From Lepidodermella squamata (lineage: Eukaryota; Animalia; Gastrotricha), in NCBI GenBank assembly GCA_047495785.1, contig JBLDXI010000020.1:1302001-1366000 (forward strand): a DNA stretch of 64,000 nucleotides, written 5' to 3'. The position numbers and the translations under genes were made by a program. Shown here in pieces: positions 1 through 64,000 of this stretch. The notes below the pieces were generated by a model. That model saw only the letters and a program-made list of their open reading frames with translations, ran no database searches and was not told the origin of the DNA. Every line of letters starts with the position of its first letter. Positions within the stretch are counted from its first letter, which is position 1.

Positions 1-624
1 TGGCGCCGATACATTTGCCAGCGCCAATCCGAGAACGTTTGCCGTCGCGCCGGCTACAAGCGAAAATGCTACTGGTTTTCGGTGCAACCGGCAACGTGGT
101 TCAACGCCCGTGAGTATTGCGCCACAATGGGCCAACGTCTTGCCCGTGTTACCGCCACTGACGAGCTCAACTTTTTGGCCCGTATCATGCCGCGCCCGAG
201 CTGGATCGACCTGCGTTATGGCGGCCAGGGCGTCGGTTGGTCATATGCCGATGGTAGCAGCGTGAACAACGCCGCTTCGTTCTTCGGCGGTGCCGGCTAC
301 ATGGGTGGCTTTGGAATGGGACCTCGTTGCGCCGAGCTACGCCGCTACAACCAAAAGGAGGGCCGAAGCGTTGCGGCTGAATGCAACAAACTGAATCAGT
401 TCATCTGCGAAAGCGAAAGTTTGCCGCAAGGCGCGGAAATGGATAACCCCGAGGACATGCCCGGTTCTGTGTTCGGCTCACCCATGGGCGGCCCGGCTAT
501 GGGCCCTGGTGGCCCTGTCAATCCGCTTGACCCGTCCATGAGCGGTGGCATGGCTGGTATGGGAATGCCGGGAGCTGTCAATGAGTTCGGTGGCTACGGA
601 ATGGCTGGTGGTTTTGGCCGTTGA
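1..624 (+). CDS. C-type lectin domain protein (5' partial) with Gly/Met/Pro-rich C-terminal tail
   Basis: Frame is open from base 1 (WRRYICQR, end of a preceding CTLD), then KCYWFS..ATWFNAREYC..LARV..WIDL..W..DGS..CAEL..C....FICE, then a low-complexity G/M/P tail; stop at 622-624. Confidence 0.85.
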   Translation, partial: WRRYICQRQSENVCRRAGYKRKCYWFSVQPATWFNAREYCATMGQRLARVTATDELNFLARIMPRPSWIDLRYGGQGVGWSYADGSSVNNAASFFGGAGYMGGFGMGPRCAELRRYNQKEGRSVAAECNKLNQFICESESLPQGAEMDNPEDMPGSVFGSPMGGPAMGPGGPVNPLDPSMSGGMAGMGMPGAVNEFGGYGMAGGFGR

Positions 625-1486
625 TTTGTTTTCGCCCCTCAAAAACTGCCTTTTTATCTTCGCCTAACAAATCAAAATGATCTAGTGTCACTCTTTGCTA
701 CTTCGTGAATTTTTGTTGTCAGTTTTATCCTTTATGATGTTAGCTTGAAGTCAAAATAAGATGCTTTTACTGGAACACAATGATTCTAAACACAATTCCA
801 ATGGAATAAAATCAGCAATTTTTAATGGTGTATTTTAATGCTTGGTCAATGGAAAACTATCTCAAATGATGAGCTGCAGATCACGCTCCAGAATTGTTCC
901 AGGTTTCCTAACGGGGGAAGTTTGGAAACGAGGGGATTCGAATCTGGGATAGCAGCTATCTATCACTCACTAGTATCCGCGAGTTTTTATGACCACTTTG
1001 AAACTAGGCTCATTGAACTTTCAGGTCCAATTATAGGGGATCTACCTGAATTATTCGAATGCTGTCATCAACTTTCGAAGCTCCAGCAGTTCAAGAATAA
1101 TTCAGTACCTTTACCTCCATTATATTGTCATATTTCGTCCAAAAACATTAATGGGCACATCAAAGGGCAATATCCATTCAGCAGTTGTAGCCATGTTATG
1201 AATCGGCGTTAATGTTACGCAACGGTTAAATCGTGTGCCTAAGGCGCGAGCGTGTTTCAAGGGCGCACGCGCGCTGTATCAGTCGGTCGTTCGAGTTGGA
1301 AAAATTCGCGCTTTTTTCGAACAAAACAATGATTTTGTAAAGGCGCGACTCAATTCTGAAAAACAACTTGTCTGATTTTCCTGACAATCCTACAGCGCGT
1401 TACCCGTCTTATCTCACGTGAAACCTTGACGGCCGGCTGAACCTTTATTAATTTAATTTCTCCAACTTGTTTCTCTCTGTTATAGA

Positions 1487-4400
1487 ATGAATTTAGCGGC
1501 ATTTGCTACGATTCTGCTTGCCGCTTCAGTTGCAGCGTCAGGTAGGCTGTGGCCTAATTTTCTTGATTGATAATGATAGATTGAACCTATTCTAGATGCC
1601 TCGGACAGCTGTGAAATGGACCTGGTTTTCAGCATCGATCATTCGACGACTTACACCAGCGAACAGTTCGAATTGATCAAACAGCTTATTCTCAACACTT
1701 ACAAGAAGTTGAAGGAGAGCAGTCAGAAAATCAAGGTAAAATTACAATTTTTATTGATTGCGTGAATTTTTCTGATTTTTCTAGAGCAGCTTGTTATCAT
1801 TTGGTGAAAACGGAGCGGAGAGCTTGGTTAATTTTAACCAAGATGAACCCGATATCGAAAACTCGATTAAGAGCCTTGAAGCAAAGGGCGGCCGTCCCGC
1901 CTTGATGAAGGCCCTCCAAATGATCCAGAATTTTTACAAGGAGCGCGCCGATCTCAGGCCATCGGCTGAGAAGAAAGCTATTATTTTCATGGCTGGCGAG
2001 CCGCCGAATGTTATTGGCTGCCTGAAGGCGGCCAACCAAGTCCGCAACAATGGCGTCAAAATCATTCCAGTAGCTATTTACACTTCGGACGGCGACGTCA
2101 CGAAACAGCGCGACTTCGTCAATTTCCTTGGAACTATCGCCGGAAATTCCGAAGCTGTCCAACAACTCGACATCAAGGCTCCTAACTGTAATTTAATTAC
2201 AAATCAATTTAATGCCATTCTGTTTTTATTAGGATCATAAAATAAGTTATTGCCGAGAGTTAAAAATTGGGAAAATAATTTTTCAATGATAGGCCAAGCT
2301 ACAAAGATCTTTTACCGGAACCTTTATGGTTCAGAACCTAAATAAAAAATCTTGGCACTTGGCACTAAACGCTAGCAATCCAATAATTTTGCTGAAAATT
2401 AGAGTATTTTTTCTTTGAAATTTTTATGAACACCACTTCATTATCATTAATAATTTTGATTTTAATGGAAATTTTGCTCATTTTTTTCAAGTTGTTCGCC
2501 TGGCGAATAAAATTGCTGCAGCTGTTTGCCCCAACGTCAACCAGCCTGAGGAAGAACCCATCGCTGAAGAGAAGAAAGAAGAAGTCGAAAAAGTCGCGGA
2601 GGAGGAGCCGATACCCGCGCCAGTTGAGGTCGAGCAGAGGCACCGTGGCCCGGTCTCAGACTACAAAGCAGCTGGTGCTGGTCTTCTGGAAGAAATTGTT
2701 CAAGAAGACGCTGTAACGAAGATTCCGCGCGTTCGCACGACGAAAGTCACCTCTTTGCCTAGCAATATGGATCGTGATCGCGTGTTACACGAAGCCCCGA
2801 AAGCCGAGCCAGCTAAACCGACACCGGCCCCGCCTGTTCCGGCGACAACGAGACAGCGCAAATTGGTCGACGCCCAGCAAAAGAAATCCAAGGATCAAGC
2901 TTACATTGGCGGCGATGTCCCATTTATTCCGTTGAACATCGTTACTCGCCCTTCGAAGACCACAACCAGCACTACGACGACTACAACCACCACTATGAGC
3001 CCATCTGATCTTAAGGCTGTCACTTTCTGCCAGGAAATTCTTAGCGACATCGAGGTTTTGACTGATCAATACTTCGGAAATCCTGAGGACTGCACTTCCT
3101 TCTACCAATGCTCGCTGTAAGACTCTTTTTAGAGCTCGATCTAATTTTACGAAATTTTTTTACAGCGAGACTGGTGTTCTCACCGCCAAACTGTTCCATT
3201 GCCAACCTGGAATGTTCTGGAAAGAACAGCTCAAGCAGTGTATGCCCGGTGTTGCTTGCAAAGATCGTTGCGAAGAGCCTGCCGTCGCCCGCCGCGGTGT
3301 CTGGGCCGACCCGAACAACTGCCGCCGTTGGTTCCAATGCGCCAATCAAATTTCCTACCCAGCTTGCTGCCCAGCTGTAAAAAAAAACGAAAATTCTAAG
3401 CATTAACTAGATTAAATTTCGAATTTTAGGGCACCGCTTACGACGACACGTTGACGACTTGTGTTACTACGACAACTTGCGAGGACGATTGCGAAGTCGG
3501 CGCACCCAAGCCCGATTCTTCGGAAGAAGGCCCGACTACCGTTGAACCTCGTTTTGACGCTAACGGATGCCATGATCGATGGGGCGGTCTGAAACGGCCG
3601 AATCGCCGCCATCCGGCCAAGTACTTCGTTCATGTTTGTTCATTACTACGTATTTTTGCGCGATTTTTCTACTTCCAACATTGTTTCAGATTGGCAAGGG
3701 ACATTTCGTCCCAGTGACTTGCCCTATGGGCACTCGTTTCGACTTGATCGAATGCGATTGCATCAACGGCGACGGCGAGGATGAAAACTTCCTTCAGGAT
3801 CTGCCGCCTCTCGAAGACGAACCCGAGGAGATCCACGCCTGGTTGTACTTCCCCTTCGACGAGAACCTCAACGACTACTCGAACCACCGCCTGTGGGTCA
3901 CGCCGGCCGTGTTCGGTGGTGCCTGGGTCGACCAGCGCATCCGCGTTTACGGCGAGGGTTCCGCCCGCATTTCCAGCAGTGGTATCACTGTTCCTGGTCT
4001 CAGTGGCGCCGATTTCCGCGATCATCTCACCCTCGGCATGTGGATCCGCTGCTACTCAGCCTCGACCCTCTGCTCCGGCGACTTGTTCGCTAACGGTAAA
4101 ACATGATTAGATCAGGAATATTTTTCGAATTATTTTGATGAAATTCAAGGCAATACGAAGGCTACTCCCACCATTCACATGGGCCTGCGTGAGTTGGAGG
4201 ACAACAAGCCGAAACGTGGTGACAATGACGAGCCTGCTGCTGCCAAGTCGAAGGGCGATCGTAAAATCGCTGTTGAATTGTCCCTGCAAACCGGTTCGTC
4301 TACCGAGCCTGTAACCCTCGTCTACCAACTGCCGCGCCCTTCCGCGCTCGCCTCCTGGACCCATTTAGGCATGCGCTACGACGGCTACGCCCTGTCGCTC

Positions 4401-4622
4401 TACATCAACGGCACCCTCATCAACGAAGTGCCGAGTTCTGGCAACATTGCCGTTTCGATGACGCAGATTGTTGTCGCCGGAACTGTTATCAACCCGCACC
4501 AGTTCCGCGGCTACATCGACGAAGTTATCGTGCTGCCGGTGGCGCTCGACGACCTCGGCATGAAGGGCCTTCTCAAGGCCGACATGGCTCGTTTGGCTCA
4601 CGATGGCTGGATCAAAGTCTAA
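1487..4622 (+). CDS. Pif/BMSP-like secreted protein: signal peptide, VWA, acidic and Thr-rich linkers, chitin-binding (CBM14-like) modules, LamG domain
   Basis: ATG 1487 MNLAAFATILLAASVAAS; VWA (CEMDLVFSIDHSTT..KKAIIFMAGE..VKIIPVAI..IAAAVC) joined in frame across intron 2188-2491; chitin-binding motifs FGNPEDCTSFYQC, WADPNNCRRWFQC, VTCPMGTRFDLIECDC; LamG YFPFDE..WTHLGMRYDG..LYING..FRGYIDEV. Confidence 0.8.
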
Positions 4623-4787
4623 ATTGCGTTAAATTATTATTTTCTGAAATGACTGATAAAAATACATAAGCATGCTAGATATCGAATATTCTATTCTAAA
4701 ATATTTTCTCGCCGCATCAAAAGATTTTAATGGGAAGAGCAGTCAGAGAGGAAAAATAAATTCCGATACTTCATTGAACGTCCCAAA

Positions 4788-5879
4788 TTATGTTTTTGTG
4801 CCGATAGCTTTGGAAAAAATCCATAGAACACGTTGATCGCGATGAAGCAAAGCCAGCATGGTCGTTATAACAGCAAAAATTAGCGTCATCAACTCTGAGG
4901 CGAGGCAGATTAGGTACATAACTGCTCGCTGCTTCTCATCCGGATTCGCCAACTTCAGCGCCCCTTGCACGCTGAACAACACCACTAAATTGAATAAGGT
5001 GAAAAGACTCAGGGCTAAAAATATTCCGAAATGCTCGTCGTTCTTCTGGGCTAGAACAATTGCGCTCCAGACCAAATTCGAGACAGTCAGCTCAATTAAA
5101 GCATACAAAGCCGAGGCAATGTGGATCCATTTGCTGACAGATCGGCTTATGCAAGGCAGACAGCATTTGCCACAGCAATTTTCTAGCCGCTCTTCTGGTT
5201 TGACTTTACGATAAATCGTCGTCGTGTGAATCTTCATAAATCCCTCGGTTTTTTCATCGTTTTCGTACTCGTGCATCACCTCGCCAACTTTTTCGCGAGT
5301 GTTGTCGCCGTGGGTTGGGAAAATTCCGATAAAGCCGAAAGAGACCGCAGCCATAATATCTAGAACGTACCACGCATTTTCCCAATCATCGCCGATTCGG
5401 TATTGATATTCCCAAGCAAATAGCCAAATGAGGCCAAAGCTCAACATGATACATGCCGAAAATAATATTCGATATTGATTAGTGCTTGTGTCTGAGCAAT
5501 GCAGCGAAATTGTATCGTTTTGCCACTTGAAAGGACCTCCTTCGTCGATAATGTCATTGAAAACATCGTAAACATACAAACCTATCTGTAGGTAGCAATC
5601 GTTACAAAAGTACCTTATAATATAGCCTATCTTTACCGTAATGACCAGAGCAACAACGATGAAAATAGCCGGAATGTATGTATTTCCAAAGCTAGCTTCC
5701 TGCAGAATGCTTTCGGACAGGTTCAAGCTCTTACCAATCAGGACCCTTGGCATTGCATTGATGATTGCCTCGTGTTGCGCTAATATGTCTGTCGCATTGA
5801 TCTGAAAGCTGGATTCCAGCGAATTAGCGCCCGCTAGAAGGTGGACAGCTAGTAGAACCAGCAGCCTTAATGTAAGCAT
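4788..5879 (-). CDS. Intronless multipass membrane protein, possibly Frag1/DRAM/TMEM150-like
   Basis: 363-aa ORF with N-terminal hydrophobic signal and about 6 further hydrophobic segments; TISLH, FIGIFPT and WIHIASA resemble Frag1/DRAM motifs (family call tentative). Confidence 0.6.
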   Translation of the reverse strand: MLTLRLLVLLAVHLLAGANSLESSFQINATDILAQHEAIINAMPRVLIGKSLNLSESILQEASFGNTYIPAIFIVVALVITVKIGYIIRYFCNDCYLQIGLYVYDVFNDIIDEGGPFKWQNDTISLHCSDTSTNQYRILFSACIMLSFGLIWLFAWEYQYRIGDDWENAWYVLDIMAAVSFGFIGIFPTHGDNTREKVGEVMHEYENDEKTEGFMKIHTTTIYRKVKPEERLENCCGKCCLPCISRSVSKWIHIASALYALIELTVSNLVWSAIVLAQKNDEHFGIFLALSLFTLFNLVVLFSVQGALKLANPDEKQRAVMYLICLASELMTLIFAVITTMLALLHRDQRVLWIFSKAIGTKT

Positions 5880-6495
5880 TTCTGGTGAAATTTCAGCAGT
5901 AGTAGTTTAGCGCATCATAGCTTCTCTGTTATAAACCGGCCAATGACAAGGTTAATAACGCTGTATATTCCATATATTTACGATCGTCGCGTTCTGATCC
6001 CCCGTGCTCGGCAGTTACTAAGGTACATCATTAAAGGATGAGCCTGATTTTTTCATCTCGAAACAGCTGTTTCAACTCTGATAGCCGGCTCTTACTTTTT
6101 TATTCATACTTCCGATTTATCAACCCGCCATGTTGGCTTAGAACGAGCTCGCAAAAATATTTAATGCCATTGAAATTCCTCACTCTTTCGCGTCTTGCTA
6201 GTAGTGTCATCAGAGAGAACTCTGAGTAAATTGAATTTAGGCTAAAGCGTCTGGAACAACAATTTTCGTAATAGGAAAACAATCAATTTTACTCTTTATT
6301 TTAGTTGTTAAAGAATTTTCGCAGCAAATTGCGAAGCACATCCCACAGGACACATGAACACGAAGTAAATATAAAACCCACTTAAGCCATTTATTGTTGA
6401 TTATTTTCTATTTACTGGGCGCAAAAATTGGCACCGATTGAACAAATTGAGGTATGAAGTTGAAGTTGAACAATGTGCAGTTCGGTAAATGATGT

Positions 6496-7514
6496 TTACG
6501 AATGGAATCGCTTAGTGAACATTTCAAAGTGCGCATGGCTGGTTAGGATCAGGTCAGGATTTTGCGCTGCAAATTCAGCCATAACTTTCAGGTGGCCCTG
6601 CTGAAGACTGGCGAAGTATCGAGTCAAATTTCTTAACTCAGCCTGGCGCTTTTGTGCGGATTTTTCGTCGGTGAATCGATTGGCTATGTAGTTGGATAAC
6701 GCCTCAACGTATTCCTGTTCAACATCGGCAACTTTCTCCACGCTGATCAACCCTGGGGTTTCTGTGTGAAATGATAATAATTTGACAAAATTAAAGATAA
6801 ATGTTGACGGTAAAAACTAACCCGATCTAAAGAACAACAATGCCGCCATAAAATTCAATTCGGTTTTGTCAAAAACAGCGGCTTTCAGAGTTTTCCCAGC
6901 TTCACGGAATAGAGCTCTTAGCTCAATAATTGGAGGGAAATATTGTACCTTGAGATGAATAATAAGCATAGCTCTGGCGTCATTGCATTTTTGCTTCAAT
7001 TTACCATTAAATTCTTGCCATTATTATCCATCGAGAAATAGTTTTCAACATCATTTTCCATGTCGTAGTCGATTGAAAGTTGCGCCAATGTTATTGGAAA
7101 CAGCGATTCGCTGAACAAGGTCACACGATCCGTGGACAAAATTGTATCGTACCCTTACGGAAAAAATGAAAAATAAATTAGCTACCCTGGGAGTCGAGTA
7201 CGTACCTTCTAGGCCTTGGATGAAACTGAATACCAAATTGCGATGATTCTCAAAACACACCATTCCTTGTTTCCAAACTTCTTCTGGCGACCAGTTAGGT
7301 TCGAAGTTTATTTTGAGCTAAAAAGATGTAGCAATATTTGCAATAATATATTTCGAAATTTAATAAATCGTACCGCATTGATCTCATCAAGGTGGAGTGC
7401 CGCGTCTGTAAGCCGGGTCAGTCGATGAGATGGATCGATATTCCCGCATTTACTGTCAATCGTAGCCAGCTCCTGATGCTTCGAGTTGTTTATTAGGTCG
7501 GATATGTTGGGCAT
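6496..7514 (-). CDS. Nuclear receptor ligand-binding-domain protein, no DNA-binding domain visible
   Basis: Five short exons give FIQGLEGYDTILSTDRVTLF (LBD signature), FDKTELNFMAALLFFRS..PGL..VADVEQEYVEALSNYI, and an AF-2-like HFEMF at the C-terminus. Confidence 0.75.
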
Positions 7515-10500
7515 TTTATAGGTACTTCAAACAGTGCTCTAGAAAGCGGCAATGCGAAAGATGAAACTGAATGCGCAACAGTCTAAAACGTCTCTCGCAT
7601 ATAATGAAGCTAAATTAAGTACAGGGTTTCTAATATCACCTTTGGCCGTTGGGTATGAGAGAAGCCGTGGAATTACAGTTTCAATGTGATGTCGCACGTA
7701 AAAAGACCAACGCGAAGGTCATTTAACGACCCTTTTAACTAAGGTGTATTGTTATTGCTCTCTAAGTTGGCGCTTAAAAACAAAAGAACTCGTGTGAAAT
7801 AATGGCGTTAAACCGTGTGTACTAGATTCAAGACATGGTATGAGACAGAGATATTATAAAAATAGCTCGTATTACGTGATTTCCTCAAAAATGTGTCATT
7901 GGCTACCTTTCGGACATGATAAATAATTACAACACCCAAGATCCCAACATCAAAAACTTATTCAGCTAGCTTAATCATTTTCCTTTTGCAAGTCTGCCTG
8001 AAAAAATCGAATATCGAATGTGAAGCAATCAGGCGCAAAAAATGAAGAAAAAAGCTGTGAATGGATTGTTGCTGTCTTTTAAAGGAGTACATTTCGTTGG
8101 CAGCTCGCACCTAAATCCAGACAATGTCAATACCAGGTCATTTATAGCTGTTATCGTTGTGGAAAAAAGAAGCCGCACATTCTAGATACGGGTGAGGCGC
8201 TATTTTAGGATGCGGGTTACTTATACTACTGGTATTACAAGACCGATAACGCAGCACAATTAATCAGTAGGCCCGGACGGGCCCAGCTGATATATAGAGA
8301 AGGTCAAAATGGACTAAAAGCGATGAAATAGCGTTTTCCACCTATAAGAGTCATTTTTATTGAGATTTTGAATATCTCTTGACTCGCCATGTTTTTATCT
8401 ATATTAGCTATAGGTGACTATAAAGAAAGGATTTCGCCATGCCGAAACGCAACTGGGCCGATTTCCTATATTAGCGCCTCAGTGACAAAAAAATCCAATT
8501 TGGATGTTTGACTTGAAGAAGAACCAACACGAATTCTTTAGCATGCATGAGACGCGAAGCGTCGTTATTGTTGCATCACACTCATCATGCGATGTCTGTG
8601 TCTTGATAAAATTTAGTTGAGAAACGTTACGATGGCTAATTTAAAACAGATCAATGATTTCGAATGAATGAAAAATCGGAGTTAGCTTGAAAAATGCTAG
8701 GAGACTGAATGAAGATGGGTATCTAGATTTGTTTTTCCTGATGTTCAGCAATTTTTTGACTGGTTTGCCTGGTTTTGGGCGAATAGTGGGTAATTTTTTT
8801 TAAACAATGGCTTGAACAAAGGCCCGCATGTTTTCAAATTTCTCGTGATTCGCTCGTCATCACAGGTTCGATTCTTTGATAATAGTGGCTTTACACTCGC
8901 TTAGTCACCCATTCTTCTGCAAACCTTGAAAAAACCGAAGAAACAAATAGATTTCGCCTTAGTTCCCATAGTAATATGGTCAACTATTCCATGTTGCACC
9001 TGAACTTCCGCTGAGTGCCCTGCTGCAACTCATCATCAAATTGTTCTTATACCTTCGATTTTGTGGACTGACATGGTGAACAAATAACCAAGTCGATTTT
9101 CATTCCAAAATTTTTACTTTTATGGTAAAGATCTTAAGAGCGCCAGCAGCGAAATCCCGAATCCGGGCGCTTTGATTTTTACGAATGGTGCATAGCTTAA
9201 GTATCCTCCATCGATTTTCCGATAATGCAGCGTGCTTTTTAAGAGAATATAAGCGAAATTTTGCCTTTTTGACGTGGGGGAAATAGCATGGAAAGTAAGA
9301 GCCAATATTTAAAACACTCAAGATACTGTTATCATTTATATTGATACTTGTTACCGCGTAAAAAACTGCCGACAGATCTAGCAAATAAAATGCATTCGTC
9401 ATTAGATTTATGGTGGCTTCCTAGCTTATAATCTATTCTGCAGCTTCTTCAAGAGAATTTTCTCACTTATGGTCATCATGAATTCATTCATTATTAACGT
9501 CATTCTTTCCGTGGCCCGTATAATGTCGCCGTCGAATCGCTTTTTTATATACCGGAAATTCTCGGAATAACACTGGCGTGAGCCGTGGTAACCTAGATTT
9601 GTAACCCCTGCCACTATAATTTTGTAGAGGGCATAACCTCGATAATGCCGACAAACCGCTCATTCATGCCCTCTCTTGGGAGTAAAAGCTTTCAAACAAG
9701 TAAATAAATCCAACACAGATTCATGCCCATTGCGTTTACAAATCGTTGCTGGCTGCGAACGCTACCAGCCCATCGCTCGTGGGTAAAATTTAGGTTAACT
9801 TCTCTTTTTGTCTGCAGTACAACGAACAGAGCTATCGCGCAATGGCCACTCTCGCGTAAGCTAGATGAGAACTGGATTGGGGACTGGATGCCTCGCGCCG
9901 ATTTCTCTCAATTGGCGCTGGGTCAACTCCAACACAAGCCGAGAATCGCTGAGCTATTTCGAGCCCTAAAAATGTAACTGTGATGATGCTGATTAAGCGA
10001 AATCTCTGTCAACAGATAAAAGAAGAGGACTCGCTACCGTGTGTACTACACAGTCTATTCAACGCAAGGGCGTGCACGCACTTCGAAAAATTTCGAACAC
10101 TTGCAGAAAACTGCTGCTAAATACATTCATAATTGTAATTAGTTTACTTTAAAAAAACTTTAATTATAGTTTTTGATAGATATTTAATGAAAAGAATATC
10201 GCAAGGAATAGTCATTCTCCTTCACGTAAATTTGTAAAATTCTTCGTTATTTTACTCGGTTTGCTAGGGTTTGATCGATTTCGCACGATTTCTCGAAGCG
10301 GGAATGCTGAATGCTATGCTAGTTCACATCTGCCCATTCAATCGTTCAGTCTGCATGATACCTAATTTTGATTCTTTGCTCGCTAAAACCAACGGCAGCC
10401 TGAAAACTATTGTGTACTCTTAACTCTTGGTGAGCAGTTTGTCAGCAGCGAATTTAAAAGAACCAGAAACTAAAGAAATTATCTGAGATGTCTTACATAG

Positions 10501-10608
10501 TTGGCACAGTTTTGCTTATTTTCATTCCTGCTTGTTTACATTTTAGATGCCTTAGAACATGTTTTTTCATCCTGACATGGAAACACATTTCCCTATAGCG
10601 AATTCGTC

Positions 10609-13563
<2,955 letters not shown>

Positions 13564-14220
13564 CTTTCTGTGAGTCTGAAAAAATTAATCTCTTGCACCG
13601 ATATTGACTAGTCAATCATTATACGAAACGATTAATCAGAAATATGATATGATCATGCTGAGAGTGATAGATCCTCCTTAATATTGATATAATGCTCTAT
13701 TCTCGTCAAATAATGATATACATAGTACCTTCAATATTATGAGTAATGCTCATAGCAGCTGCATTAGTATTTTATTACTTCGTTCTCAGCCGTGGCGACT
13801 ACTAGCTTTAGTAGTTGTAAGTGTTTTATTAGTGAAAAACCAAGTTTCACTCACGCTGTTGGCATGTGCTTGTTCATCATCTTCATAATCATTGAGCATC
13901 TCTGCGCGCTTGTCCACAGTGTCTAATACGCTTTGTCGGCCGTGTCTACACTTCTGTGTTTCTCTGTGCCACACGGGCCGAAGCAGCTTATTCATCGTTG
14001 TCGCCAGCGCCAGACCATCGGTGGCTGGGCGGCCCTTTTTGTAGTAGTATACTAATCTTTCTCGACTATGTTTACATCAACAGCAGCAACAACGGAGCAG
14101 CAGCAGCAGACTTCTTGCCTACATGACTTGGTAATATCAATACATCTCACATTTTTACTACACGAAAAGCCTGCTTATTCACCGAGATATAGCTTCGACG
14201 AGAAAAAAATTCGCGTATGC

Positions 14221-14255
14221 ATCATTATTACTATTATCATCACTATTATTATTAT
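14221..14255. repeat. Imperfect (ATT/ATC)n microsatellite
   Basis: atcattattactattatcatcactattattattat; a CAG/CAA run lies nearby at about 14080-14109. Confidence 0.6.
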
Positions 14256-15111
14256 AAATTGATACGCGGGGTGTTTGCATTTTGTTTGTGGCCAGCTGTG
14301 TTTTTCTTATCACTTTCTACAAAAAAATTATTAGAAAAGATATATATAGTGCGCTATCTATTTCTAGTTCATTTTATTCTTTCCTACTTGCCTTCTAAAA
14401 GATATTTTTGGCCTCTAGTGTTGTATTTCAATACAGTTTTTTATCTGTGTTTTTATTTGGAGAATTGTGCATCGCAGCTAATTATGTATATTATCTCGAA
14501 TAAATTATTCGGACTCTTCCATAGTCGTTTTTCTTTGAAATCGGCAGAAGCTGTACATGGGAATACTATCATTATATATATATTTGTATATTTGTTACAT
14601 GCCTCTTGTCCGAATAATTATCATAACAAGATGAATATGCATCATTCTCGCTTATATGTTTTTTGGTGATTTTGACTACTGGTTTATACATTTATCATTG
14701 AGCGTCATCTCATAGTGAAATCACTCGATGTATCGATTTTTTCTACGCTCCCCTTCCTTTCTTTCTACCCCACCGCCATTTTGCTCCCTGTTGAATCAAA
14801 AGTACCTGCGCACTTAGTCGGATCATAATTAGCATCATTTTGACCTGTTGTATAGTATTGATACCATTTTCACCTTGAATCTCATTTCTACCGCCTTGTC
14901 AACGTATTTATTTGTTTTGTGTGCAACTGCTTGGAAACGTGCAAATTGTGGCACGTGTTCAATGGCTTCAAAAAAAATTATTACGAGTAAAAAGTTTATA
15001 TTTGTTGATGATAAATTTTTTCTATTTACTTTTTAGGTGTTATTTTTGTGTTATATTTACTAACCGCATTTATATATGTTGGTGTTACTTACTTGAGATA
15101 CACTTAATCCC

Positions 15112-17509
15112 ATGGCATCTGTCGCTGCTCCTGCTGAGGGCGAACATAGTCGTCCGAGTACGAACTCAGAGCTCGGCGGTGTCCCGCAAAGGTTCGGCTC
15201 CGACTCGGAGAACGAAGAAGAAGACGAGAACGAGGGAGAGAACGACAGCGGACAAGGCGTTGGAGACAACGAATCGGGCAACAAAGTTGGCGAAACTCGT
15301 GGAATACTCAGCAAATGGACTAATTACATACACGGTGAGTTGAAACTTTAAATGAATCACTGCAAAATTATATATCATCATTTTATCATTAAGACGTTAC
15401 GATTTGCCCATTTTAGACAAATCTCGTTACAGAGCAGATGAATAAACATTTTGCTCTGTTTCGTGACAGGCCATTAGTCATGTAAATTCAAAAAGCGCGG
15501 TGCAATTTTTTTAATGAACTTGGAGAGCAAATACACCTGTTGTTTGATCATTTGTTCTGTAGAAGATCCGATCGATTAGCAAGGCCAACGGCAAATAACC
15601 GGCTTATTATATTGATTTTTGTGTGTGATATTTTAGGCTGGCAGGATCGGTGTGTGGTGTTGAAGGATGGTGTATTATCTTATTATAAAAACGAAGACGA
15701 CTTATCGGCGGGGTGCCGTGGCGCGGTTCACCTGGCGAAAGCCGTCGTCGCTCTCCATCAGTTTGACGACTGTCGCTTCGACGTCACTCTCGGCGACAGC
15801 GTCTGGTACCTCCGAGCCACCTCGGAATCCGAACGATCTCGATGGGTAACCGCCATTGAGCACCAGAAACAGGCAGAATCCGGGTATGCTAGTGGCAGCA
15901 GCGACCCGAGTTTACGCCGCCACCCATCGCTGCTGTCAATAGCGTCGGCTGCTTCGCTATCGACCGCTTCAAATACATCTTTCAAACGGAGTAGACAGCT
16001 TCGTGAAACCCTGGCTGAAACTGCTACCTACCGCGACCTTTTGTGCCGGCAACTCGATATCCTTCAGAGTTACTTCGACTCCTGTGCATCTGCCATGGCT
16101 CTTTACCAACGTAGTATACTCGACGAGGACACCAATTCGGTCAACGACCCGAACTTCGCCGATCCGGCCGACAGTTCTCACCACACCGCAACGAACAGCG
16201 CGCATCCCCACCCTGTTCCGCAAGTGCCCCAGGGCAGTCACAGTAACCCTAGTCCGTCCTCTTCGTCAGCTTCGTCGGGTGTCAGTATTGTTGATGGCAA
16301 AGATCTCCGCGACTTTTCCTCGATATTCCACCAACACGGCTCACACGCTCTTGATTTCAAGAGCGAGGCGGTCGCGTTCAAAGCAACTACGGTTGCCATC
16401 GTTCAAAACATCTCAACTTGTATGGATTTGATCCAACAGCGCGAAGACCAATGGAAACGCAAGCTTGAAAAAGAAATCGAAAAGCGGAAGAAACTTCAAA
16501 CGCGGCTCGAGGAAGCTCAAGCCGCAAGAAAGCGTCTTCCGCCTATCGAAGGCCCAGATTTCGAGGAAGGCCCGAATTGCCGGCTCAACGAAGACGAATT
16601 TTACGACGCCGTTGACCTCGAGCTTGAAAAAATGGAGAAACAAGCGCTAGAAGCGATGTCAAATCGCAAAATCGAAATCAAGTCTTCGGTTAAGTTGTCA
16701 ACTGAAAATCCTTTCTATAACGAAATCGACGCCCGCGTTACCGAGTACATGCAGAACTGCAAATTCAGTCTTCCTGAAAGCAACGAGTGGGAGTTGATCG
16801 CCGAAGACGGTGCGATGAAGGTATTCCGTCGGGAATACGAGCGTGATGGCGTTGTTCTCGACCCGTTGAAGGCTGTTCACCAAGTCAAAGGGTTAACCGG
16901 GCGAGAGTTGTGTCAGTATTTCTTTGATCCTGCTATCAAAATGGAATGGGAAGTTACACTTGAACACTGCAAGGTCGTGAATTGGCTGTCAGAAGACACA
17001 GTGGTGCTACATCAAGTTATGAAACGGGTCTGGCCCTCAACTCAGCGCGACTGCTTGTATTGGTCTCATATTCGTCATCTAGAAACCGAAGAAGGCGGAG
17101 ATTACTGGGTATGAATTCCTTGTCTAGTAGGATATAATAATTAATTAATTCCCGAATAGATTGTTGTTAACCATTCAACCACTGACGACGCCTATCCTGC
17201 TAACGGCAAATTCGTTAGGGCTAATTTCACCATCGCCTTCGTTTGCGAGACAATCGTGACTCCGCCAGAAAACGGGAAGACGACTCGCGATCATATTAAC
17301 ACGAAAATAGCTTACATGGCGAATGGTTTGTTAACTCAACCTTGCGAATTTCAAATGTGTATATTTTTAATCATTCAACAGTGAATCCGGGTGGATACGT
17401 GCCTCCTGGTGTGCTTCGAATGGTATACAAGCGCGAATACCCTCGATTTCTGCGTCGATTCACTGATTTTGTGCGTGATAAAACAAACGGGAAGCCGATT
17501 CTCCTATAA
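15112..17509 (+). CDS. CERT1: Ceramide transfer protein (PH-FFAT-START)
   Basis: [12 protein letters not shown]|WQDR PH domain; [10 protein letters not shown] serine-rich motif; [13 protein letters not shown]; START domain ([33 protein letters not shown]); 4 exons. Confidence 0.95.
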
Positions 17510-19868
17510 CAGCTGTGTTTATTGGCTTCGTGACTGGTTGTGATTTTGGCTGATGGCTTTGAGCTTATCATGTCGAAACCGGCCGGCTTCTTTCGATATA
17601 TTATAAAGGATTATTAATGTTAATTATTATAATGAAAAATGTTGATCAGCTGAATCCCTTTGCCATGTATTACGTTGATGATAAGTCGCAACGTTGCTGT
17701 GATGAGCGTGTCTTATAACTACAAATTATTTTTAAAACATACCCTCAAATGTAAATTTCGAGCAGTCTATTTGTTCGCTTGAATGGCACGGTTCAGACAA
17801 ATTCTCATATTCATTTTTTTCTCTCCGAACCACGCCAGTCTTGGTGCCAGGACCAGCATGAATTGATGACTTCTGATTATGAGACTGGAGCGTGATATAA
17901 TAATTTGTTGTACCGTTGTAAAGATGACGTGAAATTGTTGAGGCCCGGTAGCTCCTTATTTGTAAATGAGCTAACGCTGTTGTCTCCACTACTCATTTGC
18001 GGTCGCGTGCGAAGTTTCGGTTACGTTGCAAAAAAGAGAGATACAACATATTAATTAATTGCATATTCGTTAATCATTGGAGCCTATGCAATATCGTTTA
18101 TACGTCATACACGCAGTCCTAATTTTGAGAAATGATTGTTTTATTTTAAAGATATTTTTATTTCCACCAACTTCACAAAACTGTCCACAAACACATATTA
18201 TCCGTTGAAGACGGTGTTCGCATGGTTAGCTTTTGTTTCGCTAGTTTCGGGCTCACAAACTATTACTTGTGAGAAAAAACTGGAATTAAACTGTCTCAAA
18301 TGCTCTTTTACATTGTGCTGATTCAAATTCCATATTGCTTGTAAAAGTCGTCAATCAATCTTTGTTTAAAAATCATATCACGAGGACCAATGTGCTGCGT
18401 ATTTGCTGTTCAGAATCTATAAATAAGCCCTACTTTGTAATTATCAGTACTCAATCTGGCTCATTCTTTTATTTCGGAGTTTCGCCTATGGTCATGCCGA
18501 AGTTCATAAATAGAATAATTACTTGATTAGCTAGAATTTCCTGCTAAAGCTTATGGATCGATTTGAAATTTCGACTCCATCTTGATGCATTAGTGAGGAA
18601 CCTGGTATGCGATTTAATGATTTGCGGATATGTTCCTCGACGAATATTGTTTTATACAATGCTAAGGAAAGTTGCAGCTGCAGTTTGAATATTCCGTGCT
18701 TTCTATCAGGAATAAACAAATCGTTGTGTCGAAAACATGCTTGATTTTCACCTCGTGGTTTCATGCGAACTAATTCACTCGATTCGAAGTTCAAAACATA
18801 TAAATAAAACATTTTGCAGAATACATGTTTCATTCGACCCATGACACTGACGTTGCCTTATTCGGACGCGCAAAAAGGTAAGGTCAAGAAAACATGGGAC
18901 AAATATTCATCAGCGTATAATAGTATTCGCGACCCAGCAAATGCATCAAGTCGCTCATCTTTATTAATGGGAACTGGGTACTTGAGCAACTTATGCATAA
19001 GCTGTTGTCTTTTCAAATGACTACCGATTAAAGAAAGAGTTCCTCTGGCCATATTTATCCCACTGTTGTCACTCGTCAATTTTCAGTTTAGTTTCATTCA
19101 ACTTGCGGCTACCTCCATAAACTTTCCTGGATAAACCGAAGAACATGGATCCTGCATTCAAGAAAGCAAACAAAAAAGGTAACTTATCGGCATTTGTCCA
19201 CCCGCATCTTACCGGCCGGAATCTCACAGGTGTGTTCGGTTCGGCAAAAAACTGATTCGTTGCCAAAAGCGTGGGTAGCAACGTTCAATTTATTTAGACA
19301 CAAATTATCATAAAATAGCTTCAACAGTTTTCTTGTATATAAATATTCGTATTCGATTAAATTATTTTTGAAATTTGTCCTTGTTCACCTTTTGGCGGTA
19401 TTTTGTTTGTAGAGTTCATTGGCTTCTACCCAAAACGTCTAGGTTAGTTTGCCGCTATATGTTCTTCTTTGTTTGAGCCGGCTCGTATGCTGTAGTACAG
19501 AATTATATTGCGCACCTTGCACTTGTAGTATTGATGTTAGGCGTTACCTTGATATTTTAAACCCAAAGTACATCTAGTTGACCTGTTGTTGTTTGTGCGT
19601 TGTGTGTCGCTCCTAAGCCATTCTTCGTTACTATTTCGTCAGATTGGAATAGCATATCAATATCATAGCATCGATAACCACTCCACCTCGATCTTTTAGT
19701 GAGCAGATGTATATATACACCGATTAAGTATGCTGGATACTTCTGCTTTTAGCTATTTGTGTTCTTAGTTGATTGGCTTATCCCGATTAGTTTCATGAAA
19801 AAAATTTGATCCACGACAGCGATGTAATAGTAGATTCTTTTTCTGACTTCTAGATATTTTACAAATGC

Positions 19869-21444
19869 ATGGCTCTACTGGCTAATAATAATAAAGAACC
19901 TGAGGAAATGGATGACAGTTTTGACGAGGCCGATGCCGCCCTTGGTGAGATATAATTACCTTAGTTATATAAGTCATACCAATGTCGGTCTCTTTTAGTT
20001 TTGAGCACGATTTCATGCAGCCCCCCGAGCGGAGTGAGTATTCTTAACGGGCCACAAACTCCTCCATTGAGCTGCAGTTTGCCATCGGGCTTAGTTCTTG
20101 CATCAAATGCTGCTGCATTGAAGTCGCAGTTAAAGGTAAGACTCATGCCCAGTCGCTATAGTTATGTCATTAATTTAATTTTTCTTAAAGAGCAAGCTCT
20201 TTCAATGCCTCTGGAAGCAACCTAAATGTAATTTTACGACAACTTCACAAGAGGAAATAGCGCAGCACGTGAGAACGGTTCATCTGAGGTCAGCATAACA
20301 ATAATAGCAATCGTCATTTCTCATATTTTTTGTTCATTATAGCAAAGGCCGGCTATTACGCGACAGGCGAATTAATAATATCGACCCATCAGACGCAATG
20401 CAGGTTGACATGAACGATGGCAACAGCATAAACGAAGAAGATTTTTACTATACCGAAGTGGAACCATCAGACGCCATGGAATCCGTGATGCATTCTTTTC
20501 GCCACTTGCAAACTGCATCACCTCCTGACGTCTTGGTTACAGCATCATCGCCATCTGCTCACTACAGCGCCGTTGGTAAAAGAAACATCTTTTCTCACCA
20601 ACACTCCCCTGACAGTGCGTATGGATCTGTTCCAGCGGGTCAAAATTCGCCAGATCATGATTATCCCAAGAAAGTGAACTTGAGCACAGCCACGCCAGCT
20701 TTACCATTACCTGGTCTTCAACAGCAGCAACAAGATAATTGTGGAGCATCTCCGTTTTATTCTCACTCCCTACCAACAAGACCTTTGTCTTTTTTGTCGA
20801 CAATGACTCAACCTATCGGTGTGAGTATGATCCCCGAGCAGAATGCCTCGAATTCTCAATTGTCTTCAACACTGGGCGCAGCGTTTCTCTCAGTTCTTCA
20901 ACGCTTCGGCCAAGCCAATGGTGAAACGGAGCCGTCGAATGTTGACCTATCAACATCTTTGCCTTCAAATTGGTTGTTCCCTAACAAAAATTTGCTACCC
21001 TCCACCATGTCATCGCAGCAGTTCGCAGCGGCGAGTGGTGGTGGAGGCGTGCCATTTCATGTTATCGCAGCGGCAGCAGCTAATAACAACGCAACCTCGA
21101 CTTCTTCAGATCCCAATATTGTCAACTCATTATGCTTGTCCTCCTCGCCTCCGTCGTCGAGCAGCCCGTCTCCACCACCAAGCGGCATTGCTGGCAGTTT
21201 ACCGAACTCACTTAAACATCATCGTCGAATTAGGTCTGACGTGAAGAAATGCAGGAAGGTTTACGGCGTGGTGAGTTCTCTAATTCTTTGCTATTAATTT
21301 TTGCAACTATATTTTCTTTCACAGGAGAAAAGAGAAATGTGGTGCACTCAATGCCGGTGGAAAAAAGTATGTTCCGGCGTTAAAATCAGCGGATGATTGT
21401 TTATTTCAATTTTTTTATAGGCGTGTACCAGGTTCATGGAGTGA
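19869..21444 (+). CDS. ZNF395/ZNF704/SLC2A4RG-family C2H2 zinc finger with C-clamp
   Basis: DAAL|VLSTISCSP; FQCLWKQPKC..IAQHVRTVHL; EEDFYYTEV; C-clamp KKCRKVYGV|EKREMWCTQCRWKK|ACTRF split over small exons. Start codon may lie further upstream. Confidence 0.9.
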
Positions 21445-23097
21445 TTATTTTTTACCGATAACAAGTTATCTCCGCTGCTGCTGGCGAGCTGTTGAATTGC
21501 GTTACCCTGAACATAAACAATAACTTGGGAAACTTTGTGGCTTTCGAATATTCGGCATTGTGTGACTCGTTTCATTCAGGAAACATCTTTCTCCGGTTTT
21601 GCGGTGGCGCAAGAGTTTTTCATTATATTTTTTAATTTTACAACCATGTACTAAGCTTTTACTTGCGCAATGAAAGTTCATGTTGAGATGATATGGTTAC
21701 AAGACCATACATTTTGTACATATTGACCGTGGATTTGTTCAACACATTGCATTATGAAGCAAACCGATGCGTTATTTTTATTCAGCCCTTATTTTGCATC
21801 CTACAAATGATCCCGATTATTGTTACAACTGAGTCTTACCGCCTAGACGGTTTTTACTTGTCTTGATAACCCGGTTCAGTGTAATCAATTTCGAACCTTC
21901 ATTAACAATTTTGTAAAGATTATAAAAAAAATATTTTTAATGACGCGCTTATTGTTAGAGACTTGAAAATGCCTAGCTTTTATATTGAAACCGGCATTTT
22001 ATCAGCTTGTAATGAATTATTTTTCCAAGAAACTTCAATAATTTTTAACGCGGAAAATCGAAAGTGACGAAGTCTTCTAACCACGTTAAGGCTTACCCTC
22101 TTCATGCCTGTGGTAATGATTATTTTCATTGAATGTACTGAAAAACAACCGAGTGCAACTTACATTATTTTTTTATTGCGGAAAGTTGTGCATGTATACT
22201 GAAAGCGTGACGATCATGTGAAAAGAAAATTGACCGAGCGATCGTTTGAGCTTTCATTGCCTGTTCAGTTGATTCTTTTACTATATCACTGTTGCGCATT
22301 TTACCCGGCAGTTACCATTATTTTCTGGCAAAAGTATTTTCAGATCACTTATGTTTTCTGAGCGTTGATTCGTTTATATATTTTTATGTAATTTTTTACG
22401 TTTTCAAACACAACATGTATTGTTACACGAAGTTTAGACCAGACTCCGCGCGTTTACTTTCAATAAAAATTGTTTCGTCTATTTCGCTTCTTTTACGGTG
22501 TTTATTTTCTGCAATTCGCATCAAAAATATAGATGATCTTCACGAAGCTCGATTTAAAATTTTACGCAGACGAGATAGGTGACTCGCAGATTTTATGAAA
22601 CACAGAAGTATGTAATTAAACAAAATATACAGGTAACAAGATCTATTTCTAAGCAGCAAATCAATCACTGCGCCGGATTTTCACACCAAATGACAAGTTT
22701 TATTGTACGAAAATAGTCGGCGTTGTAATTCGAGTACACTAAATTGCGATCCGTGGTAAATGATAACATCAAAATATATGTATCATACATAGCTTCTCAG
22801 ATCAGAAAGCATTACAAGCGAAGTCAAGAGGCACTTGGTTGGTTGGTTCAAGAATCAAAAATAGAAAATAAACATTCAACAAAATATGTATAGGGTCACC
22901 AGGGCTGATTCCAAGTAACAGTTAATCATTGATAATACAAAATTGACGTAAAAAATCGCGTTTGATAATATGCTATTTTTGTGATGACTGTAATGAAACA
23001 AAACTAGCATTTCCAAAGCATTTGTCGACGTTAGAATGCCTCGTAGTATAAAAATATCGGGAATTTCGCACAGCTCAAATATTAGGCTCGACCTGTG

Positions 23098-24838
23098 CTA
23101 TTGCCAAACGGCGGCATAATTTCCATAGAGAGCAGCTGAAAGTAAGAATCATTGAAAATCATTCATGAATCAAGGTGTGTAATATACCTGGAAGAGGACC
23201 ACCCGCCGTGAACAATCGCATACCGGTAGAATCGAAAGAGTGTGTGAAAATGGCTTGATGTCGGCTTCGATGGCTCCAATAAGCCGGGAGGAAAATGAAC
23301 GGGTCGTTCTGTTCCTCGCGCTTAAACCAACCGGGAGTTGAATCCAAGGATAGGGAGTGGTGTGGTGTTGTCGACCTTTTAGTGGTAATTGGTGACAACT
23401 GAGTCGGATTCGAAGACGGCATAGATTCATCAGCTCGCATAAACTGGTTATTCGTCATTTGAAGCGTTCGGCAAAGCGTCACGAAGCTCATCGTATGCAA
23501 ATTAAAAAACATTATGCCTCCATCGCCCGTTCCAATAGTTAACATATCCTCACAACTTGAACCGGATGAACAGCTAGAAGAGGGCGATGTCGATTCAAGG
23601 TGATTTGCTGTAAACCAAGATGGCGATACTGACGCAAAACTCAGCGATCTAACAGCGCAATCAGCGGCAGGCATTCTGATACGCTTCACGATTCCTAATC
23701 GCTTCGAATCCACGAGAAGAACGACACCTCGAGAACCTACCGCATAGCAATCAATTTTAGGACTATAAGCCAAACAAACATTTTCGACTGAATTGACGGT
23801 TGTAGAACGGATCATTTTCAATTTTCCAAGGTCGAACAAAGCAAGATCGGCGTCGAGAGTCAAAGCCGCAAATTCTAAACGTTGGGTATTAACGGCCAAC
23901 GCACGAACACGATTATTTGACGCGAGAATATCATCTGGTTGCGAATTAATGTTCACATCAAATACAGGCTTGAGCGAGAGGACCGATTCAGAATTAGGCC
24001 TTTCAATGCTTTCACTGATAGTAGATGTTAGCCGGGGGCGGTAGCTGCGCTGTCCCTCCATGGCCGAACCGGTGCGTTTAGTACCTTTCGTTCGCCCTGA
24101 CAGAGAGTAAGATTTAGGGGCGGCTACAAGCGACTCTGGAGCTCGCCAAAGCGCGATGCGACCGTCGCGACCGCCGGTGAGTAACAAGGCATCGTCAACC
24201 CATGCAATGTCAAACAACCAGTCAGTGTGGACGTTTTCTCCAAGGGCAGCAGGTGCTAGAGAAGGCAGTTCGTAGAGTGCCAAGTCATTTGGCTGAGAGC
24301 CACCGGTAGCCAATAACGTGTGACTTGGATTGAGCGCGATACTGTGGGCAAATGAAATTTTACTCAGCGTTAAATTACCATTAAATGGTCGACGTGTTAC
24401 CTATGAATTCCGCAAGAGCAGTCTAAGATTTCGGACCGTCCACTTCCCGATATCAAAGGAATTTCATCGATTTTTCCACTGCTGGTATCAAGAACACACA
24501 TCTGCGAACACGAAGTTGAGTTGGAAAGTGGAAGATAAATTGAGTTAGCAGCCCTTACTTTATTGCATTTAGTACCAAACACAACCGCATTTTTATCAAG
24601 CCATTTAGAAGTGAATATCTTGTTGACATAACCAACATCATACTTGGTCTCCTGTGGAAAATGTATGGATTCGTCAAATACTGAAATTGATATCTTAACT
24701 TACATTCAAGCTGGAACAAAATGCAGCCGTTAAAGCAGGAGAGAATGATAGTCCATTCTGCCAAACATTCGAAAATGCGGAGTCGTTACCGGTGACTTCT
24801 CTGTTGAAAAGATAAGTCCATGACTTGGATCGTTGCAT
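23098..24838 (-). CDS. DCAF12: DDB1- and CUL4-associated factor 12 (WD40)
   Basis: YLFNREV; NKIFTSKWL..VVFGTKCNK; ATGGSQPNDLALYELPSL..HTDWLFDIAW; C-terminal AIFTHSFDSTGMRLFTAGGPLP|AALYGNYAAVWQ. Confidence 0.93.
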
Positions 24839-25508
24839 GAGGCTGATCCGTAACAGTAAGCTATATTACTCGAATGCCCTTAAAATGGCATTCTAAAACA
24901 AAGGTAATCAAATAATAAAAAATGCTAGATACGACAACAACGCTAAACGGTTGACGAGACGAGACGAAAACATCAAGAGTGAATCAAGAATCACGTGTTT
25001 GCATCGTCACGTGGGTTCAAGCTCACCGGGGAGGCAAGAAAAATAAACTTTATAAATCTCAGCCATCACTCGAAAACAAAGCTGATAACAAGTAGAAATC
25101 AAGTCCACGTCGATCGCATTTATAGAGCATGAGCCATGAGCGAAGGGGAAACAACTCTCAAAGCTCAGAGCAAGCACCGCACGAGTGCAAACCTATTCTC
25201 CAGACCGCCGCAGCTGATTGGCCAAAAAAATGAAATTTTGTCATTTATTAAAATTTGAAAACACTCGATTTTAGAAATACAACGACATATATCTTGCCTA
25301 AATATACAAGAATTTTTGATTTTACAAATGGCGGTCACCATGAAGACGCGTTCGTTTTACGGATGCTTCCGCTTTCCTCGCCGACGGACAACGTTATCCT
25401 GGGTTTTAGTGCTTCAGAGGTCGTAATCGTCACTCATATGCAATTTGAATGCTGTTTTTTGCTATCAAACTATGATCCACATCACATATCAGCATTTTCA
25501 TTAAAGAA

Positions 25509-27487
25509 ATGTCCAGTGTTGTTAAAGACAAGTGGATAGAAGAGTTTTTTGGTGACGAATATGCGAGTTTTAAGAAGCATGGCGAACTTTACCTCAAGTT
25601 TAATCGAGTTCGAAGTATATGCTACGACGGTGACACAGGACACGTAAATGGAAGTGTCTGGTCTTCATATCGGACGCATTCTTATTCGGTGGAAGTATGT
25701 TTTCTCAATTAATAGTTAACAATTAATCATAAGATTTCTTCGAAGATGGATCTGGATGACAAGCTCGGCATTAAGAATGCTACGTGTGGCTGCAAGCGTG
25801 GACTAGGACGTTGCAAGCACAAGGCTGCAGTGATGATGGCGGTCAAGTCATCGTTTTCAAAAACTGACAGGGCCTGGAGGAAGTTTTTCGAGGATATACC
25901 TAGCCTCGAGGGGAAAACGATTGAAATGCTCTTTCCTCCTAGGCAAACAGTTAATTTTCTTGAATAGCTTGTATAAAATCACCTAAAACACATATTTATT
26001 AACAGGTTTCTATCCCTCGCGAAGTTAAATTGAATGCTCTAACGAAGTTTTATTTGAGTCTTCAGAAAATAACGCGCCCTGTTCCGTACCTATTTCTTGT
26101 TACAAAGTTTGACGCAATTGTTTCGGACCCAATCGCTTTTGTTTATCTGCCTGAGGGTATTCGCCGCATTTGGGGCTGTACCGATCCTTGTTCAAAATGC
26201 AACAAACACGATCGTGATCGTCTGAACGATCTGAGAAATTTGTTGCAAGTAAGCCCAAATCATCAACAGCTTGTCGCATTTGTGACCACGGGACAGCGTG
26301 ATGAGCCGATGTGGTTTCGCGTTCGAGTCGGCAGACTTACATCTTCGATGATTCATGCAGTGTTCAACACCGTCAAATCGAAGAAATTTCTTGAGACTGG
26401 AGAGATGCCGAAATCAATGAAGAAGGTTTTCGGAAAATCCGATCTTAAAGTAAGAATTTTCTAGCTAATCATAAGTGAAGCCGTCAATTCAAGGAAAAGC
26501 TAAGAGATAGGTTACAATCGATGTTCTTTCGATGAGTTACTCTGCATTGTAGGCCGGGTTTCGTAAGGTCAAAGTCCAAAGCATGATTCACGCTATTGAA
26601 ATAATGCAGTTAGTTGTTAGCATATTTTTTCAAATTCTTCAGATTCTCCAGATTATTTAAATTTATCTTGATAATTCTGGGTTATTTCAATAGTGGAATT
26701 TCTAAAATAGTTTGAAAAATCTGAAAAATTTGAAAAATAAGACTACACATAGAACGTTACAGAATAGTGCTATTTTTAACCGTCGCGCGCTATTTTTAGA
26801 GTTGTACTTTGACCCTGCAAACCCGGCCTACAATTTATTTATTTTACGTTCAATCATTACCTCGTGAACATTACGCATGATTCACTCGTTATAGGTTTAT
26901 TATTTTGTTATGTGAAAATTCGATTCAAGTATCGAAATGCTTAGAATGTGAAAGCGGTAAGATACGGCGTGCAGCACGAGAGTGATGGCATTGCTGCTTT
27001 TGAGAAGCTTGGTTTTGGTTCTTCTAAACACACCGGCATCTGGTTGCACTCATCGGGAATTTTCGGCGCCAGCCCTGATGGTTTAGTGCGAGATGACGCT
27101 ATTTTAGAGGTTGAAGCTTTTTTTATTAATTTATTCTTAAAAATAGCTTGTTTTTGATAGGTCAAATGTTTGTTCTCCTGCAGGCCATCAAAGAAGCGAG
27201 CCGTAACTTTGACTGGTCAAATTCGAGCTGGTAAAGTGCCAGCCATCAAGTATTTGCGCGGCAAATATCACTTACAAGAGCGGCATCCCTGGTTTCACCA
27301 AATACAGGCGACACTGGTTTGCACGGGTCGACGAATTGCGTATCTTTTGCTGTGGACTCCTGATCAGCAATTGCTACTAACAATACAAAAAGACGAAACC
27401 TGGGCGAACTCGGTCGATTTAATAATTGAATTTTATTGGCGCAATTTTTTTCCGTCATCTTTCAAAGTCTTAAAAGCTATGAAGTAA
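25509..27487 (+). CDS. Transposon accessory protein: SWIM zinc finger + YqaJ (lambda-exonuclease-like) domain
   Basis: Exons 25509-25694, 25746-25949, 26006-26449, 26945-27109, 27161-27487 join in frame; CGCKRGLGRCKH (SWIM); TTGQRDEPMW..RVGRLTSS, AVRYG..HE, GASPDGL, EVKC, WFHQIQ (YqaJ). Confidence 0.88.
26546..26834. mobile_element. MITE nested in an intron of the YqaJ gene
   Basis: ~34-bp imperfect TIR attgtaggccgggttt..ggtcaaagt(c/a)caa, plus an internal inverted segment; non-coding; exact termini and TSD ambiguous (possibly TA). Confidence 0.75.
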
Positions 27488-27617
27488 ATGTATTTAAAGA
27501 CATAATATTTTGAAATGAAAGCAATTTTCATACAAATAAAAGTATAATAAATGCACAAACTGTTTGTACCGGGTATAAAGTCGGCAGCTGAGAAAGACGA
27601 AGTGTTTAAGAGACAGA

Positions 27618-29257
27618 TTATTTCATCGTGACTACAATACGGGCTGTTGACAATGACATGAAGGCATCACTCATCTCATTTATAATGGGTCTTTCCAAGT
27701 TCACAAGTGATGCCACGACGCGGACAATCGCTGTTGCATAAGGCCAAGTATTCAAATGAAAATACTGTAATATTTCATAAAATTTCATTCGCCCGATCGC
27801 TCTCTCTATATGCACGCGGTTCCGCGCAACCTGCCTGGTATGTTCTATTTCATCTAAAGTAAATTGAGGTAAAAAAGCAAAGGGAGGTATGTTACATCCG
27901 ACATGTCGGGGCAAGATATCCTCAATCAAGAAACCCTTATCGGCTAGAATAAAATGACCGGGATCTTTAAGATGCTTCAAAAGACCGCCGTGAATGACAA
28001 CTTTCTTATCACTAGTACTGCCCGGAAATAAAGGTGACACAAAATTAATAGTACCACAAGGGGCGATTGAAACTAGTAGTTTGAGCGTAGTGCCACCACG
28101 ATAAGCGCTATACATTGGTTGTTTCAAGTTTAGATCTTTTCTGGGCTCGTCGCAAAAGAAATCAGTACAATCGATTATAAAAGTTGTCATTTCTAGAGAA
28201 GGTTTGAAGGAATTGGGCACAAAACTTGGATTTGTCGATTGCTCCAACGGAGGAGGTAATAAGAAGGCGTGGCTTAGCAGGTCGTCAAGAACCAAAATAA
28301 TGCTATTAAAAACATCCGCAGCAACGGTTTCAGAAATATCAAACATGTTAGCCAAAGTGTGATTTCTATGATTGAACCTCAGTTTAGCTAGAGTGAGATA
28401 TAATTGATCACGAATCGGAAGAATTGAACATTTATATGGGAAATAATCTTTAACATCATCAAGCAGACCATGTAGCGCATCAAAAGTTTGCAAATCTACC
28501 ATTCCTATTTCTTCAAGAAAATGCTTTTCTCCTCGTTCGAAACACTGTTGAGCAAACGACCATCGCGGCAAATCAGGATTAACAGGAGTTGGCTTATATC
28601 CTACATAAATTGTCGAAGAAGCACCAGCAATAAGGCTGACCTCTTTTTGTAGTTGACCTTGCGTAACTTCCTCCAGAGGGACCACCGTTGCTGCCACGTT
28701 ATCAACATCGATTGGTTCAGAAACAACTTCACTCAATTCGTGCGTTTGTTGCGTTTCCCCCGAATCATGAGCAGCATTCAAGTCCATTGCTGCAAAAAGA
28801 TCGCAAGGGTATGCGGTTGCTTCCTCCTGAGTCATTCCAGTTGCCATGGATGAAACGAAGTAGGCGTGCTCAGTCGCAATGGTGGGAACAGTATAAGAAT
28901 GATCCGGAGGTAGAACTCTAAATTTATATAAAAATGTATTCAAATAGGGACCGATTAATTCCACTATCTAAGACATACCTAAATTTATGCGGTGGCGATA
29001 ATGATTTTTCCCCGGAAAGATCCATGAGCCCTCGGTAGTGTACATCACATGCGCGATAGCCCCTTTTCCGAGCCTTCTCTGGAGTAACGCCTGTAATTCT
29101 AAACAAAAATGAATCACGGTCACTCAAAAATCATAGCAACACACTTAAGATATTTCAACCATTCAGCAGCTTCGCTTTCATTCTTTGGAAGTTTGACTCT
29201 GTGCAATCCTTTTCCACGAACTTGACAACTTCGATGGCAACAGTATGGAGCATTCAT
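27618..29257 (-). CDS. THAP + HTH + DDE_Tnp_4-type transposase
   Basis: Two small exons give MNAPYCCHRSC..EW..ACDVHY (THAP C2CH); the large exon has DQLYLTLAKLR..LANMFDISET (HTH), IIDCTD, ILADKGF and RVHIERAIGRMK (DDE triad). Confidence 0.92.
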
Positions 29258-30768
29258 GTTTATTAACATCACGAAACCCTAAAAAACATAAGTCATTGAA
29301 AACTTTGCCTGCGAGCCGTTCGTCAGGCTGTGTACTCTAATTGTAAAACTAATGTTGCGGAGAAAAACGCGTCTCCTCACTTCAAAGTTGCTAAACTGCT
29401 GGTCAATGAGTGTCTCGAACAGGTCAGCAACTCAACGCCAGATCGGCCGCTGAATCCTAAACGTCTCCGTAGAGATCGCCAGCCGGCAAAACCAAATGAC
29501 CTTGCAATTTTGAAAATTTACATCTTTTTATTAATAACGTTTATTTTTCATTAGAAATTGATAATTTTATTTCGATTTTATTTTTTAATGCAAAAAACTG
29601 CGGCGACGGTCTGGAGAATTTTTTGTAAAACTCTAAAAAACTGGCTGAAATCCCTGCCAAATTCGATAATAGCAATTGTAAATTAATATGTAGTTATTAA
29701 GGAAGCAACTCGAGCAATATTTTATTCTACGAGTCCAACCTTGACGCACATTTTGGCGGTACTTGCGTTTTTATTGGCTCATCACCTCGAACCTCGACTC
29801 TATCGAGCCCGGCGATTTAGGCTAGACAAACTATAGCCACGAAGATTTCGTCCATCGGAGACTAGCTGGTTATAGCAGCGGGACCTGTTGGTGTGACCTT
29901 GTTGACAGGCTTTGTGCCTTTGTTGTATAAACGAAACCCTGAGATGGGTGTTAAGCCGTCGTTATTATCATCATCTCTCGAGCTGGCTTGGTGCGATATT
30001 CTATCCTTTGCTTTAATAAGTATTACATATTACCGGACACGATCCTAATCGACTTGTTAGCAAAGAGATGGCATTATACCTTGATGATTGGGAGACACTT
30101 AAGATTAATTTGACCCTGGCCCCTTCTTAGACGAATGTGAATCCATTATGGGGATGGGGATGTCGGCGTTTGCATGTCAAAGAATCTTGGGATTCAGTAA
30201 TTTTATGCTCTTCATGTCGGCAAGAAAGGCATTACAATCTCGAACAATAGTTGCACGATATCGTCGAGAAAAATCGTAAAAACACTTTATTGCCTTTCTA
30301 GCCTACGGTCTCTTTTGATTGTACTCCAAAATAAATACCTTATACTATCAAGGGGTGTGTTTTCTGTTTTTGTTATAGGTATTTTCATGCTCGAAAGGAT
30401 CACATTTTGTCATAAAAAGCTATTATTTTCGAATATGTAGGCATTGCAAAACTTTTGAAATTCTGCTGCTGATGCTCCTCACTGACTCGAAATTTTGACA
30501 AAAAATCAAACAGGGATAAATGCAACATCAGCCCTGTATTATAGTATAAATCCACCTATTTTATTCGATAATTGTCCGCTATTTGTTTCCGTTGGGAACT
30601 TCTGTGATAAGCTTTGACTTGAAATGTGAAAAAGACCGCGACAGCCCCGTTACTCTTGGAGGGTAATTGAGTAATTATCTGTGCTGGTAATTACTGAATG
30701 CTACAATTCATCAGCAATTTGTACAGCTTTTTAGTTATTTATCGATTCTACTTCTATTTTAGATAGTA

Positions 30769-30963
30769 ATGACAAAGAGAGCTGACGCTCCTGGTGAAGT
30801 TATTCGTCGCTTGCAGCAAAACATACCTGCATTTACCGATATTTTCGACGAGGAATCGTTCTATATTTTTGCGTTTGCCGTCGTCATCCTAACGATTGTG
30901 GGCGTATACATTGCTTCAAAGTTCGTAACCCTCCGCGATGCCGATGATTTCCACATTGATTAA
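30769..30963 (+). CDS. 64-aa single-pass membrane microprotein
   Basis: ATG follows an acceptor-like ttttag; IPAFTDIFDEESFY precedes one ~22-aa hydrophobic helix and SKFVTLR; protein-like composition. Confidence 0.7.
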   Translation: MTKRADAPGEVIRRLQQNIPAFTDIFDEESFYIFAFAVVILTIVGVYIASKFVTLRDADDFHID

Positions 30964-30984
30964 TTGAAAACTACAACTCCTCTG

Positions 30985-33900
30985 ATGCGTCATTTCGGCT
31001 TCATACTGCTTGGATTTGCGATCGTCGATGGCGTCTTATCCACGCTGTTTTTTGCACATTTCAGCCTGGAGTCCATCCGATTATATTTAGCCAGACTAGT
31101 TTTCTTCAATTTCTTTGAGGACTACCAAGATATTTGGCTCTTGGCACTATTGAGAAGCTGCATCATAGCAGGAGGAGGATTAGGTAAATTTTCTGATTAA
31201 AGCGCCGTCTATTTAGTCACTATTTTGATATTTAATGCTAAATTCACACAGGTATTTTGCGAAACCGAAATGCCGCAATCCATCGACTTTCAATTTATTC
31301 ATATTGCATCGACGGATTCGCTACCCTTGGTGTGTTGTTCCTTCTGGTTAAATTCCTCTTAACTACTGAAACATCGACTGAACTTTTCCACGTTAGTTGA
31401 GAATTTCGCAAGTTGCTTGGTTTCAAGATTATGTTACTTTCAGAATGTTCTTTTCTGGTTGCAACTTGTTTGGGCATTTTTCGCCACTGTTCTGATATAT
31501 CCGCTCAGCTATTTAATGCGAAGTCGGGCTCGAACCCTTGTGGCGGACGAAGAAAAGGCGTCAAAATTACAGAAGGAAAAGAGTGAATCGACCACAAATC
31601 TTCTAAAAGCCGAGGAATCAGAATCTAAGCCAGCAGAGGACGAAGATCCAGAACAATCGCACAAAGTTGGCGTTCTGCGATTGCTAAGCTTTTCAAAACC
31701 GGATTGGTTTGTCATACTGTCGGCATTTGTCTTCTTGTTGATCGCTGCCGGTGCTGACGTGTTGTAAGCTTTAGGTATTTAACACGAAAAATACTGACTA
31801 TCGGATAATTATTTTAGGGCACCAAAATATATCGGGGAGGTCATTAGTGGCATTGCCATATCGAAATCAGCTTCCGAATTCACTCATGCCATAATTATGT
31901 ATGCGATAACGTCTGTGGTTAGCTCCATTGCCACTGGTTTGCGCGGAGGTCTCTTCACCGTTGCGCTTGCACGCCTCGGAAAGCGCATGCGACAGCTCGT
32001 TTTTACGTCAGTTCTTAACCAAGAAGTCGCTTTCTTTGATAAAACTCGAACTGGCGATATTATGAGGTCAGTTCTTTTTAAATAAAAATATTTCGAAATG
32101 TTTACTTTCTGACCTTGTTTAGCCGTCTTTCTGCCGATGTGGCAACAATGACTGACACACTTTCATTGAACCTAAACATATTCTTGAGGAGGTAGAATTA
32201 AATTTCCCAATATTTGGCGACTGATTTATGTGTTTCTTTTTCGAAGTTTTGTGAAAGCTGCAGGAATGGCGTTCATGATGTTTAGTTTGAGCTGGCGCCT
32301 AAGCCTGATAACTGTAGCAGCTCTGCCAATAATTGCTATGATAAATCAATGGTTTGGTGATTTGTACGAAAAATACTCATCGAAAATGCAAGACTCAATT
32401 GCAAAAACAAGCCAAGTTGCCGAGGAGACTATATCGAATTTCCGTACAGTTCTTTCATTAGCCGGCGAAAAAGTTCAATTAGGTAAGCGACGATCTATTA
32501 AGTATTCAACGAATTTTCAATTTTGAAATTTCAGCCCGTTACTGTGATGACCTTGCAAAAGTTTACAACATTCAAATAAAACTCGGCATCGTTTATTCGA
32601 ATTCGATTTGGACCACGCAACTTCTTTCACTGGCCCTGACCCTGGCAACATTGTATTACGGAGGGCATCTTGTTGTTACAAATCAGCTGGATGGCAAATA
32701 TGTAGTTACATTTCTCATTTATCAAATGACTCTTGGTGATTGTCTGCAAAGCATGGGTTCAGTTTATTCTGGCCTCATGCAATCTCTGGGCGCTTCAAGA
32801 AAGGTTTTCCAGTATTTGGATCGGAAACCTCGTCAAAACAGATCTGGACCTGTTATTCCGTCATTTGTAAAAGGTCGAATCGAGTTCAAAAATGTTTCAT
32901 TTTCGTACCCGACCCGCAAAGACGCGCCGGTTTTGAAAAATATTTCATTCACTGTTGATCCTGGAAATGTTGTTGCTCTAGTTGGGAAGTCTGGATCTGG
33001 TAAAAGTTCATGCCTTGCACTTTTGGAGCGATTTTATGACCCATTAGGCGGGGAAGTTTTATTTGATGGTCGCCCGATCGGGGATTACGATCATTGTTAT
33101 CTACATCGAGCGATTGCTATGGTGTCTCAGGAGCCAGTTTTATTCGCCCGCTCCATTCGGGAGAACATTCTTTTTGCCACGGAATTTGCGAAAATGGGCG
33201 AGGATGATATGCTAGAAGCCGCGAAAATGGCCGATGCGGATCAATTTGTCAGCAACTTGCCGTCGAAATATGACACCGAGTGTGGCGAAAAAGGCGTTCA
33301 GTTATCTGGCGGCCAGAAGCAGCGCATTGCGATTGCTCGAGCGCTGATCCGCCGACCCGATGTGTTGCTGTTAGATGAAGCAACCAGTGCGCTGGATGCA
33401 ACTGCCGAAGCAGCGGTTCAAGCGACTCTTTCTCGCGCTATGGCCGGCCGGACTGTTCTAGTGGTAGCCCATCGCTTGTCAACGATACGCAATGCTAATC
33501 TCATTCTTGTACTCGAAAAAGGCTCTGTAAGTCGATTGTTGCACCAATTAGTTGATGAAATTTGTAAGGTGGATTATTTTCCCACGATTTCGTATTTTTT
33601 TTTTACAAAAATATCGAAGTATGAGCACTTTGGTTTGGTAAATATTGAACATAAAACCAGGGATTTCGATTTAATCTTGTAATATTTCGAAAATTTCTCG
33701 TTTCATCCTTAGGTATACTTCAACGAAAACAAAAAAAAATTGTACAAAATATTTTCAGCGAAATTTCCAGTTACCTATAAATATATTTTATATTTTATTC
33801 AGATTGTGGAAAGTGGTACCCATGACGAACTTATTGCACGTGACGGGGCCTACGCAACCTTGGTCAGAAAACAGCTAACATCGGGCGCTTCTGCCGATGA

Positions 33901-34093
33901 CACTCCTTCACCCGAACCTCTCGCCAAACAGAACTCGAAACTATTAGTCGAAGCTCAAGCTGACGTTCATGCCTCTTATTCCGAAAGTCTCCCACTCGGA
34001 AAATCTCCCGCAATCAATTTTATTCGACCAGACACGGCCTCGGCAAGTGGCTCGCCCGAGAGCGGTAAACACAATGACAAAGTTTTGGTGTAA
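30985..34093 (+). CDS. ABCB9: ABCB half-transporter, ABCB9/TAP-like
   Basis: N-terminal TMD0-like hydrophobic region; RLLSFSKPD; GLRGGLF; QEVAFFD; Walker A GKSGSGKS; signature LSGGQKQR; Walker B LLLDEATSALD; H-loop AHRLST; about 8 exons. Orthology to ABCB9 is the best guess. Confidence 0.85.
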
Positions 34094-34326
34094 TCTCAAA
34101 TAATCTCAGCCAATGCAAGCTTCTTAGCTTTTATTTCTGCTTTCACCGCTGCAACTGAAATATTATTAGTTTTTTCAACCTTGTTATATGTTTTAATTTC
34201 TATAATCCACATTCTGAGTTTGCTCGAAGCGCCTGATCCAAAAAAACGCAATGCTTTATGTTCAACGGCTATACTGTGATGTCGAATAAAGCAAACATTT
34301 TGTCTCCGATTTCTTTATTATTTGAA

Positions 34327-34956
34327 CTAAGGCAGATTTTTCATCTCGGATTCAAAGACCAGCTGAAGCCTTTTCAGGAACTTTTGCCATGATTCTACAT
34401 CATCTTCTGACATATCGTACCCTAGGACGTTCTTCATATTGGCAACAAATACCTCGAAAGAGATCTACAATATGAATTCAAGCGGTTAAAACAAAGTATT
34501 ACTATATAGGATAAAACGTACCATATAGTCCTGCGTTTTCAGATCGTGTTTCGTGTGACGTGGAGCGCGAACTAATCGTTCGATGCTTTTCCGTATAGCT
34601 GTTAGGAGGATCATTCAAACAGCATTGTTCGCAAAAATACATTTTACCTTCACTATCTTCAATATTATCCACCAGATCCACAACACCCGCGGCAAAGCGG
34701 GGTCCTTGTTCGCGCAGCCAAGGATTTTTCATCAATGTGTCGACGTCTAATGAAACTCCCCTCAGTGAGTAAAACATCGGCATATAGTTGGGATACGTCG
34801 TCAAGAATCTAAAATCCTAAGAAAGTGAGGACGATACGACAAAGCGATTTCATTGTTTTACGTGGCGTAGAATTTCAGCATGTTATCGGCTACGTTACAG
34901 GAAAATTTCGCCATAGTCTGACGTATCCGGGTTTTGTCATCAGGAGACAGCGCCAT
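34327..34956 (-). CDS. Globin A (TyrB10/GlnE7/PheE11)
   Basis: MALSPDDKTRIRQT..KFYAT|FLTTYPNYMPMF(CD1)..WLREQGPRF..PRH(F8)..DYM|..ESWQKF; introns at canonical B12.2 and G7.0 plus one in the EF region. Confidence 0.9.
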
Positions 34957-35138
34957 GAGGTTAATTTGTAAAATTTAACACAACCAAGTACTGAAAAAGT
35001 CAGATTCCCAAATTAAATCTTTTTACTGATGCGCGACAAATGGATGGAATTGAGAGCGAAAGATCAATTTTAGAAAAAAGTGCCGAGTGAATAGCCGACG
35101 TCTGACGTGTCTCAAATTGAAGATAGAAGTGCGTCTTA

Positions 35139-36045
35139 TTAAAACGGCAGTGAATAGGTCTTGCCCAGCGGTGCATGGTGACTCCTTTCCATTTTCTTCA
35201 TTTCGACATCAATGATGCCTTTTAGGCGCACTAAAAACCGATCCCATGCTTCGATATCTGGCCGAAACATTTGCTCAGCCAGAACGGTTTTCATATTTGC
35301 CGCGAACACGCCGAGTGCATTCTGGCAAAATTGTACAAATAAATTAAGGCAGCTTATATCGAAAAATGGCTTTTTTTGCTTACCATGTAGTCTTCAGATT
35401 TCAGGTTGTGTTTTGCATGCCTGGGTGCACGAACTAGGCGGCTAATACTTGCCTGAAGATCTGCAAACATTTACGGAATTTATTTAAATATTTACGGATT
35501 GGGGATCCAATTTAAAAAATATGTAAAACCTTCATAGCTATCCATATTGTCAACCAAATCCACGAAACCTGCTGCGAATCGGGGCGCTTGTTGTCTCAAC
35601 CTATAATCAAAATATTGCAATCTTATCGTTTTGTAATTGCGAAATTAGGAGAAACAACTTGAATCTTTTCAATGGGGTGCTTCCCTAATGGTAACTTAAT
35701 GTAAAGCTACCATGAGATGATATAGTTGGGAAAAATAAATTACTATATAAAATTTAGCGGGAACTAAGCTACAAATCGTAAGCCTTGTAGTAAGGATGTA
35801 GTAAAACTTACCATTCATTGCGAAGTAAGTTGTCAGGGGAAACGCCTTTCAAGGAGTAAAACATGGGCAGATACTGAGGATAGGTGGAGAAAAACCTTTG
35901 AAATGGCAAAGTGCGAAACGATGGGGACCGAAAAAATATATTTTTCTTACGCAACGAAGTATCGCATCATGTTGTCCTCGATATTGGCCACAAATTTGTT
36001 CATCGTATCGCGTATTCTCGTTTTGTCATCAGCCGATAAGGCCAT
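35139..36045 (-). CDS. Globin B (PheB10/GlnE7/PheE11)
   Basis: MALSADDKTRIRDT..RYFVA|FFSTYPQYLPMF..W|LRQQAPRF..PRH..DYM|..EAWDRF; 5 exons; clear paralog of globin A. Confidence 0.9.
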
Positions 36046-36729
36046 ATTGTCGGTATTTTTAATATAGCCTGCAATTTGTCCAGAATTTGTTAGAGCGCCC
36101 TGGTTTTTTACTAGGATTGAGAGCGCACTCTCAAGTTTGTATTGGATGTAGGTAATTGCCACTCGTTGGAATGAGTTGAACCCACGGGCTACGATAGAGT
36201 TTTATAAAAGCGGGGTCCGATACGCCCCAGCTCAGTTCCATTCACCTCGCCCAGTCCACTGATGACGCGCTAATTTGAAACAATGAGAAACGCTAAATTG
36301 GTGTCATTGCCTAAAATAGACCCGACGCTGAATTGAGCGGGAATTTGCAATAAATAGGTTTCTTTTTAAACCAGGCTGGCATTGAGCTCGGCAATAGAAT
36401 GAATTGAAAAGTGAAACGGCCATTCAGCTTTGCTCGACCTCATGATCTCGTAGCTTAGGTGACGTCCGTCAAAATTAAGGACGGCAATTTGTTTCACGTT
36501 GCCTGACAAGTATTTTTCTATTGAAAATTATTGAAGTCCTATGAAGGTTTGAAATTTGAAGCTCTATCCAAAAAAGTCAACGAAAGTGAGTCGTTCGAAA
36601 CACAGAGTTTCAAGTTTATTTTAAGATGGGTATTCAATATTATGAAGGAGTCTTTTTCGCCACAGATGGCGTTTCTACGCTGCAGTTGATTGTAGAATAA
36701 GGACTTGAGGTTTTAGATTCAGTTAATTC

Positions 36730-37430
36730 TCATTTATCGTTCTCGCCTTTGAATGAGGACTGGCACAGCATGCGTGCGAATTCTGAATGAAAAAGGTTCA
36801 ATTAGAATGCGGAAACGTCAGGTAAGGATGGCTGTGATTACCGAAGTAATCGATTTTGTGGTTAAAATCAAGATCAGCCTGGTCGACCATCGTCGTAACG
36901 AGTTCCAGAACTTCATTATCAGTTAGCTTATCATCGCCATAGTTCATTAAGTAATTCCTGAGACGTCAATGGCTTCATTAAAAGGAAAATAAAGCCTGAT
37001 TTTTTTCCTACCTCAATTCTCGAAATTCGATGAAGCCGCTTCCTGAATTCAAACGTGATTTCAATGATTGACGAATATAATCGAAATATTTTACTGTTTT
37101 TATCGAACGTGCGAAACGCTTCGACCATTCGTGTTTCAGCACCGCTCGTCCAAAACGCTGTAATCAGCGCATGGAACTCGTCGAATACCAGTTGGCGAGC
37201 TTCTTCGCTATTAGGGGCATCCTTCTTGGAATACTCTTTGCAAATGTCGACGCACTCGGCTTTTGTGGGATTCAATCCAAGCCCCCGTAGCACTTCAATC
37301 ACCTCATCTGTTGAATTTTATGATGAGTAATGAAAATTATTCGGCCAGTATAAATACCTGGTTGTAAAATGTCATCATGGTCGCGATCGAACGATTGGAA
37401 AATGCTGCGCAGTTCCTTCTCGTTCGGCAT
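36730..37430 (-). CDS. Calmodulin-like EF-hand protein
   Basis: Loops DRDHDDILQPDE, DKNRSGFIEFRE, DLDFNHKIDYFE; LGLNPTKAE; degenerate EF2; 5 exons. Confidence 0.85.
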
Positions 37431-38185
37431 ATTGAGCTTGGCCGAGAGCGCCTGTTGTTTAGAAGGACGCGAGGTAAGACGTTCTCTGAAGTCTAGAGAC
37501 ATTTTTTAATGGTGCAAAAAAAACCTGTTCACTCGTTAGCTTCAAATCCCGTTTGATCGACATCGCCCCGTTGCTAATTTGTTTTCACAGCTATCCACTT
37601 GAACGCTCGCTTCGCGCGTGATAGTATCTATGAAATGCGACGCAAATGGTGTAGTACTGAATTTAGAGGCGGACACCTTGGAGATTTTTTCGCATCACAC
37701 TCTCTTATTTTCGCAACACCCCTTTCATGTTCTCTTTTTGTTATTTTATTGCGCTTTTCACGCTCAATGCACCGCAGACACATCGACGCGGGCGCCTAGT
37801 AATATATCTGAAATAATTATCCTACTTCAATAGGTACATGTACATCTATGTAAAAAATACTTGACAGGTAAAAGTCTTAAAATAGAAAATTGACAAATTT
37901 GTATAGCTAGTTCGGCTAGTATTTAACTGGTTGAGGTAACGTTTTAGGGAGCGGCAATTCTATTGTGTTGCTTTGATTATTCAATAAACAGGTTGCGTGA
38001 TAGGTTGTCGTGGTGAAATTTCTTGCTTTATTTTTCAAAACACTGGGGTGGATAAAAAAACTTGCTTGACTCATATAGTTTGTGTGAAACCTGAACTTGA
38101 GTGAACTCGCGATGACTTTGTCGTGGGTGATAAAAGATAACAGACGAAGTTTAACGGAGTAAATGAAAAAAAATAGAGGAGTAAA

Positions 38186-41100
38186 ATGCTGAAGTCTGCT
38201 CTCGTTGCAGTTTTAATAGCAGGTGCTGTTGAGGGTCAATCAAACGCAGCTGACCAATGCATAAAATGCGATTGGCGCACAAATTTCTGTGGATGGATGA
38301 CACAGCCTTCGGTGTCAAATGGGACTGTACACTGGGTACGGGTGGAAAGTTTCTACCCACGCACGCCGAGTAAAGACCCAACCCGAACGGATGACGTTAA
38401 CGATCAAGTCATCAGTAGTAGTGCCAGGCTAACTGCAAGCTACTTCAGCGGCCAATATATTGACCCAAGTGCCTTCAATGCTACGTCAGCAGTCGCAACA
38501 CAACAAAGCGGACCATCTTTTTCCTCCGTTAATGATATCAATATGACAAGCTGTGTCTTGCCGGAGGTGGAACTGCCCCCGCGAATTTACGCCAGTAAAT
38601 CTAGCTTTTTGCAAATTTTCGCTACGCCTATTGGTTGTGATGGTGAAATTGTTGCTTGGAGATATCTGACGGCACCGTCGCCCCTAGCCAACCAAAGACA
38701 AGTCTATGCTTCAATCTGGGAACCTCTTTCGGTTGATAACGAGACGATGATTCTAGTTGGCTGGAACCTTCTTCCGACCGGAACGATAAATGAATGGCAG
38801 CAGTTCAATATCAACAAACCTGATAGGTTTGAAATATTTAAAATATTATTAAGGAGGGTTCAATTGTTTTTCAACTCAGAATCCGCGTGATGAGGGGTCA
38901 GTTCATCGGCCTTCACTATTTAAACATCACATATACGCACGAATACTCTGTTGTACCGCATTTCGAAACCATCGACAATGTTGGACCTTACTCCTCCACT
39001 ACTGTGAAAACCTATTCTCTTGATGTCAATCATGCCAAAATTCAGGAAAACTCGGCAGTTAAAATTAACCCTTCAACGGCGTCCCGACGATTGCCGGCTA
39101 TTAAAGCGATAATAAGAACTATTAGACCACAGACCGAGTTCAAATTCATCGGCGACTTTTACATTACGGCTGAAGCTTTGCCAGCGCTGCCTATCATTGG
39201 AACCGCGCAAGTCACTTCGCCACAAATACGGGTAAATGTTTTGGATTTTATGAGAAAGTTAAGTTTCCCAATACGGGGTTGCGTAATATTATTTAGCCGA
39301 TCTTCCGCGGTGCCGCTGGGCAACTTGGACATTGCTTGTTTTTCAAGTATTTTCTGAAGCATAGCGGCGCTCAAAGATCGTCGATAACAGCTTACATAAT
39401 CACGCCAGGAGCTGAACCGGAAACATTGGTCGTCAGAAATTCAGAGACTGTAACGGGAGCCGAATCAGCTTTCAGCTCAAATCGCCACTCGCCCACGTCC
39501 CCACCATGGAGCTATGCTAATGTCAAAATTACTCAAAGAGGCAAACCCTTCTCGGTCAGATAAATAGGAAAATTGGAATAGAAGGTTCAACAACAATTTT
39601 CTGATGTGATAGATCATGTTTGAAGCGAGCCCCGCTGTTGGAGGATCAGTTTCACTAGGCAGTGTTGAGATTGGCCCAGAACCTTGCACATGTTTGACCC
39701 AGAACTTTTATCGCCGAAATGAAATTCCGTCGTTATTGTTCGACAGATACCAGAGAAACTGACATATTGATCCCAACAGCTTCAATTCAATTCGGTCTAT
39801 TACAAAATGGTAAGATAAACATGGTTTAAAATTCTACCGCGTAGTTCATAGATCTTCTCAGGATTGATGTGGAACGATGGGCAGATTCCGTATCTGATCG
39901 AAAAGGAATTCAGTAAGAACTAGATTATAAGCTATAGGAATTTCATGGCTGTATAACGACACAGGTGCTGAGGAGAGACGCTTGATCGAAGAGTCTATGG
40001 ATGAATTTCGAGATGTCACATGCATCAACTTCAAACCATACATCGCTGATTCTCAAAACCCGTACGTGTCCTATGTGAAATTCAAACGGCCCACAGCAGG
40101 CTGCTCTACGGCGAAGTTCGAGCCTATGTAAGTCAAAATTCATCTTGAACTTTGGTTTCACATGTCCGCGAATAGGTGCTCGAGCTTTGTTGGGCCCCAA
40201 GCTCCTGAGCAGTTGACACCGTTTGGTGAACATCCAGTGTTTCTCGATCCTAGATGTTTCTACCCACAGGGGAGAATCCTTCACCTACTCACTCACATTG
40301 TCGGCCTTTGGCACGAAACAAATCGTGTTAGCCGCGACAAATACGTATCAATCAAGTGGGACAATATTCTATGGTGTAATAAGCATTTTGTCAACTTTAA
40401 ATTCCTGATTTATCGGTTTTCAATGCAGATCACAAGGGAGACTTTACGCCTTATTCGTTGACCAGCCAACTTTACATGAATCAGGAGGAATTCGACGCCG
40501 AATCAGTTACGCATCTCCCACCTGACGCTTACTCCGAAGATCGTTCTTCGTACACTTTCGAAATGCTGGATGACCCGCTGCAGATACCTGGGCAACGTTA
40601 TAAGCTTTCGAAAGGGGACATTGCGAAAATTAACTTTCTCTACGCCAACTTCCGATCATGCAGCTCGATAGCTAATGCAACTAGACCGACGACAAAAAGG
40701 CGAGTTGTAACGACCGCGGAAGTGACGACGGAAGAAACAACTGTGCCAACAACAACGACATCCAGACGGCGAACGACTACAACAACAACGGACGATGTTG
40801 GAACTGAAGAAATAACAACGAAGCCAACAACAACAGCTACAACAAGAAGGATGACGACTACGGCTACAACGGAGATGACCACAGTTTCGGAGGAGACAAC
40901 GCCTATTAGAACTAGATCCACAACGCGGCCGGTTACAACTGCAGAAACGGCAACTACTTCTGCAGCAACCGAAGCCAAAACTACTCAATCTTCCTTAGCC
41001 CCGACGACCTCCTCGACAATCGCAACTACAACCAGCGATTTAACCACTACAGGGAAAACCACGTCGACTACGAACGCAGCAACTCAATCTTCAGCTGCGC

Positions 41101-41261
41101 CTGCATTGGACGTGGTCTCCTCAACATCCTCGACTGATTCAGCGCCTTCGACAGCGTTGCCCTCGAAAGATACGAATTCAACTATGGAATTTACAACAGC
41201 GGTCGATGCGGCCAGGTTTATTGCGAACAATTCTTCGAATTCATTGTTACCTTCACCTTGA
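38186..41261 (+). CDS. Secreted MAM-like + astacin-like (probably inactive) + Thr-rich mucin protein
   Basis: Signal peptide; MAM-like CDW..FCGW..W and AQVTSP..CLFFKY..W..IMFEA; astacin WNDGQIPY..TCINFKP..CSSFVG..HLLTHIVGLWHETNR..RDKYVSI..GQRYKLSKGDIAKINFLY; Thr-rich tail. Confidence 0.82.
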
Positions 41262-41326
41262 GAATGTCAATTTTTCTCGGAATTTCTTGAACTATTCTTG
41301 TAATACTTTCAGATACAGCGTATCTA

Positions 41327-41550
41327 CGATTTTGAATGCTTCGAACAAAGAAATGCTCTCTCACAAAATTTCATTTTGTATCGTTTACTTTTGACTCATC
41401 ATTTGAAGTTCCAATGAGCAGAAATTATTTGCTAGGGTGGATAAAATAAAACGGAAAAGAGGCTTTTCAACTTTCTACCCGGGAATCAAATGGCATTGTT
41501 GCTCTCGAAATTACTGCAAAACTTCGATCTGGAGGTTCAGAAACATTTTA
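41327..41550. repeat. Diverged direct copy of about 54406-54660 (last intron, last exon and 3' UTR of a calmodulin-like gene)
   Basis: Shared blocks cgattttgaatgct, tatcgtttactt.tgactcatcatttgaagt.ccaatgagcagaaat.atttg, aaagaggct and gctctcgaaa. Confidence 0.8.
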
Positions 41551-41904
41551 CCATCAGGAGATTATTAACTTGCCACTTGCCATATTTTTGCTACACCCAA
41601 CTCGCCAGATTTTGGCATGTCATAGCCACAACACATACCTGAAAATTTCACCTCTGCCTTGTCAATAGCATGTTTTGACGGTTTGAAACCGCATCCAACT
41701 CTTGATAATGAACAAAATTACGCTGGTCACATGCCAGCAGTCAACAAATGAAACTCTTTTGCATTAAGGAAGATTTTTTATTTTCAAATGACGATTACGC
41801 GCAAAAGTGGCAGTGATAAAAAGCAGTTCATTGAATAAGAAGCTGAGAAAATTCAAATTAAATGATAATTGAGATAATTGTCATAGTAGAACCGGTAAAA
41901 TTGT

Positions 41905-44900
41905 TCAGTCATCACCGCTATCGCTCACAGCAACGCCTCGGCGCTTTCGGCCAGAGCTGCGCTTTTTTGGGGCTGGCGCTTCCTCTTCTTCCTCCTCCTC
42001 CTTTTCCTCCTGTTCATCAGCCTTAGCCAGGGCAGGTTCCGGCTCCTCCTCGTCATCGACCTCTTCGATAGGTCTTTCGTGCTTTTTACTACTGCCCTGA
42101 CCCGATCGCCGGTTCGAAGGGCCTGAATTTTCAGACTCAGCCCGCTGGCTTCGCGTGTCCTCCTCTTCCGACCTATTTTTCGTCTGCTTCGTTCGATGCG
42201 ACGACGAAACTACGGTCGAAGCCCGGTCATCGTCCGCATTTTCTTCTTCGTCAACAGTTTCTTGGCGATTCGTAACAGCCGCCAACATTTGCCGCTCGCG
42301 TTGGCGTTGTTGAGACTGTCGCATGTGAAATTCGAGTTCGCGATGCAGTTCCGGATCGTCAGCCAACGCATCGCCTAGCTCGGATTTGTACTCGGTGTAA
42401 GTTGAGACCAGCAAGTCGCAGACAGGGCCGAGAAGTGACGGCTTGACGCGTTCCATGAAAGCGCGAACTGAAATTACGGCCGGCAGGAGTTCTTTGATGA
42501 TGACGTGGCGCACGGCTTGCACGAGAATCGCCCTCTTAGCCTCAACGCGCTTCTCTGCGTTCTCGTCATCGACCGGCATGTCGTCCTCATCGTCGCCAAT
42601 ACCGCCACTGAAGAAAAGAAACAAATTCATATCGTAAATTCCCACTAATATATCAATAAAGAGATAACCAAACAATACTACAGGGTATCCCATAAATTGC
42701 GCAACCATATTTGACCGAAAATAAGTGAAAAGTGGGGTTTGGCGAAATTTTTGACATTGTGAGATTTTGATGCCACTTTCAAGATCTATTAACGAGGAGT
42801 CGAATCGTATGAAAAGGGGTTGATATTCATCAGGGTTGCTGAGAAAATGTGCTTCAAAGTTTAGCAGCGAAAAATGCTAATTTTGAAAAATGCGCGCTTA
42901 AAAAATCTAGTTTTTTATTGCATCAATTAAAAATAAGCCATGCAATATATTCTGATTCCATTTTTCTTATGCGCAGTCAAGATTTTTCGGGGCAATCTGA
43001 GGTGAGGAATCTTACTAGATATTCAAAAAATTTACTGGGATCAAGCTAGAGTCTCTAGGAAGACCTAAATCAGTAACACATTTCAGAGCAACTATGGGGT
43101 TTTCCGCGTTTTAAGGAGGATGGGAGCGTCCCAGAGATCTGAAATTTGAAAATTTAAAATCCTCAAGAAAAACTGAGTAAGAAAATATTGGAATCCAAGA
43201 ATCGTCTTTCTTCAAGTGAACACACTTCTTGCGATTTGCTGGAAAATACAGAATTCGCCAAACCCCACTTTTCACCTATTTTAATTCTGCAAATTTTTGA
43301 AGGAAATCGCGCTCATTTTATGAAATCAAACTTACCTTAATTGACAGAAAAAAAATTCCCCTAATAAAACTAGGTAAACCACGACGGTAATTTTGGTTTG
43401 GTAATTTTCGGTATTTTACCAGTTTGGACTAAATTTCTCCGAATTTTTTATCCCATTGACAAGTGGAATACTATTCTCGTGGCTTTTCGAATTTTTCTTC
43501 AAGATTTGTTGGTCAAGAGATACTAATTCGCCTATCATTTTAGAATTTCTGATCTCTTTTCTGTATATCTTCTTTATTCATGTTAATTATGGAGCACGCT
43601 GTTGGAATCAGTTACAAAATCATACCTGTTCGACAAGACCTTGGCGAATTTCATGCGGTCTTCACTTAGCACAAGGCATGCATCTCGGATAACAGCCTCG
43701 CCAGCCGGTTGATGCGCAACGTCGATTTCCTCCCTAACAGCCGCTAGCAACACGTTGTCAACCAACCGCCTCACCAAGCCCAACCGCTCTTCAACAGAAC
43801 CCATCGAATCAATCATGTATCGATAGATACCGAACCGTCGTTTCCGATTCGCATCACCCGAGAGACCGAGAATGACGGCCATCGTCGCCAATTGCTTCTC
43901 CTGCCTCGCGATTTGACTCTGCTGGCTCGACGGGGGCTGAGATTGCGATAGGGCTGTACCAATTTTTGCACCACCGACGTAGCCGTTGAAATAAATCATG
44001 GTTTCCACGAATTTTCGCAGGAAAAACTGCTTCTCCCGCGGTAGGACAATAGTTTCGAAATAACGAGTCGCCGCAGCTCGAATCGTCGCATCTTCATCGA
44101 TGACCGTAGTGACGAATCGGAAGAACAGAGCGTCGTGCCAACGGATGAAATTCCCGTCCAACAACCGGCCAATCGCCCCTAGAGCGTGGCGTCTCATTAA
44201 CGGCTGAGGGTCGCGAAGACACGATGCCATTTGATCGACATAGGGCTCAACGACACTCGTATGCCAAATGCACCAGTCGGTTAACACACTCAACGCAGCC
44301 ATTTTGACCAGGCTACTTTTATCACTCAGGGCTGAACTGACTACGCTGACTGAACGTAACGCTGATGTTCGATCTGCAACGCAAAGTTGGCCGATTGCGA
44401 ATAAACATTGCGATTTCACCATTTCATTAGTTTCAGAATCTTGAGCTAAATTTGTGATTTTCTGGAAAACTACATCAGTAATTTGGCTCAAACGGCCCTG
44501 GGATGATTTCGAATTCGTAGTACCAATCGCCAGCTCGCCTAAACAGCCCAATGCACTCAAGCAACGACGCATTTTCTCGTCACTCGGCTTCGTCTTGTGA
44601 TTACCCAATAGGAAATCCGTTAAGGTGGACACAACTTTTTGCACATTTTGCGGCGATAGTAGGAACAGAACTGTACCAGCCGCGCGTATTAAGGCGGCTG
44701 GAATCGTGCATTTCGATAAACGCTGGCTCAAATCTTCTGTCAAATCGTCGCGGACTTTTTTCAAGGTGGCTGGAGCGTGGGCGACTTGAGCTGCTAGCAC
44801 GCCGAGAATGCATTCCATAGTCGTTAGGGCGAGGTGAGCCGTGTTCTCAGCGTCCTTCTTAATGACTGACAGCCAAACATTACCTGGCGATAACCGGTCT

Positions 44901-47121
44901 AGGATGGCTACAGTCTTCTGCGATTCTGAGACCGTGCCAAATGCGGCGGTAACTTCACCCACCAGGAACCACGCCGCGGCTTTGTATCGGTTATTTTCTG
45001 ATTCGATAGTCTCAGCAGCGGCTTTTAAGGCGGCGTTCAACTTCGGAATCGTCCCTGCTGCTTTTGCCTTAATGTACGCGGTGAGGCCCGTGCGAAAATG
45101 GCCGGAGAATGAGCGAGCTTTCATGGCTAGAAGATTGAGCAGCGACCAGCTTAATTGCTGATCCTGAGCCATTTTCTCACCGGCCTTCGACGTTGGAATC
45201 GCGATTTGGGACATTAACTCAACGACCTTTTCTTGAATTCGTTGCTCCTGGTCGGCGATTAACGGAAGAACAGAACTCAGCCAGATTCGACCCAACCAAC
45301 CGATATCGTCACTAGCTAGCAGATTACTCGGGATGGTAGCCAGAGTTTTAATCAGCACTTCAGTTGTCGTTTTTGCAGCTTGATTACGCACCAATACCGA
45401 GCAATCAACGCAGCGTTGTGCGCAGGTTTCGAATCCGCGTCGGAAAACGACGGCTACATCAGAGCCGGGGCCGGTTTTAGCGACAAAATTGCACGACGGG
45501 GCGATCATTGGCAGGGCGGCTTCGAGCAGAAACAGAGCAGTTCGGCGGACGTGAACGCGCGAGTCATCGGCTAGGCGAATAGCGGTGGTTAGAACAGCGA
45601 TTTCGATCTCGATTTGTGGAACAGTAGGCGCTTCATCCGAAGATCGGGAATCATTATCTAAAACACATACCACAATGTTTCAACTTATTTGAGCTATTCA
45701 AGAGAGAATGATAGTTTGAATTTTGAGAACATTTTTAATGTTTGAGGTGTTCGAGAATAATGGAGGATGTTTTACCTGTAATCATATCGTTTGATTTCGA
45801 AGTAGCATTCGTTTGTGATTTCGACTGGCTCAATGATGTTAAGCAATCTCCAAGCAAGGCCAACGCTCGAATCCGCACGTTGCTCGACGAATCTTGAGTT
45901 CGAGATAGAAAATGGCGAATGATCATGTTCAACGTCCCTTCAGATGGGCTCAGTGATCGAAGACCATGCAACAGCTCAATCGCAACAACCCGACTGCCCG
46001 TTCGAGCTGATTTTCCGTAACCAACCGCCCAGTTAACTAAAGCTTCCAATTCCTGCGGTTGTGAAGTGAGGCATCTCGCCAGACGAATCGAAACTTTAAC
46101 GACTCGATCTCGATAGTCGGCTTTTTCGGGCGCTCGGTCGATTAGTTGCTGAATTACATTAGACAACTCGACTTTGACATGCAAATCTGAGCAGAGATGG
46201 GCGAGAAAATCGGCGAGTAGATCGCTTTGCCTAGCGACTTGAGCGACGATAGACGGCAACGCAGCTCCACGTTTACCTGGCTCGTCTACGCATAGCAGGA
46301 GGGGGATGAAAGCGACAAAAATCGCTCCGGCTGCGTCTTCACTTGTCACATAGCGTCGGGTCATTTCCGATATACAATACAAAGCAACGCAGCCGTGGCT
46401 TAACTGGGTGATATCAGTCTCCTTTAGCGTCAAAACACCGACTGAATTTGATGCAGCGTATTCAGGTAGTTCGGACACATCTGAGAAGGCGATACGAGCT
46501 AAAACTTCGGCGGTAACTTTGATGCATTCGACATCTTCGATGCCAGTTTCATTTATGAAATTTGGAAAGCATCGGAGTGTGTTGAGCAAAAATTTTCCAA
46601 CATTAGCCGGGCTAGTGGCGAGGTTAGCGTTGATGGCTTTCACGTCTTCCAACAGGATCAGGTACAAATGTTTCTGAAAAACGGAAAATCCGACTCCGAG
46701 TTGCTTTGAAAGAGGGGCAATTCGCAGATACAATGACGCAGCTGATAAAATGACTGGAAGAGTGTTCTTCCCAGGTGACTTCATTGAGATTTTCATAAAA
46801 GCTCCAAGAAAACTGAGCAGTTTCCGCATAATGGCAGCTGATTTCTCGCGGTTCTTCTCCACACCTTCGATGACAATTTTTGCCAGATGGTCGTCATCAA
46901 CAAGACGGCGCAAAATAGGTAGTGCTTCATCCGCAAATTTACCAATATTGGTCACCTCGGTGTGATAGGAATCATAATCTGCGTAGCCCGATCGCCACAT
47001 CTTTTCCGAGAAATCTGAAATTCACAAAGAAAAAAATGATGTAGCTCAGCATTCCGAAAATCAACCAACCATTTGAGATTAAACGTTCCGTCAGCTTGAG
47101 CAAAGCTTCAAACCCCTCCAT
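41905..47121 (-). CDS. NCAPD3: Condensin-2 complex subunit D3
   Basis: HEAT-repeat protein with EKADYR and Cnd1 region CLRDPQPLMRRH..FIRWHDALFFRFVTTVIDED..FVETMIYFNGY; last exon ELGDALADDPELHRELEF; 4 exons. Confidence 0.9.
42679..43282. mobile_element. Degenerate Tc1/mariner-like MITE in the last NCAPD3 intron
   Basis: TA-CAGGGTATCCC left end; 29-bp inverted repeat at 42718-42746 and 43254-43282 (28/29 match); the matching right terminus was not found. Confidence 0.6.
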
Positions 47122-47371
47122 TTAAAAAAGACACTACAAAATTTAATGAAATTAGTTTTTATTCGCAATGTGTCTTCGCGATATCGGAGTTCAATTTACA
47201 ATCTGCGACAGCCATTATTTCAGTCATAGAGAGAACAAATTGATGGTGAAAAACGTTTCGTTAACAAATCTAGGACTTGTCAAGACACAGGGAGATGAGG
47301 AAGGAGACTGGAATATGTATTTTGATAGTCAATACATAGCAATTAAAATGTGATGTCCATTCCCAGTAACT

Positions 47372-47647
47372 TCAGACAAACGCATTGGCCCATTCGCTGA
47401 GAGAACTGGAACAGTCTGATGCTTGTTTCGCATTTGCTCCAATTTCTTCTTTAAGCCACAAAATCAAAGACTCCTCGTTACGGTTGAGAAGTAAGAACTG
47501 GCCAAGTACATGGAATGCGTACTCGTAACCCGCTTCTCGGAGGCGAGCACCCAGAACATTTCCGATGCCAGGAAGATCGGCAACAGTCTTCTGCCCCATG
47601 GGCTCACCAACGAAATTCCGATGCTTTTGCGATGTGGATGTAGACAT
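47372..47647 (-). CDS. BANF1: Barrier-to-autointegration factor
   Basis: MSTSTSQKHRNFVGEPMGQKTVADLPGIG..AFHVLGQFLLL..WLKE..GANAKQ..C..LSEWANAF; single exon. Confidence 0.96.
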   Translation of the reverse strand: MSTSTSQKHRNFVGEPMGQKTVADLPGIGNVLGARLREAGYEYAFHVLGQFLLLNRNEESLILWLKEEIGANAKQASDCSSSLSEWANAFV

Positions 47648-48141
47648 TTTGTAATTCAAATAAATGAAATGATCAAATCAATAGGTCTATAAAGATCAGA
47701 AAAAAGATCGGATCAGCATTCAGCAAGATATACCTCTTATTCAATGTTCAGCCAGTTTTATGTTACGACAGGTGACAGGTGTATGCAGCCCTTGAGGCTT
47801 CAAGGAGGGATCACAGATGTAATAAGTAATATGGTAAAAGTTCAAAATCAAACTCGCATGTAGTAGCTAACGGCTAAAAGATAAGATAAAGGGAAAAGAC
47901 ACTGAAATATCAATCTACGGATTTGAGCCAGAAGCGGAGAAAAGAGAAAAGGGATACATCGGGGAATGAGCGTTTTGGTTGACCTTGAAAATTCGCTCTT
48001 CTGCAACCCCAGCTGCTTCCCCCAGAAGATGAGACCTGCAGCACTCACGAGGCTCCCGCAAGGCTAAGCTTGATGAATCATTTGTTCGAAAGAGGAAGCC
48101 GCCGCTATACCCACTCTACCCTACCAGCGTAAAAAAAAACA

Positions 48142-48266
48142 TTTTGCGCGCCAAATTAGCTTAATAATAAACATGTTTACCGAACCTTTTTAAAACAACT
48201 ATTATATATAGTTGTGATAAAATTAACAATATCGTTCAAGGTGTTTTACTGTGCGGGAATTTTGAA
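48142..48266. promoter_or_regulatory. Candidate E2F and CDE/CHR (DREAM) elements in the BANF1/NCAPD3-WDHD1 divergent region
   Basis: TTTTGCGCGCCAAA at 48142-48155; TGCGG-gaat-TTTGAA at 48252-48266; both lie between cell-cycle genes. Short motifs, so chance matches are possible. Confidence 0.4.
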
Positions 48267-48298
48267 ATTGCGTTAAAAACAGCTGATTCTCGGTTTTC

Positions 48299-48938
48299 GC
48301 CGTTTCAGATTCCAGACGCTATGAAATGCTTCCCAAGCAATTGCTTCCAAAGCAACTGCTTCCCAATCACTGCTCTAGAAGCAAAGTGCTTCCCAAGCAG
48401 GTAAATAAACATGGCGTAACAATCACTGCTTCAGAAGCAGTTGCTTCCAAAGCAAATGCTTCCCAAGCAGAGTTTCGCGATTTTTCACCGATGTGCCACA
48501 AAAGTAATAAGTAATAGGAAATCGCAAGTTAAGCCGAAAATTGGATTGTTAAATTCCGAGCTAATGCTTCTCGGTCAAACTCATCTTTCGTCCTGGGTCC
48601 TAGCCGCCCTCCATTCAGATGTGAAATAAAACAAATTTTTCATTAGCTTTTTATGTTACCATTGAATTCTTTGATCGATCGGTTGATTGATCATGCAACG
48701 GATCCTTGCTCTGAGTGGCCTACAACCCGCGGTAACAGGGCTAAATAGTGAATTTCCTAAAAATTCAGCTTGCTTGAAAAGTAGTGCTTCCCAATCAATT
48801 GCTTAGGAATCAGTTGCTTGGGAAGCAGTTGATTGGGAAGCAATTGCTTGGGAAGCAGTGCTCTGTAAGCGTGCTGCTTGGGAAGCAGTTGCTTTGGAAG
48901 CAATTGCTTGGGAAGCATTTCATAGCGTCTGGAACGGC
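48299..48938. mobile_element. Foldback-type non-autonomous DNA transposon with 15-bp subterminal tandem repeats
   Basis: Perfect 57-bp inverted repeat at 48310-48366 and 48878-48934; ends GCCGTT..AACGGC; 8-bp TSD cggttttc at 48291-48298 and 48939-48946; unit about TGCTTCCCAAGCAA(T/C). Confidence 0.88.
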
Positions 48939-49586
48939 CGGTTTTCAACTGACTATTGCGACTATTGCGACTCCTCAACTATTTTATGGTTCCTGTTTCA
49001 TTGACCCAGGTGCTAAGGGATGCGCCCCAGGCAATAAACTCAAATGATCTCTATCGCAGTGTAATGCAGTTTGCAGTTTTCTGGAGACTTCCACTAACCA
49101 CTAGGTATTTGTGTTACTTATACTTAAGGAAGCCAACTGCTAGCTACAGGTTGTTTTAGCATATCAGGAGTTTTACGGCAGTTTCAGTTGTCTGACCAAT
49201 AATTGGCACGCGATGCCTCCGATCAGTGGAACAATCGCTTCAGTTTTTTCGGCGCAAGTTCATAGATTGTCCGCTGTGAAGCTAAAAAAGGGAGATTTTG
49301 CGTGTACTTGGTGGACTAAATAACTTGATTTCCCAAACGAGTTTTCTGAAACGACGTAGCTCCGTAGAAAACAGCGATGGTCGTTTCAATGAAATAGTTT
49401 GGCAATATGCATGAAGCCCCTTGTGTCTTTCGATGTGTTCGTCTTACATTTTGATGTGCAAAGCTGTTTATGGACGAGGCTGCAAATTACTTGAGTTTTT
49501 AAATAATCATTTGGGCTGCTTAGTTTCATATTTACATATTTACCGTGTAGAAATTACTAGGAGTTGATTTATCAGTGTTCGGAAAA

Positions 49587-52500
49587 ATGCCCCTCGAGCA
49601 TAACCTGAAAGCTGATGGACTTCGCTTTGCCCATAGTGATGGATATACGGATTTGTGCTTTTCGAAGGCTACAGGTAGGCTGGTTACTGCCGGAGACGAT
49701 GGTTATGCCTGTATATGGACCGACGGTGTTACGGAGGATAGCCAAATGATGCACCAGTTGGGTGATTCCGTTTCTTGCATCTCGCTGGCTGAGGTAAATT
49801 TTACCGTAAATACTGTTTGTAACTTCTAACGCAATGCTTTTTCGTAGGACGCCTTGCACGCTGTAATTGCTGGCAGCACATTATCCGAATTTGACTTCCC
49901 GAGTTGCTCCTTCAAACGTATATGTTTGAAGTTGTCCGATCAAATAACACATTTCGCCTCAAATAAGGCATGCACGACGCTTGCCGTTGGATCTTCGTTA
50001 GTTTTTCCATATCAACCTGGTTAAATGTTATCGTAACGTGCTTTTAGTGACTTCAAAATCCGTTTGCTTGATCGTGAGTCGCTAGCTGTACCGTTGAGCC
50101 TCAGCGAACATCAGGCCCCGGTGTTGAGTGTTGCTTTCTCAACAGGATCTGAAGAGCTACTGGTTCGCATCCTCTAACAAAATCCAATTCATACTCTTGA
50201 ATTATCATTCACAGGCATCTTCATCTTGTGATTCAACTGTTCGCCTTTGGTCGGCAAAGGATGGTAAATGTATCAGCACATTCGGACGCGTTCTGCCAAA
50301 GTCAAACGATGTCGCCAATAGCCATACTGTATGCAGATTACAATTTTCGAACGATTCTCAGGCAAGCTCCACTTGGGATTATGAACAATTATTTTTATTT
50401 TTTCTACTATATGCAGAAGCTTTACGTGCCCACTGAAGGGGAAATAAAGGTCTACGATGTGCGAAACTGGCATAAGCCGTGCGACAAAATCGATCTACCG
50501 AAAAAGACGCTTGTTTCATCAAGTGTGCGCTTCTCAAGCAGCGGTAACTATTTCGCGGCGATCTGCAAAGAAGTGCTAGCAGTTTATTCACTTTCTAAAT
50601 CCCAATGGGTCGCTCGACTTACTCATCAGCGCCCGTTATGTGCTGTCGCCTGGAACCCTGTTACCGCGAACCGCCTAGCTTTCACTGATAACCGTGGTCA
50701 GTTGGGGTTTGTCACCGTTCCAATGGATGAGAAAGGCTCGAATAGCGCGAAACCAGTTTCAAGCGACATTGAAATGGCGGAGGATGATGACGCTGCGTTG
50801 ATGGCAGTCGCTGCCGAGCTGTGCGAGGATGACTTGTCGAAATCGGGCAGCGAAAAAGCTGATATGGATGTGTCAGTTAAAGAACACGAAAATCTTAAAT
50901 TATCCGACGATGAAGACGAACCAGTTACCAAAATAACAAAACCGCAGAAATCGAAGCAAGAAAGCAAAAAGGATCTGCTGAAAAAATTCGCGAAAAATGA
51001 CGACGAGGACGAGTCAAATTCAGCACCACTAAAACTGGACGATGATAACGATAGTTTGGGTGACGATGATAAAATCACGGATTTAGGCCGTATTCGCAGC
51101 GAGTTTAAAGAGTTTTTCGACGACGAAGACGAGGATGATGACGAAGATGATGATAACGCAAAAGAAAAAGACGCTAAAATGTCGACTCCTTCGAAAAAAG
51201 CCGCACCCGGGCCTTCAGCGCCAACAGGTCCAACCGTCGTTCAATCGAAACCCGTCGATTCACATTTGCAACCAGCATTTCAGGTGCACTCGACACCGGC
51301 GGGTCGAGGCGGGCAAAATTCGCGTTTTCTCGTCTGGAACCAACTCGGAGTAGTTCGTCTGTACGAATCTGAGGCTGAAAATTCGGTTGAAGTCGAGTTT
51401 CATGACACGTCAATCCACCCGCCGATCTCCTTGAGTAGCTCTGACGAATTCACCCTTGCCGCCTTAACTGCCGATGTTTTGGTGCTTTGCACAACATCTG
51501 GTGAGTCTAGTGATGAAGATGATTCAGGTCAGAAATGCCGGTTGAGGGTTCTGACCCTTTCTGCCTGGGACTCGAGCCGCGAGTGGCTACTTGACCTACC
51601 TTCGGGTGAACTTTGCGTATCAGTCGCTGTTGGATCTCGCTGGATTGCTGTTGTTACAAACACTAACTTTGTCAGATTATTTTCACTGGCCGGTTTTCAA
51701 TTGGGAATTATCTCGATCCCAGGAACCCCGGTCACCTCAGCTGGTTCCGGTGAACAATTAGCTGTGGTCTACCACAACGGAATCGGTGCTAATCAGTCGC
51801 AAAATTTGGGATTTGAGTTGTACAAAATTACGCAATCGCCAAAGTTAGTTTCGAGCGGAAATTTGCCGATTACCCCGAAATCTACGTTGAATTGGCTCGG
51901 TTTCGGCCAAGATTACGGCACACTGTTAGCCGCTGATACGACTTCGATTCTGCGTGCTCTTACCCTGCCAAATCGAAGCTGGACTCCGGTTGCTAACATG
52001 CGAAAATGCGGTCAAATCAAATCACGAGCTGATCATTGTAAGTTGCGGTAAAAAAAGTTTAAGGTCGATAATTATTTTTTCATCAGACTGGATGGTTGGT
52101 GTTTCTGAAAAGCAACAGCAAGTATTTGCCATCTTTTGTAAAGCTGGACACTACCCCGCTGTTCTTCCTCGTCCGATTCTGTCCACCGTGCCTCTTGGCG
52201 TTCCGGTTTGCGATGCCGGAACTGACGGCGGGAAATTGGCCGATGAAGCCATGCGACTTCGAGTTTTCAGCCAAGCCGCTCATCAAGAGGAGTCCGATTT
52301 GAAATTGCAAGAAACTTTGATGCGACTTTATGCTGTCAGTTTTTTCCTTTTTCACACTGTCTTCTAAATTTACGCATTTTTAATTGAAATTAAAAAATTG
52401 TAATTCTTCAAGCAAAATTAAGCTTTTTTTTAATTAGATTGCCGTGAAGCAAGACAGGCAGTGTCGGGCTGCTGAAATAGCCGAATCTATGCCGACACCA

Positions 52501-54159
52501 GTTGCTATTCAACTGGCGGCCAAATACGCAGCTCGTTTGCGTCTCGGCCACCTCGCCGATATGCTCAACGAGTTGGCGGTGAAGCGGCAACAGGAGATTG
52601 AACAACCAGCGGCTGTTGAAGAAGATCCATTCCTCACCTCGTCGGATTACAATTACTCAGCGCCTTCAACTTCGCTGTATTCTGCTTCAACAAAGGAAGA
52701 TCGTCAGACGCTGCCGGTTTTAGCCACACCGCCTGTTGTCACGCTGGTTAAACGGCCGATTGGAGGCACGCCGCAGGCTTCAAGCGGACTGGTCAACGAT
52801 TTTGCGCCGAAAGCAAGTGTTATTGAACCAACGAAACCTTCGAGAGTGGAACAATCTGAAGACGAAGATGAGGATAACGAAGACGATCAGGACGAAGAAG
52901 TTGAAGAGGTTGATGACGACGAACCGAAAGAACCTGAGCCTATTTCGCGTAATCCATTTGCGAAAAATCCTGCTTCTCGCGGCAATCCATTCAAGGTAAT
53001 TTTATTTCTATGACTATTCGTAGGAGGGTCAATCCTATCAGCTATAATCCGATAAGGTCTTATCTCATCTAAACTGGGCCATTCAAATCAGTCTGGGTTA
53101 GACCGAGCCCGGATCAGCCCATCAACTGAACAGCTCAATTTTCAGTTCTTATTTCAAGCCACAGAAAATGGTCCGTATTACAATAAGTCTGGGTTAGACA
53201 ACTTTCACTGTATGTTAAACTACCGGGTTGAAATTCGCTGGGTCATGTAAGTAACCATCTGCGAATTTGAATTTGTGTCTAAGGTATGTATCCCGACCTG
53301 CGAACGAGTTCATTCAGGGTGCTCATGCGAAAGCTGCGCCCTTTTCAAAGCAAAAAAAAAATGATTCTTATCACAAAATTTTACTTATGAATTGAAAATT
53401 TACTATCCATAAATTGAAATGGCAAGGTTTATCTAGTTATTGTTTGCTGTATTCCCCGAAACGAGAGCACGGCGTTTTATTTTATTCGAATGGCTGGAAC
53501 CCCTCTAACTCTCATCTGCCTATTATTTCGAACGGCCTACTATTGCTAATCATTGCATATTCTGGGGCTAAAGTTTACGAATACGACGAATTTTCCCCGA
53601 ATAAGATTAACATGGAGGACTATGGACAGCGGTTGCACAAAGACACTTAGTTGCACCCGAGTAGGGTGCAAATAGCCACTTTCTTATACATTTATTGTAG
53701 TGAATAGAACCTGACCCTTAATCTCATTTTTATCTTGAACCTACTTTTTTGCAGAGCCGCCAATCGACAGAAGCTACGGGCAGGCCTTCGATCGGTTCAT
53801 CGGGCGATGCTCTCTCCTGCTTCGAAAAAGTCGAAAGTCGACCAAAAGCTCAAGCCTCAAAAGAATCAGCCACTAAGGAAACCGGGCGTAAGAAGAAAGC
53901 TGACAGTTCATCGAAAGAGGAAGGCCAGGCTTCGGCTAAAAAGAAGCGAACTGCCACTAAGCGTAAGAGTGAAGCGGCGCCTGCTGACGACGAAGAGCGG
54001 TCGAGCTCCAAAAGTTCGGCGAAAAACGACGGTGAAGACTCGAATGGATCTGCTCAAACTGAGGAGAATAAAAAGGAGGAAAAATCTGCCAAAAAAGCTG
54101 CTACGAATCCAACTACAGTTCGAAAACTGACCGATTTCATGTTCTCAAAGAACAACTAA
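49587..54159 (+). CDS. WDHD1: WD repeat and HMG-box DNA-binding protein 1 (AND-1/Ctf4)
   Basis: LRFAHSDGYTDLCF..LVTAGDDG; SepB-like QPAFQVHSTP..RFLVWNQLGVV..VEVEFHDTS; YPAVLPRP; RNPF motifs; C-terminal KLTDFMF. Confidence 0.92.
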
Positions 54160-54552
54160 TTTTTTTTCATTCGAATTTTATCTTTTGCCGTAGTCTCAAT
54201 TCTGCCCGGTCGTTTCGATTTTTGAATTTCTCGTTCATCCGGTTACCACGTGATATCATTGATTGTAAATTTGAAATGATAAATTGATGAATAAAGTTCC
54301 AATTTCTAAGGTGTTTGATTCTATTCCGCTGTTACCTTCACCCAGAGAATATCAGAACTATTACAATATTATTCAGTTCCGAAATAATCTGATAAGCATT
54401 TTAACCGATTTTGAATGCTAAAAAGAAATAAAGACTCGTCTTTTTTCATTTTTATCGTTTACTTATGACTCATCATTTGAAGTCCCAATGAGCAGAAATC
54501 ATTTGACGGAATGGAAAAATAAAATGGCTCTCTAATGAAAGAAAGAGGCTCT

Positions 54553-55415
54553 TCATCGGTGTCCAGCAGTCGAATGGCTACGTTGCTCGAGATTCTTCCA
54601 ATCCACTTTTTCATTGATCGCTCTCGAAAATTCTGAAGAAGTTGGATTTAGAAGTTGAGAAAAAAGTCAAATTTCCATTTATTACCGTAATAATCTATTT
54701 TCCTGTTCATGTCGATATCAGCATTGCCAATCATAAGGCTGCAAAACTCGTCAATCTAATAAGTTTGTTAGCGAACATAATTTATCTGTTAATATTCAAT
54801 TTATATTACCTCTTCAGCAGTCAGTTTATCATCGCCGTGATTCATCAAAGCTTTCTTGAGCTCGGCCTTCTCGATGTAGCCATTTTCTAACGGGGACGCC
54901 CAAGTACAAAATGAAAGTGGGTAATCAGAAAATCGAAGCTTACTATTTACATCGAAGAATCTAAAAGCCTCAATCAGCTCGCGCTCCACGTCGGATTTCC
55001 ATTGCCGTAAAATGAGCTCTCTGCACTCATCGTAGTCAAGCATGCCGTCGGCAACTGATCAAATATAAGTAATTTTAGCATCATGAAAATGTATCTGATG
55101 AAAATTACGATTCTTATCGAATTCCATCATAATTTTGCACGCTTCGGTTTTTGTGGGGTTGAGCCCAGTGGCCCTCAATAATTCGACTAATTCGTCGATT
55201 GAAATGAACCCATCGAGATCTCGATCGAAAGCGGAAAATATTATATGCAATTCTGAAAACGCGGATTCAATATCTGAAAATCGTTTTGAGGGCGCACTTA
55301 CCATCTTCTGACGGAGGTACGGCTGTTGCCGGCTGCAATAACTCGGTAAAAGAGCTGTGTCTGCAATAAACTCGAAGGAACTCACCCGAGAAATTTCAGC
55401 GTGGGACTGAGGCAT
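54553..55415 (-). CDS. Calmodulin-like EF-hand protein (paralog of 36730-37430)
   Basis: DRDLDGFISIDE, GLNPTKTEA, DVNKNGYIEKAE, LMNHGDDKLT, DIDMNRKIDYYE; the start could instead be the downstream Met near 55304. Confidence 0.85.
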
Positions 55416-56083
55416 ATCATGTATTACTTAAATGGCTTGATAATCGTGATGGACTATGGGACTATCTCATCAAAGGTGTGTGAAGAAAAAAACTTATAGT
55501 GGGGTTAAATAAAGCTATCCTCGTTTTCCTGAATGCAGCATTTCGCATCGATTTGCCGACAGAAGCAGTATTTAATTTTTATGCCCATGTTATGCGGCGT
55601 GGTGGTTTTCGCTCTATTCTATAGTATTCATACCACGCGCGAAAGGTGTATTGAACGATGCGTTTTTTCTACTTAGTGGTTGCTAGGCTCGCATTTTTTG
55701 GCGCGCCCGCTTTCACCTCGATTATCGATGCCGGCTCTGATAGCGAGTTGTTCAATGAATCGACGCCTCGACCCCTAGAAACGGCTTTTGAGTCGTATAA
55801 TACTGATTACACCGCAAAAAACAAATAGAAGAAAAGCTATGTTGGTTTTCTCGTCGTTTTCTTCATTGATATTTCGCAATCTAGCTTCGCTACAGACGAG
55901 GTAAGTACTTTCTTAAATAGAGCAAATACACCTTCTGTCATTAATATATTGGAAATCGCATTGTCGTAAAATCGCGACGCTTAGCGCCTACTTTTGTTCT
56001 ATTCCATATTTTACCATCTTGCTTCGCTATAGCCTTCGTAATTTCACTTAGATTGGTGTCTTGCAAAGGACAAAAGATTCAAG

Positions 56084-56844
56084 ATGAACTCGGCTCCAAG
56101 TGACAATGGCTCGTTTTTGCAATTCTTCTAATGATTTACTAATAATAATTATTGTGGTTTCAGAAATAAGGCGTGTATTTGGTCTGTTCGATACGGAGAA
56201 CATCGGGAAAGTCAGTACTCAGGATCTTGCAACACTCATTCGCGCCTTTGACCAAGTATTCCTTATAAAGAACTCTAATTCTCGCTACCTTCATTTTACA
56301 TTGTTTAGAACCCAACACAAAAAGATGTGCGCGAATATATGTCAGAAGTCGACCCTAAAAGTAATTTAAGACCTGCATGCAGTGGTTCGCTTATCCAAGT
56401 TTATCCTAGAGACTGGATTCTTTGATTACGCCGATTTTTCTCGAAGCTTGCTGAAAAGATGGAGGGATCCATCGAATGAAGTGGAGAAACTGGCGCAAGC
56501 TTTCCGAACTTTTGACAAATCGAACAGTGGGTATATAAAAATCCGCGACATGAGCATGGTGTTGAAAAGACGAGGCGACGGCTTGCGGTACGAGGAAATC
56601 GAAGAATTCGTTCAGTTTTGCGAAGCCTCGGGTTTTACTGAAGGCGACTCTATCGATTATCGCGGTAGGATTTTTTATTTTTGCTAACACCTTGATAAAT
56701 AATTTCCAAATTTTAGAAGTCAGTCGAATTCTTGTTGGTGAAAAAGCCAAGGTCCCTGAGGAAGAACCGGAAAAGCAAGATGTGGAAAAGGAACTGGAGG
56801 AGGAAAACAAGGCTGAAGAGATAAGGATCCAGTCTTCCGAGTAA
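56084..56844 (+). CDS. Divergent calmodulin-like EF-hand protein with acidic tail
   Basis: IRRVFGLFDTENIGKV..IRAFDQ|NPTQKD..EVDPKKTGFFDY..AFRTFDKSNSGYI..IDYRE; first exon uncertain. Confidence 0.8.
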
Positions 56845-57633
56845 CTGATTTTAACCCCGCACCGTAATAACCAATTTTAATTACAAAAAAGCAATAAAAC
56901 AAGTTTTTCATAAAAGAGATGTTTTATTTTTCTTCGGAATGACAGTAAATATAAGGTTTAAGCAAAGAGCACAAAGAAATTTAAACATGCACTTGAATAA
57001 GCTTCCAAATGACTATATCATATAACGCCAACGGAACTAGAGAAGCGATCCAGTTAAGTCGAGAGAACATAGAACCAAAACCGTTACTAGAAACACAAGC
57101 TTAAGCCGACACCATCATTAACCGCAACAAACAGGATGTTTCCCAAAAGCAAATATTTCAATCACCACGTGCTGCATAACTATACATTTTCAAATAATGA
57201 TATATTTTTATACACAAAGGCAGCTTCGAATAATAAGAGTTAGTTTGGATGAAGAAAACAATCATTATCAAGGCATTTCGTTTTTTGCACTCGACCACGC
57301 ATATGAGTACTATCACAGAATAGGACGATTGACTTGCCTTCAATTCAACAGCGTTACATTATCAGCAGATAGTAATTTTGAACAATAATGTGTTACCTCA
57401 GGGAGGGCAAGTTTTCTGCTTTTTCATGTTCATTTTTCTATGGTTTTGTTCTTCTCTAACCTCGTTTGCTTCCAATTTGTCAATTTGCCAAGCGCAAATA
57501 ACAAGAAGAAAGACAGCGCAGCTGTGACATTACAATAACAATATTACGATTGTGATGATGGTTTCTCAGCGAAAAGTGCGAAAAATGCATCTTTTCGAGT
57601 ATTATGCCTATAATAAACGTGGTCATGAGGATT

Positions 57634-59499
57634 TTAATCAGCTTTCAGCCGAGAATACACGTAGATAGCAAAACGACGACTAGCTATGAAGCCAACGCTA
57701 GCCAACATCAAAGCAACTGCATATCCAACAGTAACACACTGCCCGAAATAGAGAAGGGTCTGTAAATACCCAGACATTCCGTTGCCACCAAGTCTACAAT
57801 GGCGGAAGTAGAAGTAGATAGAATATGCTCCAAGTAGCAAGGCCGAGCAAGCCGGATTGTAGGCGGCTGGCCACCACCATCGATGATCTTCGCTCGCCAA
57901 TCGGCAGTAAGTCAGGGCAACTGATGAAGACGCCGCGACCAATAACAATACGCAGAATGCAAGAAGCAGGACTCCGTAAAGAGAATACGGATGGCGGCAA
58001 AATACGGCTGAGTAGATGTAGAACAACTCAACGGCGATTGCGCTGAACGACAGAACGGACCCGATAGAAATTTGAACTGGGGTCAGAGCGAACCAGCGAC
58101 GTGGAGGTATTTCGCGAGGAATTTGGCGTGGTCGACATGGAGGGTCGAAAGGAGCAGCTGTAAAAAAATTAAAGTGAACTACAAGAATAGCAAATTTTCC
58201 TCAAAGCTTACTCCAACGATGTGCCATTGCACTCCCAACTAGAGTGAGCGGCAGGCCGATAAATAGCCACAGCGAAACCAATAGAGCAGCAGTTGAAAAC
58301 GGAGGCGCACGAGTTGATCCATAATAAGCCGCGGTTATCGTAATTAGTGTCCATAGAATAGCGACTGGACCGACGTAAAGCAGTGCCGTCTGGACACCAT
58401 TGAACATCCATCGTTTACCGTTCATTTGTCGGTAGAAGGTGCCCGAAACCATGCCGCCAAGTCCTGAGGTCAAGGCGTACAATATAATTACCGCGGAAAT
58501 CGCGTTATTATGGCGGTGTGTCTCGAATGCTTCAAATGTCATCAGCAATAAAAGACCGATTGCCAAGCAGGTCAACTGAAATCCAACGCCGACAATCGAT
58601 GCTAACATTGACCGACGTTTCGGGGGCCGAAAGACATCGGTTCGAACAGCTTTCCATCCAGATGATAGAGCCATGTCATCATCGTCATCTGATTGGGACA
58701 AGTCCTTTCTAAGGGTGTGTCCGATAGCAGCAGCATTGAAAGCCAGCAGAAGCCCCACCAGGAACAACGAATTGAAAATAGAAAGCCAATGGACCTCCAT
58801 TCGAGATGGCATCAAGCCACCTTGTGAAAGGGTGTCTCTCACATCCAGAGGCAGTCCAGTTTGCTTCCAGGTCACTTCGTAAGTATACTCGATTCTCTGA
58901 AGCTCACTATCTGGAAGGTCGCTGAGAAGTATTGGTTCCGCACTGCCGTGAGAAAAATTAACGGCAATGATCTGGTTACCACTCAACAGAAATCCAAAGC
59001 TTTGATGTTGATACAAGTATATTTTATGACGGTGCGGAAGCACGCTTGTCTCCTCGACATGTCCGACAAAACCTCGAACGGGTAAATCATCGACTTCGAA
59101 TTCAAAATAGAAGTTACGCTCGATGGCCGACATCATTTTTTGAAGTTGGTTTTTGTCAAGATCGACAGAGCATAGTTTAACGGGGCCAGTTGTTGGCTTC
59201 TTAAATCTAAAATCGTGTCCAGTCTTAACGAGCCGTTCTCCAGAAAGAACTTGACCGAGATTCATTTTCTTCATGACAATCCTGGAACAAAAAGCTTTCA
59301 TGCTTTCCCACAAAAAGATTAAAAAATGTTACTTTTCCGGAATGCAGAACGGAAGCTCGTAGTAAAAGTAGGTTTCTTGGGGATTGTTATAAGGTCCAAT
59401 TTTGCTGGCATAAAGCGGAACTTCCTCGCCATCTTCGTATACTTTTTGAGCAATTATCTCAGTAGCAAAGAAAGCAACAAGCAATATATTGAGAAACAT
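57634..59499 (-). CDS. TM9SF1: Transmembrane 9 superfamily member 1
   Basis: [24 protein letters not shown]; LGQVLSGER; [10 protein letters not shown]; [13 protein letters not shown]; EDHRWWW; C-terminal LKAD; 3 exons. Confidence 0.92.
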
Positions 59500-59651
59500 C
59501 TTTACTACGGCTCCACCAGGACCTCATATAATGAAATCTAAGACCTAGATATGAGAATTCAGCATAGAAGAATTATATTGAATAGAATGTAGGTAACGCA
59601 AAGGTAACGTCTGAACAAGCAGCCTTTGTAAACGTAAACATAACAATCTTA

Positions 59652-60298
59652 CAGTATATTATCGTTATAGTGATAGCCGTTTATAGTGAACTATCGCTGC
59701 AGTGAACGATTTTGCTGGCACGCGGCTCAAAGTGGCCTATTTACCTTATAATAGCTATCGGTATTGTGAACGACACATATAGTGAACAATCGTCATTGTA
59801 AACGCTTTTTGCGGCGCATGCGCCATATAAAACACGTGTTTAGCGAGCGATATAATGAACGAGGCTAAATTTTGAAAAAAAATTCTTCAAAAACGATTTC
59901 AAAAACTTGATGAACCGTAAAAAGACCTGAAAATCGTTCTCAAGCTTCTAAAATTGGTGAATCTCGAGCGTAGATTAAGGGTCTTAAGCGCAATTTCGCA
60001 CGGCTCAAATGGGCCAGCAGTTGTCAGGGTTCGAGGCCCACCCCTTGAAAAAGCTTCAAGGAGCGGGCCCCGAGCTGTTGGCGACTATCAGAACTGTTCA
60101 AACGACTATTACTGATTACTTTTCGCTTAAGAATCAGATTTTTCTAGTATACATACGCCGCCGATGCATTTAGCAGTAATATTCGGAGCTTTGAAGCCAT
60201 ATAAGCGTTTTCTTTTTCAACTATCACTATAGTGGAATTTCGTTATAGTGAACAAACTTGATGGCACGAACAGCGTTCACTATATTGAAAATATACTG
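59652..60298. mobile_element. Tc1/mariner (pogo/Tigger-like) MITE
   Basis: TA|CAGTATATTaTCgtTATAGTGA ... TCACTATAttGAaAATATACTG|TA; internal reiteration of TATAGTGAAC. Confidence 0.7.
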
Positions 60299-60614
60299 TA
60301 TATTGTGTCTTTAACACCAGCATACAAAAAAACTCAAGTAAAAATAAAATAAAAGAGACAATCGCAATTCGCATGATGATTAAAACTTTGGCAATTCGCA
60401 ATTTGCATATAACAGAAAGTAATTGACTTATGAATGTTCTCCGAGCGTTCCGTTCATGAAATATGAAACCGGAGTGATCGTGCACTAAAAATATAATAGA
60501 ATTCAAATCTCCGCTATTGCTGGCGCCCGAAAGAGCAAGAAGGATGCCGCTTGCAGCTTGCCGCTGCTTGAAACGCAGTTTTTCAGAACGAGGTTTTCCA
60601 GCCGCTCCGTACTT

Positions 60615-61116
60615 GGTGATTTAAAGAAGGAGCTGAGCTCAAAAAGGAGCTGAGCTCAATGGAGCTGAGCTCTAACGGAGCTGAGCTCCCTGAATACCGC
60701 GCGCGGTCAAGTCAAAGGCCAAGTTCAAGGAACAACGTCGGTTTTACTACCAAAATATAGATCGTTCAATCCTCTATCGATCGAATGTAGATTTCTCGAT
60801 GGAAAAAATCAATCAGAAAAAGTTTTACGCCCATGCTAGATTGCGTATTTAAGTGTGCATATCGCTTGAGAAAGCGCGCTAATGGCATTAATTTATTTAC
60901 CAACTTAACTTTTTTCTGTTTAGTTTTTCGAGCGACAAACCTATATTCAGTCGATAGAGATTTGAACGATCTATATTTTGGTATTAAAACCGACATTGTT
61001 CCATGAACTTGGCCTTTGACTTGACCGCGCGCGGTATTCAGGGAGCTCAGCTCCGTTAGAGCTCAGCTCCATTGAGCTCAGCTCCTTTTTGAGCTCAGCT
61101 CCTTCTTTAAATCACC
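60615..61116. mobile_element. Palindromic foldback MITE
   Basis: Perfect 113-bp arms (60615-60727 and 61004-61116), extending imperfectly to about 175 bp; each arm carries four GGAGCTGAGCTC units. Confidence 0.88.
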
Positions 61117-62124
61117 GAATCTGAGGGGGCGTTTTCCACACAACATACGAGGTTCATTCGTATGCGTTCATTCATTTCATTTCACACATTTCGTTTTTTT
61201 TAATCACAGCGTCACGTGAAGACCATTTATTTTGCAAAATATTGTCCATGCTGTCAAATTTTATTAGTTATCATTTGGGTCGGTAAAATTTGGTATATCT
61301 TTATTAATGTAAGACCTTGACATAATTTTGAGCTTGCCTTCGCCCCGCGAGATTTTTGCCCGACAGATCGGGAGCTGTGTGGCAGCGGCAGCTCAGAGAC
61401 CGAGCGCAGATGTGCGGTGTGTCTGAGAGGATTCCGATGGATTCTGGCTCTATTAATATCTTTTTGTATTTGCATGCTGTTGTGCCATCACTATGCCCTA
61501 TACCGAATTATCGGTGGCTCGTTTAACTTGAGCTTTGACTTGAGACAAATCATCAGAATTGTTGGCAGGGTCTTCGTCTACCCCACTGCTCTCGTTTGAT
61601 GTTGTAGTTCTCTCAAGCCAAGAGTGACTAAACAGAGGCCGAATCTAGCCTTTTCTCCCCATGTCCAGTAGCTCATACCTCAGGAAACCCACTTCCGGCC
61701 ATTCTTCTTCCTCAAACAGATTGTACACTGTAATCCATGCGATTCATCCGTTATTTGGTACTATAATCAAAATAGGGACTATTGAAGGCTTCCCTGATCG
61801 ATACTTATGCAGCTTATCGAAAATATTCGGTCAGCGAATGTTTTAAGCACTAATCGATCTGATAGTTGAAAAGGCTATAGACTGATTTTTTGCCTTTAAT
61901 CTGGGGATTCGCTTTAAAATGAATGATCATTTAGAGACTTACACTCGTGGAAGAAAAATGTTGACTCGTATGCCCGGGTTAGCATTCTCGTAAACTTCTT
62001 TAATGAAAACTCGCCCACATAAGATTTTAAGTTGTGTCATATTCATTTTATGCTGTGCGGTTAACGGTGTCTTTTTGTTACATGTTATAGAGATGTTTGG
62101 CTTAGGTTAAATGCTTTGAAACTA

Positions 62125-64000
62125 ATGGATGCCGAATCAGGAGGTAAGCTTTATTCCGATTGTAAATTGTGACGTCGTTGCATTGCTAACTGCTTTTGTT
62201 TAATAGGTCGCGGAGGCTCCAACGCCGTGGTTTGGCTCAAAGATGCTGGCTTGGATTACCTCATATCCAACAAAGGTTTGCTACACCTCTTAGCTTATTA
62301 CTTGAGTTTCATTTGTTCTGATTTTTTCAGCCTCTTCCTCTAATAATTCGGAAAATGAGGAACGATCAGCCATGGTTATGTTTGGGAGCCTTACTCGACG
62401 GCAATCCATTGCTGTTCAAGTAAATAATAAAAGCTAGACTCAAGTGTTTTATAATCTTGAAATTCTCTTGGTAGAAACGATTGCGTGAAGCTGGTAACGT
62501 CTCTACGATCGCTGAGCATCCTATTCAACAACGCCGACGGGGCAATGCATCTGGAAAACCCCGAGGTAGCAGCATAACTTCAGAGACTCCTTTGGGCGGC
62601 AGGCTCGTGTCGTCCTTTTCCGGTCCTCTTGATACACCATCGCCTCAAAAATCATGCGTGCCACTAAACATGGGCTCAAATCTTTTAAATGCTGCAAAGC
62701 GATCGGGCAGCTATGATCTCGGCAAGTTGAGCATCAGCGAGACACCCGGTGTCGTTTTGAAAGCTCGAAGACATGTCGATATTATGGAAGCATATGATGC
62801 TTGCAGCCCTGCTGATTCCTCTTGCGTTTACCGTGAAGAATCAGAGCGAAAGTCTCGCAGTGCTTCGGCTTCTGCTCCGGCCGCGACGGTTTACGAAGGC
62901 TTTCCTGTAAGTTGCACTGAAATTATGTAGTTCATCGATAATTTTTTGCTTTTAGATATTTTCTGTTTCGCCTTGTGACGTTGGAATTACTCTGGCTTGC
63001 CATGACCTTTCGCCAGCGGATCTTATCGTTGTTAGGAGATTAGCATTCATTGAGTCGAGTGCTGTATTTGACGAGCTCAACATTCGGACTCCATCGCTGA
63101 ATCAGAATAATAGCGGTAGTACAAATTCTTTAATGGGCCTGTTATCTGGAAAACACGGTAAACAGCCATCAACCGCAAGCGCTTCATCACTGCCTATTTC
63201 TTCGTTGGAAAGTATGATAACGAAATCGAGATCTCGCAATGCACCGAAAGCGCGAGTGCCTCTGTTGATAGAGAGAGTGCTAGCTGAACTATGCTCGAGC
63301 AGATGTGCTAATTCTGAGGGCCTATTTAGAATTCCGCCTTCGCAACAACGCCTGCGAACGTTGCTACAAAGCCTTCAATCGAGTGACTTTAGCGAGTCAT
63401 CCTTCAATTTCAGCGAAGTCCCGCCTCCAGACTTGGCAGCCCTCTTGAAACATATTATCCGCTCACTTTCGCCATCATTGCTCACGGCTTCGTTGGAGCC
63501 ACTCTTCGTACTCGCCGTTACTGATATTCAGAACGAAAGTCCTAGCCCTCAACCTAGCAACAGCTTTTCAGCCGGCCAACCCGGAACTGCACCTGTACCA
63601 CCAGCAAATGCTGTCAGGGACCGATTGCGCTTGTTGAATTTGTTGGTTTTACAACTTCCCGACGTAAATCGAGATACCCTGCAGCTGATTCTGAGCAGTC
63701 TGCGGATCTTGGCCGGTCCTGCGTCGAATAATCGAATGGCAGCTTCCTCGCTCGCCGTTGTTCTAGCCCCACTGTTCTTCCCTACACTACAGCACCTGAC
63801 TGACGCTGATCACATTCATCGCCAAGTTTTAGTCGTTCAACTACTCATTATTTACGCCGATGTGCTCTTTGTCGTGCCAAATCAACTGCTTGATCAAGTC
63901 AGGTTGCACAACACGCTCCTGAACCAGCGAAATTTCGTCTCCGGGCCGAAGCACACTCGAAAGGTTGCAACCGTGAGTGTTGTTATGTGAATTTTGTCTT
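62125..64000 (+). CDS. Rho GTPase-activating protein, ARHGAP18/28/40 (conundrum)-like, 3' partial
   Basis: VWLKDAGL; LTRRQSIAVQ|KR; DLSPADL..LAFIESSAVFD; RhoGAP domain with SEGLFRIP arginine finger, DLAALLK and NRMAASSLAVVLAP; a gtgagt donor near 63973 suggests the gene continues past the window. Confidence 0.85.

What the first reader, a model, noticed from the sequence alone, without database searches (positions are those of the whole stretch)
30769..31200. Membrane microprotein ORF in frame with, and 21 nt upstream of, the ABCB9-like transporter: dicistronic or readthrough unit
Seen: the 64-aa single-TM ORF ends at TAA 30961-30963; the same frame stays open through LKTTTPL into the likely transporter ATG at 30985. 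The spacer ttgaaaactacaactcctctg has no AG (no cis- or trans-splice acceptor), no polyA signal and no room for a promoter. Inference: both proteins come from one mRNA by reinitiation or leaky scanning, or readthrough adds an extra helix before TMD0. The microprotein could be an undescribed accessory subunit or translational regulator of a TAP-like peptide transporter.
Basis: partly seen in the sequence, partly recalled or inferred. Interest (0 to 1): 0.75.

Follow-up and report, generated by a model that had tools for sequence, protein, structure and literature searches.

The report
Conserved microprotein gene ahead of ABCB9 transporter
The small reading frame 21 bases ahead of this animal's ABCB9-type transporter gene is a real, ancient membrane microprotein gene that most likely shares one messenger RNA with the transporter; related animals carry it next to other genes, so it is probably not a dedicated transporter part.

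Summary
The ORF 30769-30963 encodes 64 aa and ends in TAA. A 21-nt spacer without AG or a poly(A) signal follows, then the ATG at 30985 of an ABCB9/TAPL-like half transporter.

An ORF of this size is not beyond chance, but conservation shows it is a gene. It belongs to a large protein family with no Pfam match and only uncharacterized or hypothetical names in databases. The family has 139 cluster representatives, from molluscs, insects, mites, an amphipod and nematodes. Members share the core P-x-F-x-D-[IV]-F-D-E-E-[ST]-F-Y-I-F, one membrane helix and a conserved C-terminus, which is where the window's TAA falls. Between two relatives, synonymous sites are saturated (pS 0.90) while pN is 0.16, and their spacers do not align.

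The order microprotein then ABCB9 recurs on the same strand in seven further loci, including the mussel Potamilus. One spliced cDNA-like contig carries both ORFs.

Arthropods instead place the gene directly after mRpL53; in Tribolium the junction reads TAAcATG. Nematode gene models fuse it to DDX55.

The dicistronic reading is therefore supported, though RNA from this species could not be reached. Readthrough is rejected. A dedicated transporter subunit is possible but weakened.

The parts
30752..30762 (+). 3' splice acceptor (pyrimidine tract plus TAG) ending 6 nt before the microprotein ATG. It is either a spliced-leader trans-splice site or the acceptor for a non-coding first exon.
   Evidence: Read directly. 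An equivalent acceptor lies 5-24 nt before the microprotein ATG in L003, L075, L007, L073 and probably L024. In L003 versus L004 the cDNA diverges from the genomic sequence exactly at this acceptor.
30769..30963 (+). Microprotein gene of 64 codons plus TAA. It has an N-terminal helix, the acidic core motif PAFTDIFDEESFYIF, a membrane helix (about residues 31-49) and the family C-terminus ...HID.
   Evidence: homologues and motif. (purifying selection). (hydrophobic segment; AlphaFold helices 7-18, 22-25 and 28-52, mean pLDDT 81.5). It is single-copy in the genome.
30964..30984 (+). 21-nt spacer between the two ORFs, with no AG and no poly(A) signal.
30938..30967 (+). Out-of-frame mini-ORF of 9 codons holding the only two internal ATGs. 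It overlaps the end of the microprotein ORF and stops 17 nt before the transporter ATG.
   Evidence: Read. ATG count is 2 observed against 3.4 expected.
30985..31183 (+). Exon 1 of the ABCB9/TAPL-like half transporter (start of TMD0).
   Evidence: The 5' splice site G|GTAAAT begins at 31184.
31252..31391 (+). Transporter exon 2 (TMD0).
   Evidence: Splice sites and frame read. Weak match to the L004 TMD0.
31444..31763 (+). Transporter exon 3 (end of TMD0, linker, first core helix).
   Evidence: E 9e-9 against the L004 transporter.
31818..34093 (+). Remaining transporter exons: core membrane domain, nucleotide-binding domain (exon 32535-33526) and the last exon 33803-34093 with its stop codon.
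   Evidence: PF00664 at 4e-19; PF00005 at 3.4e-35. (the best half-transporter structure is human ABCB9, 345.6 bits, against 276.5 for TAP2). for the sequence.

Best explanation
The 64-codon ORF is a real protein-coding gene. It belongs to a widespread family of about 60-aa single-pass membrane microproteins that has no Pfam match and is found in spiralian and ecdysozoan animals. In this genome it is the 5' cistron of a two-cistron unit whose second cistron is an ABCB9/TAPL-like half transporter.

Shown here:
- The family is conserved at the protein level.
- The stop codon sits at the family's C-terminus.
- The order microprotein then ABCB9, on one strand, recurs in eight loci.
- A spliced cDNA-like contig of a relative carries both ORFs in one exon.
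- A splice acceptor lies just before the microprotein ATG, and no processing signal lies between the two ORFs in the window.

Inferred:
- The mature mRNA starts at the acceptor 6 nt before the microprotein ATG.
- Ribosomes translate the microprotein first, because its ATG has a purine at -3.
- The transporter is then made from the same mRNA, by reinitiation after termination 21 nt upstream and perhaps some leaky scanning.
- The small ORF therefore also throttles transporter output.

The shared reading frame is a coincidence. The microprotein probably has a general membrane role of its own, because arthropods keep it as the cistron after mRpL53 and nematode gene models fuse it in front of DDX55.
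For: Homologues:
- One search found two relatives at E 9e-11 and 4.5e-8.
- The profile search found 139 cluster representatives at E<=1e-3 and 56 at E<=1e-10.
- One search returned named hits in Dreissena, Octopus, Nucella, many insects, a mite and an amphipod.
- Searches give the alignments and the core motif.

Selection: L003 versus L075 has pS 0.90 and pN 0.16, and the spacers do not align. L009 versus L050 gives dN/dS 0.05.

Linkage to ABCB9 (spacer between the microprotein stop and the transporter start):
- window, 21 nt
- L003/L004, 677 nt
- L075, 406 nt
- L007, 204 nt
- L073, 976 nt
- L024, about 1.3 kb
- L010, about 3.8 kb
- Potamilus streckersoni L078, about 1.6 kb
.

The partner in these loci is ABCB9-like (E 5e-78 to PDB entry 7v5c, aligned from residue 7).

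Transcript evidence: L004 matches genomic L003 across the microprotein, the spacer and TMD0. It departs exactly at a 3' splice site upstream and at a 5' splice site downstream, so it is spliced RNA holding both ORFs.

Signals:
- Acceptors lie before the microprotein ATG in five or six loci.
- L075 and L007 have no poly(A) signal in their spacers.

On the tree, all seven ABC-linked rows fall on one side of a branch (87/97), and none of 500 label shuffles clustered as tightly.
Against: - No RNA from the window's own species could be reached, so co-transcription here rests on anatomy and on a relative.
- L004 is a de novo assembly. Such assemblies can merge overlapping or read-through transcripts, and its spacer holds one AATAAA.
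- Reinitiation after a 64-codon ORF is usually inefficient in eukaryotes.
- ATGs are not depleted between the two starts in any locus, so leaky scanning cannot be the general route.
- In L010 the transporter's first coding exon has its own acceptor 3.8 kb downstream.
- In Potamilus, the genome annotation models the two as separate genes.
- Dreissena has no transporter within 10 kb downstream.
Confidence: 0.75

Rival explanations
1. Dedicated partner: the microprotein is an accessory subunit, chaperone or trafficking factor of the TAPL-type transporter. It would be encoded on the same mRNA so that both proteins are made together.
For: The same-strand order has persisted in eight loci spanning a probable gastrotrich, at least three mollusc lineages and other spiralian-like sequences. 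Both products are membrane proteins. TMD0 domains of TAP-family transporters are known docking platforms for partner proteins (general knowledge, not tested here).
Against: - The core motif is kept just as well where the neighbour is mRpL53, in 14 loci including Tribolium and Drosophila, or DDX55 in nematodes.
- Dreissena has lost the linkage.
- From my own knowledge, untested here, Drosophila has no ABCB9/TAP-type transporter yet keeps the microprotein.
- No complex prediction or co-evolution test could be run.
Confidence: 0.17
2. Two messages from one precursor: the transporter is translated from a separate mRNA, made either by spliced-leader trans-splicing at an acceptor inside the small ORF (for example cttgcag, 30810-30816) or from a start site inside it. 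The full-length RNA would serve only the microprotein.
For: - A plausible pyrimidine-rich acceptor exists inside the ORF.
- Earlier notes of this scan report spliced-leader trans-splicing in this genome (not tested here).
- This route would avoid inefficient reinitiation.
- In L010 the transporter exon has its own acceptor.
Against: - One internal AG with a pyrimidine run is expected by chance in 195 nt.
- Such an mRNA would still carry the two out-of-frame ATGs at 30938 and 30944.
- No RNA evidence is available.
Confidence: 0.2
3. Stop-codon readthrough fuses the microprotein to the transporter and adds a fifth helix before TMD0.
For: The two ORFs share a frame, with only the TAA between them.
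Against: - The frame offsets in relatives are 2, 1, 0 and 1, with further stops in between.
- The TAA lies exactly at the family's C-terminus.
- TAA is generally the least leaky stop codon (general knowledge).
- The transporter's Met aligns with the first Met of its orthologues.
Confidence: 0.02
4. Purely regulatory or chance upstream ORF whose peptide does not matter.
For: ORFs of this length are common by chance. Any upstream ORF lowers downstream translation.
Against: Amino-acid conservation holds across phyla and across genomic contexts, with saturated synonymous sites.
Confidence: 0.02

Closest known systems
Bicistronic animal mRNAs that encode a conserved microprotein upstream of a main ORF. 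Examples from my own knowledge are human MIEF1-MP, ASDURF from ASNSD1 and SLC35A4-MP. The Drosophila Sloth1/Sloth2 bicistronic transcript is described in PMC9681215.
   Same: A conserved small ORF and a second ORF lie on one mRNA, and the small protein is under selection on its own account.
   Different: This is a different protein family. Its partner gene changes between phyla (ABCB9, mRpL53, DDX55), and it can be either the first or the second cistron. Translation of both ORFs has not been shown here.
Spliced-leader operons of nematode type
   Same: Closely spaced same-strand genes lie in a genome that earlier notes of this scan say uses spliced-leader trans-splicing. An acceptor lies just before the first ATG.
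   Different: The defining poly(A) signal and trans-splice acceptor between the cistrons are absent from the 21-nt spacer, so the two ORFs cannot be separated there.
Human ABCB9 upstream ORF (PMC9648851)
   Same: It is an upstream ORF, taken from ribosome-profiling ORF catalogues, in the leader of an ABCB9 mRNA, and it was one of several tested for repression of a reporter.
   Different: The human uORF has 40 codons and ends in Pro-Pro. It is a regulatory uORF, not a roughly 62-aa membrane protein ending in ...GHID. No homology was tested, and no human sequence was fetched.
Small single-pass proteins that bind TAP-family transporters, such as the viral inhibitors BNLF2a and UL49.5 (own knowledge)
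   Same: A membrane protein of about 60 aa with one helix, associated with a TAP-family transporter.
   Different: No sequence relationship is known. Here the association is genomic only, and no binding has been shown.

Membership tests
Unnamed microprotein family (core P-x-F-x-D-[IV]-F-D-E-E-[ST]-F-Y-I-F) | Significant sequence similarity to family members. | tested here: met
   (E 9e-11 and 4.5e-8). (139 representatives). (129 proteins at E<=1e-3).
Unnamed microprotein family (core P-x-F-x-D-[IV]-F-D-E-E-[ST]-F-Y-I-F) | Core motif directly followed by one hydrophobic helix, then a short C-terminus ending ...H-[IV]-D. | tested here: met
   (P20, F22 and E28 invariant; F26, D27, F31 and Y32 conserved in at least 90%). 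(19-residue hydrophobic segment 31-49, mean hydropathy 2.56). The window's protein ends ...FHID.
ABCB9/TAPL-like half transporter (the downstream gene) | One core membrane domain plus one nucleotide-binding domain. | tested here: met
   PF00664 at 4e-19 and PF00005 at 3.4e-35.
ABCB9/TAPL-like half transporter (the downstream gene) | Closer to ABCB9 than to TAP1, TAP2 or the mitochondrial ABCB half transporters. | tested here: met
   ABCB9 345.6 bits, TAP2 276.5, TAP1 264.3, ABCB10 255.1 (nucleotide-binding-domain exon only). No tree was built.
ABCB9/TAPL-like half transporter (the downstream gene) | An extra N-terminal membrane domain (TMD0) before the core. | tested here: met
   Exons 1-3 encode hydrophobic segments that align with the TMD0 of L004, L075, L007 and L073. 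L004's TMD0 aligns to human ABCB9 from residue 7. The helix count was not computed.
Bicistronic mRNA | Both ORFs lie on one mature mRNA. | tested here: inconclusive
   Met in a relative: spliced contig L004 carries both ORFs.
Bicistronic mRNA | Both ORFs are translated. | not testable with these tools
   This needs Ribo-seq or mass spectrometry.
Spliced-leader-resolved operon | A poly(A) signal and a trans-splice acceptor between the cistrons. | tested here: not met
   The spacer 30964-30984 has no AG and no AATAAA or ATTAAA.
Programmed stop-codon readthrough | The in-frame relation and the downstream extension are conserved among relatives. | tested here: not met
   Frame offsets are 0, 2, 1, 0 and 1, with further stops in between.

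The most novel reading that the evidence does not exclude
The microprotein is an ancient, dedicated partner of TAPL-type lysosomal peptide transporters in spiralian animals. It would be made from the same mRNA so that it assembles with TMD0 as the transporter is synthesised. Its placement after mRpL53 or before DDX55 in ecdysozoans would then be a later re-housing of a gene that has no promoter of its own.
Probability: 0.15. Interest if true: 0.8.

Novelty: new member of a known kind. Interest (0 to 1): 0.55.

Why it matters
It adds a clear, deeply conserved case to the short list of animal mRNAs that encode two unrelated proteins. The microprotein family is found in both spiralian and ecdysozoan animals and has no Pfam entry, no solved structure and no paper that I could find.

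The family is unusual because it sits tightly against a changing host gene: before ABCB9 in spiralians, directly after mRpL53 in arthropods, and before DDX55 in nematodes. That makes it a natural system for two questions: how a second ORF gets translated in animals, and how small genes survive without their own transcription unit.

For ABC-transporter work, it names a candidate partner or translational brake of TAPL-like transporters that can be tested in invertebrates.

Tried and rejected
Dead ends on the microprotein itself:
- Pfam and NCBIfam scans of the microprotein found nothing.
- A profile search against solved structures gave only chance-level pilin hits at E about 0.1.
- An exact-sequence look-up for transcripts of this species found nothing on record.
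- The protein atlas gave only 'hypothetical protein' clusters from arthropods and flatworms.

Linkage tests that came out negative:
- DDX55 is not near the window; its best matches lie on contigs C1 and C21.
- mRpL53 gave no hit in the window.
- Dreissena (L074), L079 and several 6-10 kb gutless-worm-type contigs show no transporter downstream. Long introns could hide one in the worm contigs.
- L002, the closest single homologue, is linked to mRpL53, not to the transporter.

Literature: searches for ABCB9 with upstream ORF, TAPL with microprotein, mRpL53 with bicistronic and related terms, and one run accession found no description of this family.

Full report
**1. Observation**

The sequence is as described.
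- An ATG at 30769 opens a 64-codon frame that ends in TAA at 30961-30963.
- The 21 bases 30964-30984 contain no AG and no AATAAA or ATTAAA.
- The next ATG, at 30985, is in the same frame.

An ORF of this length is not remarkable by itself. The window has 91 ATG-ORFs of at least 64 aa, and first-order Markov surrogates average 65. The shared frame is a 1-in-3 event.

**2. The downstream gene**

Splice sites read give these exons:
- 30985-31183
- 31252-31391
- 31444-31763
- further exons from 31818 to the stop codon at 34093

The exons carry PF00664 (4e-19) and PF00005 (3.4e-35). Among half transporters with solved structures, the nucleotide-binding-domain exon is closest to human ABCB9: 345.6 bits, against 276.5 for TAP2 and 264.3 for TAP1.

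The Met at 30985 aligns with the first Met of four other ABCB9-like TMD0 exons, with seven invariant positions besides that Met. The transporter's start is therefore well placed, and its frame is closed upstream by the microprotein's stop codon.

The joined protein was not built or searched.

**3. The small ORF is a real gene**

Homologues:
- A word-based search found two homologues of 62-67 aa.
- A profile of the three sequences found 139 cluster representatives at E<=1e-3 and 56 at E<=1e-10.
- A wider profile found 129 proteins. Named ones come from the molluscs Dreissena, Octopus and Nucella, from many insects (Drosophila, Tribolium, Bombus and others, named 'uncharacterized protein LOC...' or 'hypothetical protein'), from a mite and from an amphipod.
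- Potamilus, a mussel, was added.

Shared features:
- The core is P-x-F-x-D-[IV]-F-D-E-E-[ST]-F-Y-I-F, running straight into one hydrophobic helix.
- Many members end ...[KR]-D-A-G-H-[IV]-D followed by the stop codon.
- The window's protein ends ...FHID, so the TAA is at the family's C-terminus and is not a sequencing error.

Selection: between L003 and L075 synonymous sites are saturated (pS 0.90) while pN is 0.16, and the non-coding spacers of the two loci cannot be aligned. A closer pair, L009 and L050, gives dN/dS 0.05.

Other properties:
- The family has no Pfam or NCBIfam model and no relative of solved structure.
- AlphaFold predicts helices 7-18, 22-25 and 28-52, with mean pLDDT 81.5.
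- Across 72 family sequences, the 15 residues before the helix carry a mean net charge of -3.1 and the 15 after it +0.3. By the positive-inside rule this weakly suggests that the N-terminus faces out and the C-terminus faces the cytosol. This is an inference.
- The gene is single-copy in this genome.

**4. Linkage to ABCB9**

A transporter with an ABCB9-type TMD0 follows the microprotein on the same strand in eight loci.

| Locus | Spacer from microprotein stop to transporter start |
|---|---|
| window | 21 nt |
| L003/L004 | 677 nt |
| L075 | 406 nt |
| L007 | 204 nt |
| L073 | 976 nt |
| L024 | about 1.3 kb |
| L010 | about 3.8 kb |
| Potamilus streckersoni L078 | about 1.6 kb |

The L004 transporter is ABCB9-like, with E 5e-78 to 7v5c and an alignment that starts at residue 7.

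In a tree of 67 family members, all seven ABC-linked rows sit on one side of a branch with 87/97 support. The named molluscs are on that side. The arthropod and nematode rows are on the other. The window's sequence branches first on the mollusc side.

The tree rests on only 63 columns, so it is rough. It suggests that the linkage is old within Spiralia. The linkage is not universal, because Dreissena has no transporter within 10 kb downstream.

**5. One mRNA?**

L004 comes from a different sequencing run than L003. The two are 99.8% identical across the microprotein ORF, the whole spacer and the TMD0 exon. L004 leaves the genomic sequence exactly at a 3' splice site 10 nt before the microprotein ATG, and again at a GTATGT 5' splice site, after which it continues in frame with the next transporter exon. 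It is therefore spliced RNA in which one exon holds both ORFs.

Supporting anatomy:
- An acceptor 5-24 nt before the microprotein ATG recurs in the window, L003, L075, L007, L073 and probably L024.
- The spacers of L075 and L007 hold no poly(A) signal.
- In the window, the 21-nt spacer excludes a promoter, a poly(A) site or an acceptor between the ORFs.

Earlier notes of this scan (not tested here) say that this genome is probably that of a gastrotrich, that it uses a spliced leader, and that acceptors lie just before start codons. That fits an mRNA beginning 6 nt before the microprotein ATG.

Caveats:
- A de novo assembly can merge read-through or overlapping transcripts.
- L004's spacer has one AATAAA.

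**6. How the transporter is translated (inferred)**

- The microprotein ATG has a purine at -3 in all five loci examined, so it should be used efficiently.
- ATGs between the two starts are not depleted in any locus; the window has 2 against 3.4 expected. Leaky scanning therefore cannot be the general route.
- In the window, the most economical route is reinitiation after termination 21 nt upstream. This mirrors Tribolium, where mRpL53 and the microprotein are joined as TAAcATG.
- The alternative is a separate transporter mRNA, trans-spliced at an internal acceptor such as cttgcag at 30810-30816.
- On any mRNA that carries both ORFs, the small ORF must lower transporter output.

**7. Readthrough**

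Readthrough is rejected for four reasons:
- The frame offsets in relatives are 2, 1, 0 and 1, with further stops between the ORFs.
- The stop codon is at the family's C-terminus.
- The transporter's Met is at the position of the first Met in the four aligned relatives' TMD0 exons.
- TAA is generally the least leaky stop codon (general knowledge).

**8. A dedicated transporter partner?**

The same protein, with the same core motif, is found in other genomic contexts.
- It lies directly after mRpL53 in 14 loci. These include Tribolium castaneum, where a poly(A) signal follows right after the microprotein's stop codon, and Drosophila rubida.
- A mite orthologue is even named 'L53-like'.
- In Trichinella and Pristionchus, gene models fuse it to the N-terminus of DDX55.
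- Single contigs place it after PRP38, before an MFS transporter, or before an F-box/PHR protein.

From my own knowledge, untested here, Drosophila lacks an ABCB9/TAP-type transporter.

The microprotein therefore very probably has a function that does not depend on ABCB9. Its constant feature is tight, same-strand packing with a host gene. A specific role with TAPL in spiralians is not excluded; I put it at about 0.15-0.2.

**9. Comparison with known systems and novelty**

- Conserved microproteins encoded upstream of, or beside, a main ORF on one mRNA are a known kind. An example is Sloth1/Sloth2 (PMC9681215); from my own knowledge, so are MIEF1-MP, ASDURF and SLC35A4-MP.
- The human ABCB9 leader has an upstream ORF listed in ribosome-profiling ORF catalogues, but it has 40 codons and ends in Pro-Pro (PMC9648851). 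It is a different kind of element.
- I found no paper on this family or on its linkage to ABCB9 or mRpL53.
- I class the finding as a new member of a known kind. Its unusual feature is that the partner gene changes between phyla.

**Verdict**

- Observation: confirmed.
- Dicistronic reading: supported, but not proven for this species.
- Readthrough: rejected.
- Accessory-subunit idea: weakened.
- Interest: 0.55.

Noticed in passing
L076:4468-5189 (Tribolium castaneum, GCA_031307605.1): The mRpL53 ORF ends in TAA. One base later the microprotein ATG begins (TAAcATG), and an AATAAA follows right after the microprotein's stop codon. This is a very tight two-cistron gene that looks built for termination-reinitiation.
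   Followed up: partly
L002, L008, L016, L022, L023, L035, L045, L047, L048, L058, L066, L071, L077: mRpL53 (PF10780) lies upstream of the microprotein on the same strand in many metagenome and metatranscriptome contigs and in Drosophila rubida. This is a second conserved linkage, apparently typical of arthropods.
   Followed up: partly
P0105 (Pristionchus fissidentatus); P0111 and cluster members (Trichinella spp.); P0115 (source not looked up): Gene models fuse the microprotein to the N-terminus of the DDX55 helicase in Trichinella and Pristionchus. P0115 shows the same fusion to a DEAD-box helicase. In nematodes the microprotein gene probably lies just upstream of DDX55, perhaps in an operon.
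   Followed up: no
L062:8-1909; L039:22-1028; L044:11-1320: Single transcript-like contigs place the microprotein immediately before an MFS sugar-transporter ORF (no gap), before an F-box/PHR protein, or after PRP38.
   Followed up: no
alignment A2 (P0030, P0032, P0043, P0058, P0079): Some family members have a 90-160-aa C-terminal tail rich in Lys, Glu and Arg after the membrane helix. Six of the 33 members give weak hits to PF06237 (SLC52 riboflavin transporter; best E 1.9e-4), which I cannot explain.
   Followed up: no
window 27618-28964 (-): A 448-aa ORF with DDE_Tnp_4 (2e-31) and HTH_Tnp_4 domains: a PIF/Harbinger-type transposase. It lies 1.8 kb upstream of the microprotein gene.
   Followed up: partly
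window 23159-24313 (-): A 384-aa ORF matching the DCAF12 beta-propeller (6.2e-38).
   Followed up: no
L074 (Dreissena polymorpha, CM035915.1): The microprotein gene stands alone here. A minus-strand gene follows it, and no ABCB9-like sequence lies within 10 kb, although its protein is the closest relative of the ABC-linked L007.
   Followed up: partly

Follow-up and report, generated by a model that had tools for sequence, protein, structure and literature searches.

Two adjacent globin genes with exchanged Phe and Tyr at B9 and B10 on a common Gln-E7/Phe-E11 frame, a candidate case of kinetic division of labour

Two intact globin genes, here called A and B, lie head to tail on the minus strand at 34327-36045 of the analysed stretch of DNA ("the window", 64 kb in length), and their products differ at the ligand site mainly by an exchange of two neighbouring residues, Phe-Tyr at B9-B10 in A and Tyr-Phe in B. 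The tandem globin pair that an earlier sequence-only reading had placed at this position is thus borne out, with GT..AG borders at every intron of both genes. A and B are probably functional, cytoplasmic, single-domain haem globins with differing kinetics. The pair is, in our judgement, best read as a division of labour in kinetics or affinity between two paralogues, a reading that we favour with some reserve and that is argued here from the pocket residues and from published work on other globins.

Gene structure, transcription and genomic context

Globin A (34327..34956, minus strand) extends from an ATG at 34956 to a stop codon at 34329-34327 and is modelled with four exons (34956-34862, 34808-34648, 34598-34522 and 34464-34327), separated by three introns of 53, 49 and 57 nt and encoding 156 amino acids. 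Globin B (35139..36045, minus strand; ATG at 36045, stop codon at 35141-35139) is modelled with five exons (36045-35951, 35895-35812, 35600-35530, 35460-35384 and 35321-35139) and four introns of 55, 211, 69 and 62 nt, encoding 169 amino acids. B has an intron, absent from A, that interrupts the codon of the fourth residue ahead of E7, and the C-terminal tail of B is 13 residues longer than that of A. The minus-strand spacer from the stop of B to the start of A (34957..35138) is short; it contains the 3′ UTR of B and the 5′ UTR of A, together with an acceptor-like TTTTTCAG whose end lies at 34991. Neither a signal peptide nor an N-terminal Gly for lipidation was found in A or B, and a tblastn search with both proteins detected no third globin in the 64-kb window.

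Two public sequencing runs carry this stretch. In the first (X1, 2024) it is present as unspliced DNA contigs, while in the second (X2, 2015) about the exonic half of it is present, and the X2 contigs, when aligned to the stretch, skip precisely the predicted introns. All four introns of B appear as joints within a single 598-nt cDNA contig of X2. Introns 1 and 3 of A are likewise joints in X2 contigs (34808/34862 and 34464/34522), and for intron 2 of A the run offers only a 9-letter loose end at 34600, which matches 34650-34658. The SMART cDNA oligo ends two contigs of X2, at 35018 for A and at 36144 for B, leaving 62 nt and 99 nt, respectively, between the 5′ end of the cDNA and the ATG; at the 3′ side of B, an X2 contig stops at about 35093. 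Contigs from which the introns are skipped, together with ends made of the SMART oligo, identify X2 as cDNA and both genes as transcribed, the contig depth of X2 giving neither a ranking of A against B nor a stoichiometry.

The pair is neighboured by an ABC-transporter gene on the opposite strand, ending near 34093, and on the other side by EF-hand-like ORFs. The rest of the window is occupied by housekeeping genes resembling WDR47, WDHD1, DCAF12, TM9SF and RhoGAP and by a Harbinger-type transposase. No genes of sulfide metabolism were seen in the 64-kb window.

Identification of the proteins as globins

Searches of Pfam, PDB and the ESM Atlas were run with exon pieces or exon profiles as queries. 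The Pfam Globin family (PF00042) matched exon 2 of A with 17.5 bits (E 0.006, profile positions 7-56) and exon 4 of A with 13.7 bits (E 0.091, profile positions 85-113); both scores fall below the gathering cut-off of 22 bits, yet the two matches lie in colinear order and add up to roughly 31 bits. The exons of B, submitted singly, gave no Pfam match. In a feature search of the ESM Atlas with exon 2 of A, 28 of the 30 matches shared the family set of the first match, Globin. Moreover, the N-terminus, Leu-Ser-x-Asp-Asp-Lys-Thr, resembles the start of the haemoglobin alpha chain, as seen in an 11-residue A-helix match of the exon profile to PDB. Phe-CD1 and His-F8 stand at canonical spacing in both proteins (Phe44 and His100 in A, Phe44 and His98 in B).

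The introns point in the same direction. The first intron of both genes splits, after its second base, the codon lying two residues after B10, that is at B12.2, and the last intron of both is in phase 0 at G7.0 when F8 is taken as His100 in A and His98 in B. B12.2 and G7.0 are the conserved intron positions of metazoan globins (PMC4732748).

Close relatives of the two proteins were sought in several collections. Queried with the stop-free stretch that surrounds exon 2 of A (region 4-56), a word-index search of proteins gave no candidate, and HMMER, run exhaustively with the exon-2 profile over 1.84 billion representatives, returned only one spurious repeat protein (P0001). JGI metagenome contigs, scanned both with exon 2 and with the alignment of the F-helix exon, contained no relative. 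A PDB sequence search with exon 2 as a single query found no globin, and those with the profiles of exon 1, the last exon and the F-helix exon found none besides the A-helix match mentioned above. Rfam returned nothing over the entire window. For the neighbouring WDHD1-like exon, the closest match, on ENA metagenome contigs, reaches just 50% identity, and further matches stand at about 30%.

Assignment of the pocket residues

The B9-B10 codons of A are TTC TAC (Phe29-Tyr30; 34867..34872, minus strand), as placed by the B12.2 intron, by the distance to the Pro at C2 and by the alignment to E. coli flavohaemoglobin (Hmp) given below; the same codons of B, where the two proteins align without indels, are TAC TTC (Tyr29-Phe30; 35956..35961, minus strand). 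Pro38 (C2) and Phe44 (CD1) follow B10 by 8 and 14 residues, which are the standard globin spacings. The sequence-only reading had assigned Tyr-B10 of A to 34867-34869 and Phe-B10 of B to 35956-35958, and these are indeed the codons TAC (Tyr30, 34869-34867) and TTC (Phe30, 35958-35956); the B9 codon of B, TAC (Tyr29), occupies 35961-35959. B9 and B10 are thus exchanged between the paralogues, and each of the two changes amounts to one A/T difference at the second base of its codon.

Positions E7 to E11 read Gln66-Gly-Pro-Arg-Phe70 in A (34694..34708, minus strand; Gln-E7 at 34708-34706, Phe-E11 at 34696-34694) and, in identical columns, Gln64-Ala-Pro-Arg-Phe68 in B (35576..35590, minus strand; Gln-E7 at 35590-35588, Phe-E11 at 35578-35576). 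The pocket of A therefore consists of Phe-B9, Tyr-B10, Phe-CD1, Gln-E7 and Phe-E11, and that of B of Tyr-B9, Phe-B10, Phe-CD1, Gln-E7 and Phe-E11. The proximal histidine is His100 in A (34555..34557, minus strand) and, in the same column, His98 in B (35417..35419, minus strand). In both proteins it ends the unusual and invariant Arg-Leu-Val-Arg-Ala-Pro-Arg-His, which has a Pro two residues before the His. From His100 of A to the phase-0 last intron there are 12 residues, which sets the intron at G7.0 and makes the FG corner one residue shorter than that of myoglobin, according to the myoglobin numbering that we assume here. His103 of A was considered as the proximal residue and rejected; with it as F8, the last intron would fall near G3 and the residue touching the haem at FG5 would be an Asp. 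His100 is preferred because it gives G7.0, a Leu at the FG5 haem contact and an alignment to His85 of Hmp.

Two alignments bear on these assignments. For the first, a central-exon profile (alignment A3), built from exon 2 of A and the two matching exons of B, was compared with all PDB chain sequences. Its sole globin match was haemoglobin III (HbIII) of Lucina pectinata (3pt8_B, 3pt7_B and 6otw_B; E 0.01-0.018); HbI was not among the PDB matches of this profile at E up to 10. The alignment lays Pro on Pro39 (C2), Phe on Phe45 (CD1), Gln on Gln66 (E7) and Phe on Phe70 (E11) of HbIII, in agreement with the CD1, E7 and E11 residues proposed earlier. Counting 8 residues back from Pro39 puts B10 of HbIII at residue 31, and the resulting span of 35 from B10 to E7 is like that of HbII, Tyr30/Gln65 (PMC4732748).

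For the second, a full-length profile of A and B was aligned to the globin domain of Hmp with hhalign in global and local modes. In both modes Phe29-Tyr30 of A falls on Phe28-Tyr29, Phe44 on Phe43, Gln66 on Gln53, Phe70 on Leu57 and His100 on His85, residues of Hmp that we take to be B9-B10, CD1, E7, E11 and F8. The score is weak, 18.9 against 12.1 ± 3.2 for shuffled sequences (z about 2), and, standing some two standard deviations above the shuffles, the alignment serves as supporting evidence, not as independent proof. Hmp has been described as carrying Tyr-B10, Gln-E7, Leu-E11 and Lys-F7 (PMC7948479). Gln-E7 and Phe-E11 in both paralogues, as the sequence-only reading had it, stand in the light of the HbIII and Hmp alignments alike, and the residue assignments as a whole are supported by the agreement between intron positions and spacing, the HbIII alignment and the Hmp alignment.

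Selection and age of the duplication

A second haplotype of A is carried by X1 and X2. It shows 13 exonic differences, 12 synonymous and a single non-synonymous one, in which Ser136 becomes Ala (Ser136Ala), and 6 further differences in the introns; the codons of B9/B10, E7 and E11 are untouched. For B, the haplotype differences are intronic only. Synonymous sites make up about 21% of sites, and under neutrality a 12:1 ratio has P < 1e-5 (binomial). Purifying selection, as the 12 synonymous and 1 non-synonymous allelic differences attest, acts on A.

Between A and B there is 58% identity over 154 aligned residues, with dN of 0.33 and dS saturated. The identity, the saturation of dS and the unequal numbers of introns mark the duplication as old. 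The local duplication postulated at the outset was correct as to its being local, but it is an ancient one, and both copies have been retained.

Proposed working of the pair and alternative explanations

The two genes go back to an ancient tandem duplication and are both transcribed, and their products share a ligand-site frame of Phe-CD1, Gln-E7, Arg-E10, Phe-E11 and His-F8, the main difference between them being the swap at B9/B10. Gene structures, expression, constraint and residue identities are observed, and the whole of the ligand behaviour described next is inferred. In A, Tyr-B10 and Gln-E7 would form hydrogen bonds to the bound O2, making both entry and release of the ligand slow, in a tight, high-affinity cage of the kind known from Lucina HbII and HbIII, Ascaris haemoglobin and flavohaemoglobin. 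In B, the hydroxyl would be shifted from the ligand site to B9, leaving an apolar aromatic cage of Phe-B10, Phe-CD1 and Phe-E11, in which Gln-E7 would be the only hydrogen-bond partner; ligand entry is predicted to be much faster and the stabilisation of O2 weaker. Since E7 is not a His, ferric B is further predicted to be capable of binding H2S with no conversion to sulfhaem. Tyr-B9 of B might, nevertheless, still reach into the pocket.

In a mutant of HbI in which Phe-B10 was changed to Tyr, the distal site is closed and the O2 association rate is about 30-fold lower (PMC2657002). In HbII, O2 is anchored by Tyr30(B10) and Gln65(E7) (PMC4732748).

Perhaps A and B are not carriers at all, and act as enzymatic or signalling globins, for example as NO dioxygenase, nitrite reductase or redox sensor, with the pocket of A stabilising ferric-superoxide like that of flavohaemoglobin. 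Such roles have been proposed for many members of the expanded globin families of invertebrates, Tyr-B10/Gln-E7 is the catalytic pocket of the E. coli NO dioxygenase (PMC7948479) and the full-length profile of A and B is colinear with Hmp. Nonetheless, a reductase domain or a partner gene was not found nearby, and E11 is Phe instead of the gating Leu. We regard this explanation as unlikely, although not as far-fetched.

The sequence-only reading went in another direction and saw in the pair an independently evolved two-component system of sulfidic sediments, in which B would be a sulfide carrier or buffer holding H2S on ferric haem like HbI, and A an oxygen carrier that stays oxygenated in the presence of sulfide. 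In Lucina, HbI binds H2S at its ferric haem (kon 2.3e5 per M per s; koff 0.22e-3 per s), and HbII and HbIII remain oxygenated (PMC4732748). With Gln, not His, at E7, no sulfhaem is formed (PMC9926313). The arrangement Phe-B10/Phe-CD1/Gln-E7/Phe-E11, described as unique to HbI (PMC4732748), is found in B; A has the complete oxygen-reactive set Phe-B9/Tyr-B10/Gln-E7/Phe-E11 (PMC9690805, Table 1; PMC7826175); the best sequence match among solved structures is HbIII; and the genes are adjacent and both expressed. Against this, B has Tyr at B9 where HbI has a pocket of four Phe. Phe-B9 of HbI is reported to orient the rings of B10 and E11, and a myoglobin triple mutant that copied B10, E7 and E11 without Phe-B9 destabilised the ligand (PMC9690805). 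Moreover, residues E8-E10 and the F helix are unlike those of Lucina, Tyr-B10/Gln-E7 is already the usual pocket of invertebrate globins (PMC2657002) and sulfide-oxidation genes are absent from the 64 kb. On balance, such a system is improbable. Just as improbable is the view that HbI-type sulfide binding evolved naturally a second time and independently, in B and outside the lucinid clams, with the B9/B10 swap as a two-nucleotide specificity switch.

That A and B are subunits of one hetero-oligomeric haemoglobin, comparable to HbII-HbIII of Lucina or to vertebrate alpha and beta chains, with the swap tuning the heterogeneity of the subunits, would suit genes that are adjacent, co-oriented, about 74 nt apart and both present in one cDNA run, and has a precedent in HbII and HbIII, which make mixed dimers and tetramers (PMC4732748) and are both chains of PDB 3pt8, but no interface is evident from sequence and the C-terminal tail of B is 13 residues longer, and we hold it to be very doubtful.

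The kinetic or affinity division of labour remains the reading that we prefer. HbI, with its all-aromatic Gln-E7 pocket, is the textbook example of how a haemoglobin became a sulfide carrier, and this pocket has been called unique (PMC4732748). A and B, which belong to a strongly diverged globin lineage far from that of HbI, may offer an evolutionary replicate of it, with a Phe/Tyr swap on a Gln-E7/Phe-E11 frame, and the pair could serve to test which residues set O2 versus H2S behaviour. A sulfide function of the pair would be a reasonable hypothesis with a low prior, which makes of it a testable, if improbable, candidate; it is worth a test at the bench because that test is cheap and clean. 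In fact, reciprocal B9/B10 mutants are trivial to make, since only single A/T differences at the second base separate the codons. Should A and B prove to do no more than bind oxygen as ordinary globins do, they would still document how tuning at B10 arises within an invertebrate globin family.

Comparison with known haemoglobins

With Ascaris haemoglobin and with the flavohaemoglobin Hmp, A has the hydrogen-bonding pair Tyr-B10/Gln-E7 in common, and the profile of A and B is colinear with the globin domain of Hmp, B9-B10, CD1, E7, E11 and F8 falling in the same columns. Both A and B differ from these two proteins by having Phe, not Leu or Ile, at E11. Relative to Hmp, the segment from CD to E is 12 residues longer, two more residues stand between E7 and F8 in the alignment of both, and the reductase domain is absent.

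The comparison with Lucina goes further. HbI carries Phe-B9/Phe-B10/Gln-E7/Phe-E11, while HbII, HbIII and all Calyptogena haemoglobins carry Phe-B9/Tyr-B10/Gln-E7/Phe-E11 (PMC9690805, Table 1), and Tyr-B10/Gln-E7/Phe-E11 is conserved in lucinid and vesicomyid haemoglobins that share less than 30% identity (PMC7826175). A has the same residues as these oxygen-reactive haemoglobins (HbII and HbIII) at B9, B10, CD1, E7 and E11, and F8 and the introns at B12.2 and G7.0 are likewise in common with HbII and HbIII of Lucina. The match to HbIII extends past the pocket to Val-Asp-Asn and, after it, Asp and Glu where helix E ends, although it is marginal (E 0.01, 19 bits) and confined to the central exon. 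A differs from HbII and HbIII in that its stretch from E7 to F8 is longer by two residues and that it has an extra intron at the EF corner, and a pre-coding intron is not seen in A. At E8-E10, A has Gly-Pro-Arg and B has Ala-Pro-Arg, whereas HbIII has Ser-Leu-Val. Pro-E9 is likely to kink helix E. This Pro, the two-residue gain in the stretch from E7 to F8 and the Pro near the proximal His could alter the geometry of the pocket in such a way that rules derived from Lucina do not transfer to A and B.

B and HbI are both small, single-domain proteins with Phe-B10, Phe-CD1, Gln-E7 and Phe-E11, each paired with a paralogue that has Tyr-B10. They differ in the C-terminal tail of B and at B9, where B has Tyr and HbI completes its aromatic cage with a fourth Phe. 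The Lucina-like split between the two pockets, as first suggested, therefore holds for A at all five positions of HbII and HbIII, and for B with respect to HbI except at B9. Taken residue by residue, the resemblance to Lucina is, on the alignments presented here, a real one and somewhat stronger than the sequence-only reading had stated.

Features and arrangement of the tandem globin genes

The E and F helices of globins A and B, two tandem head-to-tail genes on the minus strand (34956–34327 and 36045–35139, respectively), are unusual among globins. Both carry Pro-E9 and Arg-E10 directly after the distal Gln of site E7 (A, 34694–34708; B, 35576–35590), both have an E7-to-F8 stretch longer by two residues, and the run Arg-Leu-Val-Arg-Ala-Pro-Arg-His around the proximal His (F8) is invariant between them (A, 34555–34578; B, 35417–35440).

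The globin A region at 34331–34875 is strongly heterozygous or polymorphic; two contigs from a public run of unspliced DNA (X1) differ at 10 of 209 positions (34667–34875), and intron 2 of this gene shows a 3-nt insertion at 34632.

About 74 nt lie between the 3′ end of the globin B cDNA contig (about 35093) and the 5′ end of the globin A cDNA (35018). A short distance 5′ of each start codon is an acceptor-like motif: for A, TTTTTCAG, which ends at 34991 (within 34957–35138), and for B, AATTGCAG, which ends at 36069 (within 36046–36144). The short gap and these motifs would fit trans-splicing and an operon-like layout. However, the cDNA contigs of both globins terminate in the SMART oligo and not in a spliced leader.

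Neighboring coding sequences

Directly upstream of globin B and on the same strand are two adjoining ORFs with EF-hand-like motifs (36931–37502), and the one scanned (36931–37302) gave no Pfam match at 1e-4. An intact 448-aa minus-strand ORF at 27618–28964, with DDE_Tnp_4 and HTH_Tnp_4 domains, is predicted to be a Harbinger/PIF-type transposase, possibly still active. A 267-aa plus-strand ORF (40458–41261) contains a long mucin-like, Thr-rich repeat region.

Two ENA metagenome contigs (L001, 842–2707; L002, 348–2213) carry a counterpart of the WDHD1/Ctf4-like long exon (50228–52051, plus strand) that is 50% identical to it and shares its long-exon layout; a relative of the animal is therefore present in environmental samples. 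The remaining matches are only about 30% identical, and thus the lineage is very divergent.
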